Part shown: piece by piece, positions 1 to 63,909 of the stretch | Numbering within the stretch: the first letter of the stretch is position 1 | Layout: every line of letters starts with the position of its first letter | Assembly (NCBI GenBank): GCA_937976335.1 | Contig: CALJRW010000057.1 | Coordinates: forward strand, 1-63,909 | Direction: 5' to 3' | DNA length: 63,909 nucleotides | Source: an uncultured bacterium | Lineage (GTDB): Bacteria; Bdellovibrionota_C; UBA2361; CALJRW01 | The notes under the pieces: generated by a model | Databases searched by the model: none | The model's input: the letters and a program-made list of their open reading frames with translations, nothing else | What the model was told of the DNA's origin: nothing | Translations under genes and position numbers: made by a program

Positions 1-120
1 TTTTCCAGTTTTCCAGTTTTCCAGTTTTCCAGTTTTCCAGTTTTCCAGTTTTCCAGTTTTCCAGTTTTCCAGTTTTCCAGTTTTCCAGTTTTCCAGTTTT
101 CCAGTTTTCCAGTTTTCCAG
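1..120. repeat. Perfect tandem repeat (TTTTCCAG)x15, truncated by the window edge
   Basis: 15 exact 8-nt units counted from 1 to 120. Confidence 0.98.
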
Positions 121-206
121 TTTTTTAAGTTAACTGTACAATAGCTTTTTGTTCGATATAACTTTTATTTGCTTCTTTCCAAACTATGAAATAAACTGCA
201 GGTGTA

Positions 207-950
207 ATGAATAAAAAAACAAATCAAAAGCCTGCTGTAACTAAACAACAAAGTGAATTCTCTGAAAATGCAGGACTGAAGTTGTATTTAGAAAAAATAA
301 TTGGATCTTCGAATCTCTTTGATTTTATGACTTACGAGTTTATTAATTTATTTTTTTCTAACTTACCTGGAGCGCCTGGATATTTTTTACGAAAAATATC
401 CTTTCCTTTTATTTTTAAAAAATCGGAAGGAAAAAATATTTTTGGAAAATCCTTAGTTGTTCGTGGTGGGAAAAAAATATCTTTAGATTCAAATATCTTA
501 ATTGATGATTTTTCTGTACTTGATGCGAGAGGGGAAAATGCTTCAATTGAACTTGAAAGTTATGTAAGTGTTGGTCGTGGAACAACTATTGCGGCTAAGA
601 ATGCTAAAATCACTTTACAGAAAGGTTGTAATATAGGTTCAAGCTGTAGAATTGCAAGCGAATCTAAAATTGTTATAGGAGAAAGTGTTTTAATTGCAGC
701 TTTTTGCTATATTGGTCCTGGAAATCACAAAAAAGAAACGCCTAACTCTAAGCTAATTGAAAGTCCGATGGAAAATAAGGGTGGTGTTGTAATTGGAAAG
801 AATGTTTGGATAGGAACGAGATCGACTATTCTTGATGGTGTTAGTATAGGTGATGATGCAATTATCGGTGCTCATTCACTAGTTAAGAATAATGTGCCAG
901 CTGGTTCCACTGTTGCTGGAACTCCTGCAAAGATTATTAAAAGAGCATGA
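207..950 (+). CDS. Hexapeptide-repeat (left-handed beta-helix) O-acyltransferase
   Basis: Hexapeptide repeats and C-terminal VVIGKNVWIG...IGDDAIIGAHSLV...VAGTPAKII. Confidence 0.85.
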   Translation: MNKKTNQKPAVTKQQSEFSENAGLKLYLEKIIGSSNLFDFMTYEFINLFFSNLPGAPGYFLRKISFPFIFKKSEGKNIFGKSLVVRGGKKISLDSNILIDDFSVLDARGENASIELESYVSVGRGTTIAAKNAKITLQKGCNIGSSCRIASESKIVIGESVLIAAFCYIGPGNHKKETPNSKLIESPMENKGGVVIGKNVWIGTRSTILDGVSIGDDAIIGAHSLVKNNVPAGSTVAGTPAKIIKRA

Positions 951-1855
951 TTTTAAAAAAAATAATCAATTCAAGCACAAGATTTATTTTTCTTTTATTT
1001 CTATTGATTGTATTAATTTTATTGTTCTTTTTTCTTAATGTAATGTCAAAAAATAGTTTTCCTAGATTAGAGCCTGGTATTTATATCGGAAAATTTAATT
1101 TTAAAAATGTTAGCGAGCAGTTTCTTTTAAAAGTTTCATCTTCTGAAAAGTATAACTTATTTTTCTTTGATAAGGAATTTCGAAAAAGGAAACTTTCTGG
1201 TCATTTCGTTAAAGAATCTTTTCCCTTAGTTTTAGCTGGTTCAAGTGATGACTATTTTCTCACCGGAACTATTGGTAAAAATAAATTTTCTGGTGAAGTT
1301 AAAAAATCCAATACTGAAGTTGGTAAATGGAAGATGAGAAAAGTTAAGAAAATAAATTCTGAATTGAATGATCAGATAGCTGCTAAAATTCCTTTTTTTA
1401 CTGAGATATATAAAATTGAACAAGAGCTTCAAGATTTAGGACAGAAGAAATTTGAATTCAGTAATCAAAAAAAAATGTATAAATCGGAAATTAAAGATGC
1501 TAAAAATATTCGTACTCATGTTGATCAAGAAATAGGAGTAGTAATCAATGAGATTGAAAGACTTGAAAAAGAAGCTCTTGTTGAAAGGAAAGAAACTGAA
1601 AAGCTTTGGAAAAAAGTTGAGCTATCTCAAAAAGTAACACCGACTGGAATACTTGTTAGTTTAGCTAGAGACATTTCGAATCTTGAAAGTAAGTGGATGA
1701 ATTCAATTTTTTCAAGCACATTAGCTGGCATACCGTCAATTTCGGAAGAAGATTATAAAAAAGGACTTGAAATTGTTAAGCTAAAGGAACAAATTGTTGA
1801 GCTCGAACATAAGAGTTACAGGTTAAGTGAGATAAGGTCTAGATATGAGAATTAG
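947..1855 (+). CDS. Hypothetical protein, N-terminal membrane anchor and C-terminal coiled coil
   Basis: 302-aa ORF overlapping the upstream stop (ATGA); hydrophobic N-terminus; E/K-rich helical C-half. Confidence 0.7.
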   Translation: MILKKIINSSTRFIFLLFLLIVLILLFFFLNVMSKNSFPRLEPGIYIGKFNFKNVSEQFLLKVSSSEKYNLFFFDKEFRKRKLSGHFVKESFPLVLAGSSDDYFLTGTIGKNKFSGEVKKSNTEVGKWKMRKVKKINSELNDQIAAKIPFFTEIYKIEQELQDLGQKKFEFSNQKKMYKSEIKDAKNIRTHVDQEIGVVINEIERLEKEALVERKETEKLWKKVELSQKVTPTGILVSLARDISNLESKWMNSIFSSTLAGIPSISEEDYKKGLEIVKLKEQIVELEHKSYRLSEIRSRYEN

Positions 1856-2687
1856 TATTATAATATTACTTTTCTTTACTTGTTTATTTCATTATAACGT
1901 ATTCGCTGATGATTTTTTAGTTTTTGAAGCTCTAACCTTAGATTTTATACCTTCAAAAGCTTATTTTATTGTTGAATCAAAAGAAAACGAAGATTTGTAT
2001 TTAATAGAATCTAAAATCAAAGAATCAGAGGTAAGTGAATTTCTTAAATTAAAAACTAAAGATTACATATTTTTTTCAACTACGAATAAGAATTTTAATT
2101 CTAAATCGATTTTTGTTGTAGGTGAAAAAGGAGAATTATTCATTAGTCCATTTACTCACACAAATGAGAATGTCAAGAATTTACTTAAAAATGAAAGTAC
2201 GGAACTTGAATCGTTGATCCAAGATAGAGGTGAAAAAATAAAAATTATCAAACTAGAAAAATTAAAAATTGAAGCTGATGTCGATAGATTAAAAGAAGAT
2301 TCTTTGTTAGTGACTCATAAAGATTCTCTATTTGAATTGAAAGAAAAAAAAGAATTAAAATCTAATCAATTAAAAGAGCTACACAAAGCTAGAAAAAGAA
2401 TTAAAGATTTTTTAAAAAGGATTTCTTTAAAGGAAAAACCATTTCAATTTGAGTTAAGACAAAGAGAGCTTCAAAATCACCATTTAGAATTACATGAATT
2501 AACTAAAAACACTCGACACAAAGAAGTTGATAGGTTGAGAATTGCTCGAATGAAAATGTCGATAGTTGAACAAACTAAAGGTAATGATATTAATGCTCTT
2601 TCTAAAAAACTTCAAAGACTAAAAGTAAAGATTGCTGCTATGGAAAAAGATTTAGGATATGATAATCAAGATTATGATTTATGGTAG
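1845..2687 (+). CDS. Hypothetical exported coiled-coil protein
   Basis: Signal-peptide-like N-terminus (…VFA|DD); long heptad-rich C-half; overlaps the upstream gene. Confidence 0.7.
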   Translation: MRISIIILLFFTCLFHYNVFADDFLVFEALTLDFIPSKAYFIVESKENEDLYLIESKIKESEVSEFLKLKTKDYIFFSTTNKNFNSKSIFVVGEKGELFISPFTHTNENVKNLLKNESTELESLIQDRGEKIKIIKLEKLKIEADVDRLKEDSLLVTHKDSLFELKEKKELKSNQLKELHKARKRIKDFLKRISLKEKPFQFELRQRELQNHHLELHELTKNTRHKEVDRLRIARMKMSIVEQTKGNDINALSKKLQRLKVKIAAMEKDLGYDNQDYDLW

Positions 2688-2823
2688 GTCTTTTAACTGC
2701 TTCGAATCAGTAAGTACTCTAAATTTCGCTACAAGAAGCATTAATTTTTGATGCCATATTGACTTTGAGCTCTCAAAAAACATCTTTCCTCAATCACACT
2801 AACAACTTAATCTATAATTATAT

Positions 2824-3081
2824 ATGCACACCAAATCAGATTTAAATAAAATTGCTCGAGCGATTCATAATAGAAAAATGAATATGCCAGCTATTTTTAT
2901 GCTTGAAATGTATAAACCACTTTCAAAGTTGTTTTCTGTTTTTTCTGTGGCAATAAGTCCTATAGCAATTCCACTTGTAGGTTCAAAATTAGCTAGTTCG
3001 TTGACAGAGTTGTTTGATGATCGGAATAACATTGAAGAATTAATTTGTTTACTAGAAAATGAGGATTTCAATGGGAATTGA
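2824..3081 (+). CDS. Small hypothetical protein leading the GlmL-type operon
   Basis: 85-aa ORF whose end overlaps the next start; TATAAT just upstream. Confidence 0.6.
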   Translation: MHTKSDLNKIARAIHNRKMNMPAIFMLEMYKPLSKLFSVFSVAISPIAIPLVGSKLASSLTELFDDRNNIEELICLLENEDFNGN

Positions 3082-3895
3082 AAATGCAACACCTGGAATT
3101 TTAGTACTATTCTTTCTCATGCTCGGGCCTTTGTTTTATTACATTGAAAAAGCAAAAAAGAATAAAAATTTATATGTTAGAAAAATTGCTGGAATTGATG
3201 CTATTGATGAAGCAATTGGACGGTCAGCTGAAATGGGGCGGCCTATGTCTTTCTCAACAGGTTTAACTAGTATCAGCCCAACGCTGTATGCTGTACTTGG
3301 AGTTTTAATGTATGTATCAAAAAAAGCAGCAATTTATAGAAACAAACTCTTAGTCCCGCAAAATAATCCTGAAGTTATGGCAATAGTAGAGAATGTAGTT
3401 CGTGATGGTTATAGAGCTGAAGGAAGAATTAGTGCCTACAATCCTCAAAATATTAGATACCTTTCTCAGGATCAATTTGCATTTGCTTCTGGATATCAGG
3501 GAATGATGCATAGGGAGAATGTTGCTAGTGCATTTTTGTTTGGCTATTTTGCGGCTGAATCATTAATTCTAGCTGAAGCAGGCAAGCAAGTTGGGGCAAT
3601 GCAAATAGGGGCAAGTGTTAGTCCAGAACAGGTTCCTTTTTTTATATGTACATGTGACTACACATTAATATCTGAAGAGTTATTTGCTTCCTCTGCCTAT
3701 TTAAGTAGAGATCATATTCAACTTGGGAGTTTAATTGCGCAAGATAAAGCTAAATTAATTATTTTTGTTTTGCTGATAATTGGAATTTTAATTGCAACTG
3801 TTAAATCTTTTTATCCTGAGATCTCACTACCTAATATAGAGAGGCTCGTTACTGCTACTTATTCTGAAGTTTATGAATATTTGAGAGGAATATGA
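3071..3895 (+). CDS. Membrane protein, DUF6754-like (TM, soluble alpha/beta domain, TM)
   Basis: RKIAGIDAIDEAIGRSAEMGRP and TLISEELFASSAYL motifs recalled from GlmL-linked clusters; GAGGA RBS favours ATG 3071 over 3059. Confidence 0.7.
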   Translation: MGIENATPGILVLFFLMLGPLFYYIEKAKKNKNLYVRKIAGIDAIDEAIGRSAEMGRPMSFSTGLTSISPTLYAVLGVLMYVSKKAAIYRNKLLVPQNNPEVMAIVENVVRDGYRAEGRISAYNPQNIRYLSQDQFAFASGYQGMMHRENVASAFLFGYFAAESLILAEAGKQVGAMQIGASVSPEQVPFFICTCDYTLISEELFASSAYLSRDHIQLGSLIAQDKAKLIIFVLLIIGILIATVKSFYPEISLPNIERLVTATYSEVYEYLRGI

Positions 3896-4914
3896 AAAGT
3901 AATTTTAGAGCTAATTTAGTTAAATTATTAACATTCATAGGTGGAATGTATTTCGTAGTTGAATTTCTAGTTCCTTTAGAAAGCTATATTGATAACTTTC
4001 AAGATGTTCATTCAAAAATTAGTGATGGCTATGTACTTATTGGAACAATGGCCTTTGCAATTGGAATTATTAATTTACTTTTAGTATATGGTTCAAAACT
4101 AGTATTTAAACGAAAAGGTTGGTTTGACTCTTTAGTATTATTATTTGGACTAGCTTTAATGCTTTCTGTAAGTGTTTTGGATTGGAGAGAAAGTTTACAT
4201 AGTAGTAAAAATTTGTATGAACTTAATATGCTATCTAATTTTGTTGAAACTATTATTTCAGATAGTAAAAGTAAAAAGAAAGGAGTTCCAGAAGTTAAAG
4301 AAAGAGTAAGAGCTTTAGAACGAGCTTATTTAAAAAATGTAGATGTTTACGAAAGAAAAATTAGCTTAGTAAGAAATGTAATACTTGAAAGAAAAGAAGA
4401 TGTATCAAAGGTCAGTAGTTCTCTAAAAGATTATAGAATTTTAAATGATAAAATTAAAAATGCATTTTTAGTAAATGCAGATTTACCTATAATTCAAGAG
4501 TTAATTTCAGAACAAAGACAAATTGCGCAGCATTTATTTAACCTAGTATACGAGACAAGCTTTATTAAGAAGTTGTATAGATTGCTTTATGATGGCCTTT
4601 TTGTATCATTAGGTGCGGCAATGTTTTCTTTATTAGGAATTTATATCGCAATTGCAGCTTATAGAGCATTTAGAATTCAATCGTTTGAGGCAGCTTTAAT
4701 GTTAGGTGCTGCTTTGTTGGTTATGTTAGGTCAAATTTCTTTTGGGCTTTGGATTTCTGAAGACTTACCGGCAATAAGAAATTGGTTACTTCAAAATCCA
4801 AACAGTTCTGCTTTTAGAGCAATTAAAATCGGGGCTTCGATAGCTGGATTAGTGATGGCATTTAGGATGTGGTTATCAATTGAATCAGATTTTACTTCTG
4901 GAGAAGATTTTTAA
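3892..4914 (+). CDS. Multi-pass membrane protein with a central soluble helical insert
   Basis: About 6 hydrophobic segments; AMFSLLG.YIA.AAYRAFRI motif; ATGA coupling. Confidence 0.75.
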   Translation: MKSNFRANLVKLLTFIGGMYFVVEFLVPLESYIDNFQDVHSKISDGYVLIGTMAFAIGIINLLLVYGSKLVFKRKGWFDSLVLLFGLALMLSVSVLDWRESLHSSKNLYELNMLSNFVETIISDSKSKKKGVPEVKERVRALERAYLKNVDVYERKISLVRNVILERKEDVSKVSSSLKDYRILNDKIKNAFLVNADLPIIQELISEQRQIAQHLFNLVYETSFIKKLYRLLYDGLFVSLGAAMFSLLGIYIAIAAYRAFRIQSFEAALMLGAALLVMLGQISFGLWISEDLPAIRNWLLQNPNSSAFRAIKIGASIAGLVMAFRMWLSIESDFTSGEDF

Positions 4915-5777
4915 TGAAAGAAGTTACTGAAAGAAGATTGATATACTTATTCGTTATATTAATTGTTGCTTTTCCAATTCTTTTAGATTACTCAATTCCA
5001 CCTGCAAGAATGAAAGCTGGGCAAAGTCTATATGATAAAATTGATACATTAAAAGTGAATGATGGTGAATTTGCATTTGTAGCACTAGATTTTGGTCCTG
5101 GTACTCAAGCTGAAAATTTACCACAATCAGATAGTATTGTAGAGCATTTGTTCAGAAAGAGAATACCAGTTGTACTTTTTTCTCAATATTTTCTAGCCGA
5201 AGGTTTTTTAAAAAGCTTACCTGAAAGTGTTGCTAAAAGATTGAATCGTGAAACAGGTGAGAATTGGGAATATGGAAAAGATTGGGTAAATATTGGATAT
5301 CGACCAGGTTCAGGAATTCTTATTCAAAATCTTGCAAAAGCAGATAAGTTTATTGAAGTATTTAAAGAAGATGCAAATGGCAGCTCGCTGTCTGAATTTA
5401 AGCTCTTTAAAAACTCTAAAGGCCTTGAAAGTGTTAAAATACTAACTGAATTTACTGGTTTAGTAGGTGTTTTTGATTCGTATATTCAATTTTTTCAAAA
5501 GAAAAATTACGTACCGATTTTTGGTCATGGGTGTACTTCAATTACTATACCCGAGGCTTATATATATCTGGATTCAGGTCAGATAGATGGATTACTTGAA
5601 GGTTTAGCAGGAGCGGCTTGGTATTCTCACTTACTTGATAAAAATTATAGAAAAAACAATATGGAAGATATTCAAATTACCAATACTGCTTTAGGAGTTT
5701 CTCATTTAGCAATCATATTTTTAATTATTTTGGGCAATATTATTATGTTTGTAAGAAGGAGGAGAAATAATGCTTAG
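4914..5777 (+). CDS. Membrane-anchored protein with a probable periplasmic domain
   Basis: N- and C-terminal TM; YGKDWVNIGY and YLDSGQIDGLLEGLAGAAWY motifs; TAATG coupling. Confidence 0.75.
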   Translation: MKEVTERRLIYLFVILIVAFPILLDYSIPPARMKAGQSLYDKIDTLKVNDGEFAFVALDFGPGTQAENLPQSDSIVEHLFRKRIPVVLFSQYFLAEGFLKSLPESVAKRLNRETGENWEYGKDWVNIGYRPGSGILIQNLAKADKFIEVFKEDANGSSLSEFKLFKNSKGLESVKILTEFTGLVGVFDSYIQFFQKKNYVPIFGHGCTSITIPEAYIYLDSGQIDGLLEGLAGAAWYSHLLDKNYRKNNMEDIQITNTALGVSHLAIIFLIILGNIIMFVRRRRNNA

Positions 5778-6474
5778 CACGTGGCTTTTGTTAGGAACTG
5801 TCTTAGGTGGAATTGCTACAATAGCTATATATTCTTTTTTATATAAAGAGAATATTTTTTATAGATTTTTTGAACATTTATACATTGGTATTGCTGCAGG
5901 TTTTTTCCCTGTACTTGCGTTTAAAAATTTTCTTTGGCCTAAAATATTAAAACCAATGTTTGGATATGATGTATATAATTTTCCTGATGGCACAGTTTCG
6001 CATGAACCCAGTTCTTTGTATTTTTTATATATTATTCCAGCACTTTTTGGTTTGCTTTACTACACTTTATATATAAAAAGATTTTCATGGATGTTGAAGC
6101 TTGTAATTGGTTTCTCTTTAGGAGCTGCCGCGGGTTTAACTTTTAAAGGCTTTTTTCCTGAGATCTTACCTCAAATTACAAAAAGTTTTAGACCTTTAGT
6201 TGTATTTGAAAATTCTGAAATAAACTGGATAACTAGTTTTGAAAATATTTTTTTCATTTTTACTTTATTGTCAGTTATGTATTATTTTTTCTTTACTATT
6301 AAACGAGAAGGAAGAGTTGCTAATTCTTTTGCTTATGCTGGAAGATGGCTTATGATGATTTGTTTTGGTGCTTTTTTTGGTTCTACTGTAATGGCTAGAA
6401 TGGCACTACTTGTAGAAAGAATAAAATTTTTAGCACACGATTGGGTTGATGCAATACAAACTTTAATTGGATAA
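5770..6474 (+). CDS. Multi-pass membrane protein
   Basis: YSFLYKEN..YRFFEHLYIG and GRWLMMICFGAFFGSTVMARM; about 6 TM segments; GGAG RBS. Confidence 0.75.
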   Translation: MLSTWLLLGTVLGGIATIAIYSFLYKENIFYRFFEHLYIGIAAGFFPVLAFKNFLWPKILKPMFGYDVYNFPDGTVSHEPSSLYFLYIIPALFGLLYYTLYIKRFSWMLKLVIGFSLGAAAGLTFKGFFPEILPQITKSFRPLVVFENSEINWITSFENIFFIFTLLSVMYYFFFTIKREGRVANSFAYAGRWLMMICFGAFFGSTVMARMALLVERIKFLAHDWVDAIQTLIG

Positions 6475-6477
6475 CAA

Positions 6478-8271
6478 ATGATTACTTCAAAAGAAGATTT
6501 AACCACAGTTTTAGTTACCGATTGTGGTTCTACCACAACAAAAGCGCTTCTTTTTGAGAAAACTAAAAGTGGGTGGAGGCAAACATTTAGAGGTGAAGCT
6601 CCAACTACAGTTGAAAAGCCTGTGGCAGATGTAACAGTAGGTGCTCTTAATGCTTTTAAAGAAATAGAAGAATTAAGTGGTCGAAGTATCTTAAAAGATA
6701 AAGATTTTAAAACACCAGCTCAAAAAAAAGAAGGAATAGATTTATATCTTTCGACAAGCTCTGCTGGCGGCGGGCTTCAAATGTTAGTTTGTGGAGTTGT
6801 GAAACATATAACAACGGAGTCTGCAGAAAGAGCTGCTTTAGGTGCTGGCGGAATAGTTTTAGATGCAGTTTCTGCTGATGATGGGAGAGAAGATTTTGAA
6901 AGAGTTGAGAAAATTAGGCATCTTAAACCTGATATTGTTTTGCTATGCGGTGGAGTTGATGGTGGATCTACAGTACATGTAATTGAAATGGCTGAAACAA
7001 TACTAGCCGCAGCACCTAGACCTAGATTTGGAAATACTTTGCAATTACCTGTTATTTATGCCGGGAATAAAAATGTTGCAAAAGAGGTTGAAGAAATTCT
7101 AAGTGAAATTGCAAAAGTTTTAATGGTTGAAAATTTGAGACCTACAGTTGATAAAGAAAATTTAGGACCTGCCAGAGAAGCTATTCATGAATTCTTTCTA
7201 TCTCACGTAATGAGTCATTCACCTGGTTATAACAAGCTTCTAGCTTGGTCTCCAGTGCCAGTAATGCCGACTCCTGCAGCTGTGGGAGATATAATGAGAA
7301 CCTATGCTGAAAAAAATAATTTAAATACTCTTTGTGTTGATATAGGTGGAGCAACAACAGATGTTTTTAGTGTTTTTAAAAATAAAGTAGGTGAATTTAT
7401 TTTTAATAGAACTGTATCTGCAAATTTAGGAATGAGTTATTCAATTGCCAATGTTTTAATTGAAGCTGGAGTTGAAAATATTTCTAGGTGGCTACCGAGT
7501 GATGTAAAAGATTCGGAGGTGAAGGATAGGCTTAGGAATAAAATGATTCGTCCATCAAGCATTCCACAAACTAAAAACGATCTCTGGCTAGAACAGTCAG
7601 TATGTAGGGAAGCATTGCGATTATCTTTGGAACATCATAAATCTCTTGCAGTTGGCTTAAGTGGAGTTACTCAACAAAGAGGAATAGCAAGTATTTTTTC
7701 TCAAACCTCAAATAGATATGAATTAGTAGATCAGATGAAACTCGATATGGTAATTGGTTCAGGTGGAGTACTAAGTCATGCTCCAGAACGTTTAGGGGCA
7801 GCTTTAATGATGATTGATGGTTTTAGTTTAATGGGCTTAACTGAAATTGCTGTAGACTCTATTTTTATGATGCCACATTTAGGAGTTTTATCCTCTGTGC
7901 ATCCTGAAGCTGCTGAAGAAATTTTTTTAAATGATTGTATGGTAAGAATTTGTCATTCTATAGTCCCTGTGTATAAAGAAAAAGCTACCAAAAAATTAAA
8001 CTTAGCTCGTGTATTCGTTAATCACAAAGAAGTAGGTATAGTTATAAAAAATAAGATTCAGAGAGTAGATATTCCTGAAGGTCAGGTTTGCGAAATTAGA
8101 GTTGAACCTCTACAAAAATCTGTTGATTTAGGAAATGGACAAGGCGAAAAAATATCTAAAACAATAACAGTAGCTGAATATGGTTTGATACTTGATGGTA
8201 GAAATAGACCAATACGCAATACCAAAAATGAGCTTCAAAATGAAATTTATAAAGAATTAGGCTTATTATAA
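6478..8271 (+). CDS. GlmL/MutL-family (glutamate mutase L-like) ASKHA/actin-fold ATPase
   Basis: Phosphate-1 VTDCGSTTTK, STSSAGGGL, phosphate-2 VDIGGATTDV, RTVSANLGMSYS. Confidence 0.85.
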   Translation: MITSKEDLTTVLVTDCGSTTTKALLFEKTKSGWRQTFRGEAPTTVEKPVADVTVGALNAFKEIEELSGRSILKDKDFKTPAQKKEGIDLYLSTSSAGGGLQMLVCGVVKHITTESAERAALGAGGIVLDAVSADDGREDFERVEKIRHLKPDIVLLCGGVDGGSTVHVIEMAETILAAAPRPRFGNTLQLPVIYAGNKNVAKEVEEILSEIAKVLMVENLRPTVDKENLGPAREAIHEFFLSHVMSHSPGYNKLLAWSPVPVMPTPAAVGDIMRTYAEKNNLNTLCVDIGGATTDVFSVFKNKVGEFIFNRTVSANLGMSYSIANVLIEAGVENISRWLPSDVKDSEVKDRLRNKMIRPSSIPQTKNDLWLEQSVCREALRLSLEHHKSLAVGLSGVTQQRGIASIFSQTSNRYELVDQMKLDMVIGSGGVLSHAPERLGAALMMIDGFSLMGLTEIAVDSIFMMPHLGVLSSVHPEAAEEIFLNDCMVRICHSIVPVYKEKATKKLNLARVFVNHKEVGIVIKNKIQRVDIPEGQVCEIRVEPLQKSVDLGNGQGEKISKTITVAEYGLILDGRNRPIRNTKNELQNEIYKELGLL

Positions 8272-9392
8272 TGAAAAATGTATTAACACCTGGATTACAA
8301 GTTTTAAAAAGTACAAAGTTGAAAAAAATAAGAGAGCTGCCTATTAAAGGATCTGTTCTTGTTAAAGTTGGTGATTTAGTAAACGGCAAACAAGATGTTT
8401 GTAGAGCTGATTTACCAGGAGATTTAAGAATTTTAAGAATACCTGAGCGAATGGGTATTGAAGTTGAGGAAGTTCTTGCTGGTTTAAAAATCAAAGAAGG
8501 GCAGTCAATTCAGCAAGGAGATGTTATTTGCGAACATTCTGGTTTATTTGGTTTATTAAAAACTACATATGATTCACCAAATACTGGAATTGTCGAGTTT
8601 ATAACTAAAAAAACAGGGAATATTGGCCTAAGATTACCCTCTAAGCCATTAAGTTTAAATGCTTATGTTGATGGCAAGGTTGTATCAATTGTTGAAGAAA
8701 AATCTGTTGAAATTGAAGTTAGTGGTAGCTATATACAAGGGATTTTTGGTGTAGGAGGAGAAAAGTATGGAAAACTTAAGGTTATTGCAGAGGCAAATGA
8801 AAAGCTAAGTTTAGATCATCTAGACAATGATATTGAAGGATGTATTTTAGTAGGAGGAAAACTTCCTGATTTTAATTTTTTACTACAAGCTGAAAAAGCA
8901 GGAGCTATAGGTTTAATTGCTGCCAGTATTACAGAAATTCCATTAAAAACTTATCTTGGCTACGATCTCGGATTAGCTGTAACAGGTGATGAAGATATTG
9001 CAATTAGTATAATCATAACTGAAGGTTTTGGAGATCTTAATTTTTCTAAAAGAGTTTATGATTTATTAAAAAATCTTGATGGTAAGATGGCATCTATAAA
9101 TGGAGCTACTCAAGTTCGCGCTGGGGCAATAAGACCGGAAGTTTTAGTATCTGGTGATTTTAGCATTGAATCTGATGTTGATTCTAGGAAAGTTACATTT
9201 GAGTCAGGACTAGTAGTAGGACAGTCTATCAGAATAGTTAGAGTTCCTTACTTTGGAGAGAGAGGAGAGATTGTAGAAATGCCAAATAAGAAGGAAGTCA
9301 TTGATAGTGGTGCGAAAGCACGTATTTTAAGAGCTAAATTAGAAAGTGGAGAAGTTGTTACTGTTCCTCGGGTAAATGTTGAGATTGTTTAA
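8271..9392 (+). CDS. Conserved hypothetical protein with barrel-sandwich-hybrid-like repeats, GlmL-associated
   Basis: GSVLVKVGDLV and IKEGQSIQQGDVI hybrid-motif repeats; ITEGFG, GATQVRAGAIRPE, C-terminal VPRVNVEIV; TAATG coupling. Confidence 0.75.
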   Translation: MKNVLTPGLQVLKSTKLKKIRELPIKGSVLVKVGDLVNGKQDVCRADLPGDLRILRIPERMGIEVEEVLAGLKIKEGQSIQQGDVICEHSGLFGLLKTTYDSPNTGIVEFITKKTGNIGLRLPSKPLSLNAYVDGKVVSIVEEKSVEIEVSGSYIQGIFGVGGEKYGKLKVIAEANEKLSLDHLDNDIEGCILVGGKLPDFNFLLQAEKAGAIGLIAASITEIPLKTYLGYDLGLAVTGDEDIAISIIITEGFGDLNFSKRVYDLLKNLDGKMASINGATQVRAGAIRPEVLVSGDFSIESDVDSRKVTFESGLVVGQSIRIVRVPYFGERGEIVEMPNKKEVIDSGAKARILRAKLESGEVVTVPRVNVEIV

Positions 9393-9522
9393 ATTTAGAT
9401 ATTTTCCTAATTTTATCCAATGTACTAAATAGCAAAGTGTTGCATAGTAAGTTACGATTCTCTGTTTTAAAAAATGAACAAAATTGAGCTAAATTCAAAA
9501 AATTGCTATAAATGAAATAAAA

Positions 9523-11655
9523 ATGTCTAAATTTTTAACAAAAAATAAAAATCTTCTTCTATTACTCTCTTGGTTTAATTTAGCAATTGCTTCTCCGCTC
9601 ATTCAAAAAATTGGAAATTTTCCTGATTTTCTTGTTGCACATCAAGCTAACTCTTTTGAAATTTTAGCTCTTGTTAGTTTTATTTTACTAGCTCCTGCTC
9701 TGTTTATTTATTTTATTTATCTTCTATTTTATTATTTAATATCTAAAAATATAGCTAAAACTTTTTTTAGTTTATGTTTGCTAATCTTATTTAGTATTAC
9801 CGCTCTTTTGCTGCTGAATAGTTTCGAATTCTCAAATGCCTGGTTAGAGATCTTTATAGCTTTTGTTATTGGATTGTTTTTTCTATATCTTTATATTTAT
9901 AAAACTACTTTCACTAAGTTTTCTATTACATTGTTAGTATTAGTCCCCTTAACTATCTTTACGCTCAGTCAAAAAACAGGATTAATTAATAATTTGTTTC
10001 ATAATAAAAATAGCTCTGCTAGTTTCTCTAAAACGAAAACTCCGGTGGCAGTGCTTATTTTTGATGAATTGCCTCTAAATGCAATTATGAATAGTAAGGG
10101 AGCAATTGACTCAATAAATTTTCCTAATTTTAAAAGATTAGCAAGTATTTCTAATTGGTATAAAAATGCGACAACTCTTAGTACGCGCACTGAATATGCT
10201 GTTCCAGTGATATTATCTGGTTCAGTACCAAGCCATGAAGCTATTGCAACTTCTAGAGATTATCCTGAGAATTTATTTTCTATTTTAAGTAGTACTCATA
10301 ATCTGCATGTATATGAAACAGTGACTAACTTATGTTCAACATCATCTTGTTCTGTTAAATCTCAGAAAAGGAGTTTTTATGCGCGAATTAAAAGCTTACT
10401 ATTTGACAGCTCTGCAATTTATTTAAATGTCTTATTACCAAAAAGTTTTCACGATAGAATTCCTAGTTTAGATGGAAGTTGGAAAGATTTTTGGTTGAAT
10501 ACTCAAGATGAGGAAGTTGTTAAGATACGTGAAAATTCAAAAAGACTTGTTCGCTATAGAAAGTTTTTATCTGAAATTGTTCCAACAAAAGAGCCAGTAC
10601 TTCATTTTTATCATATTCTTTTTCCTCATACACCACATGAGTTTTTACCGTCTTTAAAAACTTACTCGCATACTGGGCAATTACCTTGGGCCTATCAAAA
10701 GGAAGTTTGGATTGATAATGAATGGGGGAGATTACAAGCTTATCAGAGGTTTTATTTACAAGTTCTAGCGGCTGATAAAATTTTAGGCGAGTTTTTAGAT
10801 GCTCTTGAATCGGCTTCACTTTTAGATAGTTCTTTAGTTCTGGTTGCTTCTGATCATGGTATCACTTTCGAAGTTGGATCTCATCGTCGAGGAGTTCCAG
10901 GATTTAAAAATTTCATTCAAGACGATCTCAGAACGCTTTTGTTTATAAAAACACCAAATCAAAAAAATGGAACTGTTTCAGAAAAATTAGCACAAACTAA
11001 TGATGTTTTGCCTTCCATCGCAGAAATTTTGAATATTAAGCTTACTTCTAAAAAAATAGGAAAGTCTCTTTTTAAAAAAGGAGAGAACAATGAAAGTAAA
11101 AATTTTGTTTTACCTAGAAAGTATTGGAAAAAATTTCAAATTCCTTTCGAAGCATATGAATATAACTTTCCTAAAAATGAAAGTTTAGATACAGTTCATT
11201 GGCGCGAATCACATTTTGGAGTTGGTCGTGATTTGAATATGTTTAACATCAGTATAAGACCTCATCTCTTGAATAAAAAAGTTACAGGATTTTTGAGTCA
11301 AAGTAAAAATAATTCTAAATTAAAATTAATAAAATCTAATTTAATTTTTAAAGACAAAAATATTAGTATAGTTAATTTCGATCCTGAAACCTCGTTTTCA
11401 CCAATTCATGTTTTTGGAAGATTAAATAACGCTAGTGATAAGCAAGTTGAGATAGCTTTGGTAGTTAATGGAAAAATTGTAGGTGCAACTAAAAGTTATA
11501 AAGCTAAGAAAAAAGGTAAGGAGTTTCGGAATTTTTCAATCTTGTTTTCTGAGTCAAATTTAAATTCAGGTCTAAATGAGTATAGTTTGTATGAGATACT
11601 AGAAAAGATAGATAAAACTCTTTTACTTTTACCTATTACGGATATTGATAAATGA
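9523..11655 (+). CDS. Membrane-anchored sulfatase-fold hydrolase/transferase (LtaS/EptA-like architecture)
   Basis: About 5 N-terminal TM, then IFDEL, a Thr-rich nucleophile region (STRTEYAVP), FPHTPH and ASDHG. Confidence 0.75.
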   Translation: MSKFLTKNKNLLLLLSWFNLAIASPLIQKIGNFPDFLVAHQANSFEILALVSFILLAPALFIYFIYLLFYYLISKNIAKTFFSLCLLILFSITALLLLNSFEFSNAWLEIFIAFVIGLFFLYLYIYKTTFTKFSITLLVLVPLTIFTLSQKTGLINNLFHNKNSSASFSKTKTPVAVLIFDELPLNAIMNSKGAIDSINFPNFKRLASISNWYKNATTLSTRTEYAVPVILSGSVPSHEAIATSRDYPENLFSILSSTHNLHVYETVTNLCSTSSCSVKSQKRSFYARIKSLLFDSSAIYLNVLLPKSFHDRIPSLDGSWKDFWLNTQDEEVVKIRENSKRLVRYRKFLSEIVPTKEPVLHFYHILFPHTPHEFLPSLKTYSHTGQLPWAYQKEVWIDNEWGRLQAYQRFYLQVLAADKILGEFLDALESASLLDSSLVLVASDHGITFEVGSHRRGVPGFKNFIQDDLRTLLFIKTPNQKNGTVSEKLAQTNDVLPSIAEILNIKLTSKKIGKSLFKKGENNESKNFVLPRKYWKKFQIPFEAYEYNFPKNESLDTVHWRESHFGVGRDLNMFNISIRPHLLNKKVTGFLSQSKNNSKLKLIKSNLIFKDKNISIVNFDPETSFSPIHVFGRLNNASDKQVEIALVVNGKIVGATKSYKAKKKGKEFRNFSILFSESNLNSGLNEYSLYEILEKIDKTLLLLPITDIDK

Positions 11656-12944
11656 AAAAGATTTTACTAATGCTTATTATAATTTTTCATTTTAGTTTAT
11701 ACGGCGAATCTACAACATACGATCGTCCTAATATCCTTTTTATACTTGCCGATGATTTAGGTTGGGCTGACGTTGGATTTCATGATAGTCGAATATTAAC
11801 TCCAAATTTAGATAAGTTGGCAGAACAAAGTACAGAATTAACTACATTTTATGTTCAACCTGTTTGTACACAAACAAGAGCAGCATTTCTAACTGGCCGT
11901 TATCCTTTTCGTTATGGCTTAGGATACAAAGTAATAAAACCAAATGTAAAACATGGATTACCTAAAGAAGAAATCACAATCGCGAAAGTCTTAAAACAGA
12001 ACGGATATAGTACGGCTATATTTGGAAAATGGCATTTAGGTGATTATCAGGGAAAATTTCTTCCAAGTGTACATGGTTTTGATGTTCATATTGGTAACTA
12101 TTGTGGTTGGGTAGATTATGATAATAGAGCAAGACCTAACTATCAAAATGCTGATAATACAAATATAGATTGGCATAATAATAGTAAAATCCATAAAGTA
12201 AGTGGTTACACTACAGACTTAATTACTGAAGATGCAATTAATTGGATCAAAGAAAAAAAGAAAGAGAAATCTTCGTTTTTTAGTTATTTAGCTTATACTG
12301 CTCCTCATGGTCCACTAAAAGCTCCAAAGGAGTTTATTGAGATGTATTCAAATATTAAAAACTCTCAAGAAAGAAAATATGCTGCAGTGGTAACTGCTTT
12401 AGATTCTGCAATTGGAAAATTGTTAAAAACCATTAAAGATGAAGGCTTAGAGAGAAAAACATTAATATTTTTTACAAGCGATAACGGTGGTAAAGTGAAT
12501 GGTGGAGGTTTTAATCATCCTTTAAGGGGAGGCAAGAAAGATTTATATGAAGGAGCATTTAAAGTTCCAACTTTAATCAAATGGCCAGGCGTTATTAAGG
12601 CTGGGGAAAAAATAGATATTCCAATGCATGTGGTTGATCTTTTTCCAACTATATTATCAGCTACAAAAGTTTCAAATAATATTGGATTAGCTATTGATGG
12701 TATTGACTTGCTGCCAATTTTACTTGAAGGCAAAAATACTAGAAAAGAGCTATTCTATGGCCAGAACCATAGGGGAGCTGCAATTAGGGTTGGGAAGTAT
12801 AAGCTGATTTCTTATACTAAAATTGGCAAGAATGAACTCTACGATCTTGAGAAAGATCCTAGCGAAAATATTGATTTATCTAAGGATAAGCCTGAGATTG
12901 TAAAAAACTTATTAAAGCAAATTGAGCATCATATTAGTAAGTAA
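11652..12944 (+). CDS. Arylsulfatase (family S1), exported
   Basis: RPNILFILADDLG, CTQTRAAFLTGRY, GKWHLG, APHGP, TSDNGG, LYDLEKDPSE. Confidence 0.9.
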   Translation: MKKILLMLIIIFHFSLYGESTTYDRPNILFILADDLGWADVGFHDSRILTPNLDKLAEQSTELTTFYVQPVCTQTRAAFLTGRYPFRYGLGYKVIKPNVKHGLPKEEITIAKVLKQNGYSTAIFGKWHLGDYQGKFLPSVHGFDVHIGNYCGWVDYDNRARPNYQNADNTNIDWHNNSKIHKVSGYTTDLITEDAINWIKEKKKEKSSFFSYLAYTAPHGPLKAPKEFIEMYSNIKNSQERKYAAVVTALDSAIGKLLKTIKDEGLERKTLIFFTSDNGGKVNGGGFNHPLRGGKKDLYEGAFKVPTLIKWPGVIKAGEKIDIPMHVVDLFPTILSATKVSNNIGLAIDGIDLLPILLEGKNTRKELFYGQNHRGAAIRVGKYKLISYTKIGKNELYDLEKDPSENIDLSKDKPEIVKNLLKQIEHHISK

Positions 12945-13050
12945 TTAATCTTTAATCTTACAATTTTAGCCTATTCTCCACTCTCCTCACTTGTTTCTAG
13001 ACTTAAATCTCTGTAATGTGTAAATTCAGTAATCTTCTAGGAGAGAGTAT

Positions 13051-13281
13051 ATGCTTATGAGTAAATTTTCGATTTTTGTTCTAATTTTATCATTTTTTAC
13101 TATTCTTGATTCTGCTTTAGCTTATATAGATCCTGGAACGGGAAGCATGATTCTTCAAATTGTAGTTGCAGTTTTTATTGGTGCTATTTTTACTATAAAG
13201 AGTTTTTGGTATAAAATTACAAGTTTTTTCTCTGGTAAAAAAACTAAAAATTCAAGTTCTGAAAATGAAGTAGAAAAATAG
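13051..13281 (+). CDS. Small membrane protein with an AYIDPGTGS motif
   Basis: AGGAG RBS; signal-like segment, then AYIDPGTGSMILQ, a TM helix and a basic tail. Confidence 0.75.
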   Translation: MLMSKFSIFVLILSFFTILDSALAYIDPGTGSMILQIVVAVFIGAIFTIKSFWYKITSFFSGKKTKNSSSENEVEK

Positions 13282-13283
13282 TT

Positions 13284-14675
13284 ATGAATACAGATACAGA
13301 AAAACATAATAGCTCATTTCGTGACCCAGATGGTTTTATTTTTCTTAAAGACAGTATTCTCTACCGTCAGATAAATAAGAGTGGGCAAGAAGATTATGAT
13401 GCTCTTATGTCCTCTGGTTTGTATAAGGAATTAATTGATAAGAAGAGTTTAGTAGCTCATAAAGAGTCAACTGAAAAGCATGAAGCTTCTAACTCTTTGT
13501 ATAAAATTATAGAGCCTCAATTTATACCTTTTATTTCATACCCTTACGAATGGTCATTTAGTCAATTAAAAGCTGCTGCTCTCTTAACGCTAGATATACA
13601 AAAATCTGCCTTAGAACGTAACTTAAGTTTAAAAGATGCAAGTGCATATAATATTCAATTTTCAGAAGGTAAGCCTATCTTTATTGATACTCTGTCTTTT
13701 GAAAAATATGAAGAGGGTAAGCCTTGGGCTGCGTATCGTCAGTTTTGTCAGCATTTTTTAATTCCTTTAGCTTTGATGAAACATATTGGACCAGAAGTTT
13801 CTCAAATGTTTAGAACAAATATAGATGGTATACCTTTAGAGTTAGGCCATAAGCTTTTACCTTTTAAAACTTATTTTAGTTTTGGTCTTTTAGTTCACGT
13901 TCATCTTCATTTTCTATTTCAAGCTAAAAATAGTACTACAACTAGCGAAAGCAAGAATACGAAAGCTATAAAAAAATTTACTAAATTTAATTTTCTTGCG
14001 CTTTTAGATAGTTTAAGAAGTTTGATTTTGAAGTTAGATTTAAAAATTGAAAAATCAACTTGGAACAAATATTACGGTGAAACTAATTATTCTGACAGTG
14101 CGATGACGGCTAAAGAACAATTAGTCAGTGATTTTGCGAAAGAAGTTGATCCTAAAATTGTTTGGGACATGGGAGGCAATACAGGTCGCTTTAGTAGATT
14201 GCTTGCAAATTCTGAAACTAATTGTATTTGCTTTGATTTTGATCATTGGTGTGTCGAGCTTAATTCTCGTGAAGTTTTTAAAAATAATGAAAACCATGTT
14301 TTACCATTAGTTTTAGATGCGAGTAATCCAAGCCCTGCACTTGGTTGGTCTAATACTGAAAGATCTTCTTTAACTGAAAGAGGTCCATGTGATTTACTTT
14401 TGGCTTTAGCTCTAGTTCATCATATATCTATTGCTAATAATATACCTTTAGAATTAGTAGCAAAGTATTTTGCAAATCTTTCTAAAAATTTAATTATAGA
14501 ATTTGTTCCTAAAGTTGATTCTCAGGTAAAGCGTCTACTTAGTGCAAGAGAAGATATTTTTACAAATTATAATATAGAATATTTTGAACAAGTTTTTTCA
14601 GATTATTTTCGTATTGTAAGAAAGGAAAAAGTTGAAGGTTCAGAAAGGACCCTATATTTAATGACTTTGAAGTAA
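13284..14675 (+). CDS. NoeA-like protein: N-terminal kinase-like domain plus C-terminal class I SAM methyltransferase
   Basis: SFRDPDG, PFISYPYEW, LKDASAYN, FIDTLSF; SAM motif VWDMGGNTGRFS; LALALVHH. Confidence 0.8.
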   Translation: MNTDTEKHNSSFRDPDGFIFLKDSILYRQINKSGQEDYDALMSSGLYKELIDKKSLVAHKESTEKHEASNSLYKIIEPQFIPFISYPYEWSFSQLKAAALLTLDIQKSALERNLSLKDASAYNIQFSEGKPIFIDTLSFEKYEEGKPWAAYRQFCQHFLIPLALMKHIGPEVSQMFRTNIDGIPLELGHKLLPFKTYFSFGLLVHVHLHFLFQAKNSTTTSESKNTKAIKKFTKFNFLALLDSLRSLILKLDLKIEKSTWNKYYGETNYSDSAMTAKEQLVSDFAKEVDPKIVWDMGGNTGRFSRLLANSETNCICFDFDHWCVELNSREVFKNNENHVLPLVLDASNPSPALGWSNTERSSLTERGPCDLLLALALVHHISIANNIPLELVAKYFANLSKNLIIEFVPKVDSQVKRLLSAREDIFTNYNIEYFEQVFSDYFRIVRKEKVEGSERTLYLMTLK

Positions 14676-14696
14676 ATTTATATTTGAATAGTTTTA

Positions 14697-14802
14697 CTTA
14701 GTGACGCAGAGTTATAGAGATGTAGAGTTTCTAGAGTGATTTTATTTAACCACAGAAACACAGAATAAATATTAATTCTGTGTTTCTGTGCTTCTGTGGT
14801 TA
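14697..14802. repeat. Composite 8-nt-periodic REP-like element with a hairpin
   Basis: CTTAGTGACGCAGAG followed by periodic AGAG units, then inverted repeat TAACCACAGAAACACAGAAT / ATTCTGTGTTTCTGTGCTTCTGTGGTTA. Confidence 0.75.
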
Positions 14803-14828
14803 GACAAAAAAAACTATAACATTAACTT

Positions 14829-15554
14829 TCACGATCTAAGTTTTTTTAATAAAGCCTTATCTTTCTTGCTCAGTTTTTCTGTAGCAGCTTGCCATCCAGC
14901 TGGAGGAAGATCTTGAGCAATGCTTTTTAAATATTTAAATGTTTTTTCTGGATAAACGTTATACATTTCTCTAAGTGTCCATCCAAAAGCTTTTTTAACA
15001 TAAAAGTGCTCATCTTTAAGTAATGGTTTAATCATAGAAAGAGCTAGATTAAAGCTTGGTTGTTTAATTTTTCTAGCACTAGAATAGTAAAAAAGGCTAA
15101 TTATAGATAATCTTCTATGCCAAGGATTTTTACTTTTATTCCAAACTTTTAAAGTAGGCAAAACCTCTTTTGGAAATTTTTCATGAAGCTCTGCATAAAA
15201 GCTACATATGACATCACCATGCGCCCAATTATCTATTCTTTTTGACCAAGGCTTAATTGCTTTCCAATGCTCTAAGTCAAAAGTCCCTTTAAATTTTTCA
15301 AGATACATTAAAGGCTGATTTAATACTTCAAAGTACTTCGTTTCATTCCAAATATAAGTCCAAAGCTTAAATCTTTCTTTTTCGTTTAACTCTGGAAAAG
15401 AAAATAACTGCTTATTCATTTCTCTTTGTCTAGGAATTTTAATGGCAGCAAGATGTATAAAATTACTATTGTAGTAAGAGCCAATAACCTCTTTACATTT
15501 TTTAGCTTCTTTTTTGAGTTCTTTTTCAACTAAAGTAAGGTATTTTTTCATCAA
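14829..15554 (-). CDS. DNA alkylation repair protein (AlkD-like HEAT-repeat family)
   Basis: IDNWAHGD, W..SKNPWHRR, DEHFYVKKAFGWTLRE. Confidence 0.8.
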   Translation of the reverse strand: MMKKYLTLVEKELKKEAKKCKEVIGSYYNSNFIHLAAIKIPRQREMNKQLFSFPELNEKERFKLWTYIWNETKYFEVLNQPLMYLEKFKGTFDLEHWKAIKPWSKRIDNWAHGDVICSFYAELHEKFPKEVLPTLKVWNKSKNPWHRRLSIISLFYYSSARKIKQPSFNLALSMIKPLLKDEHFYVKKAFGWTLREMYNVYPEKTFKYLKSIAQDLPPAGWQAATEKLSKKDKALLKKLRS

Positions 15555-15671
15555 TTTAGCTTACAGAAATACTAAGGTTTTGTCATATTATTAAAGAAAC
15601 TATTATAATTATAAATTTGAGTAGTTTTTATAATTTGATATATTAGTTAATAACTAAATTAGGAATAAAAT

Positions 15672-16223
15672 ATGAGTCTAGAAAGTAAAATTGTTGAGGG
15701 GATGATAGTCGAATCTAGAGAAGGTAATAATTTAGAGACTCTTGCTGGTTTAAAATCCCCTAGTTGGAGTGATGTTTCGCCTTTATTATATAATAATTTA
15801 GGTAATAGAAGCCAGAAAAATAGATATGACCTTCCAGTTGTTTCTTTTATCGTAGAGCTTAATGCTGCTAAAGGGCCAGCTTCATTTGTATTGCATGACC
15901 TAATTGTAGGAGGAGTTCATTTTCTAAGATCTGCACATATCTCTGGAGGAAACCTTTTTGATGATATATTAAATGACTTTGAAGCTTCTCATAATTTAAG
16001 TCAACAGATTAGAGAGTATGAAGGCAATGATACTTTTGTTTATTCTGAAGGATATGCTCACGTAGAATGGGATCCTAGTGCAAATAACTTGATAGTTCAT
16101 GCTGACGTACTTGATGATTCTCCTAAAAGAATAGCAGGCATATTGCAACAAGCTTTTCCGACTTATCAAGTTTTGGTAAAACAACGTGGATTATCTTTAC
16201 CAGCTTCAGTTTCTATTTTTTAA
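15672..16223 (+). CDS. Hypothetical protein
   Basis: 183-aa ORF with AGGA RBS; no recognised motif. Confidence 0.6.
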   Translation: MSLESKIVEGMIVESREGNNLETLAGLKSPSWSDVSPLLYNNLGNRSQKNRYDLPVVSFIVELNAAKGPASFVLHDLIVGGVHFLRSAHISGGNLFDDILNDFEASHNLSQQIREYEGNDTFVYSEGYAHVEWDPSANNLIVHADVLDDSPKRIAGILQQAFPTYQVLVKQRGLSLPASVSIF

Positions 16224-16447
16224 CTAATATAGTTATCTCTCTGAGAAGATTGAAAAGAGATGTTATCAAGCAAATTGATAGAGTTTCTCGTTCAATAGCA
16301 TTTAAGTTAGTTGATTGTAGTGGAAAAAGAACTGTATTTTTCAACAGACTGATAAATTAATTCAGAATGCTCTATAGGTGAACATTTTTTTTCTCTATTC
16401 GTTAACAATAATAATCTGAGTTTCTTAGTAGCTTTATTAAACAAAAC

Positions 16448-16993
16448 TCAGGTTAATAAAACTTTTCTCTCAGCAGTAGGAACAAACTCACGTCTATCAT
16501 TTTCAACCGTAATGACACCTTCCCCCCAGTCGTGACCTACAAGTTTTGAATTAAATGGAAATCTACCTTCATCATTGGGATTATAGACTTCGCTAGTAAT
16601 ATAAAAAAGATTAGCTACATTTGAAATTACCTTAAGCCCATGTAAAACTCCTTGAGGAATTTTTATGCATACTGCAGACGCTTTGTCATTTTCTTCTTTG
16701 TCGCCCATGTAAACAATGACTTTACTTTTGTAAGTAGGACTTTCTTCTCTGTTATCAAAAAAAACTGCCTCAACTACCCCAGTTGCTACATACCACCAAT
16801 CAATTTGTAGATGATGATAGTGCCAAGCTTTAACAACATTTTTTGTCATTTTACTGTGACTCCATTGAGAAAATTTACCATTCTCAAAAAAATCATCAGT
16901 ATGTCTTATCACTTCTCGAAAAAATCCTCTATCGTCAGGATGACTTTTTAGTTCTTTAATAATTAGTCCAGCTATTGAGTTCTTGTTATTCAT
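16448..16993 (-). CDS. dTDP-4-dehydrorhamnose 3,5-epimerase family (RmlC-like cupin)
   Basis: HPDDRGFFRE, VVKAWHYH, IPQGVLHG. Confidence 0.85.
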   Translation of the reverse strand: MNNKNSIAGLIIKELKSHPDDRGFFREVIRHTDDFFENGKFSQWSHSKMTKNVVKAWHYHHLQIDWWYVATGVVEAVFFDNREESPTYKSKVIVYMGDKEENDKASAVCIKIPQGVLHGLKVISNVANLFYITSEVYNPNDEGRFPFNSKLVGHDWGEGVITVENDRREFVPTAERKVLLT

Positions 16994-17979
16994 ATATTTA
17001 ATGCCCTAGAAAGACGATCTAGCACGGCAGGCTCAAGAGAGTCAAATTCTTGCTTGTCAATAACAATATATTCAAAGTTTAGTTGGTCGATCTTTCTAAG
17101 TGTTGAGTAGAGATTTCTTCTGATTTCATCTATAGCATTATTTTCACTTAAAACAAATGATTTATACTGATTAGAATTTTTACGAATTCCTAAAAAGCAT
17201 ACTTTAGAATTTAAAACTGTTTTAGGTAAATTATGTTCAAAAATAATTTTAGTTTTAGGCGTGTAATGTTTTAGATGAAGTCCTGGGGATAAACTCTTAT
17301 CAACGCTATTTGTTACTTTTTGAACTTCTTCATTAAGTATGTTCTCTAAAATATTTTTTGTAATAGCGCCTTCTCTTAAAATGATTGGTTTACTTTGAGT
17401 AATGTCTAAAACAGTTGATTCAATACCTACTTTGCATTGATTACCATTTAGAATTAAAGAAACTGACTCAGCCAGATCAAGGACATGTTCTGCAGAAGTT
17501 GGGCTTACGTATCCAGATTTATTGGCACTAGGAGCAGCGATAGGAAAATTACATATTTGCAGTAAGCTCAAAGCTATAGGATGATCTGGAATTCTAATTG
17601 CAAGAGTTTCCTTACCAGCTGTAACAGAATAAGGAATTCTTTTAGATTTAGGTAAAATAAGAGAAATAGGACCAGGCCAGAGATCTTTTACTTTATTTAG
17701 TCGATTAAAAATTTTGAGATTTTCTAAATCAGCAACTAATGTAATTTGTTCAAAGCTTCCTATATGTAAAATTATTGGATTTGTTTTAGGTCTTTTTTTA
17801 GCTTTAAAAATTTTACTTACTGCGTCTTCTAAAAGAGCGTTAGCTCCAAGGCCATAAACAGTTTCGGTAGGAAAAGCTACAAGTTCACCATTCCGCAAGA
17901 GTTTAGCGGCAAGTAGTATGTTATCTTTAGTGGCTTCTACTAAGGACGATTGAGTTTGTTGCCCATTTCTTTTGCACAC
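16990..17979 (-). CDS. sua5: L-threonylcarbamoyladenylate synthase (Sua5/TsaC), start uncertain
   Basis: VAFPTETVYGLGA, KKRP..NP, WPGP, AAPSANKSG, GIESTV, SPG..LKHY (Sua5 linker). Confidence 0.92.
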   Translation of the reverse strand: MCKRNGQQTQSSLVEATKDNILLAAKLLRNGELVAFPTETVYGLGANALLEDAVSKIFKAKKRPKTNPIILHIGSFEQITLVADLENLKIFNRLNKVKDLWPGPISLILPKSKRIPYSVTAGKETLAIRIPDHPIALSLLQICNFPIAAPSANKSGYVSPTSAEHVLDLAESVSLILNGNQCKVGIESTVLDITQSKPIILREGAITKNILENILNEEVQKVTNSVDKSLSPGLHLKHYTPKTKIIFEHNLPKTVLNSKVCFLGIRKNSNQYKSFVLSENNAIDEIRRNLYSTLRKIDQLNFEYIVIDKQEFDSLEPAVLDRLSRALNI

Positions 17980-18368
17980 GAATTAATTTCTTTTAAGAAA
18001 GATTTAATAGTTGAGTTATCTAAAGTTTTAGAGCTTAAGGAATGAAAAACCTTAGAATCGAAATTATCAATGCATTTATTATCTATAACTTTAGGGCCTA
18101 AAAAAGCTGATGGTGCAGAATTACGTCCAAATCTATTAGGGGACATAGCCCATCTTTTAAGAGCTAGATCTCCTAAGATGCTACCTTGGCAAAATGGGTG
18201 TTTAGCGCTACTAAAAAAACAAGCTGTTTTTCTCGAAGAACTTTGATTCATGCATTCTTCTATTAGATCTGCACATTGTGGGAACGCATTAGAACCACTT
18301 CTAAGTCCAGTATCTGCACAAAAAGCATTGCTTGTAATCAAAAGTAAAGTTAAAAAAAGCTTATTCAT
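17940..18368 (-). CDS. Secreted cysteine-rich hypothetical protein
   Basis: GGAG RBS before MNKLFL signal peptide; six or more Cys in the mature part. Confidence 0.65.
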   Translation of the reverse strand: MNKLFLTLLLITSNAFCADTGLRSGSNAFPQCADLIEECMNQSSSRKTACFFSSAKHPFCQGSILGDLALKRWAMSPNRFGRNSAPSAFLGPKVIDNKCIDNFDSKVFHSLSSKTLDNSTIKSFLKEINSCAKEMGNKLNRP

Positions 18369-18581
18369 ATATATTCTCCGGCTAAAATTCATTCCTTTTT
18401 TCTCATAGCATTGTACCATTCCTAAAAGTACTTAGGCAAAAAAAAGTAAGCAATTAGAATGGTATCGTAAGTGACTAATAATACTCTTAATTTAACTAAT
18501 AATGAATAGCTGTAAAAGCTTAAGTTATTTATATTCTATGACGAATAACTAGATCGAATCAGTAAATTTCATAGGAATATA

Positions 18582-20843
18582 ATGACGAAACTACCGAGAA
18601 ATAAGAATAATAATAGTAAAAAATACGATATTTTTACAAGTGAAGTGCCTAAATCTCAAAATGATGAGGGAGCAGTAGTTGTGATTTGTGCTCTTCTAAT
18701 AGGTGCTTTAGTTATGTTAGTTGCTTCATCGTCTTTGGTTTCTAATAAAGCATATATTAAATCACAAACACGTAATGCTGCGATGAACACTACACTATCT
18801 GCTGCTGCACAATTATGTCCAAAAGCAGAATGTCTTCAAGAAAGTGTTGAAGTTGCACTCAATGTTTTAAATGAATATGAGTTTTATAATGGACATAAAA
18901 AGATTATTTCTAACTTTAATTTAGAAGATTTAAATATGCTTGGTGATGATGGATATAATGAGGAAGTGTGTGGTTCTGATCCAAACGTCTTTTGTGCAAT
19001 TTCTGAGGATGGAAATTTATTTGCTAAGCTTGGTTATGGAAGATTTATACCTTTAGCTTCTGATGATACGAGATTGAGTGATCCAGATTCTCATCCGGAG
19101 TTAGTTTGTGATGAATTCTGTAGCGAATTTATACCAACTGCAGGTCCGTGGGCTTCAGAACATCCTGGATTACCAATACAGGTCGTATCTAATGCGTTTT
19201 CAGTAAGTATTGGGGTAAGAGAGGTAACAAGTGTTTTTAGTAGTTTTTTTGGTGAGAAAATAGAAAGTGATTCAGGTCTTCTTTGGAGTGATGCTGTTGC
19301 CTTATCTGGTTCAGTTGAGCCTCACCCTTTAACTGTTCCCTTCGCAATTCCAGTATGTGCTTTATTAAATAAAGATGGTAATTACGTTCCTGAGGATGTA
19401 ACCAGATATGATAGAATTTTTACCGGAATAAATAGATATGAGTCAGGGGAGCCAGGTAGCGATACTTTGCTTCCTGGATTGCTATATAATGCCACATCTG
19501 ATTATGGGGAAGTAACAATTCATGAGTTAAATTGGAATGGTAAACATAGTGGTTGTGAAGGCGGTACTATGTGTACAAGCTATATGGCAAATGGAGATCA
19601 TTCTGAGCACTACAGTTATGAAAAAGTAGGCTTTAAAAATACTAGCCCTGAAGCTGAATCCTTAGGAGACGCTTTTGGAGTTGTAGGACTTCCTGCGGTG
19701 ATAGTACCAGATTGGGTTACAAATGAAGTACAATATGAAAATTTTATACTTGATAAATTTATAAAAGTAACTACTCCTGTAACTACTGATATTCCACTTT
19801 TTAGTCCTGGTTTACCGTTTAAGTTTTTAAAAAATGGATTTACTCTTCCTGATAGTGAAGAGTTTCTTTGGAATAAACTATCTAATAATGTTGTTGTTCC
19901 TTTTATAGATGATGATGACAGTGGGGAAAGTAGCTATTATATACCAGCTATTAATTCGTATCTTGAAATGCCTCAAGATTTACAAATTGGAATTGAAGGA
20001 ATATCAAATACAGATGTAGGTTCTGTGTTGCACTCGCATTTTGAGAATGAAACGTGTGATGCTGGTGACGTATGTACAAACCTTGAAGATTCAAGTGGTT
20101 TTCCTGAGCAAAGTAATTTTAGAAAAAAGGGGTTTTGTCCTTCTAGGAGAGTTGAAATAAAATGTTACGATAGCGATAAGGATGAATGGAAAGAAGCTAG
20201 TGAGTGTGCGCAAAAATGGGATGGCTCTACTTTTTCTAGCGGATCTCATTTTGGTGATACCCCTCAAGAAAGTTGGGCTATAAGTGGCGAAAAATTTATT
20301 TCTGGATTGTCTTTTACAGGTATTCATTCAAATCATGGTAACAAGAACATCAATCCTAACTTACAACTTAGAGTTAAATATAAAGATGGGGTCGATGAAT
20401 CAACTCCGGTTCTTGTTGCAAAGATTCCTGTAATTGGAAATTCTGATTCTAGCGCACTAGATTGTAGCCAAGTTGGTAGTGAGAAGATTGACGAAACTAA
20501 AGAATATGAAGTTGTTGGTTCTGTAAATGTTGAATTAATAGATGTTTCTATAAAGAAACCTACAAATCTTCAAGCTCCTTTTAAAATGACTGATTATGGT
20601 GTAGCTTCATTAGCTCCAACTCCTTCAGGGTATCCAAATGTAGATGTAGATGGAGTGATAATTGATAATGAGGCGACATTAACTGGACCAAATCCTTGGT
20701 ATTTTTCAAATGAGCTGTCGAGTGGTGCTAATCCATATCATAAAGCTACAGATTGCAATATGGTTGTAGGAAGAATTACAAAAGCTCCAGTAAAAGTAAT
20801 TTCTGCAGTTGTAGATCCTAAAAGACCTTTTGTTGTTAAGTAA
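18582..20843 (+). CDS. TadG-like (Flp/Tad minor pilin N-terminus) large acidic Cys-rich protein
   Basis: EG|AVVVICALLIGALVMLVA…KSQTRNAA..TTLSAA resembles the Tad pseudopilin N-terminus. Confidence 0.6.
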   Translation: MTKLPRNKNNNSKKYDIFTSEVPKSQNDEGAVVVICALLIGALVMLVASSSLVSNKAYIKSQTRNAAMNTTLSAAAQLCPKAECLQESVEVALNVLNEYEFYNGHKKIISNFNLEDLNMLGDDGYNEEVCGSDPNVFCAISEDGNLFAKLGYGRFIPLASDDTRLSDPDSHPELVCDEFCSEFIPTAGPWASEHPGLPIQVVSNAFSVSIGVREVTSVFSSFFGEKIESDSGLLWSDAVALSGSVEPHPLTVPFAIPVCALLNKDGNYVPEDVTRYDRIFTGINRYESGEPGSDTLLPGLLYNATSDYGEVTIHELNWNGKHSGCEGGTMCTSYMANGDHSEHYSYEKVGFKNTSPEAESLGDAFGVVGLPAVIVPDWVTNEVQYENFILDKFIKVTTPVTTDIPLFSPGLPFKFLKNGFTLPDSEEFLWNKLSNNVVVPFIDDDDSGESSYYIPAINSYLEMPQDLQIGIEGISNTDVGSVLHSHFENETCDAGDVCTNLEDSSGFPEQSNFRKKGFCPSRRVEIKCYDSDKDEWKEASECAQKWDGSTFSSGSHFGDTPQESWAISGEKFISGLSFTGIHSNHGNKNINPNLQLRVKYKDGVDESTPVLVAKIPVIGNSDSSALDCSQVGSEKIDETKEYEVVGSVNVELIDVSIKKPTNLQAPFKMTDYGVASLAPTPSGYPNVDVDGVIIDNEATLTGPNPWYFSNELSSGANPYHKATDCNMVVGRITKAPVKVISAVVDPKRPFVVK

Positions 20844-20871
20844 GAATTTCTATTCCCCGAGGGATACTATC

Positions 20872-21279
20872 TTACTCGCACAATTCTACCAACACTCCTT
20901 GAAAGCTTTTAGGGTGTATAAATGCAATTTTTTTGCCTTGTGCTCCTATTCTTGGAATTTCATCTATAAGCTTTAAGCCTGAAGTTTTAAAGCGCTTTAA
21001 CTCTAACCTTATATCGTTAACTTTGTAACATATATGATGAATGCCAGTACCTTTTTTTGAAATAAACTTAGAGATAGAGCTTTTTTCGTGAGTAGAGGCG
21101 ATTAATTCTAGTTTTGTATTTTCTAGTTCTATAAAGCAAATTTCAACTTTTTGGTCAGTTAATTTTTCTCTAGCACCAATTTTAAATCCAAGTTTTGTAT
21201 AAAGGCTAATACTGTCATCTAAGTCGCTTACTGCAATGCCTATATGATCTATTGGATAATTAAATTGTTTTGTATTCAT
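20872..21279 (-). CDS. mce: Methylmalonyl-CoA epimerase (VOC family)
   Basis: IDHIGIAV, GIHHICYKV, AFIHPKSFQGVLVELCE. Confidence 0.88.
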   Translation of the reverse strand: MNTKQFNYPIDHIGIAVSDLDDSISLYTKLGFKIGAREKLTDQKVEICFIELENTKLELIASTHEKSSISKFISKKGTGIHHICYKVNDIRLELKRFKTSGLKLIDEIPRIGAQGKKIAFIHPKSFQGVLVELCE

Positions 21280-21379
21280 ATACGGCTTATTTTGTTACTA
21301 ACTTTTTCGTCTTTTTAAAACCATAGCTCTCTCGTTACGAAACAAATATGAAAGTTACAGTAATAAATGTATTTTCTAA

Positions 21380-21416
21380 CAAAAAAAAAGCAGACACAAG
21401 GCCTGCTTTTTTTTTG
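21380..21416. terminator. Intrinsic terminator downstream of groEL (bidirectional form)
   Basis: A9-GCAG…CTGC-T9 inverted repeat. Confidence 0.8.
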
Positions 21417-21444
21417 TTTTTTGAAAAGTACAAAAAGAATGATT

Positions 21445-23109
<1,665 letters not shown>

Positions 23110-23122
23110 TTATTAAATAAAA

Positions 23123-23428
23123 TTATTGTTCGAAAACAGCGTAAACGTCTTCTTCTTTCATAATCAGAAGATCGTTGCCGTCAAGTTTGATTTCTTGTCC
23201 TGAATACTTTCCAAAAAGAATTGTATCGTTTTTCTTGATAACCATTGGAATAGTTTTTCCATCTTCGGTTACTTTTCCTTCTCCAATAGCGACAACTATT
23301 CCTTGTTGTGGCTTTTCTTTTGCAGAATCAGGGATAAAAAGTCCGGAAGCGGTTTTTTCATCGCTTTCAAGACGTTTTACTATCAGACGATCTCTTAATG
23401 GTCTGATTTTTTCAGTTGTATCACTCAT
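23123..23428 (-). CDS. groS: Co-chaperonin GroES
   Basis: IRPLRDR, TASGLFIPDSAKEKP, FGKYSG. Confidence 0.98.
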   Translation of the reverse strand: MSDTTEKIRPLRDRLIVKRLESDEKTASGLFIPDSAKEKPQQGIVVAIGEGKVTEDGKTIPMVIKKNDTILFGKYSGQEIKLDGNDLLIMKEEDVYAVFEQ

Positions 23429-23765
23429 TTTTCTCTACCCTCCTTATAAGGTTTTGGTGATTAAATTAGTAGAAAACTAGAAAAGTAAATTCTAGTTTAG
23501 CTAAAACTTTAAATATATTAAACACTTAACTTTGACTATGTATTTTCTACATCAACATTTCCTACATCAAGTAGTACATGTTGAGCAATATAGCTAAGCA
23601 GTCAATAAATGCTCATTCAATGAACAAAATTCAAGAGCTAGCGGTAAAAAACTAGCAAATGAAATAAGTTAATGACCGATATTACTTTAAACATAGCTTT
23701 TAATCAAACTTATCAGATACTAAATTTATTGATAAATTATTGAATTTATTTTATAAATTTTATTA

Positions 23766-24914
23766 ATGAACTTAGCTCATAAAATATCAAATTCTAACAA
23801 TAGTAAATTTATTGAACTTCTTGATCACGGCGTTAATGAAGGTGTCTTCCCTGGCTGTTCTCTTTTAGTGAAGATAGGAAAAGATGAGTTTTTTTGTGGA
23901 CAAAGTGGCTCATTTACCTATGAACCGAAGGCTCAAGTGGTGCAAACCGAAACTGTGTTTGATATTGCATCAATTACAATACTTTTGGCAACTGTTTCTT
24001 TGTATACAAAATTTGAGAAGCTAGGTTTGTTAAGCTCAGATGACTTAGTATCTAGGTATATACAAAGTTTTTCAGTTAACAAAAAATCCTCAATAAAAAT
24101 TTCTAATTTATTAAATCATACTTCAGGCCTTCCTGAGTGGGCACCGTTTTATCAGCAACTTTTAAAAGATCATCAAAATTCAAGACTTGGTATTATGTCA
24201 AGTTCTGGAGCGAAGAGTTTTGTATATAATGAAATAAACAGAAGTAAGTTAAAAAACTCTGTTGGTGTTAAGCAGTCATATAGCGATCTGGGTCTTATCG
24301 TTCTAGGACAAGTTATAGAAAAAATTGCAGGAACCAGTTTAGATAAAGTAGCACAAAAATTAATTTTTACTCCACTTGGTTTGGAAAGTACTGGTTTTGT
24401 TGATCTTGGTTTAGTAAGACGAAATAAAATTTTGCCTATTGAAGATTTAATTGCCCCAACAGAATATTGTGCTTGGCGAAAAAGAATTTTATGTGGCGAG
24501 GTTCACGATGATAATGCTTGGGCAATGGGAGGTATTGCACCGCATGCAGGTTTATTTTCTACAGTTAAAGATTTAGGTATATTCGCAGAAGCTATTTTAA
24601 ATGCGACTAAAGGGAGAGATTCAATTTTTGACTCTAATATAATTGATAAGTATCTAAATTATCCTGCTAGTTTTGCAAATTCTAGTTGGCGTTTAGGTTG
24701 GGACTCTCCTTCAAAAGAAAACGGCCTAGAAGATATTGGTTTTTCTACAAATGCGAGAGGAATTAATTCTTTTACCGGTTGTTCGCTTTGGATTGACTCA
24801 GATAGAGATTTGAGTATCATTTTTCTTTCTAATAGAATTCATCCGTCAAGAAGTAATAAAAAGATTATGCAATTTAGAGTTGATCTTTTTAAACATATCT
24901 TAGAAGCTATTTAA
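23766..24914 (+). CDS. Beta-lactamase class C / serine hydrolase fold protein with degenerate catalytic motifs
   Basis: FDIASIT, LLNHTSGL, YSDLG, GEVHDDNAW..GG...HAGLFS; SxxK reads SxxI. Confidence 0.8.
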   Translation: MNLAHKISNSNNSKFIELLDHGVNEGVFPGCSLLVKIGKDEFFCGQSGSFTYEPKAQVVQTETVFDIASITILLATVSLYTKFEKLGLLSSDDLVSRYIQSFSVNKKSSIKISNLLNHTSGLPEWAPFYQQLLKDHQNSRLGIMSSSGAKSFVYNEINRSKLKNSVGVKQSYSDLGLIVLGQVIEKIAGTSLDKVAQKLIFTPLGLESTGFVDLGLVRRNKILPIEDLIAPTEYCAWRKRILCGEVHDDNAWAMGGIAPHAGLFSTVKDLGIFAEAILNATKGRDSIFDSNIIDKYLNYPASFANSSWRLGWDSPSKENGLEDIGFSTNARGINSFTGCSLWIDSDRDLSIIFLSNRIHPSRSNKKIMQFRVDLFKHILEAI

Positions 24915-25982
24915 ATGTTAGAAAAGTTAGAAGCAGTAGTAAGAAGATTTGAAGAGTTGTCAACTCTTTTGGTATCTCAAGAAATAGTTTGTAATCCTGA
25001 TTTGCTTAGAAAATACAGTAAAGAACATAAAGACTTATCTGAAGTAACAAGAGTTTATCAAGAATATAAAAAAGCGAAATCTGATTTTGATGGTAATAAA
25101 GAACTTATTGCTTCTTCCGATGATTCTGAATTGATAGAGTTAGCTAAATTAGAAAATTCAGAGCTTGAAGAAAATATTTTAAATTACGAAGAAGAACTAA
25201 AAGTTTTATTGCTACCAAAAGATCCTAATGATGATAAGAATGTAATCTTAGAAATCAGAGCAGGTGCTGGAGGTGATGAAGCATCTATTTTTGCTGGCGA
25301 TCTTTTTAGAATGTATTCCCGGTATGGTGAAAATCTTAATTGGAAGACTGAAATAATGAGTTCTTCAGAAGGTACTACAGGTGGATTTAAAGAAATTATA
25401 GCAATGATTAAAGGTGCTGGAGCCTATAGTCGATTAAAGTATGAGTCTGGAGTACATAGAGTTCAGAGAGTTCCAGTTACTGAATCCCAGGGAAGAATAC
25501 ACACTTCGACTGTTACAGTTGCTGTACTACCAGAGGCGGAAGATGTTGAGATTAAAATTGAAGATAAAGATTTAAGGATAGATGTATATCGTTCTAGTGG
25601 TCCAGGAGGTCAAAGCGTTAATACGACTGATTCTGCTGTCAGAATTACACATATTCCAACAGGAGTGGTTGTTGCAATGCAGGATGAAAAATCTCAGCAC
25701 AAAAACAGAGAAAAAGCGATGAAAGTTCTTAAGGCTAGAATTTTTGAAGCTGAACAAGCTTCACAAAATGCTGAACGTGCTGATGCTAGAAGATCTCAAG
25801 TTGGAACAGGGGATAGATCTGAAAAAATTAGAACTTATAATTATCCACAAACAAGAATTACAGATCACAGAATTGGACTAACCACTCATTCACTAGATGC
25901 AATAATTGCAGGGGATATAGACCAGTTAGTAGATCCTATTATTACTTTTTATCAAGCAGAAGCTCTTAAAGGTGAAGAGTAG
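24915..25982 (+). CDS. prfA: Peptide chain release factor 1
   Basis: GGQ motif; RF1-type PxT (RVPVTES); RTYNYPQ. Confidence 0.98.
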
Positions 25983-25990
25983 CGTTCAGT

Positions 25991-26866
25991 ATGTTTACGA
26001 TCATCCGAGAAGCCTTATTCTTTGCTAAAGATAAATTAAGGAATATTTCAACTAGTCCAGCTTTGGATGCAGAAGTTTTACTTGAAAATGTAGCTAAAAA
26101 AAATAAAGAATTTTTTTATACTAATCCAGATTCAAAACTTTCAGAAAGTGAAAGGGAGTTATATCTTAGTTTTATATCCAGAAGAGAAAAAGGAGAGCCA
26201 GTTGCATATATAACTGGAGAAAAAGAGTTTTGGGGTTTAGCTATAAAGGTGAATCCATCTGTACTTATTCCGAGGCCTGAAACCGAACATATCGTTGAGG
26301 AAGTATCGAAGTATGTTGAACTTTTAGTAAGAGATTCAAAAAAAACTTTAAAGATTCTTGATTTAGGTACTGGGTCTGGATGTATATCAGCGGCAGTTTG
26401 TTTTGAACTGTTAAAAAAAGATATTGATTTTCAAATTTTAGCAACAGATCGATCAGAAGCTGCTCTTTTAGTAGCGAAAAAAAATTTTAAAAAATTTGGA
26501 TACAATGAGAAAATCTCAACATTGCAAAGCGATTGGTTTGAAAACTTAGAAAACTACAAAAGCTATTTTGATATCATAGTAACAAATCCCCCATACGTCC
26601 CGCATATTTGGAAAAAAAAAGCTCAAAAAGATTTAAGTTATGAGCCAGAACTTGCACTTTATTCTGAAGACTCAGGATTCAAAGATGTTAAATTAATACT
26701 TAAAGATATATCAAATTATATGTCTCCTGATAGTTTATTTTTGTGTGAGATTGGAGATGAGCAGAGTGAATTATTAAAAGTATATGTTAATAATTTTGGA
26801 TATAAAAAAGTAGAATTTATAAAAGATTTAGCTGGGGTAGAGAGAGTCTTAAGTGTTAGAAATTAA
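25991..26866 (+). CDS. prmC: Release factor glutamine methyltransferase
   Basis: VLIPRPETE, LDLGTGSG, NPPY; adjacent to prfA. Confidence 0.96.
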   Translation: MFTIIREALFFAKDKLRNISTSPALDAEVLLENVAKKNKEFFYTNPDSKLSESERELYLSFISRREKGEPVAYITGEKEFWGLAIKVNPSVLIPRPETEHIVEEVSKYVELLVRDSKKTLKILDLGTGSGCISAAVCFELLKKDIDFQILATDRSEAALLVAKKNFKKFGYNEKISTLQSDWFENLENYKSYFDIIVTNPPYVPHIWKKKAQKDLSYEPELALYSEDSGFKDVKLILKDISNYMSPDSLFLCEIGDEQSELLKVYVNNFGYKKVEFIKDLAGVERVLSVRN

Positions 26867-26882
26867 TTTTTTCTTAACTTAA

Positions 26883-26914
26883 TTGTATTGGCCTGTTTTA
26901 ACAGGCCAATACAA
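26883..26914. terminator. 15-bp inverted repeat between convergent genes, probable bidirectional terminator
   Basis: TTGTATTGGCCTGTT-tt-AACAGGCCAATACAA. Confidence 0.75.
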
Positions 26915-26937
26915 ACAAGAATAAGTAATAGTTATTT

Positions 26938-27168
26938 CTAACTAACTCTCAAATTCCTAATGACTGCCATCATGGTATCAAAAATGGCTTTAACTATATT
27001 TGTAAGTGCCTGAAAAGCAGCTTGCTTTTGTTTAAGTTTTATATCAGCAGCTTGAATCTTCCCAGGATCTCCTGATTTTGCTGCACTTAGCATCTCGCTT
27101 TGTGCTCCAGATAATTCTTGGCCAAGACTACTGGCGGCGTTCATTAAACTATTGTTATCAATTCTCAT
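26938..27168 (-). CDS. Type III secretion needle subunit-like protein (SctF/PrgI/YscF-like helical hairpin)
   Basis: GDP turn and C-terminal NIVKAIFD...AVIRNLR align without gaps to the PrgI C-terminus as I recall it; GGAG RBS. Confidence 0.65.
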   Translation of the reverse strand: MRIDNNSLMNAASSLGQELSGAQSEMLSAAKSGDPGKIQAADIKLKQKQAAFQALTNIVKAIFDTMMAVIRNLRVS

Positions 27169-27345
27169 AATTTTTTCTCCATTAGGGGTTTGCTGTGAAA
27201 AATAATTTTTGTCAAAAAAATCTATTTTTCACAGACAAGGTTGGAAACAATTTAGCTAAAAAAAGTTTTGGGCATTTGTAAAAAATAGAGATATGTTTTT
27301 CCCATTTGTTATTTTTTATACTCATATGTAACCGTTCTAATTAAA

Positions 27346-27372
27346 TAATCGGCGATTTTCTTTGAAAGTTTC
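27346..27372 (-). promoter_or_regulatory. Sigma28 (FliA)-like promoter upstream of the needle-like gene
   Basis: Minus strand GAAACTTT-N11-GCCGATTA versus consensus TAAAGTTT-N11-GCCGATAA. Confidence 0.5.
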
Positions 27373-27538
27373 TAGAGCTGTACATATTTTTTTAAAAGGT
27401 ATAAGATTCAGATAGTTATCAAGCAAAACTTTGGATGGAAGACTACTACAAAAGCTAATATCTTATTTTAGCTTACTTTATTCCTATAAGTTTTAGTGAT
27501 GAGGCATATATTATAGTCTCGTTTTGGAAAAATTTTTT

Positions 27539-28777
27539 ATGAGAAGAGTAGTAATAACTGGGATTGGGATGCTTTCTCCCCTAGGAAAAAATTTAGAAAC
27601 TTCTTGGTCTGGAGCTTTGTCAGGCAAATCAGGAATAGGCGTCATTTCTCAATTTGATGCATCTCTATTCGCTTCACAAATTGCTGGAGAAGTTAGTGAT
27701 TTTGATGTTGCAGATTATATGTCTCCAAAGGAAGCTAGGAAAATGGGACGCTTTATTCAGCTAGCAGTTGTTGCAGCAGAGCAAGCTTGGGCAGATTCAG
27801 GTTTAAAAGAAGATTCATTTGATGCAACACGTGCGGGATCTATTATGGGTGTTGGTATAGGTGGTTTAGATACTCTTGAACATTATTATGGTGCTTACCT
27901 TGAAAGTGGTCCAAGAAAAATTTCACCTTTTCTCATACCTGCAATGATTTCTAATTTAGCTCCCGGTCATATTGGTATTAAATATGGTCTTAAGGGTGTA
28001 AACTTTGCAATAACAAGTGCTTGTACTTCTTCGACTCATGCAATTGGTGAATCTTATCGTATGATTGCCAATGGTGTACAAGATCTTATTTTTACTGGAG
28101 GCTCAGAGAGCGCAGTGACGCCTAGTTCAATTGGTGGTTTCTCTTCGATGAAAGCATTATCCACTAGAAATGAAGCTCCTGAAAAAGGTTCTCGTCCTTT
28201 TGACAAGGATAGAGATGGTTTTGTTTTAAGTGAAGGAGGGGTGGTTTTAGTGCTTGAGTCTCTTGAATCTGCAGAAAAAAGAAACGCTAAAATTTATGCA
28301 GAAGTTAAAGGTTATGGTTTTTCTTGCGATGCTGGACATATTACAGCCCCTTCGTCTGATGGTGCTGGAGCAATGAGTTGTATGGAGTTGGCTCTAGAAA
28401 ATGCAAATTTAAAGCGAGAAGATATTCAGTATGTAAATGCGCACGGAACATCTACTCCTTTAGGTGACGTAGCAGAAACAGTTGCCATAAAGAATGTGTA
28501 TGGAGATTGGGCAAAATCTGGGCTTTTAGTGAGCTCTACGAAATCAATGACAGGTCATTTACTTGGCGCCGCTGGTGCAATTGAAGCTGGTTTTTGTGCA
28601 ATGGCCATAAAAGACGGGGTGGTTCCTCCTACCATTAACCTCGATAATCCAAGTGAAGAATGTGATCTTGATTATGTAGCAAACAAAGCTAGAAAAGTTG
28701 AATTAACAAATGTGATGTCAAATTCCTTTGGTTTTGGTGGTACTAACGCATCTGTAATATTAAGCAAGGTAGAATAA
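27539..28777 (+). CDS. fabF: 3-oxoacyl-ACP synthase II
   Basis: MRRVVITG, SACTSS (catalytic Cys), NAHGTST, KSMTGHLLGA, SNSFGFGGTN. Confidence 0.97.
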   Translation: MRRVVITGIGMLSPLGKNLETSWSGALSGKSGIGVISQFDASLFASQIAGEVSDFDVADYMSPKEARKMGRFIQLAVVAAEQAWADSGLKEDSFDATRAGSIMGVGIGGLDTLEHYYGAYLESGPRKISPFLIPAMISNLAPGHIGIKYGLKGVNFAITSACTSSTHAIGESYRMIANGVQDLIFTGGSESAVTPSSIGGFSSMKALSTRNEAPEKGSRPFDKDRDGFVLSEGGVVLVLESLESAEKRNAKIYAEVKGYGFSCDAGHITAPSSDGAGAMSCMELALENANLKREDIQYVNAHGTSTPLGDVAETVAIKNVYGDWAKSGLLVSSTKSMTGHLLGAAGAIEAGFCAMAIKDGVVPPTINLDNPSEECDLDYVANKARKVELTNVMSNSFGFGGTNASVILSKVE

Positions 28778-30085
28778 ATGTCTAGTAAGCTAATAAAACC
28801 TAAAACAGTGAAAGGTTTTAGAGATTTATTGCCTATTATTGCTCAGCAAAAATCTAAAATGCTCGATAGTACAATATCTGTATTTCGATCTTATGCTTAT
28901 AAGCCTATTGAAACTCCTCACTTAGAGTTAAGTGAAATATTATTAGGTGAAACGGAAGGTGATATTGGGAAGCAGTTATTTAGATTTGAAGATCAAGGTG
29001 GACGTGACGTTACTATGCGATTTGATTTAACAGTACCTTTTGCAAGATACGTAGTTCAGCATAAAAATGAAATTGGATTTCCATTTAAAAGATATGTAAT
29101 TGGCAATTGCTTTAGAGGGGAGAATCCTCAAAGAGGACGCTATAGAGAATTTACGCAGTGCGATTTTGATATAGTTGGGACTGAAAATTTAAGTGCTGAT
29201 GCAGAAATTATTCAAATTGTAATTAAATCTCTTCTTTCAATGGGTCTTAGTAATTTTAAGGTGAAAGTTAATAATAGAAAAGTTTTAACTGGCCTTGCTA
29301 AAGTTTTTAATCTTGAAGAGCAAGCTGAAGAGTTTATTAGAATAGTTGATAAGCTTGACAAAATTGGTTTTGAGAAAGTTGTTAGCTTATTAAGCGAAAA
29401 AGTTGGCTTCGATCTTAGTTTTGAATCTTTGCTGAAAAGTTTTTTGTCAAATGAAGGCGATCGTAGTCAAAGGCTTAAAAATGCAAAAGAAATTTTAAAA
29501 GATACTGAAATAGGGTTAGTTGGAATTAAGGAGCTAGAAGAAGTTTTTAAAATTTTAGATAACTTAAAGTTTTGTGAAAATTATTTTGATTTAGATTTGT
29601 CGATAGCGAGAGGACTTGGGTATTATACTGGTACAGTTTACGAAACTCATTTACTAAATGCGCTTGATCTTGGAAGCGTTAGTTCAGGTGGGAGGTATGA
29701 TAATTTAACTCAAAACTATTCTAAAGACTTGCTTCCTGCAGTTGGAGGTTCACTTGGAATAGATAGAATTTTAGCTTATTTTGAAAATGAAGATTTAAAT
29801 TTATCTCCTGCTGATATCTTAATTACATTTATGGATTCAAGCTTAGCTCCGAAATTGCATGAACTTGCAAACAGTCTACGAGAAGAAGGAGTTAAAGTAG
29901 AAATTTTCCCTGAAGTTTCAAAATTAAAAAAACAATTCACATATGCCGAAAGAAATAAGTATAAATATGTTTTAATGCAGGGTGAAGATGAATTTTTAAA
30001 AGAAATCTTTGCTCTTAAGAATATTGAGACAGGTGAAAAGATTGAAGTTAAAAGTATTGCCGAATTAGCAGAAAAAGTATTGTAA
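28778..30085 (+). CDS. hisS: Histidine-tRNA ligase
   Basis: KGFRD, RFDLTVP, FRGENPQRGRYREFTQCD, RGLGYYTG, GGRYD. Confidence 0.97.
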   Translation: MSSKLIKPKTVKGFRDLLPIIAQQKSKMLDSTISVFRSYAYKPIETPHLELSEILLGETEGDIGKQLFRFEDQGGRDVTMRFDLTVPFARYVVQHKNEIGFPFKRYVIGNCFRGENPQRGRYREFTQCDFDIVGTENLSADAEIIQIVIKSLLSMGLSNFKVKVNNRKVLTGLAKVFNLEEQAEEFIRIVDKLDKIGFEKVVSLLSEKVGFDLSFESLLKSFLSNEGDRSQRLKNAKEILKDTEIGLVGIKELEEVFKILDNLKFCENYFDLDLSIARGLGYYTGTVYETHLLNALDLGSVSSGGRYDNLTQNYSKDLLPAVGGSLGIDRILAYFENEDLNLSPADILITFMDSSLAPKLHELANSLREEGVKVEIFPEVSKLKKQFTYAERNKYKYVLMQGEDEFLKEIFALKNIETGEKIEVKSIAELAEKVL

Positions 30086-30129
30086 TAATATAATAGCATT
30101 TAAAAACAACTTACTAGTTAATTTCCAGC

Positions 30130-30753
30130 TTACAAAAATTTTGATGGACAGAGTTCTGACACTTCACAATTAACACAATCTGGGTTCTGCGCCTTACAAA
30201 CCCTTCTTCCGTGAAGAATTAACCAATGATGAAGATTCCTCCAAATACTTTTAGAAAATCCTTTCATTAACTGCTTCTCAATATCAAGTGGGGTTTTGCC
30301 TTTAGCTAGGCCTAATCTTTGAGAAACTCGAAAAACATGAGTATCAACAGCAATTGTTGGAGTGACTACTAACTCACCAAGAACTACATTTGCAGTTTTT
30401 CTTCCGACACCTGGTAGCTTTATGAGTTCGTTATGTTTTCTAGGCAATCTTCCCTTGTAGTTTTCTATTACCATTTTAGCCATATTTACTATATTTTTAG
30501 ATTTAGTTTTATAATAGTTAACCTGTCTAATTATTTTTTCTATTTGACTAATTTTTGCTTCTGAAAGTTTTTTAAAAGACGAAAAATCTTTAAATAGAGT
30601 AGGAGTTACTTCGTTAACTTTTTTGTCAGTACATTGTGCTGATAAAATTACTGACACTACTAATTGATATGTATTTTTAAAGTTGAGCTCAGATTCAGGC
30701 TCAGGATATAATATTTCAAAAGTTTTTATGAGTTTTGTTTTATTCATATTCAA
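30130..30753 (-). CDS. nth: Endonuclease III
   Basis: LSAQCTD, LPGVGRKTA (HhH), VDTHV, C-x6-C-x2-C-x5-C FeS motif. Confidence 0.96.
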   Translation of the reverse strand: MNMNKTKLIKTFEILYPEPESELNFKNTYQLVVSVILSAQCTDKKVNEVTPTLFKDFSSFKKLSEAKISQIEKIIRQVNYYKTKSKNIVNMAKMVIENYKGRLPRKHNELIKLPGVGRKTANVVLGELVVTPTIAVDTHVFRVSQRLGLAKGKTPLDIEKQLMKGFSKSIWRNLHHWLILHGRRVCKAQNPDCVNCEVSELCPSKFL

Positions 30754-31318
30754 ACTTTAATTCACAAAAATTTTTCTCATGATGAAAATCTGGTTTCCCT
30801 CCTTCATTCCACCCATGTGAAAAGTAATAAGGAGATTCATCATATAAAATAGAAGCAACATTAAGCTTACATTTGGTAAAATCTATCCCAAGCAATAAGT
30901 CTTTTTCTAAAAAACAAAAATTTATTTCCCAATAATTATCTCCATAAGTATTTTCTACTATCTCAGGATCAAATTTAACTTCTTTTTTTCTCTCTCTATA
31001 ACCCTTAAATAAGGCGGACCACCAGGCTCCTGCAGGGCTAATATTAAATTCTTGATATGTTTTGTTTTGAGGATTCATTATAAAAATTTCAGAAACATCC
31101 ATATCACTTAAGTTTTCTTTAAAAGTGCCTTTTGTAAGTTTTTCATAATATGGATTTTTTAAACATTTAAATTTAAAAGAAATCAGCTCATCTTTAAATC
31201 CTAGCTTATAAAAACATTGATATTTTGCTTTTTCCCCAAACCAGTCTTTTTTTATTTCTATATACTCATCGTTCTTTAAATTGGAAGTAGTATAAATAGT
31301 TATTTCTTTGCTGGTCAT
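30740..31318 (-). CDS. DOMON/CBM9-like hypothetical protein
   Basis: DVSEIFI, YQEFNISPAGAW, KPDFH. Confidence 0.6.
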   Translation of the reverse strand: MTSKEITIYTTSNLKNDEYIEIKKDWFGEKAKYQCFYKLGFKDELISFKFKCLKNPYYEKLTKGTFKENLSDMDVSEIFIMNPQNKTYQEFNISPAGAWWSALFKGYRERKKEVKFDPEIVENTYGDNYWEINFCFLEKDLLLGIDFTKCKLNVASILYDESPYYFSHGWNEGGKPDFHHEKNFCELKFEYE

Positions 31319-31378
31319 TTTAAGAATGTAGTGTTATAAAGTTACAAAAGCATTCACTGTTTTCAGGAGTGACTATAT

Positions 31379-32218
31379 ATGAATAATACAGAAACAGATA
31401 CAAACAATCTAGCCTTATCTCCAATAACAGTACCAAAGCTGTTAGCTAAAAAAGGCAAAGAAAAAATAGCTGCATTAACAGCTTATGATTATACTTTTGC
31501 AAGATTGTTAGATGCTACAGGCATTGATTTTATTTTGGTTGGAGATTCGCTTAGCTCAGTTATTCAAGGACATCCCAGTACTATACCAGTCACTCTTGAT
31601 GAAATGATCTATCATTGCAAATGTGTTTCTCGTGGAGTAGAGCAAGCCTTAGTTGTGGGAGATCTTCCGTTTATGACATATCAAATTTCACCAGAACAAG
31701 CTCTTCAATCTGCAGGTAGATTAATAAAAGAAGGTGGAGTTTCTGCTGTAAAGCTTGAAGGAGGAATCTTAATGGAGAAAACCATAGAAAGAATAGTTAA
31801 TATTGATATTCCAGTTATGGGGCATGTTGGTTTAACTCCTCAAAGCTATCACAGAATGGGTGGGCATAGGATTCAAGGTAAGAAATCTGGAAATATTGTT
31901 GGTTCAAAAGAAAGAGTTTTAGAGGATGCCAAGGCTGTAGAGCGTGCAGGAGCTTTCGCTATCGTTTTAGAAGGAATACCTTCTAAACTTGCTAAAGAAA
32001 TTACTGATACAATATCTATTCCAACAATTGGAATTGGAGCAGGTTTAGATTGCGATGGACAGATTTTAGTTACTCACGATATGCTTGGTTTAAATTCAGA
32101 CAAAGTTCCTAGCTTTGTTACTGAATATTTAAACTTAAATAAAGATATTTCTAAATCGATTAACTCTTATATGAAAGATACTAAAAAAGAAGAAAAGCTG
32201 AAAATTAAAGCTGCGTAA
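31379..32218 (+). CDS. panB: 3-methyl-2-oxobutanoate hydroxymethyltransferase
   Basis: LTAYDY, LVGDS, VKLEGG, GHVGLTPQ, IGIGAG..CDGQILV. Confidence 0.97.
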   Translation: MNNTETDTNNLALSPITVPKLLAKKGKEKIAALTAYDYTFARLLDATGIDFILVGDSLSSVIQGHPSTIPVTLDEMIYHCKCVSRGVEQALVVGDLPFMTYQISPEQALQSAGRLIKEGGVSAVKLEGGILMEKTIERIVNIDIPVMGHVGLTPQSYHRMGGHRIQGKKSGNIVGSKERVLEDAKAVERAGAFAIVLEGIPSKLAKEITDTISIPTIGIGAGLDCDGQILVTHDMLGLNSDKVPSFVTEYLNLNKDISKSINSYMKDTKKEEKLKIKAA

Positions 32219-32249
32219 CTAGCTAAACCAATTTTTGAGAGTATAATTG

Positions 32250-32501
32250 CTATTTAGTAAAATTATCCCAATTTCCTGCAGAGGGTACTACCAATAATTT
32301 TCTTTTCCCAGAGAGGCTAATTTTAACTTGTAAATTATCATTTCCGTTTCTACCTCTGCCATCTCCAAAGACAAATGCATCGTTTGTACATCTAAGAATA
32401 GGTAACCTAGAATTAGAAAAAGTAATGCCTCTCTCGTTAAACTCAGACTTTGCAATCATCTTTGCTGTGTACATTGAAACTGACATTTTATTAACCTCCA
32501 A
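32250..32501 (-). CDS. Small hypothetical protein downstream of the subtilase
   Basis: GGAGG RBS before MSVSMY (likely start about 32486); follows the S8 gene directly. Confidence 0.55.
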   Translation of the reverse strand: MEVNKMSVSMYTAKMIAKSEFNERGITFSNSRLPILRCTNDAFVFGDGRGRNGNDNLQVKISLSGKRKLLVVPSAGNWDNFTK

Positions 32502-32507
32502 AAAATT

Positions 32508-34001
32508 TTAAAATAAATCTGAAATCAAACTATGCCATTTTTTAGGACAGTTAAATTTCTTACGACATTTCTTACGACATTTACTTCTTTCGCTTCCTTT
32601 AGGATTGTTACGTATACATTTCTTATCACATTTTTTCCATTTAGTTCTTCTACATTTTTTAGGAGGAGTTGGATTAATGTCAGGTCTAAACATAAAGTAT
32701 GTATTTAGAATTCCATTACTCCTAACCTTTCCATTAACAGGTCCCCAAGGTCTAGCTTGTTGCAGAGTTCTGTTGATTAAACTTTGCCAAGGAATAGGAG
32801 AATAAGAATAAAGTAGAGCAATTGAGCCTGTAACATGAGGGGCAGCCATGGAAGTTCCAGATAGTGCAATGTAAGCATTGCCAGGAATGTAGGTTGAATA
32901 TATATCAACACCAGGAGCTGCAATATCAACTGAGTTTGCACCGTAGTTAGAAAAATTAGCTAAGTTTCCATCAAAATCAATTGCAGCAACTGAAAGTACG
33001 TTATCTAAGTTATAAGATGCAGGGTAGTATGGGGTAATATCGTTATTAATTGCAAAATTTCCTGCTGCAGCAACAAAGGTTATTCCTAATGGAGTAGCTC
33101 TTGCAATTGCATCTTTTAGCATTTGACTATAACCAATACTTCCCCATGAAGCATTAGCAACAACAATAGGTTCACCAAATTGTTGTTTTAGCATAACAAG
33201 GTAATCAACTGCTTTTACTGCATTTAACAAACTGCCTGAACCCTGTGCATCTAAAAATTTAAGAGTCATTATCCTGCAATCCCAGTTAATACCTACAACT
33301 CCAGTTCCATTATCTCCCTCAGCACAAATAGTTCCGGCAACGTGTGTTCCGTGTCCGTTATCATCTCTAGGATAATGAGGAAATGTTGAATTTATAAAGT
33401 TTACACCGTGAATATCATCAACATATCCATTATTATCATCATCAATATTATTTAATGTTTCTCGACGATTAATCCAAAGATTACCGCTAAGATCTGTATG
33501 ATCAAAGTTAGTTCCAGTATCAATTACAGCAACAATTACCTGACTACCTGTTCTGTAATTCCATGCTAAGTGTGCATCTACTCCTAAATTTGCATTAAGT
33601 CCCCAAAGCATATTGTTATCAAAAAATGTATCATCAGGATTAAGTGCTAGTTTTATTCTGTAATTAGGTTCGCAATTATATCCAGAAATTGGATCAGTTT
33701 TACATTTATCTTTAGAAGGATTGTATTTAACTATTCTTTTAGTAGCAGTTGCAGTAAAGGCTGAGCCTTGCTTCCTTGGTACAGCTAGTTTAAATTTTTC
33801 ATTTACTCCAGAAATAATATGAAACTTTTGGTCAAGTTTGGTTTCGGGACTAACTTCTCCGCGTTGCAGAGTAGTTTGAGTATTTTGCTTTTGAAAAATA
33901 TACTCATCCTCATAAACTTCAAGTTCAGGTGGTGCAGCATAGGAGTTAGAGAGACTTATCATTAATACTGCAAAATAAATTAAAAAAGCGTTTAGTTTCA
34001 T
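32508..34001 (-). CDS. Secreted subtilisin-like S8 peptidase with a Cys/Lys-rich C-terminal tail
   Basis: Signal peptide; VAVIDTG, HGTHVAG, AAAGN, GTSMAAPHV. Confidence 0.92.
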   Translation of the reverse strand: MKLNAFLIYFAVLMISLSNSYAAPPELEVYEDEYIFQKQNTQTTLQRGEVSPETKLDQKFHIISGVNEKFKLAVPRKQGSAFTATATKRIVKYNPSKDKCKTDPISGYNCEPNYRIKLALNPDDTFFDNNMLWGLNANLGVDAHLAWNYRTGSQVIVAVIDTGTNFDHTDLSGNLWINRRETLNNIDDDNNGYVDDIHGVNFINSTFPHYPRDDNGHGTHVAGTICAEGDNGTGVVGINWDCRIMTLKFLDAQGSGSLLNAVKAVDYLVMLKQQFGEPIVVANASWGSIGYSQMLKDAIARATPLGITFVAAAGNFAINNDITPYYPASYNLDNVLSVAAIDFDGNLANFSNYGANSVDIAAPGVDIYSTYIPGNAYIALSGTSMAAPHVTGSIALLYSYSPIPWQSLINRTLQQARPWGPVNGKVRSNGILNTYFMFRPDINPTPPKKCRRTKWKKCDKKCIRNNPKGSERSKCRKKCRKKFNCPKKWHSLISDLF

Positions 34002-34057
34002 ATTTTCCCTTAAGAAGCTATACTAAGCTTAAACCGTATTAGTTACTTATTCAAGAA

Positions 34058-34519
34058 ATGAGCAAAGAACCCATAAAAACAGTTACAACTAACAGAAAAG
34101 CCAAATTTAACTATCATATTCTAGATACCTTTGAGGCTGGTATGGTATTAAGAGGTAATGAAATTAAGTCTATAAGGGAAGGTGGAGTTACAATTAACGA
34201 AGCTTATGTGAAAATTGAAAATGATGAAATTTTTCTAATTGGAGCTCATATTAACGAGTACAGCCATAGTGCTGGATTTGAATATAATCCAACTCGCGCT
34301 AGAAAGTTGCTATTACATAAAACTCAGATTTCTAAAATAAGAGGGTCTGTAGAAAAAAAAGGTACAACAATAGTGCCTTTAAAAATTTACTTAAAAGCAA
34401 GAAAAGCAAAAATTGAAATTGCTATAGCAAAAGGTAAAAATGCGCCTGACAAGAAAAAAACAAAGATAAATCAAGAAAAAAAACGTGAAGCAGAACGCTA
34501 TTTGAAAAATAATTATTAG
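34058..34519 (+). CDS. smpB: SsrA-binding protein
   Basis: NRKAKFNY, EAGMVLRGNEIKSIR, RARKLLLHK, GK..PDKK. Confidence 0.96.
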   Translation: MSKEPIKTVTTNRKAKFNYHILDTFEAGMVLRGNEIKSIREGGVTINEAYVKIENDEIFLIGAHINEYSHSAGFEYNPTRARKLLLHKTQISKIRGSVEKKGTTIVPLKIYLKARKAKIEIAIAKGKNAPDKKKTKINQEKKREAERYLKNNY

Positions 34520-34687
34520 CTAGTAGAGATGCTTATTTATCACATAAGATACTTTTAACCTATTATTACCTGAGTTCTCACTTAGAATCTTTATTCTAAA
34601 ATTAGGGTTTTTGTACAACTTAGTAAGATTCTCGTTTACAATAAGTAAACTTTTATCTGCTTGTTATTTGTTACGGAGGAATGGATT

Positions 34688-34951
34688 ATGGGAACTGAAG
34701 TTAGTCATGATGGTGGGAACTTATTACCTGGTGCTGAGAATCTAAAAGTTTCCATATTTAGTAAGTTTAGGAATGAAAAAGGCAGTCTTAGGCATAAAAA
34801 AGAAGCAGCTCCAGCTCAAGTTTCAGAGCTTGAGGATTCTCAACTTCCTAGGGGATATAATCAATTAAAAAACGATAGTTTTCAATATGCCGGTTTGCCG
34901 CGTTTGGTAAGAATTTTACAAAGGCAAGTTAGTGAGAGGGGTGGGGATTAG
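34688..34951 (+). CDS. Small hypothetical protein
   Basis: GGAGGA RBS before ATG 34688; no recognised motif. Confidence 0.45.
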   Translation: MGTEVSHDGGNLLPGAENLKVSIFSKFRNEKGSLRHKKEAAPAQVSELEDSQLPRGYNQLKNDSFQYAGLPRLVRILQRQVSERGGD

Positions 34952-35090
34952 AAAGTATTTCTATATTGTTTTCCTTCTGGGAGACTTAGGGTAATTTTCA
35001 ATTCACTTCAGTATATATTTGAGCATACTTATTCATCGTCAAAATTAAGTTTTTTAGAAACTTTTTTAAAAGTTTTTCGATTAATTGTAT

Positions 35091-35330
35091 ATGAGATATG
35101 TTTATATTTTGAGGAGCGAGAAGGTATTTGCTCAGAGATATACAGGTATTACAAGTGATTTAAAAAAACGTCTTAAGTATCATAATGAAGGTAGATCTAT
35201 TCATACTTCAAAATACCGTCCATGGAGGATTGAAACTTATATAGCTTTTATAGATGAAAAAAAAGCAGTAGAATTTGAAAAATATCTTAAAACTGGTTCT
35301 GGTTGGGCATTTTCATTAAAAAGATTCTAA
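35091..35330 (+). CDS. Minimal stand-alone GIY-YIG nuclease
   Basis: YVYIL…YTG.T.DLKKRL..HN.G…TSKYRPW…A..FEKYLK. Confidence 0.9.
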   Translation: MRYVYILRSEKVFAQRYTGITSDLKKRLKYHNEGRSIHTSKYRPWRIETYIAFIDEKKAVEFEKYLKTGSGWAFSLKRF

Positions 35331-35332
35331 CT

Positions 35333-35554
35333 TCCCACTTCGCCTCAGCTAAGGTTGAGTGCTACGTGGGACGCGTCCCAGTTGTATTTGTTTAGAAAGT
35401 GAGTTTTTACGGTTTTGAGAAATGCCCCACTTCGCCTCAGCTGAAGCTGAGTGCTACGAGGGACACACTCCTAACACAATCAACAAAGAAAGATCAGACT
35501 TAGAACAGGGCCTGCCACACGAAGCACCTAGCCAAAGGCTAGGGCGAAGTGTGG
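35333..35554. repeat. Three copies of a ~40-nt imperfect hairpin motif (two +, one -)
   Basis: CCCACTTCGCC-[hairpin]-GTGCTACG(T/A)GGGAC at 35333-35371 and 35425-35463; inverted copy at 35515-35554. Confidence 0.85.
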
Positions 35555-35917
35555 AGGTGGGGGGATTCGAACCCCCGTCCGAAAAACTTAAACCAAAGCT
35601 TTCTACACGTTTAGTATCCATTTAGTTTCTTACAAATTAGCAACACGGTACAAATACTAATTTGCCAGTCTCAAGTTTTTCACATAAAGAGTAGAGACAG
35701 TCTCTTTATGCAATCCTGTTAGTATTATACTAATAAGCAGCCACAGGCACGCTACTTACTAGCATCACTTTATAAGCTTACGCCGCTAAAGCGAAGTTGC
35801 CCTCTTGGGCGTTATCAAAGTTTGCACTTATGATGTTTTCCGTTTTTTTACCAGGCCAACGGAGTCCTGGACGTGCTTACAATAATCGCGAGAATCCCGT
35901 CGAAACCGGACACCCCC
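35552..35917 (-). ncRNA. ssrA: tmRNA; tag peptide (A)ANFDNAQEGNFALAA
   Basis: 5' GGGGGTG…TTTCGAC; 3' GGACGGGGGTTCGAATCCCCCCACCTCCA; tag frame 35825-35778 ends LAA-stop; smpB 1 kb away. Confidence 0.96.
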
Positions 35918-35928
35918 TTGCTACTCTC

Positions 35929-35934
35929 ATTATA
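35929..35934 (-). promoter_or_regulatory. -10 box (TATAAT) of the tmRNA promoter
   Basis: Exact TATAAT 11 nt upstream of the mature 5' end; -35 is weak. Confidence 0.5.
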
Positions 35935-36076
35935 CACTATAATCATTATTATTAAAAAAATCGAAGTTTACACAGGGAAGTTTTAAGTATAGTGCTTGTA
36001 TTGTAACGAATTACTATTAATGATGTGAGTTAACATACTGAATCAAGCAAATAATCGTAAATATTCGCTTTGGACT

Positions 36077-36237
36077 GTCTGGTGCCGGCAACATTTCTCC
36101 CTTGTTCTTAGCTTCAAATTAAGAAATTGCATATATCGACAAAAATTCTGAAAATTTTCTTAAGTTTTGATTTTTTTTGAGATTATTTCTGGAATGAATG
36201 TTGCTGGCACCAGGCCTTTCGCAGCACCAGGCCTTTC
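36077..36237. repeat. 19-bp inverted repeat pair plus a 14-bp direct duplication
   Basis: GTCTGGTGCCGGCAACATT (36077-36095) versus AATGTTGCTGGCACCAGGC (36197-36215), 17/19; GCACCAGGCCTTTC at 36207 and 36224. Confidence 0.65.
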
Positions 36238-36397
36238 ATAGAGTTAAGGCTAGAAATTTTAGATTTTCTAGAGTTGTTCATTTAAAACCCTATATTATAA
36301 TTAAATACTTAAAATTGTTATATAAAATAATAATAATTTACAATATAGCTGTAAATTGTTATGATAATTTACAGCTATATTGTAAAAAAAGCAGCTT

Positions 36398-37537
36398 ATG
36401 AAATACATACCCAGGGTATTAAATTTAAAGGAAGAATTAAAGAAAAAGTCTTATTTTCTATTAGGCCCTCGTCAAACTGGCAAAAGTACAATTATACGAA
36501 AAGAACTTTCTGATTGTAGAACTTATAATTTACTCTTGAGCGACGTACTTCTAGAGTTAAGTAGAAATCCTTCAATAATAAGACATGAAGTTACGGCAAA
36601 AGATAAGATTGTAGTTATTGATGAAATTCAAAAACTTCCTCAGCTTCTTGATGAGGTTCAATACCTAATTGAAGAAAAAGGTATTAACTTTTTATTGACT
36701 GGATCAAGTGCACGCAAACTAAGACGTGGTGGCGTAAATTTACTAGGTGGGCGCGCTCGTTCAAAATTTCTTTTTCCTTTTACTTCGCATGAACTTTTAA
36801 ATAACTTTAATTTACATAAAGCATTAAATATTGGCTTGTTGCCATCTATTTATTTTTCTGATGAACCACGCAAGGATTTGAAGAGTTATGTAGGAAGCTA
36901 TTTAAAAGAAGAGATAGTTTCAGAAGCTTTAGTTAGAAATATTCCAGCGTTTAGCCGTTTTTTAGAAATTGCAGCACTTGGTAATGCTCAAATGCTTAAC
37001 TATACAAATATAGGAAATGATGCTCAAGTTCCAACTTCAACAGTTGTTGAGTATTATGAAATTTTAAAAGACACTTTAATAATATCCTTTCTACCAGCTT
37101 GGAAAGAAACTATAAAGAGAAAACCTATTTCTACATCTAAAGTGTATTTTTTTGACTCAGGGGTTGTTAGAAGTATTCAATCAAGAAAAGACTTAAGTCC
37201 TAAGACTGAAGCATATGGTGAAGCTTTAGAAACATTTATGCATAATGAAATAAAAGCTTATCTTGAATATAGCGATAAAGAAGGTTTGCATTATTGGAGA
37301 TCAAAGTCGGGTTATGAAGTTGATTTTATAATTGCTGAGAAAGTAGCTGTTGAATTAAAAAGCCAATCTGTATTCTCACCCAAACTTATTAAAGGTCTTA
37401 AAGCATTAAAAGAAGAAAATTTACTTGAAAGATATATTTTAGTGTCAAATATTGAGAGAGAAAAAAATATAGATGGGATAGAGATTTTGCCTATTAGTAA
37501 ATTTTTATCTTTATTGTGGGAGGGAGAGATAGTTTAG
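36398..37537 (+). CDS. AAA_14 ATPase with DUF4143 and a C-terminal PD-(D/E)xK-like domain
   Basis: Walker A GPRQTGKS, Walker B VIDEIQK, LTGSSAR, LLGGRA, KVYFFDSG, YWR..SGYEVDFI…ELK. Confidence 0.9.
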   Translation: MKYIPRVLNLKEELKKKSYFLLGPRQTGKSTIIRKELSDCRTYNLLLSDVLLELSRNPSIIRHEVTAKDKIVVIDEIQKLPQLLDEVQYLIEEKGINFLLTGSSARKLRRGGVNLLGGRARSKFLFPFTSHELLNNFNLHKALNIGLLPSIYFSDEPRKDLKSYVGSYLKEEIVSEALVRNIPAFSRFLEIAALGNAQMLNYTNIGNDAQVPTSTVVEYYEILKDTLIISFLPAWKETIKRKPISTSKVYFFDSGVVRSIQSRKDLSPKTEAYGEALETFMHNEIKAYLEYSDKEGLHYWRSKSGYEVDFIIAEKVAVELKSQSVFSPKLIKGLKALKEENLLERYILVSNIEREKNIDGIEILPISKFLSLLWEGEIV

Positions 37538-37559
37538 TTACGCAGTAGGCATATATTGA

Positions 37560-37811
37560 AGGAAATTTAAAACTAAAGTAATTGGAGTTGATGGAGAGTT
37601 AGCTGCTATAAAATCTATAAAGACTGGTAAAATGCAAGCAACTGTTGCTCAATTACCATACCTTATGGGAAGAACGGCGCTTATAGAAACTAAAAAATAT
37701 TTAGGTATGACTACTAAGGCTGGTAAATTTTCTAAGTATGTTCCAACAATAGTTGTAGATAAAAAAAAGCTTGAGAAGAGCGAAGAGCCATTATTGGCCT
37801 ATTTACGTTAA
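37560..37811 (+). pseudogene. C-terminal remnant of an RbsB-type sugar ABC transporter substrate-binding protein
   Basis: Manual translation KVIGVDGELAAIKSIKTGKMQATVAQLPYLMG…; in-frame TGA at 37557 and no 5' part. Confidence 0.75.
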
Positions 37812-37956
37812 GCTGAGAGATCAGCATGTACTACTATATAAAAAAACTCCAAGAAAACTGTAAATTATACGTGACATAAGACAAATATGTAAGAAGCAAA
37901 TACCTGACTTAATCTGATTATTTTGTAACTTGCTCAATTCAGTTTTAAAGGTGTCT

Positions 37957-40833
37957 ATGCGATATATATTATTTCTTGTTTTCTTACTAAGCACATTTAC
38001 GTATGCAGAAGAAACTACGGAACTTCTAGTTAAATTTAAATCTAATGATTTTCATGAGCAACTAATAACTATACATGAATTATCGTCAAGCAATTCAAAC
38101 ATTATTTCAGCAAATAAAGTTTTTGAAGAAATTTTATCTTTATCTGAAAGAATTAATCTTTTAGAAGATCTTAAAAGAAGAAGTAAAAAGCAAAAAAAGA
38201 ATTTTATTAAAAGGCAAATTAAAAAATTAGAAAAGTTAGAAAGGAAAATTCAAAGAAAAGCAAGAAAAGAAAACTTACCTAAACCTATAATAAGTAAATG
38301 GTATAAATTGTTAGTATTAAGTAGTAATGTTAACTTAACTAAGCAGGCACTTCAAAATGATTTAAGAGTTGAAGCAGTTAGTGAAAATGTAGAAGTTACT
38401 CTTGCTGATTATCCATATACTTTACCAAATGATAAATTCATTGATAGCAATTTAGATAATCTTTGGGACAAAAATAATATATCGCCTGAAACTCAAATTG
38501 ATATGTATGGATTAGAAATGATCAAAGCGAATAAAGCATGGAGATATACGACTGGAGAAGATGTAATTGTTGCCGTAATTGATACAGGAGTGGACCATAC
38601 CCATCCTGATATTCAAGCAAATATCCATATTAATACTGCTGAAATACCAGATAATAACATAGATGACGATGGTAACGGTTATGTTGATGATTATTATGGA
38701 TATAATTTTTTAGATGATAATTCTAATGCAATGGATTTAGATTATCATGGAACGCATGTGGCTGGAACCATTGCTGCAGTTGCTAATAACACTATTGGTA
38801 TTGCTGGAGTTGCGCCAAATGCAAAAATTATGAATTTGAAAGGACTTCATAATACAGGAGAAATTGAAGGCCTTGCACTGGCAATTAGATATGCAGCAGA
38901 TAATGGAGCAGATATAATTAATAACTCTTGGGGAGGTCCTGGAGTTTCACCTATGATTGAAGATGCTTTAGCATATGCAAAATCACAAGGAGTCGTTTCA
39001 ATTGCTGCTGCTGGAAATAGCTCAGAAGATGCAGCTGATTATTTTCCATCATCTAGTCCGAACTCAATAGCTGTCGGTGCGGTTGACGCTAATGGGGAAT
39101 TAGCAGATTTTTCAAACTATGGAGAAATAGTAAAAGTACTTGCTCCAGGTGTTTTAATTCAATCTTTAGAATGTAGTGAGCTTTATAATATAAGAGGCCC
39201 ACTATCAAGATTTGGTGAACGAGCATATATTAGATCTTCAGGTACCTCAATGGCTGCTCCACATGTTGCAGGTCTTGCAGCTTTAATGATTGCAAAATAT
39301 CCAGACTTGTCTGTAGATGAAGTGAAAAACAAAATTATTTCTTCTAGAAGAAATCTTCCAGCTTCAAGTCAACTTCCAGATGCTGGAATAATAAATGCAG
39401 AAAATGCTGTGTTAAATGATGAGATAAACTTTCTAGAGCCAATAAATAATGAATTATTATCTGATAGTATACAAATAAAATTAGAAGCGCCTACGAATAC
39501 AGAGAGAATTAATTTGTATTTAAATGGAAATAGTATCGCTACGGTATTTGACTATCCTTATAAGCATACACTAGATACTAATTTATATAGCAATGGAAGT
39601 TACGAGTTAAGGGCAGATCTTATAGTTCAAGATGAAATCATAAAAAGCGCTTCAGTTAATGTTTTTATTGAAAATAATTTAGATATTAACATCCGTAGTC
39701 ATAGAGAGAAAGATGAAGTAAATGGTATAATTACAATTTTAGGAAATATTCTAAATCCACAAACTGCAAATAATTTGTTACTTGAATATGCTTCTACATC
39801 AAGACAAATAGCTTACGGAATTAATGGCTATTTTTCTCATGAACTCAATACCAATGATTTAGAAAATGGCTTACAAGAGTTAAAGTTTAAACTTTTTAGA
39901 AATAATGGAACAAGCTCAATTAAAAAAGTTAATTTAATAGTAAACAATCGTATCAATACTTATTATCCAAATGGAAATTTAGAGAGCACAAAAAAACAAG
40001 TATATGATATTAATAGTTTAAAGTTAGTTAGTGAGCATATAGATTATTATAGAAATGAAGCTAGTAGACATTATAAGCATGTTGATAAAATTTATTTTTT
40101 AAATAGTCAAAATTTAAGATTAAAAACAGATATTTTTTATAATGATAGTGGACAAAGAACAAAAAATGTAATTTCTGAGTATAGAGAAGAACCTTATTCT
40201 TTGCTCTTAAATAGAACATATAATTATAATCCTCAAACTAACCAACCTACTTGGTGGCTAATAAATTTCTTTAATGAAAGTAGTAATTTAGAAAAAACTA
40301 GAACTAAAGATCATATTTATCATAATGGTGCAATAAAAACGATTAGAATTAATGAATACGATAAGAATGACAATCCACTTTCTGTAGAGTTTATCCATCA
40401 CAGAAATGATGAAACAAAAGAAAGATCGCAAAAAATAGTTTGGGATTTATTTACTAACGTTGTCTTAAATAATAACACAAACTTTGATGTTAATGGCAAA
40501 GAACTATTATCTGAAACTTCTGAATTTGAAAATAGTCAAAGAGTTAAGTATGTAAGAAAAGATTTTATTAATGGAGTTCCTACTAAGAATCTTGTTATTC
40601 AAGATCAATATGTTAGAGCTAATGATGATAGAAAAAGTAAAACTATAAGAAAAGAGTTTGATGGTTCTTGGAATTTAGAAAGAATGTTAGAAATTAAATT
40701 TGATAGAATACATGCAAATGTTGAAAGAGAGAGGGATGATTATATGTACATTGCTGGAGTTCTAAGAAGAAGAATTATAATTAGATATGATTTAGCAGGA
40801 AATGAAACTTATAGAAGAGAGTATAATTTTTAA
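37957..40833 (+). CDS. Secreted S8 peptidase with Ig-like domains and C-terminal beta-hairpin repeats
   Basis: Signal peptide MRYILF…TYA; VAVIDTG, HGTHVAG, GTSMAAPHV; two LDTN..SNG/LNTN..ENG Ig-like units; Y/F-D-x-x-G-N repeats. Confidence 0.88.
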   Translation: MRYILFLVFLLSTFTYAEETTELLVKFKSNDFHEQLITIHELSSSNSNIISANKVFEEILSLSERINLLEDLKRRSKKQKKNFIKRQIKKLEKLERKIQRKARKENLPKPIISKWYKLLVLSSNVNLTKQALQNDLRVEAVSENVEVTLADYPYTLPNDKFIDSNLDNLWDKNNISPETQIDMYGLEMIKANKAWRYTTGEDVIVAVIDTGVDHTHPDIQANIHINTAEIPDNNIDDDGNGYVDDYYGYNFLDDNSNAMDLDYHGTHVAGTIAAVANNTIGIAGVAPNAKIMNLKGLHNTGEIEGLALAIRYAADNGADIINNSWGGPGVSPMIEDALAYAKSQGVVSIAAAGNSSEDAADYFPSSSPNSIAVGAVDANGELADFSNYGEIVKVLAPGVLIQSLECSELYNIRGPLSRFGERAYIRSSGTSMAAPHVAGLAALMIAKYPDLSVDEVKNKIISSRRNLPASSQLPDAGIINAENAVLNDEINFLEPINNELLSDSIQIKLEAPTNTERINLYLNGNSIATVFDYPYKHTLDTNLYSNGSYELRADLIVQDEIIKSASVNVFIENNLDINIRSHREKDEVNGIITILGNILNPQTANNLLLEYASTSRQIAYGINGYFSHELNTNDLENGLQELKFKLFRNNGTSSIKKVNLIVNNRINTYYPNGNLESTKKQVYDINSLKLVSEHIDYYRNEASRHYKHVDKIYFLNSQNLRLKTDIFYNDSGQRTKNVISEYREEPYSLLLNRTYNYNPQTNQPTWWLINFFNESSNLEKTRTKDHIYHNGAIKTIRINEYDKNDNPLSVEFIHHRNDETKERSQKIVWDLFTNVVLNNNTNFDVNGKELLSETSEFENSQRVKYVRKDFINGVPTKNLVIQDQYVRANDDRKSKTIRKEFDGSWNLERMLEIKFDRIHANVERERDDYMYIAGVLRRRIIIRYDLAGNETYRREYNF

Positions 40834-40881
40834 TTGTTAGCAGAGTTTTCTTTCAATGTAATGCTTTTTTAAGCATGTAGT

Positions 40882-42657
40882 TCAATTTACACTATTTCGT
40901 ATCATTTCTAAAGTTCTAGAACATTCTTTTTTAGCAGCAAAAATTTGATTTTTTTTAAATAATTTAAAAATAGTTTTCAGTTGTGAGTTTAATATATCAT
41001 CTTGAAAGAAACCTATATATTTTTCTATTGGATAGAGAAAATATATATTTTTTATTGCTTGTGTATACTTTCTTTCACTATTTCCTGAGTTCAACTCTTC
41101 ATCCCATTCAGAGCAAAAACTAAAAAGACGACTTGCTAATTCAAAATGTTTAACTTCTCTATCTTTATTAACTACTTCCCACATTAGACCGAAAGGCATG
41201 TAAATCATATTAAGCTCTTTTGGTAATAGCGTATCATGATAAGCAAAAACTCTTCTATTATTTTTTAGAGCCCAATTAATGATAGAAGTTAAATTCCAAG
41301 GTTCTATCATTCTAAGTTCTTTAACTTGTTTTTTTATAGAGCTTTGATAAGGCTTTGCAGGAATGAGTCCTGGAATTATAGAAATTAAATCTCTTCGTTC
41401 TTTTTTTACGAGTTGTAAATACTGCATTCCCATACCAATTCTATCTTGGCTTGTAAGAATTAATGCGTTCATTGGAATTTCTTTAGCTATTTGATTTATC
41501 TCTATTTGAACTATTTTATCATTATTCGCGTCGCCCATATTAATATTTTTATTTAGAGTTAATAGAGAAGGGAATAAAATTAAAAAAAGTATAATGTAAA
41601 AAAAAGTCTTAGTTTTTGGAATTATTTCTCCTACAGCAAAACTCAAAAGAAGAGTGAATGGTAAAATAATAGTAGGCCAAAATCTATGTGTGATTTCTAG
41701 AAATTTTTCTTCAAAAGGAAAGCCATTTAATTTAGATGCAAAAAATAAGTATAGTAAACATGTGCTAATTAAGCCCCATTTAAGAAATGATTTTTTTTTG
41801 CTAAATAATGCTAAAAGTGGAGCTAGAATAATCAAGGGAATAACAGTAAGTGAATATTTAAGAAAATGCGGGAAATAAGAAATTTTTTCTACTGCTCCGC
41901 TAGAGCCTAGAGAAAAAGTTCCATATCCACTTCTCAGAACATGTGCAAGAAAGTCCCTTAAATTATCAGGTGCGCTAAAAGCTACAGTATTTTTAGGATC
42001 AAAATAAAATAATAAAAGAAAATAAGGAGTTAAGCCTATAATTGCAGAAGAAACTGATATTGCAAAAGATTTGAAAAATCCATTTTTTTCTCCATGCTTT
42101 ATAATGCAAGCTAAGATAAGAGGTGCCCAAAAAATTATTGTTTGATGATGACAAGCAAAAACTCCTGATAGTAATGATATGAATACTAAATTTTTAGTTT
42201 TATTTGAATTATCTAATAAAAAACTTATCCCTAAAAAAGCTAGTAATGAACAAAAAAAATGATGTAATCCAAATACTTCAGCGTCTGTCGCAGTATAAAC
42301 ACTCGGTCCAAAGGTAATCCATGAAAAAGAAAGTGCAGCAGCGATAATATAATTTTTTGAAAGTAGAAAAGAGCTTACAAATATTAACGAACCAGCTAAA
42401 GATTGCATTATAGCTGAAAAGAGAGAAAGAGTTTTAAAAGGATTTTTAGGAAAAATTTTAACTAGAGTTTGGCTTGTTAGAGAAAAAATAGGATATCCAG
42501 GAGGATGAATTGGAGCTTTTAGTATTGCTGTTGTAACTAGCTCTCCGCTATCAGTAATTTGTGGGGTATTACTAGTTAGGGGTAGATACAATGCTAGCGT
42601 AGCTATAAAAACAAGTATAACTAAATAGTAGTTTAACTTTAGATTTTGATTCTTCAC
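40882..42657 (-). CDS. DUF2723/TMEM260-like GT-C glycosyltransferase
   Basis: DSGEL…IHPPGYP, ATDAEVFGL, HHQT; many TM helices. Confidence 0.8.
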   Translation of the reverse strand: MKNQNLKLNYYLVILVFIATLALYLPLTSNTPQITDSGELVTTAILKAPIHPPGYPIFSLTSQTLVKIFPKNPFKTLSLFSAIMQSLAGSLIFVSSFLLSKNYIIAAALSFSWITFGPSVYTATDAEVFGLHHFFCSLLAFLGISFLLDNSNKTKNLVFISLLSGVFACHHQTIIFWAPLILACIIKHGEKNGFFKSFAISVSSAIIGLTPYFLLLFYFDPKNTVAFSAPDNLRDFLAHVLRSGYGTFSLGSSGAVEKISYFPHFLKYSLTVIPLIILAPLLALFSKKKSFLKWGLISTCLLYLFFASKLNGFPFEEKFLEITHRFWPTIILPFTLLLSFAVGEIIPKTKTFFYIILFLILFPSLLTLNKNINMGDANNDKIVQIEINQIAKEIPMNALILTSQDRIGMGMQYLQLVKKERRDLISIIPGLIPAKPYQSSIKKQVKELRMIEPWNLTSIINWALKNNRRVFAYHDTLLPKELNMIYMPFGLMWEVVNKDREVKHFELASRLFSFCSEWDEELNSGNSERKYTQAIKNIYFLYPIEKYIGFFQDDILNSQLKTIFKLFKKNQIFAAKKECSRTLEMIRNSVN

Positions 42658-42828
42658 TTGATTAAGTTAAAATTAATTACTTACTTGTACAAGAATGAAA
42701 ATTGCTAATAAGGCACTAAGATTATTAGAAAAGAATAGTGAGAAATAGCTTGATATGATAGTAATACTATTGTATGATAGTTTTGTTAAAATTAAAGAGA
42801 AGGTTGGCATTTTATGTAGTACTAATAG

Positions 42829-44328
42829 ATGTCACAGACAACAGAAATAGCAAATTTTCCAGTTAATACTGAAATCACTCAACTAAACTATGCAGATCAA
42901 GTAATAGATGTATCTTTTAACGAATTAGCTCTACCTATTCTTAGTGAAGAAAGTTTAGAGGACGTAGATGTTTTTAAAGTTGAAAATCGTATATTTCAAA
43001 ATTTTGCAAATATTGAAGTATCCTTTTCTCAACCTTTAGAAGGAGAGCAAGAAAATCTTGATCCTTTTATTTTTACACTATCTAATGCTCGAGGCGTAAA
43101 AATAATTACAGTTTCAATTTTAGATGTAACTGAAGATATACAAGCTGCACTTTTAGATTACTTTTTTAATTTAAATGAAAAAAAAGATGGTGTAAAAATA
43201 AGCAACCCTGATGGTAATAATCAGTTTGAATGGATTGTTAAACCTGAAAAATTAGGTTTAATGTTAAAAGAAGTTGAGAGATTAGGGGGCAGTGTAGAAG
43301 CAAATGAAGCGAGGCATTTAGATGAGATTGTTGGTTTTTACAAATATCATATTACTTCTAATTTAGGACCTGAAACAATAGATGTATTGGATTTAAAGCA
43401 AGGAAAAATACTACAAAGAAATCATGCACTGCAAAATGAAAAAACAAATGACGAAACAGTAAGATGGATTGACGTTACTAATCCATCTCCTGAAACTTAT
43501 GAAAAGTTAAAGCAAATATATGGGCTAGATACTGAATTTGTAAAAAAGTGTAGTACCTTTAACTGGAATACTACTGTTCGATACGATGAAGAAGAAAAAC
43601 ATTTATTAATTGGGCAACATATACTTACAAATAGTGATACATCAGCATCTGGAATAGCGTTAAAGTCTATTTATTTTATCATTGGTGAAGATTACATAAT
43701 AACTTTACATAAAGAAGATAGTGACTTGATTGAGAAGTTAAAAGATCAGTACGTAGAAGGTGTAAGTCATCCAAAAATTGGAATTGCTCCGGTGTTTTAT
43801 AGATTATCTTCTAGTATTTTATCAAACAATCATTTATTTGTTAAAGAATTACATGAAAAAGCAGGTCGTCTTTTATTTAAAATCAAAGAGCCTGGAAAAG
43901 CAGGTTGTAAAAAAGTAAAAGAAAAGAGCGTTGAAATTTCCGATATGAGCGATCAGTTAGAGACAATATATGAAGGATTGAGCGTAGTTCCTCATAAAAT
44001 AGATTATTTTTTAAAATTAGAAAATTCAAAAACAGGCTTAAATGTTTGGAAGAGTAATTGGTCTGATATGTTAGAAAGTTCTCAAGGCATGATAAGTAAA
44101 GTGCAGCGCAGATTTAGTAAAATTTTTAAAAATTATAATGAAGAATTAGCAAAATTTGGGAAAAAATCTGTTGGTTTTGTTACAATTGTTTTAACTAGTT
44201 CTTCTGTTATTCCTAACTTAGTAAATAGTTATAGTGGTATTACTCCAGTCTACAGACCTTTTTTTATTGCAGCATCTTCAGCTTTGGTTATTGCTATGGC
44301 TTACGCTTATTGGAAAAATATAGAGTAA
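42829..44328 (+). CDS. Divergent CorA-fold protein with an N-terminal extension and no GMN motif
   Basis: RWIDVTNPS, YFIIGEDYIITLH, long helical stalk, two C-terminal TM. Confidence 0.6.
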   Translation: MSQTTEIANFPVNTEITQLNYADQVIDVSFNELALPILSEESLEDVDVFKVENRIFQNFANIEVSFSQPLEGEQENLDPFIFTLSNARGVKIITVSILDVTEDIQAALLDYFFNLNEKKDGVKISNPDGNNQFEWIVKPEKLGLMLKEVERLGGSVEANEARHLDEIVGFYKYHITSNLGPETIDVLDLKQGKILQRNHALQNEKTNDETVRWIDVTNPSPETYEKLKQIYGLDTEFVKKCSTFNWNTTVRYDEEEKHLLIGQHILTNSDTSASGIALKSIYFIIGEDYIITLHKEDSDLIEKLKDQYVEGVSHPKIGIAPVFYRLSSSILSNNHLFVKELHEKAGRLLFKIKEPGKAGCKKVKEKSVEISDMSDQLETIYEGLSVVPHKIDYFLKLENSKTGLNVWKSNWSDMLESSQGMISKVQRRFSKIFKNYNEELAKFGKKSVGFVTIVLTSSSVIPNLVNSYSGITPVYRPFFIAASSALVIAMAYAYWKNIE

Positions 44329-44329
44329 A

Positions 44330-44411
44330 AACTCCAAAATCTCTAAATCTCTGCGTCACTAAAAAAATATTTTATTTCTTAGTGACGCAGAGATTTAGAG
44401 TTTTTGGAGTT
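44330..44411. repeat. 33-bp near-perfect inverted repeat (REP-like) between convergent genes
   Basis: Arms 44330-44362 and 44379-44411 match 32/33; shares TTAGTGACGCAGAG with the 14697 element. Confidence 0.88.
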
Positions 44412-44412
44412 G

Positions 44413-46107
44413 CTAACTAACTTTCAAAAACTGCCCAACAATTAGTTTATTTCCGTGAATTCCATTTTTACTTCTAAGATTGCTTACGCTAATTCCAAAT
44501 TTTTTGCTTATTCCCCATAAGGAATCGCCTTTTCTAACTTTATAGGTTTTAGTTTTTTTGCTAGTTTTTGATGTAGGAGTTCCAGTTACTCTAAGTTTTT
44601 GACCCACTCTTATCATATTACCTCTAATACCATTTAAAGAGCGCAATCTTGAAGTGGATATTCTATATTTAGTAGCTATACCTGAAATTGTGTCGCCTTT
44701 TCTCACTTTATAAATAGAAGTAGTTATTTTTTTTGAACTACTCAGTTTAGGTGTTGATTGAACATATGAGCCTTCTTCTACTTCTAGAACTTGTCCTACA
44801 TAAATGCGACTGCTTTTTAATCCATTAATTTTCTTTAGTTCATTAACAGACATGCCAAATTTTTTAGCAATCTTATTTAAATTCTCACCTTTTCTTACTT
44901 TATGAGAGTAGTTAGCAGAATATACTGAACTAGCTGTAGGGCCTCTCGGTTCAGCTGTTTTTAAACTTGCCATATTTTGGCTAAATTCAGAGGGGACATT
45001 TAAATTATAGCCACCTGGGATTTTGTATCTTCCAGACCATACATTTTTAGATAAAGCATAGTTGTAGTCTTTAAGGTTTTCCTTCGATGTTCCAAGTTGA
45101 TTTACAATGTGTGAAACTGACATAGAATGAGAAAGTCTGGTAGTTTCAAAGTGTCTTGGTTCATCTAATTCTAAATATGGAAAATAACTTCTATAATCAT
45201 TGTAAACTTCAAGTGCTGCTAAAAATTCAGGATAAAAGTTATTGGAGGCGAATCCAAAAACTCGCTTTGTAGGATGTTCAATAATAGTAGCAAGGTTATT
45301 AGTGCCCATTTTCTTGACTTTACTTCTAACTCCGCCAACTCCATGATTGTAGGAAGTCATAGCTAAAGGCCAAGATCCAAGTGCGGCATAAGCATTTTTT
45401 AGGTACTTAGCAGCAGCTTTAGTAGCTAAGGTAACATCTCTTCTTTCATCGTAATATTTTGAAATTCTTAATCCAAAAGAACGTCCAGTTCTTGGCATAA
45501 ATTGCCAAATACCAGCAGCTCCAACAGAACTATAAGCTGTATAGTCAAAAGAAGATTCAATAAAGGGAAGTCTTGTTATCTCAATTGGTAATCCATGTTG
45601 GTTAACAAAAATATCTTCAATTATATGTAAGTACCTTTGCGAGCGTTTTAATGAATTTTCAAATTTTTCTTTGATTCCTTGTTGAGCTCTAACCATTTTT
45701 TCTTTTATTGCATGTTTATATTTTTCAGTTCCAGCAGGAAGATAGGACATAACTTCTTGAACATGTAATTCGAACTGGCTAATAGGCTCTTCTCCTCGAG
45801 CTAAAATTTTTAAGGCACTGTAGACTTGTTTTGCATTATCTTCTTTTCTTCTTTTAACCAGTTTTTCGATCTCTCTTTTAGATTTGCCAACAACTTCCCC
45901 ACTTAAGTCCATAACTCCAAAAACGATTTGCGGAAAATCTTTATGATGAACTAAAAACTGGTTTGTATTATAGCGCGTAAATATATCTATCCAAAAATCA
46001 ACTCTTCCTCGTAGTTCAGGAGGTGTTGAAAAGTCTTCAGATTGCAAAAGTGAAGATGTAGAAAAGAGGAAGCAAAGAAGCAAAAATATCTTATTAATAA
46101 TTTTCAT
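44413..46107 (-). CDS. Lytic transglycosylase (MltD-like) with C-terminal LysM domains
   Basis: LPFIESSF, GAAGIWQFMP.TG, SYNHG; three HKV/YKVRKG(E/D) LysM repeats. Confidence 0.92.
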   Translation of the reverse strand: MKIINKIFLLLCFLFSTSSLLQSEDFSTPPELRGRVDFWIDIFTRYNTNQFLVHHKDFPQIVFGVMDLSGEVVGKSKREIEKLVKRRKEDNAKQVYSALKILARGEEPISQFELHVQEVMSYLPAGTEKYKHAIKEKMVRAQQGIKEKFENSLKRSQRYLHIIEDIFVNQHGLPIEITRLPFIESSFDYTAYSSVGAAGIWQFMPRTGRSFGLRISKYYDERRDVTLATKAAAKYLKNAYAALGSWPLAMTSYNHGVGGVRSKVKKMGTNNLATIIEHPTKRVFGFASNNFYPEFLAALEVYNDYRSYFPYLELDEPRHFETTRLSHSMSVSHIVNQLGTSKENLKDYNYALSKNVWSGRYKIPGGYNLNVPSEFSQNMASLKTAEPRGPTASSVYSANYSHKVRKGENLNKIAKKFGMSVNELKKINGLKSSRIYVGQVLEVEEGSYVQSTPKLSSSKKITTSIYKVRKGDTISGIATKYRISTSRLRSLNGIRGNMIRVGQKLRVTGTPTSKTSKKTKTYKVRKGDSLWGISKKFGISVSNLRSKNGIHGNKLIVGQFLKVS

Positions 46108-47479
46108 ATAAATAATTTAGTAGGTTTTTTTCAAAAGTGTGTGCCCTACCAGTATTATTTACATTATTTTGCAAAATGACAAAGATGTATTTATTTCCAG
46201 CTCTTCCATAGGCATATCCAGCTAAACTAGTAACTTTACTAATTGTTCCTGTTTTTGCCCTAATTGTCATAGATTTTGGGCCAACTAGCCTTTTTTCTAA
46301 AGTTCCATTTTTACCTGAAACTGCGAAAGATTTTTCAAAATCTGAATAATACTCAGGTTTTGCTGAAACTGAGAGTAGTACCTGAGAAATCAGATTAGCT
46401 GACAGTTTGTTCTCATGGCTAAGACCAGAGGCATCAGCAATGGAGTAATTGTTATCTTGAATGCCAATTTTTGATAAATAGTTTCTAATTTGCCCTAATC
46501 CTCTAGCTCTATCTCCATCTCCAATGCGAGTTGCTATCTGTTCTGCCATTAAATTATTACTATAGTGATTCATATCGTCAATAATATGACTTAAGGCTTT
46601 TGATGAGTGTGAGAATAATTTTTTAGAATTGATAGGAAGAGTTCCTATATTTAGGCTATTTCCAACTTCTATCCCAACTTCTTTTAATAATCCTCTAAAA
46701 ACTATAGCAAAATAAACTTCAGGACGGTTAACGCTTCTGTAAGCTGGGGTGCATTCGTATTTATGGTAAATGCTTCCTCCCAGTTTATATCTTAGTAAGT
46801 ATGGTTTATTAGGATTTGTAGGAAGTTCATCTACCGAATATCTAGCGCTGCGTTTGCTACTAGTTGAAATTTTTCCTACTAATTCAACTGGTTGCTCTAC
46901 GGGGTCTATATTAACTATTGCTGTATTTCCAGAACCGTTTGGACAAATTTCAAAAGATATAGAATTAAAATTAAATGTTAGAGCAGAAGTTCCATTTAAA
47001 TAGGATCTTTGTCCTTGTTTTTTTAATGGGTCAATGAAATATGAATTATCAATTACTAATTCATTAATTTTTTTAACGCCTCTACGTTTTAGTTTTCTTG
47101 CAATTAACCAAGCATCTTCAATTGTAAAGCTCGGATCACCCGATCCATAAACATAAAGTTTATCTAAATTACTACCAGATTCATTTGAGTAAATATTAGT
47201 TACAAACTTAAAGTCAGGTCCAAGTGTATCAAAAGCGCTAGCTGCAGTTACAGCTTTCATTACACTAGCAGGTTTTAAAAGGTTTCCAGCATTATATTCA
47301 AAAATGCTTTCTTGAGTGTTAATGTCAAGTATTTTAATTCCAATACTATCTTTGTTTGGTAACTTTTTTATTAAGCTAGAAAAGTTTTCAGCACTAGAGT
47401 TAATGCTTAAAGCAAGTAGTAGTGAGAGTAGAAATCTAAAAGATCTACTATATTTTTTCAGTGCAGTTACAAGATTCAA
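46094..47479 (-). CDS. dacB: D-Ala-D-Ala carboxypeptidase/endopeptidase PBP4 (S13)
   Basis: PASVMK (SxxK), GSGDP, YSNN (SxN), DASGLS, AKTGT. Confidence 0.92.
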
Positions 47480-47798
47480 GTTCTTCGTCTGTCATATCTA
47501 AAGTTGTTGTTTCGTTCAGAGCTATAAATTCGTTGTATTCTGCTGGAACACCAGAATCTTCATATATTGCTTCAACAGGGCATTCAGTTTCGCAAGCTCC
47601 GCAGTTAATGCATTGATCTGGATGGATCATTAGCATTCCTACTTTTTCGTCGCCATCCTCACTATCATCGCCAGCAGTAACTCCGTATTTATCATTTAAA
47701 TCTTTTTTTCTAATGTCGTAAAAACAATCAACCGGACAGACTTCAACACATGATCTATCTTTAGTTCCTAAGCAAGGTTTAGCTACTATGTATGTCAT
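47448..47798 (-). CDS. Ferredoxin (7Fe/dicluster type) with an acidic insert
   Basis: [15 protein letters not shown] and [16 protein letters not shown]. Confidence 0.9.
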
Positions 47799-48001
47799 TT
47801 ATATTTCTCTTAAAATTTATTAACTATAGGTTTAATTTTAATCATAAAATTGAATTCAGAACAATAGAGGGAAGATTGAGGTGCTTTATAGTTAACGCAA
47901 TTAGGTAGTTGTTATACCTTTGGCTGATAGTTATAACAAAAAAGCTCTGTCCTATTGGACAAGACTTTATGTTATAAGCATATATTTGGAATAGGGGGCA
48001 T

Positions 48002-48490
48002 TTAAAGTAAAAGCTTAACAATCTTCTCTTTTGAAACTTTTATTCTAAAATCATGATAGTTGCCGTTTTCATCTTTTTTTGCATCGTTTAACCAAAGATT
48101 TAAAATTTCGGCTTTATAGACTCTTAATGGACTTTCTTTAATAAAATGAGAACCGTCATCGGGTATACAGTTCTTTCTATTTTGAATGTAAAATCTTCCT
48201 TTTTTTGCATTTGTTAAATCAGAAATTTCATAAGCATTTGCTTCTATATATAGACCTACTCCCGAGCCCTCCGGAGTGGTGGAATTATAAATTACAATAA
48301 AAACATTTTTATTCTCTTTGATATTATTAGAATGAACAGAGTTTATTGTAGAATACCAATAAAAGTTTAAATTTTCGTCATAGGCAGCGTATACAGGAGT
48401 ATTCCAAGGTTTGTTATTTGTACTTGAAGTTGCAACGGATAGGTAAATGTTATCTTTAATAATTTTATACGCTTGATATTCAGGTGTCAT
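48002..48490 (-). CDS. Pyridoxamine 5'-phosphate oxidase-family (split barrel) protein
   Basis: YLSVATSS…PWNTPVY…FYWYS…S.HS.NI..N..V. Confidence 0.8.
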   Translation of the reverse strand: MTPEYQAYKIIKDNIYLSVATSSTNNKPWNTPVYAAYDENLNFYWYSTINSVHSNNIKENKNVFIVIYNSTTPEGSGVGLYIEANAYEISDLTNAKKGRFYIQNRKNCIPDDGSHFIKESPLRVYKAEILNLWLNDAKKDENGNYHDFRIKVSKEKIVKLLL

Positions 48491-48535
48491 ATATATAGAC
48501 GGTAATTTCTGCTTACAAGTTTTTGCTTATTGCTT

Positions 48536-48572
48536 ACTTTATCTTTAGAACCAAAGTTTTAAAAGATAAAGT
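48536..48572. terminator. Hairpin immediately 3' of tRNA-Cys
   Basis: ACTTTATCTTT…AAAGATAAAGT inverted repeat. Confidence 0.5.
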
Positions 48573-48573
48573 A

Positions 48574-48647
48574 AGGCCCGAACGGGACTCGAACCCGTGA
48601 ATGATGGTTTTGCAAACCATTGCCTTAGCCAACTTGGCTATCGGGCC
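48574..48647 (-). tRNA. tRNA-Cys(GCA), CCA not encoded
   Basis: Acceptor GGCCCGA/TCGGGCC with discriminator U; anticodon arm ATGGT-TTGCAAA-ACCAT; T arm ACGGG-TTCGAGT-CCCGT. Confidence 0.96.
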
Positions 48648-48787
48648 ACTTAGGGGTACATGGTAGCTTATTGCATTTTTGCTTTCAAGTCTGTTTGAAT
48701 TTAGCTTTTTATTTACTTGAGCTTACTTTTTGGACTTTCTATAAGTACTCAATTCCAGTATGAAATATGCTATCAAAGCAGATACTC

Positions 48788-49024
48788 CTATTTCTTATTA
48801 AGAATCTCTAATTTTTTCTCGGCCCCTTCTAAAAGTCCTCTTAAGTGCTTTAATAAATGAGCTCCTTTCTCATAAGCAGTAAGAGAGTCATCTAGACCTA
48901 ATTTTCCACTTTCAACTTTTCCAACAAGTTCTTCCATAAGACATAGGCCATCTTCAAATGAGATTTTTTCTAGTTCACTTTTTTTTACATCCTTTTTTAA
49001 GAAATTTTCTAAGTTAATTTTCAT
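48788..49024 (-). CDS. xseB: Exodeoxyribonuclease VII small subunit
   Basis: SFEDGL..MEELV..VESG.L.LDDSL..YEKG; follows xseA. Confidence 0.92.
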   Translation of the reverse strand: MKINLENFLKKDVKKSELEKISFEDGLCLMEELVGKVESGKLGLDDSLTAYEKGAHLLKHLRGLLEGAEKKLEILNKK

Positions 49025-49025
49025 T

Positions 49026-50279
49026 TTACTTATCTATCACAGTAGAACTAAAAACTCCATCTTTGAGTTCAGTAGTTAATATATCATCCTTACTAATATT
49101 CTTAATTGAGCCTACTAACTTATCTTTTCTTTTAACTATAGCAAAGCCTCGCTTTAGAATCTGTTTAGGATTAGAAGCGAATGCTCGATGTTCGATTTGA
49201 TCAATCTTTGAAGTATCAAATTTAATCTTTTTTGACATAGCTTCAAAATTTCTTTTACTTAAAAAATTCATTTTTTCTTGTAGATTTTCAAAAAGTTTAT
49301 CTGGTTTAATAAGTTTTAAATTGGAGGATAAAGTTTTTAACTTTAAGTTAAAGCTCTGAATTAAATTATCGCTCTGAATATTTAACTTATGAAGCAAGTT
49401 ATCTAATTTTTCAGTTAAATTTTTAAATAAATCAAGAATATCATTTAGTTTTTCTTCATAATAATCGAGCGTTTGTAAAAGTTCATTTTTATCAGGCACT
49501 GCAATTTTAGCGGCAGCAGTGGGTGTGGCGGCTCTTTTATCGGCAGCTAGATCGCTTAAGCTAATATCTGTTTCATGTCCAACTCCGCATATAATAGGAA
49601 TTTTAGATGCAAAGATTGCTCTTACTACATCTTCTTCATTAAATGCCCAGAGATCTTCTAAAGATCCTCCTCCACGAGCAAGAATAATTAAATCAACATT
49701 ATTTAAATCATTAAACTTTTTAATTGCATTTTTTATTTCAGAGATTGCTTCACTACCTTGGACTCTGACATCTATTAATCTTTTCTCAACAGTTGGTAAT
49801 CTTTCGTTTAGTATTACTAACATGTCTTGTAGAGCGGCACCCTTTGCCGAAGTAATTAAACCAAGCGATTTAGGAAGGATGGGTAAGGGACGTTTTCTGG
49901 ACTCATCAAACAAACCTTCTTTTTTTAATTTATTTTGAAGTTCAATAAATTTCTTTTTTAGTGCTCCTTCGCCAGCAACTATCATTGTTTTTACAACAAT
50001 AGAAAAACGTCCTGATTTTTTATAAATATTAGGATACCCTTGGCAAAGAACTTGAATTCCATCTTTAGGTTGAAAATTCAATTTGCCTACGTAGGTTCTC
50101 CACATAGCACAATTTAAAACACTTTCTGCATCTTTAATTGAAAAATAATAGTGGCCGCTTGATGCATTTTTTACTTCGGTTAGTTCACCTTGAAAATAAA
50201 TTGTTCCAAATTCTTCTATTAAGGTTTCGTTTAAAAGATCGCTTAGTTCAGAAATGCTTAGGTAATTGTCAGTATTCAC
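49026..50279 (-). CDS. xseA: Exodeoxyribonuclease VII large subunit (start GTG 50279 or TTG 50300)
   Basis: SGHYYFSIKD, EGLFD..RKRPLP, ARGGGSLEDLWAFN, GVGHETD, TPTAAA. Confidence 0.96.
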   Translation of the reverse strand: MNTDNYLSISELSDLLNETLIEEFGTIYFQGELTEVKNASSGHYYFSIKDAESVLNCAMWRTYVGKLNFQPKDGIQVLCQGYPNIYKKSGRFSIVVKTMIVAGEGALKKKFIELQNKLKKEGLFDESRKRPLPILPKSLGLITSAKGAALQDMLVILNERLPTVEKRLIDVRVQGSEAISEIKNAIKKFNDLNNVDLIILARGGGSLEDLWAFNEEDVVRAIFASKIPIICGVGHETDISLSDLAADKRAATPTAAAKIAVPDKNELLQTLDYYEEKLNDILDLFKNLTEKLDNLLHKLNIQSDNLIQSFNLKLKTLSSNLKLIKPDKLFENLQEKMNFLSKRNFEAMSKKIKFDTSKIDQIEHRAFASNPKQILKRGFAIVKRKDKLVGSIKNISKDDILTTELKDGVFSSTVIDK

Positions 50280-50299
50280 TTTAGATAACTTATAGTACA

Positions 50300-50953
50300 A
50301 TGTTCGAAGAAATGAAAGATGAACTAGAAAGGTATAAAGAGAAAATTATATTTAGTTTTAATAGTATTTGGACAGTTTTATTTGTTAGTCTGCCATTGGA
50401 TTTTTTATTGACTAAAGAAATAGTTTCAAAATTTGTCAATCAAGAAATATTACTTTTTATAGAGACTTTATATTTATTAATAGCTTTAACGGGTATTGGC
50501 TTAACTTTTGTTGATTTTGATTTTATTAAGTCTTTTTTCAATAATTTATCTGAACTAAATTTAAAAAATAAGAAAAACTTAATTATTTGGATAGTAATAA
50601 GTCTTTTTGCATTATTAGGATTTATAATAGTTAGTATCGCTTTTTTATCTAATTTAGGTTTTGGAATTTTTATGCCACTTATTATTTGTGTAAGTGGGAT
50701 AGCTAGTTTGATTCAAACTTTAAAAAATCAAAATGCTCAAGATAATTTTGAAAAAAAATCTAAAAAGTTTGAGCTTAAAAGCGTAATTCTTATCTTGTTT
50801 GTTTTATTTTTTCTAAATTTTCGATTTTTACATTTTGTTGGGGTGATTATAGTTTTACATCATGGATGGAGTTTTTATTATTTGATTTTGAATTATTTAG
50901 TTTGTTTTGGATTTTTCTTTTACTTAAAAAATTTAAATGTAGAAATAGACTGA
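50300..50953 (+). CDS. Hypothetical multi-pass membrane protein
   Basis: 217-aa ORF with about 6 hydrophobic segments. Confidence 0.55.
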   Translation: MFEEMKDELERYKEKIIFSFNSIWTVLFVSLPLDFLLTKEIVSKFVNQEILLFIETLYLLIALTGIGLTFVDFDFIKSFFNNLSELNLKNKKNLIIWIVISLFALLGFIIVSIAFLSNLGFGIFMPLIICVSGIASLIQTLKNQNAQDNFEKKSKKFELKSVILILFVLFFLNFRFLHFVGVIIVLHHGWSFYYLILNYLVCFGFFFYLKNLNVEID

Positions 50954-51090
50954 GCGCTTTACTTTCATTACTCTCCGTCTCTATGGCTTAAAAGGCAAAT
51001 GCTTAGCGCGCAGTTGATTTTCCCCTTAAAAACGCTATAATTACTCAAAATTATGTAAAAAAATCAATCAATACAAGGGATTACGTAAAG

Positions 51091-52413
51091 ATGTCTAAAG
51101 AAATAAAAATGCCTCAATTATCTGACACCATGGATAAAGGTAAAATCTTAACTTGGCATAAGAAAGAAGGGGATTCAATTATAAGAGGTGATGTTCTTGC
51201 TGAAGTAGAAACAGATAAGGCTAATTTAGAAATTGAGTCATTTGATGAAGGCACACTTTTAAAAATAGTCATTCCAGCAGATGAAAGTGCATTGGTTGGT
51301 GAAATTATTGCAGTTATTGGGGAAGCTGGAGAAGAGGTGAATATCAGTGCTGAGACTAAGAGTTCTAATGCAAATTCAGAGGAAGTCAAAGAGTTAGTCG
51401 AAACTAAAATAGAATCAGTACCTGTTGAAACTTCATCTCCTGTTTTAAATGTAGCGTCTCCCGTGTCAACTCCTAATGGAAGAGTAAAAGCTTCGCCAAT
51501 TGCAAAAAAACTAGCTAAAGATTTAAATGTTGATTTGTCTTTAATTCAAGGTTCTGGACCTGCAGGAAGAATTATTAAAAAAGATATTGAAACTTTTTCT
51601 GATGCAAGTTCTGGGCAAGCTGTTATTAATCAATCTCCTGCGCCAGTAGCTAGCATTGTCGCTTCAGCTACTCCTCTAGCTACTTCTAAGCTTGTACCGC
51701 AAATGCCAAAACCAATGCCAGTTGCTATTGAAATACCAATTGGCTTGTCGACTTTAAGTAAAATGCGAGAAACAATAGCAAATCGAATGGAAATTGCTAC
51801 AGATACCCCTCATTTCTTCACAACTGTTTCAATAGATATGACAGAGGCAATTAAACTTAGAGCGTCATTTAAGGTTAATCCAAATTATTCATCCATTTCT
51901 ATTAATCATATGATTATCAAAGCTGCCGGATATGCCCTTACTCAAGCTCCAATGGTTAATTGTGCGTACAAAGAAGGTCAATTATTTAATCCTGGTTCGT
52001 TTAATGTTGGGGTTATAACTTCAGTCTCTGATGGTCTCTTAATCCCCGTTGTTAAGGAGGTTGATACTAAGCACATTCTTGATATCGCTCAAGAGGCAAG
52101 AGGTTTAATTGATAGGGCAAGAGAGAAGAAGCCAAGACCTGACGATCTAACTGGAGGAACATTCAGTATTTCGAATATGGGCATGTTTGATGTCGAAAGT
52201 TTTACTGCAATTGTTAATCCTGGTCAGGGTGCTGTTTTAGCTATTAGCTCTACTACTGAACAAGCAGTTGTTGAGCAGGGTAATATTGTTGTTAGGCCTA
52301 AGATGAAAGTCACTCTTTCTGTAGATCACAGAATTATTGATGGTTTAGTTGCTGGAACTTTCTTGAGCGCATTTAAATCTGCAATGGAAAGTCCTGCTTT
52401 AATGATGCTTTAA
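51091..52413 (+). CDS. pdhC: Pyruvate dehydrogenase E2 dihydrolipoamide acetyltransferase
   Basis: Lipoyl domain EVETDKA, E3-binding ASPIAKKLA…GSGPAGRI, catalytic DHRIIDG. Confidence 0.9.
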   Translation: MSKEIKMPQLSDTMDKGKILTWHKKEGDSIIRGDVLAEVETDKANLEIESFDEGTLLKIVIPADESALVGEIIAVIGEAGEEVNISAETKSSNANSEEVKELVETKIESVPVETSSPVLNVASPVSTPNGRVKASPIAKKLAKDLNVDLSLIQGSGPAGRIIKKDIETFSDASSGQAVINQSPAPVASIVASATPLATSKLVPQMPKPMPVAIEIPIGLSTLSKMRETIANRMEIATDTPHFFTTVSIDMTEAIKLRASFKVNPNYSSISINHMIIKAAGYALTQAPMVNCAYKEGQLFNPGSFNVGVITSVSDGLLIPVVKEVDTKHILDIAQEARGLIDRAREKKPRPDDLTGGTFSISNMGMFDVESFTAIVNPGQGAVLAISSTTEQAVVEQGNIVVRPKMKVTLSVDHRIIDGLVAGTFLSAFKSAMESPALMML

Positions 52414-52531
52414 TTTTAAAAGAAAACCTCTTTGGAGTAAGTTTGCGAGCTGAGGTGAGGCTAGGAATTTGCAAGATGTTGTGATATCATCTTGGTGGAA
52501 ATTATTAATTGCTTAATGCCAATACATAATT

Positions 52532-53464
52532 ATGAATTATAAAAATCTTCCAAAGAATGGAAAAAACATAGTTAAGCCGCCGTGGCTTAAAGTTAAAGCC
52601 CCAGGTTCGCCTGAGTATTTACAAACCAAAAGCACTGTCAAACATTTGAACCTAGTCACTGTTTGTGAAGAAGCGCATTGTCCAAATATTGGGGAATGTT
52701 GGAGTCATCATACTGCAACTTTTATGATCATGGGTGAAAATTGTACTAGAAGATGTCATTTTTGTTCAGTTAAAGACGGAACAGTTGAAAATCTTGAACC
52801 GCTCGATCCGCTTGAACCGCACAGAGTGGGCTTGGCTGTTAGTAGACTTAGTTTAAAACATGCAGTTGTTACTTCTGTCGATAGAGATGATGTACATGAT
52901 AATGGAGCGTCACATTTTGCTCAAACCGTTAGAGCAATCAGAGCGCATGCACCAGATTGCAAAGTAGAGCTTCTAATTCCTGATTTGAGAGGAAACGAAA
53001 AAGATCTTAAGACAATAGTTTCTGCTGGAATTGAAGTGCTAAATCATAATGTAGAAACAGTTCCAAGGTTATACAAAAAAGTTAGGCCTGGAGCCGGATA
53101 TATAAGATCTTTAAGTATACTAAGATGGGCTAAGGAAACTAACCCAAATATGATGACTAAATCTGGAATTATGGTTGGTCTTGGTGAAAAGAAAGAAGAA
53201 GTTTTTGCGCTGATGGATGATCTTAGGGCAGTGGGAGTTGATATTATGACAATTGGTCAGTATTTAAGACCAACTGCTAAGCAACTTCCTGTTAGAGATT
53301 TTATTACTCCAGAAGAATTTAAGGAATATGAGACTGTTGGTAAGGAAAAAGGATTTAAATTTATTGAATCTGGGCCACTTGTAAGAAGTTCTTACCATGC
53401 TTGGAAACATACTGTAGAAAAACCTCATGATTCTCAAAAGAGTAGTCTTGCGATTGCTGGTTAA
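52532..53464 (+). CDS. lipA: Lipoyl synthase
   Basis: CEEAHCPNIGEC, CTRRCHFC, NHNVETV, GQYLRP, VRSSYHA. Confidence 0.97.
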   Translation: MNYKNLPKNGKNIVKPPWLKVKAPGSPEYLQTKSTVKHLNLVTVCEEAHCPNIGECWSHHTATFMIMGENCTRRCHFCSVKDGTVENLEPLDPLEPHRVGLAVSRLSLKHAVVTSVDRDDVHDNGASHFAQTVRAIRAHAPDCKVELLIPDLRGNEKDLKTIVSAGIEVLNHNVETVPRLYKKVRPGAGYIRSLSILRWAKETNPNMMTKSGIMVGLGEKKEEVFALMDDLRAVGVDIMTIGQYLRPTAKQLPVRDFITPEEFKEYETVGKEKGFKFIESGPLVRSSYHAWKHTVEKPHDSQKSSLAIAG

Positions 53465-53605
53465 AACGCATTAACATAATTTATGACAAACTGGCTTGTA
53501 TTATCTCTATTCGAACCAATAAAACCGCATATACTAAAACACAAACTTTAGGCAAAGACGTTTAGTCTTTGACAAAAAAACGGTAAAACCTAATGTCGAG
53601 CAGTA

Positions 53606-53747
53606 TAACCACAGAAGCGCAGAAACACAGAATTAGGGTTAAGTAATTCTTGGTTCTTTTGTGTGAAAAAAAAATTATTTAAGGCTCGGAATTTATTATT
53701 GAAGAACTCAGATAACTCTAGAAACTCCACATCACTGAATCAGTAAG
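53606..53747. repeat. Second copy (inverted) of the composite 14697-14802 element
   Basis: 53606-53635 matches the reverse complement of 14773-14802 at 29/30; 53715-53747 resembles the reverse complement of 14697-14737. Confidence 0.75.
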
Positions 53748-53770
53748 AAAAACAAGGATGTTACAGAACA

Positions 53771-55222
53771 TTAAGCACTATACTCTAATTCAAATCTCGC
53801 TTTAAAATGTCTAAGACTAAGCTCTCTTCCATACACTGGTATCGCTTTAGGGATTTTATGGCGATCTTCATATAGTTTTCCAACACACTCTGCAACATAG
53901 TTCATATCGCTTATTTCATACTTATTTCTAGGGATTGCAGCTCTTAAAAAATTATGCTTAGGAAAAGTTTCTTTCTTTGTTTTAGGATCAAAAACTCCAA
54001 AAGCAAAAGCACCTAGTTCTGCAAGTCGTATTCCTTTTAATAAAAGAAGAGCAGATAAGGCAATACCTCCAAAATCTTCTCTTTTTAGCTTAGTGTCAGC
54101 AAAAAATTTATCAATATCAATATAAACGGCATGTCCACCAAAGGGTTCAAGTGTAGGAATACCTTTAGAGGTTAAACTTTCACCAAACTGCTGCACTAAT
54201 GATATTCTACTACCTAGATATTCTTCTGTTACAACAGTTTTCAGTCCTTCAGCGATTACCATTATATCACGACCAGTAAGTCCTCCATAAGTAGGATGTC
54301 CTTCTACTAAAATTTGATGGTCACGGATAGAATTAAGGGCTTTAGGATATTTTTCTGTAAAAGAAGATTCCTTTTTAAGTAATAAAGCTCCTCCCATGTT
54401 TGAAAGTCCATCTTTTTTTAGTGAGATTGTAAATCCGTCACAATAGGAAAAAGTTTCATGAATAATTTCTTGAACAGATCTATCTTTTTCATTTGGCTCT
54501 CTATTTTTAATAAACCAAGCGTTTTCAGCAAATCGACAAGCATCAAGAAAAAAAGGCTTTTTATACTTTTTACAAAGAGCACTAGCTTTACGAATGTTTT
54601 CTAAAGAAACAGGTTGTCCGCCTCCTGTATTATTCGTGATAGTGGTATAAACAATAGGAACATTTAGATCTGAATTAGAAAGTAGCTCTTCTAAAGCTTG
54701 AATGTTAATATTTCCTTTGAAATTTGGATCGACATCTTCTGGATTTGAATAAAGATTTCTTGCTTCCATTTGAGCTCCGACTATATTTGCGTGCGTCGTG
54801 TCAAAATGTCCATTACTAGGTATGATAGAATTTTTATCGCTAATTTCATTAAAAAGTGCAAATTCAGCAGAACGTCCTTGATGAAAGAGATATACTTCCC
54901 ATTCATTTTGACTTATACCGAAAGTCTCTTCAAACCTTTCAAGTAATTTAAAATATCCCCAATTACTTCCATACGCTTCATCTCCTAGCAGCATTGCAGA
55001 TAGCTGTTCAAGAGTTAAGCTAGTAGTGCCGGAGTCAGATAATAGATCTCCTCCTGTTAACATTGCAGAGGGGAATTGAAATACGTTCCATCCTGCTTTT
55101 TCAGCAGCTCGAACTCGATCTTCAAAGGAAAAGCTATGATGAAATCTGACAACTGAATTTGCATATGCACGAGGTGAAGTTTTAGTTTGAAAATTTGCAA
55201 TACTTGTAATTGAATCTTTCAT
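53771..55222 (-). CDS. tnaA: Tryptophanase (PLP beta-eliminating lyase)
   Basis: DLLSDSGT, GDEAYG, HQGR, GGQPVS, SLKKDG (PLP Lys), TYGGL; C-terminal LRHF fits tryptophanase rather than the LRFF of tyrosine phenol-lyase. Confidence 0.8.
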   Translation of the reverse strand: MKDSITSIANFQTKTSPRAYANSVVRFHHSFSFEDRVRAAEKAGWNVFQFPSAMLTGGDLLSDSGTTSLTLEQLSAMLLGDEAYGSNWGYFKLLERFEETFGISQNEWEVYLFHQGRSAEFALFNEISDKNSIIPSNGHFDTTHANIVGAQMEARNLYSNPEDVDPNFKGNINIQALEELLSNSDLNVPIVYTTITNNTGGGQPVSLENIRKASALCKKYKKPFFLDACRFAENAWFIKNREPNEKDRSVQEIIHETFSYCDGFTISLKKDGLSNMGGALLLKKESSFTEKYPKALNSIRDHQILVEGHPTYGGLTGRDIMVIAEGLKTVVTEEYLGSRISLVQQFGESLTSKGIPTLEPFGGHAVYIDIDKFFADTKLKREDFGGIALSALLLLKGIRLAELGAFAFGVFDPKTKKETFPKHNFLRAAIPRNKYEISDMNYVAECVGKLYEDRHKIPKAIPVYGRELSLRHFKARFELEYSA

Positions 55223-55237
55223 ACGAGAAAGATTAGA

Positions 55238-56788
55238 TCAAGATGATTTGCTAATCAAGCTTTTAACAACTGTAACTATGTTAGCTCTTTTAGTTGTTTT
55301 ATCAAGAACTGCATCTGCTTTATAAACTTTAAGTTTTTTTTCAGCAAGTTCTAAATCTAAGCCTGTTAAAATTAAAACTGGAATTTCGCAAATTTTTTTG
55401 TTATTTCTAATTTTTTTTATTAACTCTGCACCATCAATATCTGGCATTAGCAGATCGCAGATAATTACATCTGGATTTTCAGATTCTATTAAGTTAACTG
55501 TGTTACTATCTGCTTCAGTTAAAATTACTTTAAAATTTTCAGCTTCAAATGTAATTTGTAATATGGTCTTTAAATCAGTATCGTCATCAATTACTAAAAG
55601 AGTATTTTTGTCAGATTTTATTTTTTTGTTACTTTTTTGTTCTTCTATAACTTGCTCTATTAAATTATTACAGTTTTTTTGAATATTATTTTTAATGCAG
55701 TTTGATAAGTTACTTTGAAACTGAACTATTTTTTCTAATTTTACTTTTCGTCTAAAATATTTACACAATGCGTCAAAAAAAAGAGGAGTAAAATCTTCTG
55801 CTTGTAGAGCTTGTTCAAATTCTACTAAATCAAGCTCTTCTTCTTCTTTTAGAAGGTGAGACATCTCTTTAGAAATATTTAAAATGCTGTGAATTCCAGT
55901 ATAACCTTTGTATCCTTTATCTTTACAATCTCCACATCCCGAATTTCTAAAATACTTTTTAGCAACAGAGAGTCTAAGACTTTCTGGAATATTTGCTAAT
56001 GTTGAAGAATGTACAAAAGCATCTTCCTTACAATTTACGCAGGCCAGAGGAACAAACTCACTACAAGTCACACCAAGAAGCTCTACTTGGTTAAATTTAT
56101 ATCCATATTCTAGAGCTTGATTGATTGCAGAGTAAGAGTTTTTTGAAACTACATTTGCGATTAAAAGTTTATTTTTACCGTATTCTTTAAAAGTTTTAAT
56201 TGTATCTGCAGATAATAATGGGCCTATGAACATTGCCTTAGATAAAGATAACATTGTTGCAGTCATTGCCGACAAATTTTCTGGAATCATAGACGAAACA
56301 ATTATAAGTCCGGTTTCTTTAGAAAGTATATTTGAGAAATTCTCTTTATTTTTATCAATTAGACCGAACTGTTTTTTGGCTTCATCACAAGTGATCGTAG
56401 TCAAATTTTTAATTTCATTTTTTCTTTGATTCACTATAAATACCGCTATTTTATCTTCTACTCTAATGGAGCATTTATATTCTTCTAATTTAGGAAAATT
56501 TGAATCTTCACTCTTTTTATTAGGCCCTTCACAATAGCGATAAGCTAAAAATTGAAAAATAGAGTCAATAAATTTACTTTCAATATTCGCCTCATTTACA
56601 AGTTTATTTTTCCTATAAATTTGGAGAGAAGTTAAATTACCCTCTTCCTTAGATTTAAAAGAGACAGCATCAGCTTGATTATTTAAAGCTTTTAAGAGTA
56701 TTTCTTTTAAAAGTTTGTAAATTGCAGTTTGTAGATTAATTTTATTTTCCACGTTTATTAGATGATATTTAGGCTTAAATCTATTCAT
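55238..56788 (-). CDS. Degenerate GspE/PilB-like ATPase fused to a C-terminal response-regulator receiver
   Basis: CVNC…GCGDCKDKGYKG zinc motif; Walker A region decayed; REC VIDDD…ICDLLMPDIDG…LTG…K. Confidence 0.7.
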   Translation of the reverse strand: MNRFKPKYHLINVENKINLQTAIYKLLKEILLKALNNQADAVSFKSKEEGNLTSLQIYRKNKLVNEANIESKFIDSIFQFLAYRYCEGPNKKSEDSNFPKLEEYKCSIRVEDKIAVFIVNQRKNEIKNLTTITCDEAKKQFGLIDKNKENFSNILSKETGLIIVSSMIPENLSAMTATMLSLSKAMFIGPLLSADTIKTFKEYGKNKLLIANVVSKNSYSAINQALEYGYKFNQVELLGVTCSEFVPLACVNCKEDAFVHSSTLANIPESLRLSVAKKYFRNSGCGDCKDKGYKGYTGIHSILNISKEMSHLLKEEEELDLVEFEQALQAEDFTPLFFDALCKYFRRKVKLEKIVQFQSNLSNCIKNNIQKNCNNLIEQVIEEQKSNKKIKSDKNTLLVIDDDTDLKTILQITFEAENFKVILTEADSNTVNLIESENPDVIICDLLMPDIDGAELIKKIRNNKKICEIPVLILTGLDLELAEKKLKVYKADAVLDKTTKRANIVTVVKSLISKSS

Positions 56789-57154
56789 AAACCTATCAAT
56801 TAGTTTTTTCTTAATTTTAAATATTTAAGTATATGAAAATGTTATGATTCTTTGCTTAAAAAGTTAATGTATAGTTATCCCAAAAAAAATTTCCAAAAAT
56901 GAGCTTTTAAAACCTTCTATGATTCAGAGCGAAAGCGGCATGTCTCTATAGCTTCAGCTATGGGTAAGGTTTTCAAGAAAAGATTATTTAGCAATTACTT
57001 TTTGTGATAGCTATAGTTAAAATAAATGTAATAGTTTGTAGTAATTCTATAATCACCTTAGCTTAATGACGTTAAGTCACAGAAATTTTATAGCCTAAAA
57101 GAATAACAAAGAGGGTAAGTGAAAAATGGTATAGAAGAGTAGAGAAGATAAAAT

Positions 57155-57185
57155 TTAGGGCTGAAGCTTTATGCTTCAGCCCTAA
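57155..57185. terminator. 13-bp hairpin downstream of the HU-like gene
   Basis: TTAGGGCTGAAGC-tttat-GCTTCAGCCCTAA. Confidence 0.7.
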
Positions 57186-57236
57186 TGTAGTTAATTCATA
57201 TTATTGGAATACAAATATAACTAAAGAAATGATTTA

Positions 57237-57572
57237 CTAAACCATTTCTTTTAATTTTTTAAGTGGTAAAACCTTAACTTTGATAGAAGCAGGCTTAGCC
57301 TTAATATCCATTAGTTCACCTGGTCTGAAAGGATTAGGAACATTCTTTTTAGCTTTTCTTGCAGCTTTTTTTACAGTTTTAATTTTAAGAAGTCCAGGTA
57401 TTTTAAATTGACCAACAGAACCTTTCACGATATGTCTATGTACAATACCATCTAATTCTTCAAAAACACTTGCTACTTGTTTTCTAGTTAATTCTGTTGC
57501 CTCTGCAATCTCAGAAAACATTTGTGATTTGGTCATTGCTTTTCTTAAGCCTTTAACTTTCTTTTTTGCCAT
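57237..57572 (-). CDS. HU-family DNA-binding protein
   Basis: MTKSQMFSEIAE.TELTRKQV, FKIPGL, NPFRPGE.MDIKAKPA..KV. Confidence 0.9.
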   Translation of the reverse strand: MAKKKVKGLRKAMTKSQMFSEIAEATELTRKQVASVFEELDGIVHRHIVKGSVGQFKIPGLLKIKTVKKAARKAKKNVPNPFRPGELMDIKAKPASIKVKVLPLKKLKEMV

Positions 57573-57846
57573 GATTTTTTCTCCTATTAAATTTGGATAA
57601 TGTTATTTTTTATTAAACGATTTAAACTTAGTTTTCATCGTTTTAGTAAATTGTCATAAAAGACTAGCATATAGAGATAAAATGCAGGAATAGATTTTAA
57701 GCTCTTTCTTAGTAAAACCACTTGTTTTTAAGTGAAAAATGGGTGGTGTTTACTTAAGTATTTAAGATATTTAGATATTTTAACTTTGTTTAGCTTAATC
57801 CCTTCCCTAGTTCAAATGTGTTTCCTAAGTTAGATTAGTAGAATAG

Positions 57847-60800
57847 ATGAATTTTTTAAGAAAAGTTTTAATTTTTGGCTTATTTACCGTTGCACTCGCG
57901 TTATGGATTTCTTTGCGATTTATTAGCACATACGTGTCAGGAGAGCTAACTGAAATTCTTGATGAAGAAATAAAGCAAGCATGTTCTGATTGTGAATTTA
58001 AAGTTGATAAGACGTACATAAACTTAGTTGGCTTAAATGGATATTTTAAAAATGCACGTTTTTTAGAAGCCGGTGAAGCAAAACTTGAATTTAAAAGAGT
58101 TGATATTCAAATTAGACTTTCTGGGCTTTTTCAGAAAAAAATCTTAATTAAAAGGTTAGATTTAATTGACGGATTTTCAGAAGGAGTAGGGGTAAATAGT
58201 CTTACATATAAATTTATTGATCAATTAATAAAGCCTAGGCCTAAAAAAGCAAAGCCTCCATTTTTTAAAACAAAACTTGAAAAATTGACTATTTCTAAAA
58301 CAAAATTTGTTGAAGAACTTAAATTAAATAAAGTTATTGCAAATGATTTAAATATTATCATGTACAGAAATGAAGATAATCATTTTATATTAACTCCTTC
58401 AATAAAAGAGCTTAGTCTTCTTTCTAAAACTTCTCAAAATATATTTCAAATTGGTCAAGTAAGTTCATCAATGCTTTTGAAAGATCCTGGAATTATTTTT
58501 GATAAATTAAAAATTAAGAGAGGTTTGAGTGAATTTATTGCTGATGGCAGTTTAAATATACGACAAAATAACACTCTAAATGCAGGTGGAATGTTAGACT
58601 TTGATTTTGCTGATTTTTTTAATACTGATAAGTTTAATTCAAACTTTAAAGTCATTGGTAAAGTTTCAGGAAATTTAGATAAGCCAAATTTTTCAGGTGA
58701 AATACAAGAAATCGTAGGTGAACCATGTTTTTCGTATCCTTCAAAAAATCCATACTTTCTTTTAGACACAGCAGAAGGTGAGTTTTTTGCTGAAATTGGA
58801 GAAAAGACAAGTTTAAACGTAGAGAAATTAGAAGCAAAAGGAAACGAGCAAACTCTATTAACAAATCCATCATTTTACATTGAGGATGATAAAATAGGAG
58901 GTGTTTTTAAATTTGAAGCTAGTACAATGCGGATTGGAGATATTACTTTAGATAATGCTGACTTTCATTTAAAACTCAACGGGACTCTTGATAAACCAGA
59001 AATTGAAATCAATGGAATCTCTAATTCAGCTAATATAAAAGATTATAAATTATCAAGTTTAAAAACTAAATCTACTATTAAGGATAATAAAATACTTTTT
59101 TCGCTTGGAACTGAAGATGATTTAAATGGAAAGCTAAATTTTTCAGGTGAATTAAGTTTTGAAGATTTTATAAATTTAAAAAACGGTGAATTTATTTTAG
59201 AAAACTATGTTGTTACTAATAATAATTCAGCAGAGCCCCCGTTTAAACTGACTGGAAAAGGAAATCTTGCTGGTCCATTAAATTTAAATTTATTAAAAGG
59301 TTCTGCAAATTTAGAAATTTTTTCAAGATATTTCTCAGACGAATCATCTCTTAGAAGCGAAGTAGGTATTAAAGATGGAAATCTTAATGCTAATATTTAT
59401 AACAATTCAAACTCGATAGATGCAAAATTATATTTATCATTAAGTGAAAAAAGACTAAGTAATTTAAAAATTCAGCTGAGAAAATTCCAACCTAAAGAAT
59501 ACAAACCTTCACTTAAGTGTGTAGAAATAGATTCTAAAATAGATCTTGATTTTAAATTAGAAGATTTTAGAAAAGCGAACGGAAGTTTAGAGGTTCAACA
59601 GTTGAGTTTTGGATGTGATAAATATAAGGTTAAAAATATTTCAAGCGCTCTTCTAAATGTCAAAAATGGAGTTTTAGATGTAAAAGATTTAGGTTTTTCG
59701 GGCATAGCAAGTGAGCTTAATTTGCTCGGTAGTGTAGATTTTTTAAATGCATATGATTTAAACCTTACAGGTGATATCCAATTAGGAGCCTTTGCGAGCT
59801 TTTTTTCAGATTTAGATGATTTTGGTGGAAAAACTAAAGTAAATGCAAAGTTAGTTGGCCCTATTTTAGATCCAAAAATTACTGGTGACTTGTCTCTATC
59901 TGATGGAAATTTTAATATCGAATCTGCAGGGTTTAGTGGTCGTAAAATTAATGGTAATGTTTCTCTAGACGCTCGTTCAATTGAAATAGATTCTATCTCT
60001 GGCTTAGTAAATGATGGTCGAGTTGAATTAACAGGACGTGTTTTTCCTTTTGATATAAAAGAATCAAGACTTAATGCCAAGTTTGAAGATTTTTATTATG
60101 AACTTGATCCGACAACATTTGCAACTTTTAGTGGAAATTTAGAAGTTAGAGAGGGTATTGCTAGTCCTATAGCAATTTCCGGAAATATACTATGTAAATC
60201 TGCAGAGTTTGAACGTACTCTTAGCATTGATAGTATTTTAAAAGCCATTAGTAATAGCTTTACATCCGGTCCACTAATTAAACAAGATATTAGCGAATTG
60301 CCTGATGTTGAATTAGATTTACAGCTTAAAGGATCGAGAAATATTTTCATTGTTTCAAATATCATTTCAGCTGAGTTATCAGCAGACTTAAAATTATTAG
60401 GAAGTTTTTCTAAACCAGTTCTGAAAGGTAGTTTGAATATTTTATCAGGTTGGTTTGGTTTAAAAGATAGAAGATTTGATATAACTAGTGGGAAGTTATT
60501 TTTTAAATCTGGAGAAATTATTCCTTATATTGAACTACTTGGAGAACTATCAGTATTTTCAAGGGCAGGTGATATAGTTTATATATTACTTGAAGCTAAA
60601 GGGCCGTTAGACTCGCCACAATTTGTCCTTACGTCTGATTCAGGGCAATCACAAAATGAACTTTTAAATTTAATTGCTACAGGACTTCAAACTCAAAACT
60701 CAACCTTGGCTAATCAAATTGAAAGGGGAGAGGTAAAGTCAATTTTTAAGTTATTTGATGAACCTGAAAACGATCTCACTTGGCTACTTTATAATCTTAC

Positions 60801-63504
60801 AACTATAGACAGCGTTTCAATTGAACCAAGATTAAACTCTAGAACTGGGCTTGTTGAACCTGCTTTTGTAGGATCAAAAAGACTTACTAATGCAATCAAA
60901 CTAGAGGGACAAAATTTTTTAACAGACGATGTGACGGGTTCTAAGTTAAGAGTAATACTAGATGTCTTTTCTCATATGAGATTAGCTGGTCTTATTGATT
61001 CAGAAACAACTCAAGCTAATACTGCTTTTGGTGCAGATGCAATTTTTACTATTCTTTCTAAGAAAAATAAGTTTGTTAAATTTTATACTTATGGACAAAA
61101 GTATTTTAGTAAAAAAGAAGTTTTAGAAAAATTACGTTTAACGAATCGTAGTAGGATAAGAGTTAAAGATATAGTAGCAATAGAAGAATCTTTAAAGGCT
61201 ATTTATTCTCAAAAAGGATTTTTTCAAACTGATATTATGGCCACTTGTCATAGTGGAAAAGATTTTTGTAGAGAGTTAGAAATAATTGTAAATGAGGGTC
61301 CAAGAAGTTATATAAATTCTTTTAAGATAGAGAGTAAGTCACTTCCAAAAGAAATTGATTTTACAAAAATATTAAAAGTTTCTAAAAATACATATGCAAA
61401 AAAGAAAACGATAGAAAAGAAATTTAAGGAAGTTATCAATTCGCTTAGATCAGAAGGATACATTTCTGCACGAGTAGCATATAGAATAGAAAAAGTCTCA
61501 AAAACAAATGGAATAGATGTCATTTTTGAAGTAGATGCCAGAGAGCCTGTTACTTTTATATTTCAAGGCAATGAAGCTTTTTCGCCTAAAGAATTTTTAG
61601 AAACAATCAATTTATTTGAGCGCAAACACCACTTTGGTAAGAATACTGTTAAAATTTTAGTAAAAAATATGGAAAGGCTATACAGAGAGTATGGATACCT
61701 TTATGCAACAATTAGTTATGAAGAGAGTTTTGATAAAATAAATGGCAGAAAGGTTTTTTTAGTGAAGATCAATGAAGAAGCAAAAATTACAATTGATAAA
61801 GTAAATTTTGATGGTTTGAGTCAAGTTTCGCTAATTAAATTAAAAGAACTTACTTCAGAAAAATTTCCTGATAAAGTATCAAATATTTTTGAACCAAAGT
61901 TTGCTAAAGATGAAGAGTTAAAATTAAATATTAAGATATTAAAACTGATTTTGATTGATACGGGTTTTCCTAATAGTGAAGTGGAATATGAAATAGTTGA
62001 TTCAGATGAAGAAAATAAAGTTAGCATTCAGTACAAAATTATAGAAGGAGAAAGGCTTAGCGCAAATGTTTTAAAAATATTAAATACTCCTGAAGGCATA
62101 GTTTTGCCTGATCCCCCTAAAGCGCCATACTCTATTTCTGTTGCCAATAAATATATTAGTAAAATAGTTGATACGGTAATTTCATCTGGATATAGAGAAG
62201 CTGGTATTTCTTCGAATTTAGATATTAACACTAATGAGTTAACCCTAAGTATTGAAGCGGGTAAGTTATTTAAAATTGGTAAGATTTATTTATCAGGAAA
62301 TGATGGAATTAAAGAAGAATTAGTTTACGAAAAGTTGGGTTTTAAAAATGGAGATGCCCTTAATCAAGTTAAAATTAATGAAGGCCGTTTAAATCTTTTA
62401 AAAACAGGACTGTTTGAAAGAGTTAATGTTAAATTTATTGAGAACGATTCTGAGAATACAGTTGAAGACATAAAAATTAGTATATTAGAAAAACCACTAC
62501 AAACTTTAGAATTAGGTGGAGGATATAATACAGAATTTGGTTTACATTTATTTGGAGAAGCAAGTGATCGAGGTTTATTTCAGGATGGTAAGACTCTAGG
62601 TTTAAGGTTAGATGGATACTATCAACCTGGCACACAAGAAATTACTAGAGGCGTAGCTAATCTTAGATTTTTTAATCCAAATTTTTTAAATTCTGATTTT
62701 AGATATATCAATAACTTAAGATTTCAAAAACTAGATATTGATACTCTTCCTTTTGATTTAGATAGAGCTTCTTTTGATACTATGTTTTATAGAACTTTTG
62801 GAAACAATATTTCTTTTAACTTTGGTCATACAATTTTAGAAGAAGATTTAGCTAGTGTTCAAGAAGACTCAATTTTAAGTGGTTTTGATTCAGGTAGGCA
62901 TTATTTAAGCTTTTTGTTAGGAGCTTTAAATTTTGATTATAGAGATAATTCAGTTAATCCTCGTAATGGTGTTTTCTTAAACTTTAATTTTAAATTTTCT
63001 AGTGAGGAGATTTTATCTGATACAAATTTTTATGCATTAGGAGCAAAGCTTAGTTTAATTAAATCAATCGGAGAATCTAAATTCAGTTTTGCAAATAACA
63101 TTAGAGCTGCAAGTGCAAAAGGCTTTGGAGGAGGTGCTGATATTCCGATTTCTCAAAGATATTTTGTAGGTGGTAGAAATTCTATTAGGGGATTTCAAGA
63201 AAACTCTTTAGGTCCTAAAGGTGAAAACGGTAATGTGATAGGGGGAGATTTCTTAGTCTACAATAATTTTGAATTAAGATATTTGTTAACTGATGCTATT
63301 TCAACACATGCATTTTTAGATATTGGTTCGGTCTTTTTAAGAGATATTGGAATTTCTGATAATGATTTAAGATATGGAACTGGCTTAGGGCTAAGATATT
63401 TATCGCCTATTGGACCAGTTGGAATTGATATTGGCTTTCCACTTAATAGAGAAGAAGAGGAGTCAAGTTATAGATTGCATTTTAGTGTTGGGTCTAATTT
63501 TTGA
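57847..63504 (+). CDS. TamB (AsmA/DUF490)-POTRA-Omp85 (TamA/BamA-type) fusion protein
   Basis: N-terminal TM; long beta-rich region with DUF490-like motifs; about 6 POTRA-like units; RYFVGGRNSIRGF; YLSPIGPVGIDIGFP; terminal RLHFSVGSNF. Confidence 0.85.
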   Translation: MNFLRKVLIFGLFTVALALWISLRFISTYVSGELTEILDEEIKQACSDCEFKVDKTYINLVGLNGYFKNARFLEAGEAKLEFKRVDIQIRLSGLFQKKILIKRLDLIDGFSEGVGVNSLTYKFIDQLIKPRPKKAKPPFFKTKLEKLTISKTKFVEELKLNKVIANDLNIIMYRNEDNHFILTPSIKELSLLSKTSQNIFQIGQVSSSMLLKDPGIIFDKLKIKRGLSEFIADGSLNIRQNNTLNAGGMLDFDFADFFNTDKFNSNFKVIGKVSGNLDKPNFSGEIQEIVGEPCFSYPSKNPYFLLDTAEGEFFAEIGEKTSLNVEKLEAKGNEQTLLTNPSFYIEDDKIGGVFKFEASTMRIGDITLDNADFHLKLNGTLDKPEIEINGISNSANIKDYKLSSLKTKSTIKDNKILFSLGTEDDLNGKLNFSGELSFEDFINLKNGEFILENYVVTNNNSAEPPFKLTGKGNLAGPLNLNLLKGSANLEIFSRYFSDESSLRSEVGIKDGNLNANIYNNSNSIDAKLYLSLSEKRLSNLKIQLRKFQPKEYKPSLKCVEIDSKIDLDFKLEDFRKANGSLEVQQLSFGCDKYKVKNISSALLNVKNGVLDVKDLGFSGIASELNLLGSVDFLNAYDLNLTGDIQLGAFASFFSDLDDFGGKTKVNAKLVGPILDPKITGDLSLSDGNFNIESAGFSGRKINGNVSLDARSIEIDSISGLVNDGRVELTGRVFPFDIKESRLNAKFEDFYYELDPTTFATFSGNLEVREGIASPIAISGNILCKSAEFERTLSIDSILKAISNSFTSGPLIKQDISELPDVELDLQLKGSRNIFIVSNIISAELSADLKLLGSFSKPVLKGSLNILSGWFGLKDRRFDITSGKLFFKSGEIIPYIELLGELSVFSRAGDIVYILLEAKGPLDSPQFVLTSDSGQSQNELLNLIATGLQTQNSTLANQIERGEVKSIFKLFDEPENDLTWLLYNLTTIDSVSIEPRLNSRTGLVEPAFVGSKRLTNAIKLEGQNFLTDDVTGSKLRVILDVFSHMRLAGLIDSETTQANTAFGADAIFTILSKKNKFVKFYTYGQKYFSKKEVLEKLRLTNRSRIRVKDIVAIEESLKAIYSQKGFFQTDIMATCHSGKDFCRELEIIVNEGPRSYINSFKIESKSLPKEIDFTKILKVSKNTYAKKKTIEKKFKEVINSLRSEGYISARVAYRIEKVSKTNGIDVIFEVDAREPVTFIFQGNEAFSPKEFLETINLFERKHHFGKNTVKILVKNMERLYREYGYLYATISYEESFDKINGRKVFLVKINEEAKITIDKVNFDGLSQVSLIKLKELTSEKFPDKVSNIFEPKFAKDEELKLNIKILKLILIDTGFPNSEVEYEIVDSDEENKVSIQYKIIEGERLSANVLKILNTPEGIVLPDPPKAPYSISVANKYISKIVDTVISSGYREAGISSNLDINTNELTLSIEAGKLFKIGKIYLSGNDGIKEELVYEKLGFKNGDALNQVKINEGRLNLLKTGLFERVNVKFIENDSENTVEDIKISILEKPLQTLELGGGYNTEFGLHLFGEASDRGLFQDGKTLGLRLDGYYQPGTQEITRGVANLRFFNPNFLNSDFRYINNLRFQKLDIDTLPFDLDRASFDTMFYRTFGNNISFNFGHTILEEDLASVQEDSILSGFDSGRHYLSFLLGALNFDYRDNSVNPRNGVFLNFNFKFSSEEILSDTNFYALGAKLSLIKSIGESKFSFANNIRAASAKGFGGGADIPISQRYFVGGRNSIRGFQENSLGPKGENGNVIGGDFLVYNNFELRYLLTDAISTHAFLDIGSVFLRDIGISDNDLRYGTGLGLRYLSPIGPVGIDIGFPLNREEEESSYRLHFSVGSNF

Positions 63505-63597
63505 TTATGTTTGTATTTTCCTTGACTAGGATTTTTATTGTTTTATAAAGCTGTAATCTGATTTTTGAAAATAGATGGCAGCTAAAATATCTTTAGC

Positions 63598-63900
63598 TTA
63601 GCTAGAATAATATTTTACTAAATTATGTAAATAAGCCCCTAATTTATCTCCCAAGTCAAAAATTTCGAATTTTGCATTTACTATTTCTAATATTGCTTGT
63701 GATTCTCTTAAGCTACCTAATGCTATTATATAAAATCTCTTCTTATCTTTAGGAGTTTCTCTCCCGTATCCTTCAGCTAGGTTAAGTGCAATGCTTGATG
63801 ATGATCTATCTAACTGATTTTTTAGATATCCAGGTAACTTAAGTTTCTGACATTCTGAATAAAATTCTTTAGCTAAAATAAAAGTTCTAAAATTTTTCAT
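63598..63900 (-). CDS. Four-helix-bundle protein (23S rRNA IVP / bAvd-like family)
   Basis: QLDRSSSSIALNLAEGYGR…RFY.IA.GSLRE. Confidence 0.9.
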   Translation of the reverse strand: MKNFRTFILAKEFYSECQKLKLPGYLKNQLDRSSSSIALNLAEGYGRETPKDKKRFYIIALGSLRESQAILEIVNAKFEIFDLGDKLGAYLHNLVKYYSS

Positions 63901-63909
63901 ATTTTTTCT

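Follow-up and report, generated by a model that had tools for sequence, protein, structure and literature searches.

A 76-aa protein encoded in the window, the whole stretch of 63,909 nucleotides that we analysed, is probably (with a probability that we put at roughly 0.7) a divergent, orphan needle subunit belonging to a secretin-less type III secretion machine, and its gene is probably under sigma-28-type control. The protein would be a very divergent member of the SctF superfamily, a helix-turn-helix subunit that is secreted by a type III export gate, and the exported subunits would polymerise through their C-terminal helix into an axial filament, which may stay within the periplasm or pass through the outer membrane. 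The machine itself would be a type III system of the non-flagellar kind that lacks its own secretin, with its genes distributed over several loci, in a lineage of Bdellovibrionota that has no flagellum. P0017, a paralogue of the 76-aa protein, would most likely act as inner rod or adaptor and so provide the base for assembly of the 76-aa protein. The needle-like gene, the P0017-sctV operon and the sctL-sctN operon would be transcribed from one type of promoter, GAAACTTT-N11-G(C/T)CGAT(T/A)A, which is most likely read by a sigma factor of the FliA family that was retained though flagella were lost. The first-pass annotation of this DNA had proposed a filament subunit of a divergent injectisome-like system, and the main points of that proposal are supported by homologues that score over the family cut-off, by the predicted fold, by the nearest neighbours in the ESM Atlas and by the paralogue beside sctV. 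The two outcomes that had been named as fatal to it, the lack of an SctF-like fold or profile match and the lack of export apparatus genes, did not occur.

The ORF has the length and the sequence first quoted for it and begins with ATG; no other ORF of at least 40 aa overlaps it. The ribosome-binding site that had been claimed for it is also present (Table 1). The flanking genes, one convergent (25991-26866) and one divergent (27524-28777), both lie on the opposite (+) strand, and thus the needle-like gene is monocistronic by arrangement, as the first reading had it. These neighbours resemble a release-factor methyltransferase gene (prmC) and a ketoacyl-ACP synthase gene (fabF), and take their names from the reading of their translations, from a PrmC-type domain match on the orthologous neighbour in one related locus (L031) and from tblastn synteny. 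The needle-like gene and its convergent upstream neighbour have an inverted repeat between their 3' ends, likely a two-way end of transcripts; this repeat was not called as a terminator by a simple scan because it has no T run.

Table 1. Positions of the needle-like gene and of the elements around it in the window
Feature	Position	Strand	Basis
Inverted repeat, 20-nt arms, between the 3' ends of the needle-like gene and its convergent upstream neighbour	26878..26919	.	inverted-repeat scan
Candidate SctF-like (needle-type) subunit gene, 76 aa	26938..27168, stop codon included	-	ORF, weak needle matches, fold and family
5' leader of about 170 nt, inferred	27169..27339	-	start deduced from promoter position
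Ribosome-binding site, GGAG	27177..27180 (read 27180-27177)	-	8 nt ahead of ATG, read from sequence
Leader hairpin, 18-nt arms, 6-nt gap	27193..27234 (arms 27193-27210 and 27217-27234)	-	inverted-repeat scan
37-codon upstream ORF inside the leader	27325-27212	-	by-eye reading only
-10-like element GCCGATTA, sigma-28 type	27346..27353	-	11 nt past the -35-like element
-35-like element GAAACTTT	27365..27372	-	motif search

A search with SctF profiles, the first check suggested for this gene, had a divided outcome, in that the protein itself stays below threshold and two of its homologues pass. Against the Pfam family T3SS_needle_F (PF09392), the 76-aa protein scores 14.9 bits versus a cut-off of 29.4 (E 0.031), in a match that spans residues 6-72 of the protein and positions 6-70 of the 71 in the profile. 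Similarly, it scores 15.2 bits versus a cut-off of 96 against the NCBIfam needle model PRK15326 (E 0.027). In a sequence search of the PDB, chains of PrgI were the best 6 of 7 matches (best E 0.12). The HMMER alignment pairs residues 28-74 of the query with residues 37-83 of PrgI, reaching the last residue of the chain, and a count on this alignment confirms the 14 identities in 43 positions, without gaps, that had been reported against the PrgI C-terminus. With the single protein as query, a word-indexed search gave no homologue beyond the protein itself, and a whole-genome scan with PF09392 did not recover the needle-like gene at genome-wide E-values. The one match in that scan, on contig C79, is weak (E 0.455) and contains two internal stops, and was ignored; the single return of a search for related loci among the genome contigs, a Pseudomonas DUF1090 locus, is a false positive.

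The relatives of the protein were found by an exhaustive phmmer search of 1.84 billion representatives, which yielded nine proteins of 84-143 aa. Two of these relatives pass the PF09392 cut-off of 29.4, P0004 with 33.7 bits and P0010 with 30.3 bits, and a third scores 19.2. We combined the phmmer relatives with orthologues from related genomes in an alignment of 34 members (A2). Seven of the 34 members match PF09392 at E ≤ 0.05 and the other 27 do not; PF09392 is the family most often matched, followed by a flagellar rod C-terminal family (3 members), and other families are matched by at most two. When the A2 profile was compared to the PDB, the first match, at E 0.0015, was the needle fragment 7y6c_F of a chaperone complex, and YscF in full length (2p58_B) was matched at E 0.016 with aligned residues 17-84 of 86. 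In such searches of the PDB with profiles, unrelated coiled coils and designed helical proteins reach E-values that are similar or better.

Structure prediction, the second check, backs the proposal. The AlphaFold2 model is a helix-turn-helix hairpin with a pLDDT of 86.2, in which a helix of residues 5-32 is joined through a turn at G33-D34-P35 to a helix of residues 35-75, and with 76 aa the predicted protein has the form expected of SctF, a helix-turn-helix of 70-90 aa. PrgI is the top Foldseek match to this model, and the best 20 include several needle chains, from Salmonella and Shigella. A two-helix hairpin is a common fold; CnrX and other unrelated helical hairpins scored like PrgI in the Foldseek search, in which no match reached E ≤ 0.001. 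In the features of the ESM Atlas, 24 of the 30 nearest clusters come from the PF09392-carrying set, with top scores of 0.93 and 196-200 shared features.

These matches might be explained if the 76-aa protein were an unrelated, lineage-specific coiled-coil protein, with a likeness to needles that comes from convergent helical composition. The direct matches of the protein itself, all of them sub-threshold, and the generic coiled coils that score alike are what such a protein would be expected to give. However, two homologues exceed the Pfam cut-off, the Atlas neighbours agree on one family, the sole paralogue of the protein lies in the sctV operon and the promoter of its gene is common to type III operons (see below), and we consider the convergent origin improbable.

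I70 and R71 are the most conserved columns of the family and are located in the C-terminal helix that ends the protein; in SctF, the C-terminal helix is the polymerisation interface. The turn of classical needles is P-x-x-P, of the type P-(S/D)-(D/N)-P. The turn is S-G-D-P-G in the 76-aa protein and S-G-D-Q-G in the family consensus, and some members have long insertions in the turn. The protein thus has several points in common with the SctF needles (PrgI, MxiH and YscF; PF09392): its size, its helix-turn-helix hairpin, its D-P turn, a C-terminal N-x-V-K...D...I-x-N-x-R helix that runs to the end of the protein, and a rod-like paralogue with a common C-terminal helix. It differs from them in its score, which is under the family cut-off, in the consensus turn of its family, in the solitary position of its gene among housekeeping genes and in a host system without SctC. 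No needle chaperones were recognised. Our reading is that the 76-aa protein represents a distant sister family in the needle superfamily and is not an ordinary member of it.

Only one other gene of the genome was recognised as related to the needle-like family. The family profile, run against the 8,673 genome ORFs of at least 40 aa, recovered the needle-like gene and P0017 (E 1.2e-4) and nothing else, and the reverse search from the side of P0017 recovers the needle-like gene at E 7e-6. P0017 is a 104-aa ORF on contig C64, directly upstream of a 619-aa SctV (FHIPEP) gene, and next after this sctV is a TPR lipoprotein-like gene. The order P0017-sctV-TPR is found in 7 of the 14 fetched loci of relatives, and the other 7 have no sctV within ~4 kb. 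P0017 ends in ...DTRMAPVRNIRVS and the needle-like protein in ...DTMMAVIRNLRVS, with ...MxxIRNxRV in common. Comparison of an alignment of P0017 (8 orthologues) with the needle-family alignment by hhalign gave a probability of 96.4% and an E-value of 1e-9 over the C-terminal 43 columns. The orthologues of P0017 have no Pfam or PDB matches, and the N-terminal part of P0017 is long and non-helical. The taxa of the P0017-like clusters in the ESM Atlas are consistent with the assignment of the genome to Bdellovibrionota. A common C-terminal helix is the known relation between needle and inner-rod proteins. We assigned P0017 a SctI-like role because its homology to the needle family mirrors this relation; to judge from sequence, P0017 is most likely a SctI-like inner rod or adaptor.

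The roles of the two paralogues might be otherwise. The 76-aa protein could be a helical hairpin that is associated with type III secretion and is not a filament, either an inner-rod or adaptor protein or an early substrate or regulator whose secretion reports the state of the machine, with P0017 or another, unrecognised protein as the filament. The paralogues share only the C-terminal helix, and for this reason their roles cannot be assigned from sequence. Moreover, no secretin was found for an external needle, and sigma-28-type control is, in flagellar systems, typical of late exported substrates, which include regulators. On the other hand, SctF is favoured over SctI by the length of 76 aa and by alignments to the needle profile and YscF that are full-length, and P0017, which has 104 aa, a long N-terminal part that is not helical and a location next to sctV, is the better candidate for a rod or adaptor. 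A role outside the filament is, in our view, unlikely, and we retain the needle subunit as the preferred role of the 76-aa protein.

The genome (2.83 Mb in 170 contigs, 32.6% G+C, 91% complete, 2.6% contamination) contains two divergent non-flagellar type III core sets and one SctL-SctN pair. One set is on contig C60, which carries two FHA/YscD-type genes, sctJ, a FliJ-like gene, sctQ, sctR and sctS, and also a 204-aa gene in the position of sctT, a short sctU and an LcrH/SycD-like TPR gene. On contig C28, a weak FliK-like gene is followed by sctR, sctS, sctT and the N-domain of sctU; an 871-aa histidine kinase comes after this N-domain, and then the C-domain of sctU as a separate gene. A FliA-like sigma factor adjoins a second sctJ on C50, sctL (FliH family) is found on C119 together with the only SctN-type ATPase of the genome, and the two SctV (FHIPEP) genes are on C64 and C14. 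One SctV paralogue lies inside a TadZ-CpaB-CpaF-TadB-TadC operon, both here and in 6 of 6 relatives. All of the type III apparatus proteins score under the NCBIfam equivalog cut-offs. The genome has the type III export gate and the ATPase that are expected of the host of a SctF protein.

An injectisome-like system had been taken to imply a particular set of genes, and of these sctR, sctS, an sctT-like gene, sctU, sctV, sctJ, sctN and fliA are present and sctC was not found. The genome has two secretins only, with best scores of 479.5 bits as GspD and 337.2 bits as PilQ; because both are of these types, no SctC was identified in this 91%-complete assembly. Similarly, no tip or translocon families were recognised in the scanned type III clusters. 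The LcrH/SycD-like TPR chaperone scores 42.2 bits, below its cut-off, and its sequence hints at a client of the translocator type. In a predicted complex, this cytoplasmic LcrH-like TPR protein (P0019) and the needle-like protein gave a score of 0.02 versus a mark of 0.32.

We considered whether the two core sets are the remnants of a flagellum. Flagellin, rod or hook domains were not found in the 91%-complete assembly. Among 41 genomes of the order, all 41 have FHIPEP genes, 34 have a high-scoring FlhA class beside two lower-scoring FHIPEP classes, and 37 have flagellins. The four genomes without flagellin (G000, G001, G002 and G021) are also without the FlhA class, as are three flagellated, less complete assemblies (G019, G025 and G036). 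In flagellated relatives, a true FlhA is accompanied by both of the non-flagellar FHIPEP classes, and therefore we rejected the reading of the two core sets as flagellar remnants. From this survey of FHIPEP, FlhA and flagellin genes, we conclude that the non-flagellar sets coexist with flagella in the order and survive the loss of flagella in this family of bacteria.

The needle-like family is widespread in the same order. With the first profile it is found in 31 of the 41 genomes (E ≤ 0.01), and with the A2 profile in 85 of the 124 genomes of a sample of the phylum (E ≤ 0.001), which are mostly of the same order. The gene order prfA-prmC-gene-fabF is retained, in part or in full, in 6 of 19 loci of relatives (L023, L025, L026, L030, L031 and L034), and at other loci the neighbours are cysS, an EPSP-synthase-like gene, mreB, OGG and further housekeeping genes. 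As a separate observation, a lytic transglycosylase gene lies two genes downstream of the needle-like gene in one locus. The gene had been described as dispersed from its apparatus genes, and this holds well beyond the window, since none of the 20 loci of the order that we examined has a recognisable type III gene within ~1.5 kb of the needle-like gene. A place inside a type III gene cluster is expected of sctF; the needle-like gene has no such place, and only its paralogue P0017 adjoins sctV.

The promoter connects the needle-like gene to the apparatus genes. The motif GAAACTTT-N11-GCCGATTA, reported earlier upstream of the gene, is present at 27372-27346. We compared it to the E. coli sigma-28 consensus: it has the GCCGATAA-like -10 element and the -35 element at a fixed spacing that are expected of sigma-28 promoters, and it is comparable to the TTAAG-N16-CCGATA of Bdellovibrio. 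In the genome, GAAACTTT-N10-12-GYCGATWA occurs at 16 sites exactly and at 20 sites with one mismatch, compared to 0 and 0 in a reversed-genome control; at two mismatches, the counts are 54 in the genome versus 53 in the reversed genome, which is noise. Reading of the printed flanks places 19 of the 36 sites in three repeat families and leaves 17 unique, and neither Rfam nor ARAGORN gave matches downstream of 13 repeat-borne copies of the promoter. Exact sites stand ahead of the needle-like gene, the P0017-sctV operon and the sctL-sctN operon, and the occurrence of exact sites at these two apparatus operons strengthens the case for the sigma-28-like promoter. A site with one mismatch stands ahead of a 484-aa TadG-like gene, and weaker sites (2-3 mismatches, alone not significant) ahead of the C28 cluster and of the sigma factor-sctJ pair on C50. 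In the order, a related site, with 3 mismatches or fewer, lies in the 450 nt upstream of the gene at 12 of 20 loci, while the chance expectation for these 20 loci is ~1, by arithmetic from the genome-wide density of the motif.

Two sigma factors of the genome may read this promoter type. One, at C39:1954-2730, is of the FliA family (249.1 bits versus a cut-off of 189.6), and the second, which adjoins sctJ on C50, is a weaker FliA-like match. The flagellin-like regulation that the first-pass annotation had suggested for the needle-like gene is plausible in that the motif is common to apparatus operons and fliA is present, and appears from the sequence to be tied now to the apparatus genes; both the sigma factor that acts here and the transcription start, near 27339, we infer from the promoter.

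A small protein with a sigma-28-like promoter could also be an anti-sigma-28 factor, similar to FlgM, that holds FliA until it is itself exported. The 76-aa protein is small and helical, and FliA is retained here without flagella, as this role would have it. Nevertheless, the protein has no FlgM (PF04316) match even at E ≤ 10, a separate FlgM-like ORF is present at C151:1532-1648 (26.9 bits versus a cut-off of 25), and FlgM is largely disordered, unlike the confidently predicted two-helix hairpin. We regard an anti-sigma role as highly improbable, and continue with the needle subunit.

Of the 140 mapped attack-phase promoters of B. bacteriovorus, 92 are driven by a motif of FliA type, TTAAG-N16-CCGATA (PMC3627812). 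There, as here, a promoter of FliA type is used far beyond flagellar genes, and the two cases resemble each other in the -10 element, CCGAT(A/T), and in spacing. The -35 element, however, is TTAAG there and GAAACTTT here, and the genome here is without genes for a flagellar filament.

The long, structured leader proposed for the needle-like gene is borne out in part: the 12-bp hairpin is present, but the long leader with a hairpin is specific to the genus. The length of ~170 nt follows from the start that we place near 27339 by the position of the promoter. The arms of the hairpin are 89% complementary and the outer 12 bp are perfect. The minimum-energy fold of the leader includes the hairpin and has a z-score of -2.15 relative to shuffled sequences, with 7 of 200 shuffles at least as stable. 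The TGTGA...TCACA of the hairpin was considered as a CRP site and ruled out, the spacing being wrong. The hairpin arm was not found at other such loci of the genome. In the sister genus (G001 and G002) the hairpin is absent, the leader is short and the promoter motif is more diverged. Thus, the hairpin leader is a local, genus-specific feature.

Several features of this system recall known type III systems. In chlamydial type III secretion, the apparatus genes are found in several loci, a secretin is present and cdsF lies beside chaperone genes in a type III locus; Chlamydia also retains a sigma-28 factor without flagella. The genome studied here is similar in its several separate apparatus loci and in a sigma-28 factor without flagella, but differs in the solitary position of its needle-like gene, whereas cdsF lies with chaperones in a type III locus, and in its lack of an identified SctC, whereas a secretin is present in the chlamydial system.

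By lifestyle, the closest studied system is the T3SS* of M. xanthus, which two reports describe as ‘needleless’, being without secretin, needle and translocon, and as working with the Tad-like Kil pilus (PMC12075869, PMC12428579). Both systems are non-flagellar, belong to predator lineages and have no secretin or recognisable translocon, and both are closely tied to Tad, here through the SctV paralogue inside the Tad operon. They differ in that T3SS* is described as having no needle gene, whereas SctF-like and SctI-like genes are found here, and in that the genes form one large cluster there and are scattered here; the comparison is one of gene content and not of descent. In Abby and Rocha 2012 (PMC3459982), the first non-flagellar systems are proposed to have been without secretin, with an SctF-based structure in the periplasm or outside the cell, and the Myxococcus systems to have lost SctF. 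The gene content here fits this proposed ancestral state, which is itself a reconstruction only, and the fit, being one of gene content, could result from either early branching or a later loss of the secretin. We can thus imagine, as a speculation that is possible and yet more doubtful than likely, that a secretin-less machine which still builds an axial structure based on SctF and SctI is the intermediate predicted by Abby and Rocha between flagellum and injectisome, working together with a Tad/Kil-like pilus whose operon has its own SctV paralogue, in one sigma-28-type ‘attack’ programme.

Type III systems beyond those of pathogens and symbionts are poorly understood. Searches of article full texts turned up no account of a non-flagellar type III system or of a needle gene for Bdellovibrionota. 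The Myxococcus T3SS*, the one system that has been studied in a bacterial predator, is needle-free as described, and its mode of delivery is open. The lineage examined here is akin to Myxococcus by lifestyle, and its needle-like and rod-like genes evade curated thresholds and sit outside clusters; the promoter that they share delimits a small, testable regulon. The finding also bears on the origin of the injectisome from the flagellum. For annotation, it shows that one cannot conclude from a type III cluster without sctF that there is no needle. If the secretin-less machine with SctF and SctI is real, the ‘needleless’ systems of predators may hide orphan needle genes that were missed by searches based on clusters and thresholds.

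The sigma-28-like promoter motif of the needle-like gene also lies, with one mismatch, 15 nt upstream of a gene for a 484-aa TadG-like protein (PF13400), on the same contig as sctV; therefore, the putative regulon unites type III and Tad-type genes. In this flagellum-less genome, in which our searches found no flagellin or rod genes, a sigma factor of the FliA family (249 bits) is retained, together with a FlgM-like ORF that scores 26.9 bits (cut-off, 25). A second copy of the motif in the window, GAAACTTT-N11-TTCGATTA, again with one mismatch, lies directly 5′ of an 81-aa ORF. Within the inferred leader of the needle-like gene, we noted by eye a putative upstream ORF of 37 codons that terminates inside the hairpin.

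The motif is also carried by a repeat of ∼170 nt, present in ∼19 copies that fall into three sub-families, many of them located at contig ends. The spacer within the motif is conserved in these repeats, as is the downstream stretch to near ATGTTGNTGGCA...GTTAG, beyond which the sequences diverge. Rfam and tRNA searches downstream of the repeat-borne motifs gave no match; possible identities of the repeats are sRNA genes, the ends of mobile elements and the leaders of cassettes.

Coordinates of features in the genome under study (strand given where noted)
Feature	Contig	Locus or position	Strand	Gene order
Second motif copy	window	35057	+	
Putative upstream ORF	window	27212-27325	-	
Motif-bearing repeats	C7, C13, C23, C25, C62, C72, C102, C168 and others	L048-L060		
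FliA-family sigma factor	C39	1954-2730		
FlgM-like ORF	C151	1532-1648		
TadG-like gene	C64	L006:2458-3954	-	
TPR protein gene	C64	L006:10226-10762	-	
SctU/FlhB gene pair	C28	L014:8477-12128		
Tad-like operon	C14	L005:6044-16748		TadZ-CpaB-CpaF-TadB-TadC-SctV-776-aa kinase-like protein

The position directly after sctV is taken by a gene for a TPR protein of 178 aa, whose N-terminus resembles that of a lipoprotein; the gene is kept there in seven relatives. In NCBIfam, this protein best matches PilW and Tgl, two pilus assembly proteins that are secretin helpers. Its presence here might be a hint of an outer-membrane channel that has been borrowed. In one relative (G031, contig C197, locus L021), two genes lie downstream of the needle-like gene in the same orientation, first an 80-aa ORF and then a gene for a 341-aa SLT lytic transglycosylase; enzymes of this type are known from type III clusters. 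One SctU/FlhB homologue of the genome under study is split into two genes, encoding an N-terminal membrane domain (258 aa) and a C-terminal domain (109 aa), which are separated by the gene for an 871-aa PAS-GAF histidine kinase. The second SctU, on contig C60, consists of the membrane domain only.

A 703-aa SctV/FHIPEP paralogue sits within a Tad-like operon, with PP2C, FHA and Ser/Thr kinase genes upstream and a TadE-like gene downstream. This Tad-SctV gene order is retained in all six relatives, which represent six families (loci L081-L086). The arrangement is reminiscent of Myxococcus, in which the Kil pilus and T3SS* pair functionally.

Follow-up and report, generated by a model that had tools for sequence, protein, structure and literature searches.

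What brings together a very small nuclease gene, a group of imperfect hairpins and the 3´ end of a tmRNA gene? At positions 35091-35554 of the window, by which we mean the whole stretch of 63,909 nucleotides analysed here, three hairpins of about 40 nt lie between a gene for a 79-aa GIY-YIG protein and the tmRNA 3´ end (Table 1). The initial annotation suspected either a selfish unit comparable to REP/RAYT systems or an RNA motif affecting tmRNA 3´ maturation. We propose, as somewhat probable, that the region is one copy of a widespread, probably selfish family, REP/RAYT-like in character, with a minimal GIY-YIG nuclease and with CCA ends as targets. In the full-text literature accessible without subscription we found nothing that links small GIY-YIG genes with REP-like hairpins or with the ends of t(m)RNA genes, and the occurrence of such a family at t(m)RNA gene ends in many bacterial phyla is apparently previously undescribed.

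Table 1. Features in and around the hairpin region (positions in the window)
Feature	Position	Strand	Basis
GIY-YIG nuclease gene, UPF0213/SLX1-like clade, 79 aa	35091..35330 including stop	+	Pfam, alignment, PDB profile
Hairpin copy 1, B-type, TTC/TAC loop	35333..35371	+	Fold; R1 model 35331-35373, E 3.1e-5
Small alternative hairpin, possible terminator of nuclease mRNA	35367..35380	+	Terminator scan
Hairpin copy 2, B-type	35425..35463	+	Fold; R1 model 35423-35465, E 2.8e-4
Degenerate "link box" CACACTCC	35464..35471	+	By-eye comparison with L002, L041, L014, L019, L036, L043
Hairpin copy 3, A-type, with CAGGCC tail	35509..35554	-	Fold; Infernal; R1 E 2.5e-6
tmRNA gene ssrA, tag ANFDNAQEGNFALAA	35552..35917	-	ARAGORN; Rfam RF00023, 177 bits

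The nuclease and the hairpins

The 79-aa reading frame scores 52.3 bits in Pfam family PF01541, for which the curated cut-off is 22.6 (E 7.4e-14). The domain spans residues 2-68, and the protein is without a DNA-binding domain; match and length agree with its earlier description as a minimal GIY-YIG nuclease. An alignment of 25 homologues shows no variation at Y3, Y5, Y17, G19, R27 and E63 and hardly any at H31 and N32; the GIY tyrosine, the YIG tyrosine, the arginine and the glutamate presumably have the catalytic roles assigned to them in the GIY-YIG family. When its profile is compared with the PDB, the best hits are UPF0213 proteins (1ZG2, E 1.3e-11; 1YWL, E 8e-6) and SLX1 (E 2e-7 to 2.7e-5); judged by these profiles, UPF0213 proteins and SLX1 nuclease domains are its closest solved relatives. 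Homologues are mostly 79-81 aa long, in a search that admitted 43-139 aa. The family comprises 1,105 representative clusters (50% identity, E <= 1e-10). NCBIfam and PADLOC hold no family for the protein. At E <= 1e-8 the plasmid and phage collections yielded no homologue, and with it no vehicle for transfer.

All three hairpins were found at the positions and on the strands given by the initial annotation, copy 1 beginning 2 nt past the nuclease stop codon (TAA, 35328-35330). Their common plan has an outer stem of 6 bp, followed by a TTC loop, a GC clamp and an inner hairpin that varies; a second GC clamp, a TWC loop and the closing stem complete it. Copy 1 reads TCCCAC / TTC / GC / 17-nt inner hairpin / GC / TAC / GTGGGA, and copy 2 reads CCCCAC / TTC / GC / 17-nt inner hairpin / GC / TAC / GAGGGA, with one mismatch in the outer stem. 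Copy 3, the best R1 match of the genome, has CCACAC as its 5´ arm, an 18-nt inner hairpin and the loops TTC/TTC; the hairpin proper occupies 35515-35554 on the minus strand and the CAGGCC tail 35509-35514. Each copy folds as a two-tier hairpin with a 3x3 internal loop, and the folding z-scores against shuffles, from 53-nt RNA folds of the three copies, are -3.35, -2.17 and -4.85. The inner stems differ in sequence and stay paired, as had been noticed. The repeats were also said to be GC-rich in an AT-rich genome, and the 35400-35599 bin indeed has 51% GC against 32.6% for the genome. Neither folding energies nor stem composition points to a functional strand: the two-strand comparison gave no consistent bias among the three copies, and G.T versus A.C counts in the outer stems are few and mixed. 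A strict word search with the left-flank 9-mer returned nine occurrences in the genome, of which only the three window copies are hairpins; a fourth genome copy, located after tRNA-Val, was found by DNA search.

It is hardly conceivable that the hairpins arose as palindromes by chance or are ordinary intrinsic terminators unrelated to the gene. A gapped pattern built from the common flanks has exactly three matches in the window, 0.01 are expected from shuffles and none of 100 shuffles reaches three; the invariant core of loop and clamp moreover recurs across phyla on covarying stems. GC-rich hairpins between convergent genes are admittedly common, and one small terminator-like site does exist at 35367-35380, the only one on the plus strand in 34500-36400. 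In it, CGCG joins the 3´ arm of copy 1 to a repeated 5´ arm, and a T-rich run follows; the same layout (3´ arm, 4 nt, repeated 5´ arm) also follows hairpins in other phyla. The terminator scan found no T-run after any of the three large hairpins themselves, copies 2 and 3 included, and we reject intrinsic termination as their explanation. A known RNA family was likewise rejected: no Rfam covariance model matches the hairpins at E <= 10 in the window, nor in 13 related loci. A further feature is the link box CACACTCC. In decayed form and on the other strand, it repeats the 5´ half of copy 3, CACACTTC, which allows the two to pair within one strand. In relatives the link box is a perfect complement of 10-16 nt.

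The tmRNA 3´ end

According to the Infernal alignment, the 3´ strand of the tmRNA acceptor ends at 35553 and the discriminator A is 35552. The hairpin element starts directly after this discriminator. There the gene reads CAC, to which the CCA of the RF00023 consensus is aligned, and the terminal CCA of the tmRNA is thus not encoded. The outer stem of copy 3 had been described as using the CCA of the tmRNA acceptor end; the overlap with the acceptor end is real, but the CCA in question is made of C, C and the discriminator A, and is not the terminal CCA. The tmRNA gene of the sister genome G002 encodes its CCA tail and has no hairpin there. An identical hairpin/tmRNA junction is present at the tmRNA genes of G006, G020, G031 and L002. 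In three sequencing runs, represented by DNA contigs and no RNA, the tmRNA ends of other organisms match 35551-35589 with different flanks, and the same contigs contain no joints or variants in the source organism; these comparisons bear on neither expression nor mobility.

Reading frames of at least 40 aa between smpB and the AAA ATPase gene comprise the nuclease, an 87-aa orphan without Pfam match and short frames overlapping the RNA. No integrase-size frame exists between 34001 and 36398. The statement that the element has no integrase therefore stands, as far as ORF size and Pfam scans of some ORFs can tell. The search for a direct repeat of the tmRNA end yielded only a 15/18 match at 34936-34953, within chance.

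Such a junction could mean that the element works in the transcript: a trailer hairpin of the t(m)RNA precursor would either protect its end or guide 3´ cleavage or termination, the copies behind the reading frame would stabilise or terminate the nuclease mRNA, and the nuclease would be a housekeeping or repair enzyme riding on strong tRNA promoters. In its favour, A hairpins without exception occupy the tRNA-sense strand and begin exactly at CCA or at the discriminator. Because the encoded CCA of this tmRNA is replaced, a precise 3´ cut and CCA addition must occur, and this genome has three genes for PolyA_pol-family nucleotidyltransferases. The small hairpin with its T-rich run after copy 1 would also suit an mRNA terminator. 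PMC1839093 treats small COG2827 genes of Caulobacter as candidates for repair nucleases, and one of these genes belongs to the SOS regulon. Several local features speak against this explanation. The hairpin would compete with two acceptor-stem pairs at the source tmRNA, copies 2 and 3 lack the T-run, no Rfam family matches, and the B copies carry the core on the opposite strand, so that one transcript cannot hold both types in like form.

Homologous loci in other phyla

We collected 45 loci (L002-L046) from many phyla with nuclease homologues of at least 48% identity. A tRNA or tmRNA gene lies within 500 nt of the homologue in 30 of them, against a chance expectation of about 1.3% per locus. 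In 27 loci the t(m)RNA ends 63-417 nt upstream on the strand of the nuclease gene, and in three it is convergent and downstream; eight of the 30 genes are tmRNA genes. Among the 15 loci without a called t(m)RNA, seven are cut by a contig end within 300 nt, and in five (L015, L027, L029, L035 and L037, judged by eye) a tRNA-like end in CCA that ARAGORN did not call abuts the hairpin, L027 being counted in both groups. Small GIY-YIG genes and t(m)RNA 3´ ends are thus found together far beyond this one genome, as the initial annotation had expected of a REP/RAYT-like unit. The identity of the tRNA varies among close homologues, which argues against inherited synteny and counts against the transcript-level explanation.

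The intergenic layout is alike in Alphaproteobacteria, Acidobacteriota, Nitrospirota, Armatimonadota, Verrucomicrobiota and Bdellovibrionota. In many phyla the hairpin grammar begins at CCA, and the three nucleotides after it (CAC, GCC, CCC, GGC or GTC) covary with their partner. Within the outer stem of 34 hairpins, five of six pairs show changes on both sides (65 cells), which none of 500 shuffles reaches, and the covariation score is 0.574, compared with 0.046-0.110 in slid controls. The 96.7% pairing in this set is built in, since the 34 hairpins were picked by a regular expression requiring five of six Watson-Crick outer pairs. Inner hairpins range from 4 to 32 nt and are unrelated in sequence across loci. 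The 201,624 bases of the homologue loci hold 41 R1 matches, many of which are training sequences of the model; almost all of them fall between the t(m)RNA and the nuclease gene, a stretch of a few hundred nucleotides.

Orientation of the nuclease gene relative to the hairpin module differs between lineages. In 27 loci the gene follows the t(m)RNA on the same strand, and read-through expression is possible there. In the window, as in L002, L003/L077 and G020, the gene runs opposite to the module, which speaks against the transcript-level explanation. Hairpins occupy both sides of the gene only in some loci (L009, L023, L026), and in five loci of the convergent type the 200 nt upstream of the nuclease ATG contain no hairpin and no conserved sequence. 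We tell two hairpin cores apart, TTCGC and TCGACTCG. More divergent nuclease homologues, with 42-46% identity (G004, G007), stand beside hairpins of like architecture and different core; a divergent enzyme next to a divergent core is what co-evolving enzyme-site pairs would look like.

Copies in this genome and its relatives

The R1 model has 17 matches in this genome: two at t(m)RNA ends, two beside the nuclease gene and 13 dispersed. Among 40 genomes of the same order the number ranges from 0 to at least 89. The genome with at least 89 matches, G032, has most of them away from tRNA genes, contains units nested in the apical loops of other units, and retains only a broken fragment of the nuclease gene. 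Dispersed and nested copies, inverted copies and the variable orientation of the gene all fit poorly with an RNA motif for tmRNA 3´ maturation, and taking both sides together we consider a transcript-level explanation quite improbable.

The hairpin that our genome has at its tmRNA gene is missing from that gene in G002, and the one at tRNA-Val is missing in both G001 and G002. This comparison, proposed at the outset, thus yielded orthologous sites that are empty in sister genomes, but the exact insertion borders are unreadable: relatives differ in the arrangement of smpB and ssrA, and other insertions occupy the flanks of tRNA-Val in G001 and G002. G002 itself has the nuclease gene and a hairpin module away from any tRNA. 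In one metagenome-assembled genome, two contigs share a 348-nt block of 91% identity, consisting of 24 nt upstream, the nuclease reading frame and 87 nt downstream with a B hairpin; one copy lies at tRNA-Ala and the other not at a tRNA. Since the duplicated block holds both gene and hairpin, the gene belongs to the repeated unit.

Presence of hairpins and presence of the gene are only loosely coupled at the level of whole genomes. Both occur in 14 of the 40 genomes, hairpins alone in six, the gene alone in eight and neither in 12, giving a weak association (odds ratio 3.5, two-sided Fisher p = 0.11) in a set whose members are related to one another. One hairpin-only genome, G011, has 13 matches and no nuclease gene at E <= 1e-5. 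Gene and hairpins might therefore be two independent tenants of one hot spot, where REP/MITE-type hairpins are moved by another enzyme, for example a Y1/RAYT protein, the GIY-YIG gene stands separately on its own as a homing-type or cargo gene, and both accumulate 3´ of t(m)RNA genes. These flanks are crowded in any case, with pseudo-3´ ends, an integrase after the tRNA-Val of G002 and other GC-rich repeats. Y1_Tnp domains occur in 35 of 41 genomes of the order, and GTAG, the sequence that tags classical REPs (PMC3733652), is also present in hairpins of the B form. Yet Y1 genes are so nearly ubiquitous that they cannot explain where hairpins are present or absent, and none of the 17 matches in our genome is on a contig with a Y1 gene (its three Y1_Tnp matches are on contigs C5, C65 and C147). 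Further, the gene is accompanied by one core throughout many phyla and the more divergent gene clade by another, the duplicated block joins gene and hairpin within one genome, and the gene with its module in G002 sits away from tRNA, outside the supposed hot spot. We therefore regard separate origins as unlikely.

A selfish family comparable to REP/RAYT remains our preferred explanation. Solo copies, the burst in G032, nesting, empty sites and adjacency to t(m)RNA genes all favour this part of the initial annotation; the weak genome-level co-occurrence (p = 0.11) counts against it.

Comparison with known systems

REP/RAYT systems with their REPtrons, REPINs and BIME arrays likewise consist of short imperfect palindromes with conserved unpaired bases (in part after PMC3733652). 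Their repeats, too, number from few to about a hundred per genome, form arrays and inverted pairs, cluster beside a single small nuclease or transposase gene, vary strongly in copy number between relatives and outlive the loss of the gene. There are four differences. Firstly, their enzyme is an HUH Y1 transposase and ours a GIY-YIG protein, the Y1 contigs of our genome being free of hairpins. Secondly, their hairpins have a GTAG-tagged foot, whereas ours have a two-tier stem, a 3x3 TTC/TWC loop and GC clamps. Thirdly, RAYT genes are flanked by inverted hairpins on both sides, and the nuclease genes in most of our loci on one side. Lastly, the present element forms one of its hairpins with a CCA that belongs to a tRNA or tmRNA gene.

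IS608 has subterminal imperfect hairpins and no terminal inverted repeats. Without an integrase, it inserts directly 3´ of a short, fixed motif with which some of its own bases pair. Elements of the IS200/IS605 family, such as IS608, thus resemble ours in subterminal hairpins, in pairing between element and target and in lacking an integrase. However, the only reading frames between smpB and the tmRNA gene are the GIY-YIG gene and the 87-aa orphan, with neither TnpA nor TnpB, and the present element, unlike that family, has two hairpin types on opposite strands and CCA at acceptor-like ends as its target.

SLX1 is a structure-specific nuclease that cuts branched and stem-loop DNA. It has domain and catalytic residues in common with our nuclease, as do the UPF0213/YhbQ/COG2827 proteins, but SLX1 also contains a RING/PHD domain and needs SLX4. 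Small bacterial COG2827 proteins are treated as putative repair nucleases in PMC1839093. The full-text literature searched contains no report on association of UPF0213/YhbQ/COG2827 proteins with tRNA ends or hairpins.

Homing endonucleases such as T4 Seg and I-TevI exceed twice the length of the 79-aa nuclease and have an additional domain for DNA binding at the C-terminus. We rejected a free-standing homing endonuclease for this reason, the C-terminal domain being absent here. The resemblance is that of a selfish GIY-YIG gene, and T4 segB lies within a tRNA gene cluster (PMC2330249); on the other hand, these genes are phage-borne and without hairpin repeats, and the phage collection lacks our nuclease.

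Integrase-type islands also target t(m)RNA 3´ ends, and tmRNA genes are over-represented in our loci. They differ from the present unit, which measures about 0.4-0.6 kb and has no integrase and no long direct repeat of a tRNA 3´ end.

A possible model of the element

In the model we prefer, the autonomous part would be the gene for a stand-alone GIY-YIG nuclease of 79-80 aa from the UPF0213/SLX1 clade. The cis-acting part would be the module of imperfect hairpins with an invariant core and a CA(A/G)GCC(A) tail: one A hairpin on the tRNA-sense strand and one or two inverted B hairpins adjoining the nuclease gene. The CCA with which the A hairpin always starts would be supplied by the target, for which the model takes the 3´ ends of tRNA and tmRNA genes as well as duplicated pseudo-ends, and the TGG of the element would pair with that CCA. 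We hypothesize that the nuclease acts on DNA and not on RNA. The conserved loop and clamp would let it recognise the hairpin folded in single-stranded or extruded DNA, and it would nick at the hairpin foot or close by. The hairpin units, together with the adjoining gene, might then be copied or moved to new CCA-bearing sites and to apical loops of other copies. Solo hairpins would represent non-autonomous copies.

A bolder proposal, tentative and rather doubtful at present, is that this is a new class of prokaryotic mobile element, in which a stand-alone SLX1-like nuclease of 79-80 aa is the sole protein, the hairpins serve both as its site and as the mobile unit, and targets are found by TGG/CCA pairing. 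Site choice would be made by TGG and the three variable bases pairing with CCA at a tRNA-like acceptor helix. Nicking would be followed by insertion, perhaps by target-primed copying from the freed CCA 3´-OH. Such copying would explain the repeated 5´-arm boxes, the perfect link box, tandem units and nesting in hairpin loops.

Implications

Small stand-alone GIY-YIG proteins (UPF0213/COG2827) are very common and, to our knowledge, have no assigned function. Their consistent link to a hairpin module at t(m)RNA ends offers a testable role. As carriers are available in culture (Mesorhizobium argentiipisi, L011; Elusimicrobium simillimum, L038), biochemistry and genetics are feasible. The REP/RAYT concept, in which hairpin repeats are domesticated or selfish, would gain GIY-YIG nucleases as its second class of enzyme. 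The module may account for part of the clutter in t(m)RNA 3´ flanks, and it illustrates how the CCA can disappear from a tmRNA gene, which from then on needs 3´ cleavage and CCA addition. A structure-specific nuclease of 79 aa with a defined hairpin site could be a useful tool. If the more far-reaching proposal of a new class is true, then the element would be the smallest known autonomous transposition system, and its nuclease with the hairpins would represent a structure-guided, partly sequence-programmable DNA nicking module.

Hairpins between the nuclease gene and the tmRNA

Three hairpins are placed between the stop codon of a small GIY-YIG nuclease gene and the tmRNA 3´ end (see the table). 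All three have a 6-bp outer stem, a TTC loop opposite a TAC or TTC loop, a GC/GC clamp and, inside the clamp, a C-G pair with bulged T followed by an inner hairpin, in which pairing is kept though the sequence is unlike from copy to copy. The initial annotation had described them as structured, GC-rich repeats. This observation stands, because the pattern of their shared flanks matches the three copies only (0.01 matches expected) and the hairpin region has 51% GC in a genome of 32.6%. Since selection keeps the inner sequences, whatever they are, paired within one strand, a folded single strand or a cruciform is indicated rather than a duplex binding site.

Features of the nuclease-tmRNA region
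Feature	Position	Strand	Remark
smpB	34058-34519	+	Pfam SmpB, E 2.9e-52
Orphan ORF, 87 aa	after smpB, before nuclease ORF	+	without family match
79-aa ORF, bare GIY-YIG domain	35091-35330	+	E 7.4e-14
Hairpin copy 1	35333-35371	+	
Hairpin copy 2	35425-35463	+	
Hairpin copy 3	35515-35554	-	
tmRNA gene	35551-35917 (ARAGORN)	-	Rfam 177 bits
AAA_14 + DUF4143 ATPase	36398-37537		matches PADLOC candidate defence family PDC-S01, E 3e-52

It was also proposed that the outer stem of copy 3 uses the CCA of the tmRNA end. The overlap with the acceptor end is real, but this CCA is not the terminal one: it consists of two acceptor-stem Cs and the discriminator. The acceptor 3´ strand ends at 35553, the discriminator A is at 35552, and after it stands CAC where consensus tmRNA reads CCA. 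At 35549-35552 the gene has no encoded CCA tail and the hairpin element begins right after the discriminator, as it also does in the tmRNA genes of three relatives of the same order (G006, G020, G031) and of the homologue locus L002. In the sister genome G002, the CCA tail of tmRNA is encoded and no hairpin is present at that spot. Post-transcriptional CCA addition is plausible, given that three nucleotidyltransferase genes of the PolyA_pol family exist in the genome holding the window (G000) and that an encoded CCA is also missing from several of its tRNA genes; for RNase Z, no match was above the curated cut-off.

Some other features of the region deserve mention. Where the orphan ORF ends, shortly before the nuclease gene, 18 nt (34936-34953) are identical in 15 of 18 positions to the tmRNA 3´ end (35554-35571). 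They may be what decay has left of a duplicated tmRNA end bounding the insertion, or chance, about one such match being roughly expected in the region. Where the tag-coding part of the tmRNA gene ends (35785-35797), the + strand is complementary in 11 of 13 positions (85%) to the 5´ half of copies 1 and 2 (35337-35349, 35429-35441), probably by chance. A copy of an abundant MITE-like element of about 130 bp lies at 36080-36212, with terminal inverted repeats CTGGTGCC(A/G)GCAACATT; these have 83 genome-wide matches (up to 3 mismatches), usually in inverted pairs 110-160 nt apart. At its edge, an exact 14-nt direct repeat, GCACCAGGCCTTTC, is found in two copies 17 nt apart (36207-36237).

Structure of the module

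Read in tRNA sense, hairpin A, to which copy 3 belongs, has the form CCA-NNN / TTC / GC / inner hairpin of 4-32 nt / GC / TWC / N´N´N´-TGG. It is followed by the tail CA(A/G/T)GCC(A), often with a repeat of the 5´ arm next to it, then by a spacer, a link box of 10-16 nt perfectly complementary to the hairpin A start, hairpin B with the hairpin A core on the other strand, and the nuclease gene. In the window, hairpin B is present twice, as copies 1 and 2, and the link box (35464-35471) is decayed. The nuclease gene is here inverted and converges on the t(m)RNA, as in loci L002 and L003/L077 and in G020. No single structure fitted all variants of the module; in Verrucomicrobiota, Lentisphaerota and Desulfobacterota, B is nested within the loop of A.

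The three bases past CCA vary by lineage (CAC, GCC, CCC, GGC, GTC) and their partner bases vary along. Among 34 aligned hairpins, two-sided changes occur in five of six outer pairs (65 cells, reached by none of 500 shuffles), and the covariation score is 0.574 versus 0.046-0.110 with partner columns slid. These hairpins were chosen by a regular expression demanding five of six Watson-Crick outer pairs, which predetermines their pairing rate of 96.7%; information comes solely from the diversity of the pairs. Neither loop nor clamp bases vary from phylum to phylum, as would be expected of a protein recognition site.

Insertion may proceed by copying for which a nicked CCA end serves as primer, or by alternative pairings during recombination. 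Features suggestive of one or the other are the recurring 5´-arm boxes, the link box with its perfect complementarity, the succession of 3´ arm, 4 nt and a second 5´ arm, and units in tandem (loci L002, L019, L039).

Association with tRNA and tmRNA ends

A DNA search of 40 relatives from the same order found copy-3-like hairpins directly 3´ of tmRNA genes (G006, G031) and of tRNA-Ala genes (G012, G008); another follows the tRNA-Val of G000 itself (C14:30010-30058). The second nuclease paralogue of this genome (contig C26, 47% identity) is located 167 nt downstream of tRNA-His, with GC-rich palindromes between them; copies of the MITE-like element at 36080-36212 flank this locus too.

We fetched 73 loci with relatives of the nuclease, one genome per species. 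In the 45 close homologues (L002-L046, at least 48% identity), a t(m)RNA ends 63-417 nt upstream on the same strand in 27 loci and is convergent downstream, as in the window, in 3. Such a neighbor is expected at about 1.3% of random G000 positions, so the predicted association with t(m)RNA 3´ ends holds elsewhere. tmRNA accounts for 8 of these 30 loci; the tRNAs are those for Phe, Tyr, Ser, Ala, Leu, Val, Met, Lys, Arg, Gln and Ile. Seven of the 15 misses have a contig end within 300 nt; in L015, L027 (also among these seven), L029, L035 and L037, a tRNA-like end uncalled by ARAGORN abuts the hairpin by eye, and the others still contain pieces of the module. The hosts belong to Alphaproteobacteria, Acidobacteriota, Nitrospirota, Armatimonadota, Verrucomicrobiota, Lentisphaerota, Planctomycetota, Desulfobacterota, Elusimicrobiota and Bdellovibrionota. 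With such varied tRNA identities, and so many phyla at 50-70% protein identity, the adjacency is not inherited synteny.

In three more distant loci (L047, L050, L055 from Woesebacteria, Saccharibacteria and Microgenomates; 41-44% identity), a tRNA starts 0-25 nt past the GIY stop on the same strand; the tRNA link is kept, with the gene on the other side of the tRNA.

Dispersed and nested copies

A covariance model of the 34 hairpins (R1, E <= 0.01) has 17 matches in G000. Of these, 13 are dispersed and consist mostly of mini-hairpins, which have a 4-nt loop and share the CAAGCC tail; two others are at t(m)RNA ends and two adjoin the gene. At C50:52414-52600, C167:10230-10400 and C59:4480-4620, mini-hairpins are paired inside a repeat of about 250 nt whose own ends are inverted (form AAAAGTAATTTCCGAA / TTCGGAAATTACTTTT).

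The 40 relatives have from 0 to 89 matches each. In G032 we see a burst of at least 89 copies, arranged in arrays (L113-L115) with units nested in apical GCGA or GCAA loops of other units; its sole GIY match is a fragment with a stop codon. Orthologous sites are unlike: unrelated DNA comes after the terminal CCA in the tmRNA gene of G002 and in the tRNA-Val genes of both G001 and G002. Because hairpins also occur 3´ of duplicated pseudo-3´ ends near tmRNA genes of the order, the target looks like the CCA ending an acceptor-like helix rather than a functional gene.

One could imagine an RNA-processing element instead. This is possible for hairpin A alone, but it cannot explain why B copies are inverted, why the gene occurs in two orientations, or why copies are dispersed and nested. 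Furthermore, no Rfam family matches the hairpins, and the sole terminator-like site found is a small one (35367-35380).

Does the nuclease belong to the unit?

A 348-nt block is common to two contigs of one Lentisphaeria MAG (91% identity), comprising 24 nt upstream, the ORF and 87 nt downstream including a B hairpin; one copy adjoins tRNA-Ala, the other no tRNA. G002 has a nuclease gene (67% identical) with a full module and no tRNA near. In 201,624 bases of homologue loci, R1 has 41 matches, many of them training sequences, and nearly all lie in a short interval beside the gene. All six relatives with a close nuclease homologue (E < 1e-27) have R1 matches.

Across the 40 relatives, 14 have both gene and hairpin, 6 hairpin only, 8 gene only and 12 neither (odds ratio 3.5, two-sided Fisher p 0.11, the genomes being mutually non-independent). 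This genome-level co-occurrence is weak and speaks against a tight link. Several hairpin-only genomes are incomplete MAGs, and several gene-only genomes contain a second hairpin type missed by R1; G011, 95% complete, has 13 matches and no gene at E <= 1e-5.

The second type, CCA-TTCGACTCG...CTCGCTCA-TGG-CARGCCA, has the architecture and tail of the first and a different core. In G000 it follows tRNA-Pro and tRNA-Thr (C129) and tRNA-Ser (C145), with tRNA-Arg (C145) a weaker case; in G004 and G007 it follows tmRNA, beside GIY genes of 42-46% identity. Co-evolving enzyme-site pairs would look like this.

Independent tenants of a hot spot are another conceivable explanation. A different GC-rich repeat, starting TTCCCGCTCGGCGCTCGGGCCCAGGGG, is present with duplicated tmRNA pseudo-3´ ends in the tmRNA 3´ flanks of G008, G018, G021, G024, G025, G028 and G030 (L087, L097, L099, L102, L103, L105, L110), which shows that this flank is a multi-tenant hot spot.

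The nuclease family and its presumed role

Among 25 homologues there is no variation at the GIY, YIG, Arg and Glu positions. Of the solved structures, a profile search places nearest two UPF0213 proteins (1ZG2, 1YWL) and the SLX1 nuclease domain; SLX1 is an enzyme that cleaves branched DNA and DNA stem-loops. The family comprises 1,105 representatives of 50%-identity clusters (E <= 1e-10), annotated at source simply as "GIY-YIG nuclease family protein"; neither NCBIfam nor PADLOC has a model for it, and plasmid and phage collections contain no homologue at E <= 1e-8. A Caulobacter paper mentions three small COG2827 genes of unknown role, with repair suggested (PMC1839093). Full-text literature outside subscription journals yielded no description of small GIY-YIG proteins with tRNA/tmRNA ends or REP-like hairpins; the association is not certainly unpublished.

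In REP/RAYT systems the enzyme is a Y1 transposase, whereas here a GIY-YIG nuclease would stand in its place. Y1_Tnp domains occur in 35 of 41 genomes, and in G000 on three contigs, none with a hairpin match; the classical Y1 enzyme is not linked to the hairpins here. In a REP survey, one REP superfamily is stated to have no dedicated transposase (PMC3733652).

The idea of a REP/RAYT-like selfish unit, raised in the initial annotation, thus gains from the t(m)RNA-end siting, the dispersed and nested copies and the gene-hairpin block, and loses from the weak co-occurrence. It is still the best-supported reading, and we lean towards it, if by a narrow measure: a selfish system of REP/RAYT type whose enzyme would be a minimal GIY-YIG nuclease akin to SLX1 in place of the Y1 transposase, and whose putative cognate hairpins reside at t(m)RNA CCA ends and inside each other.
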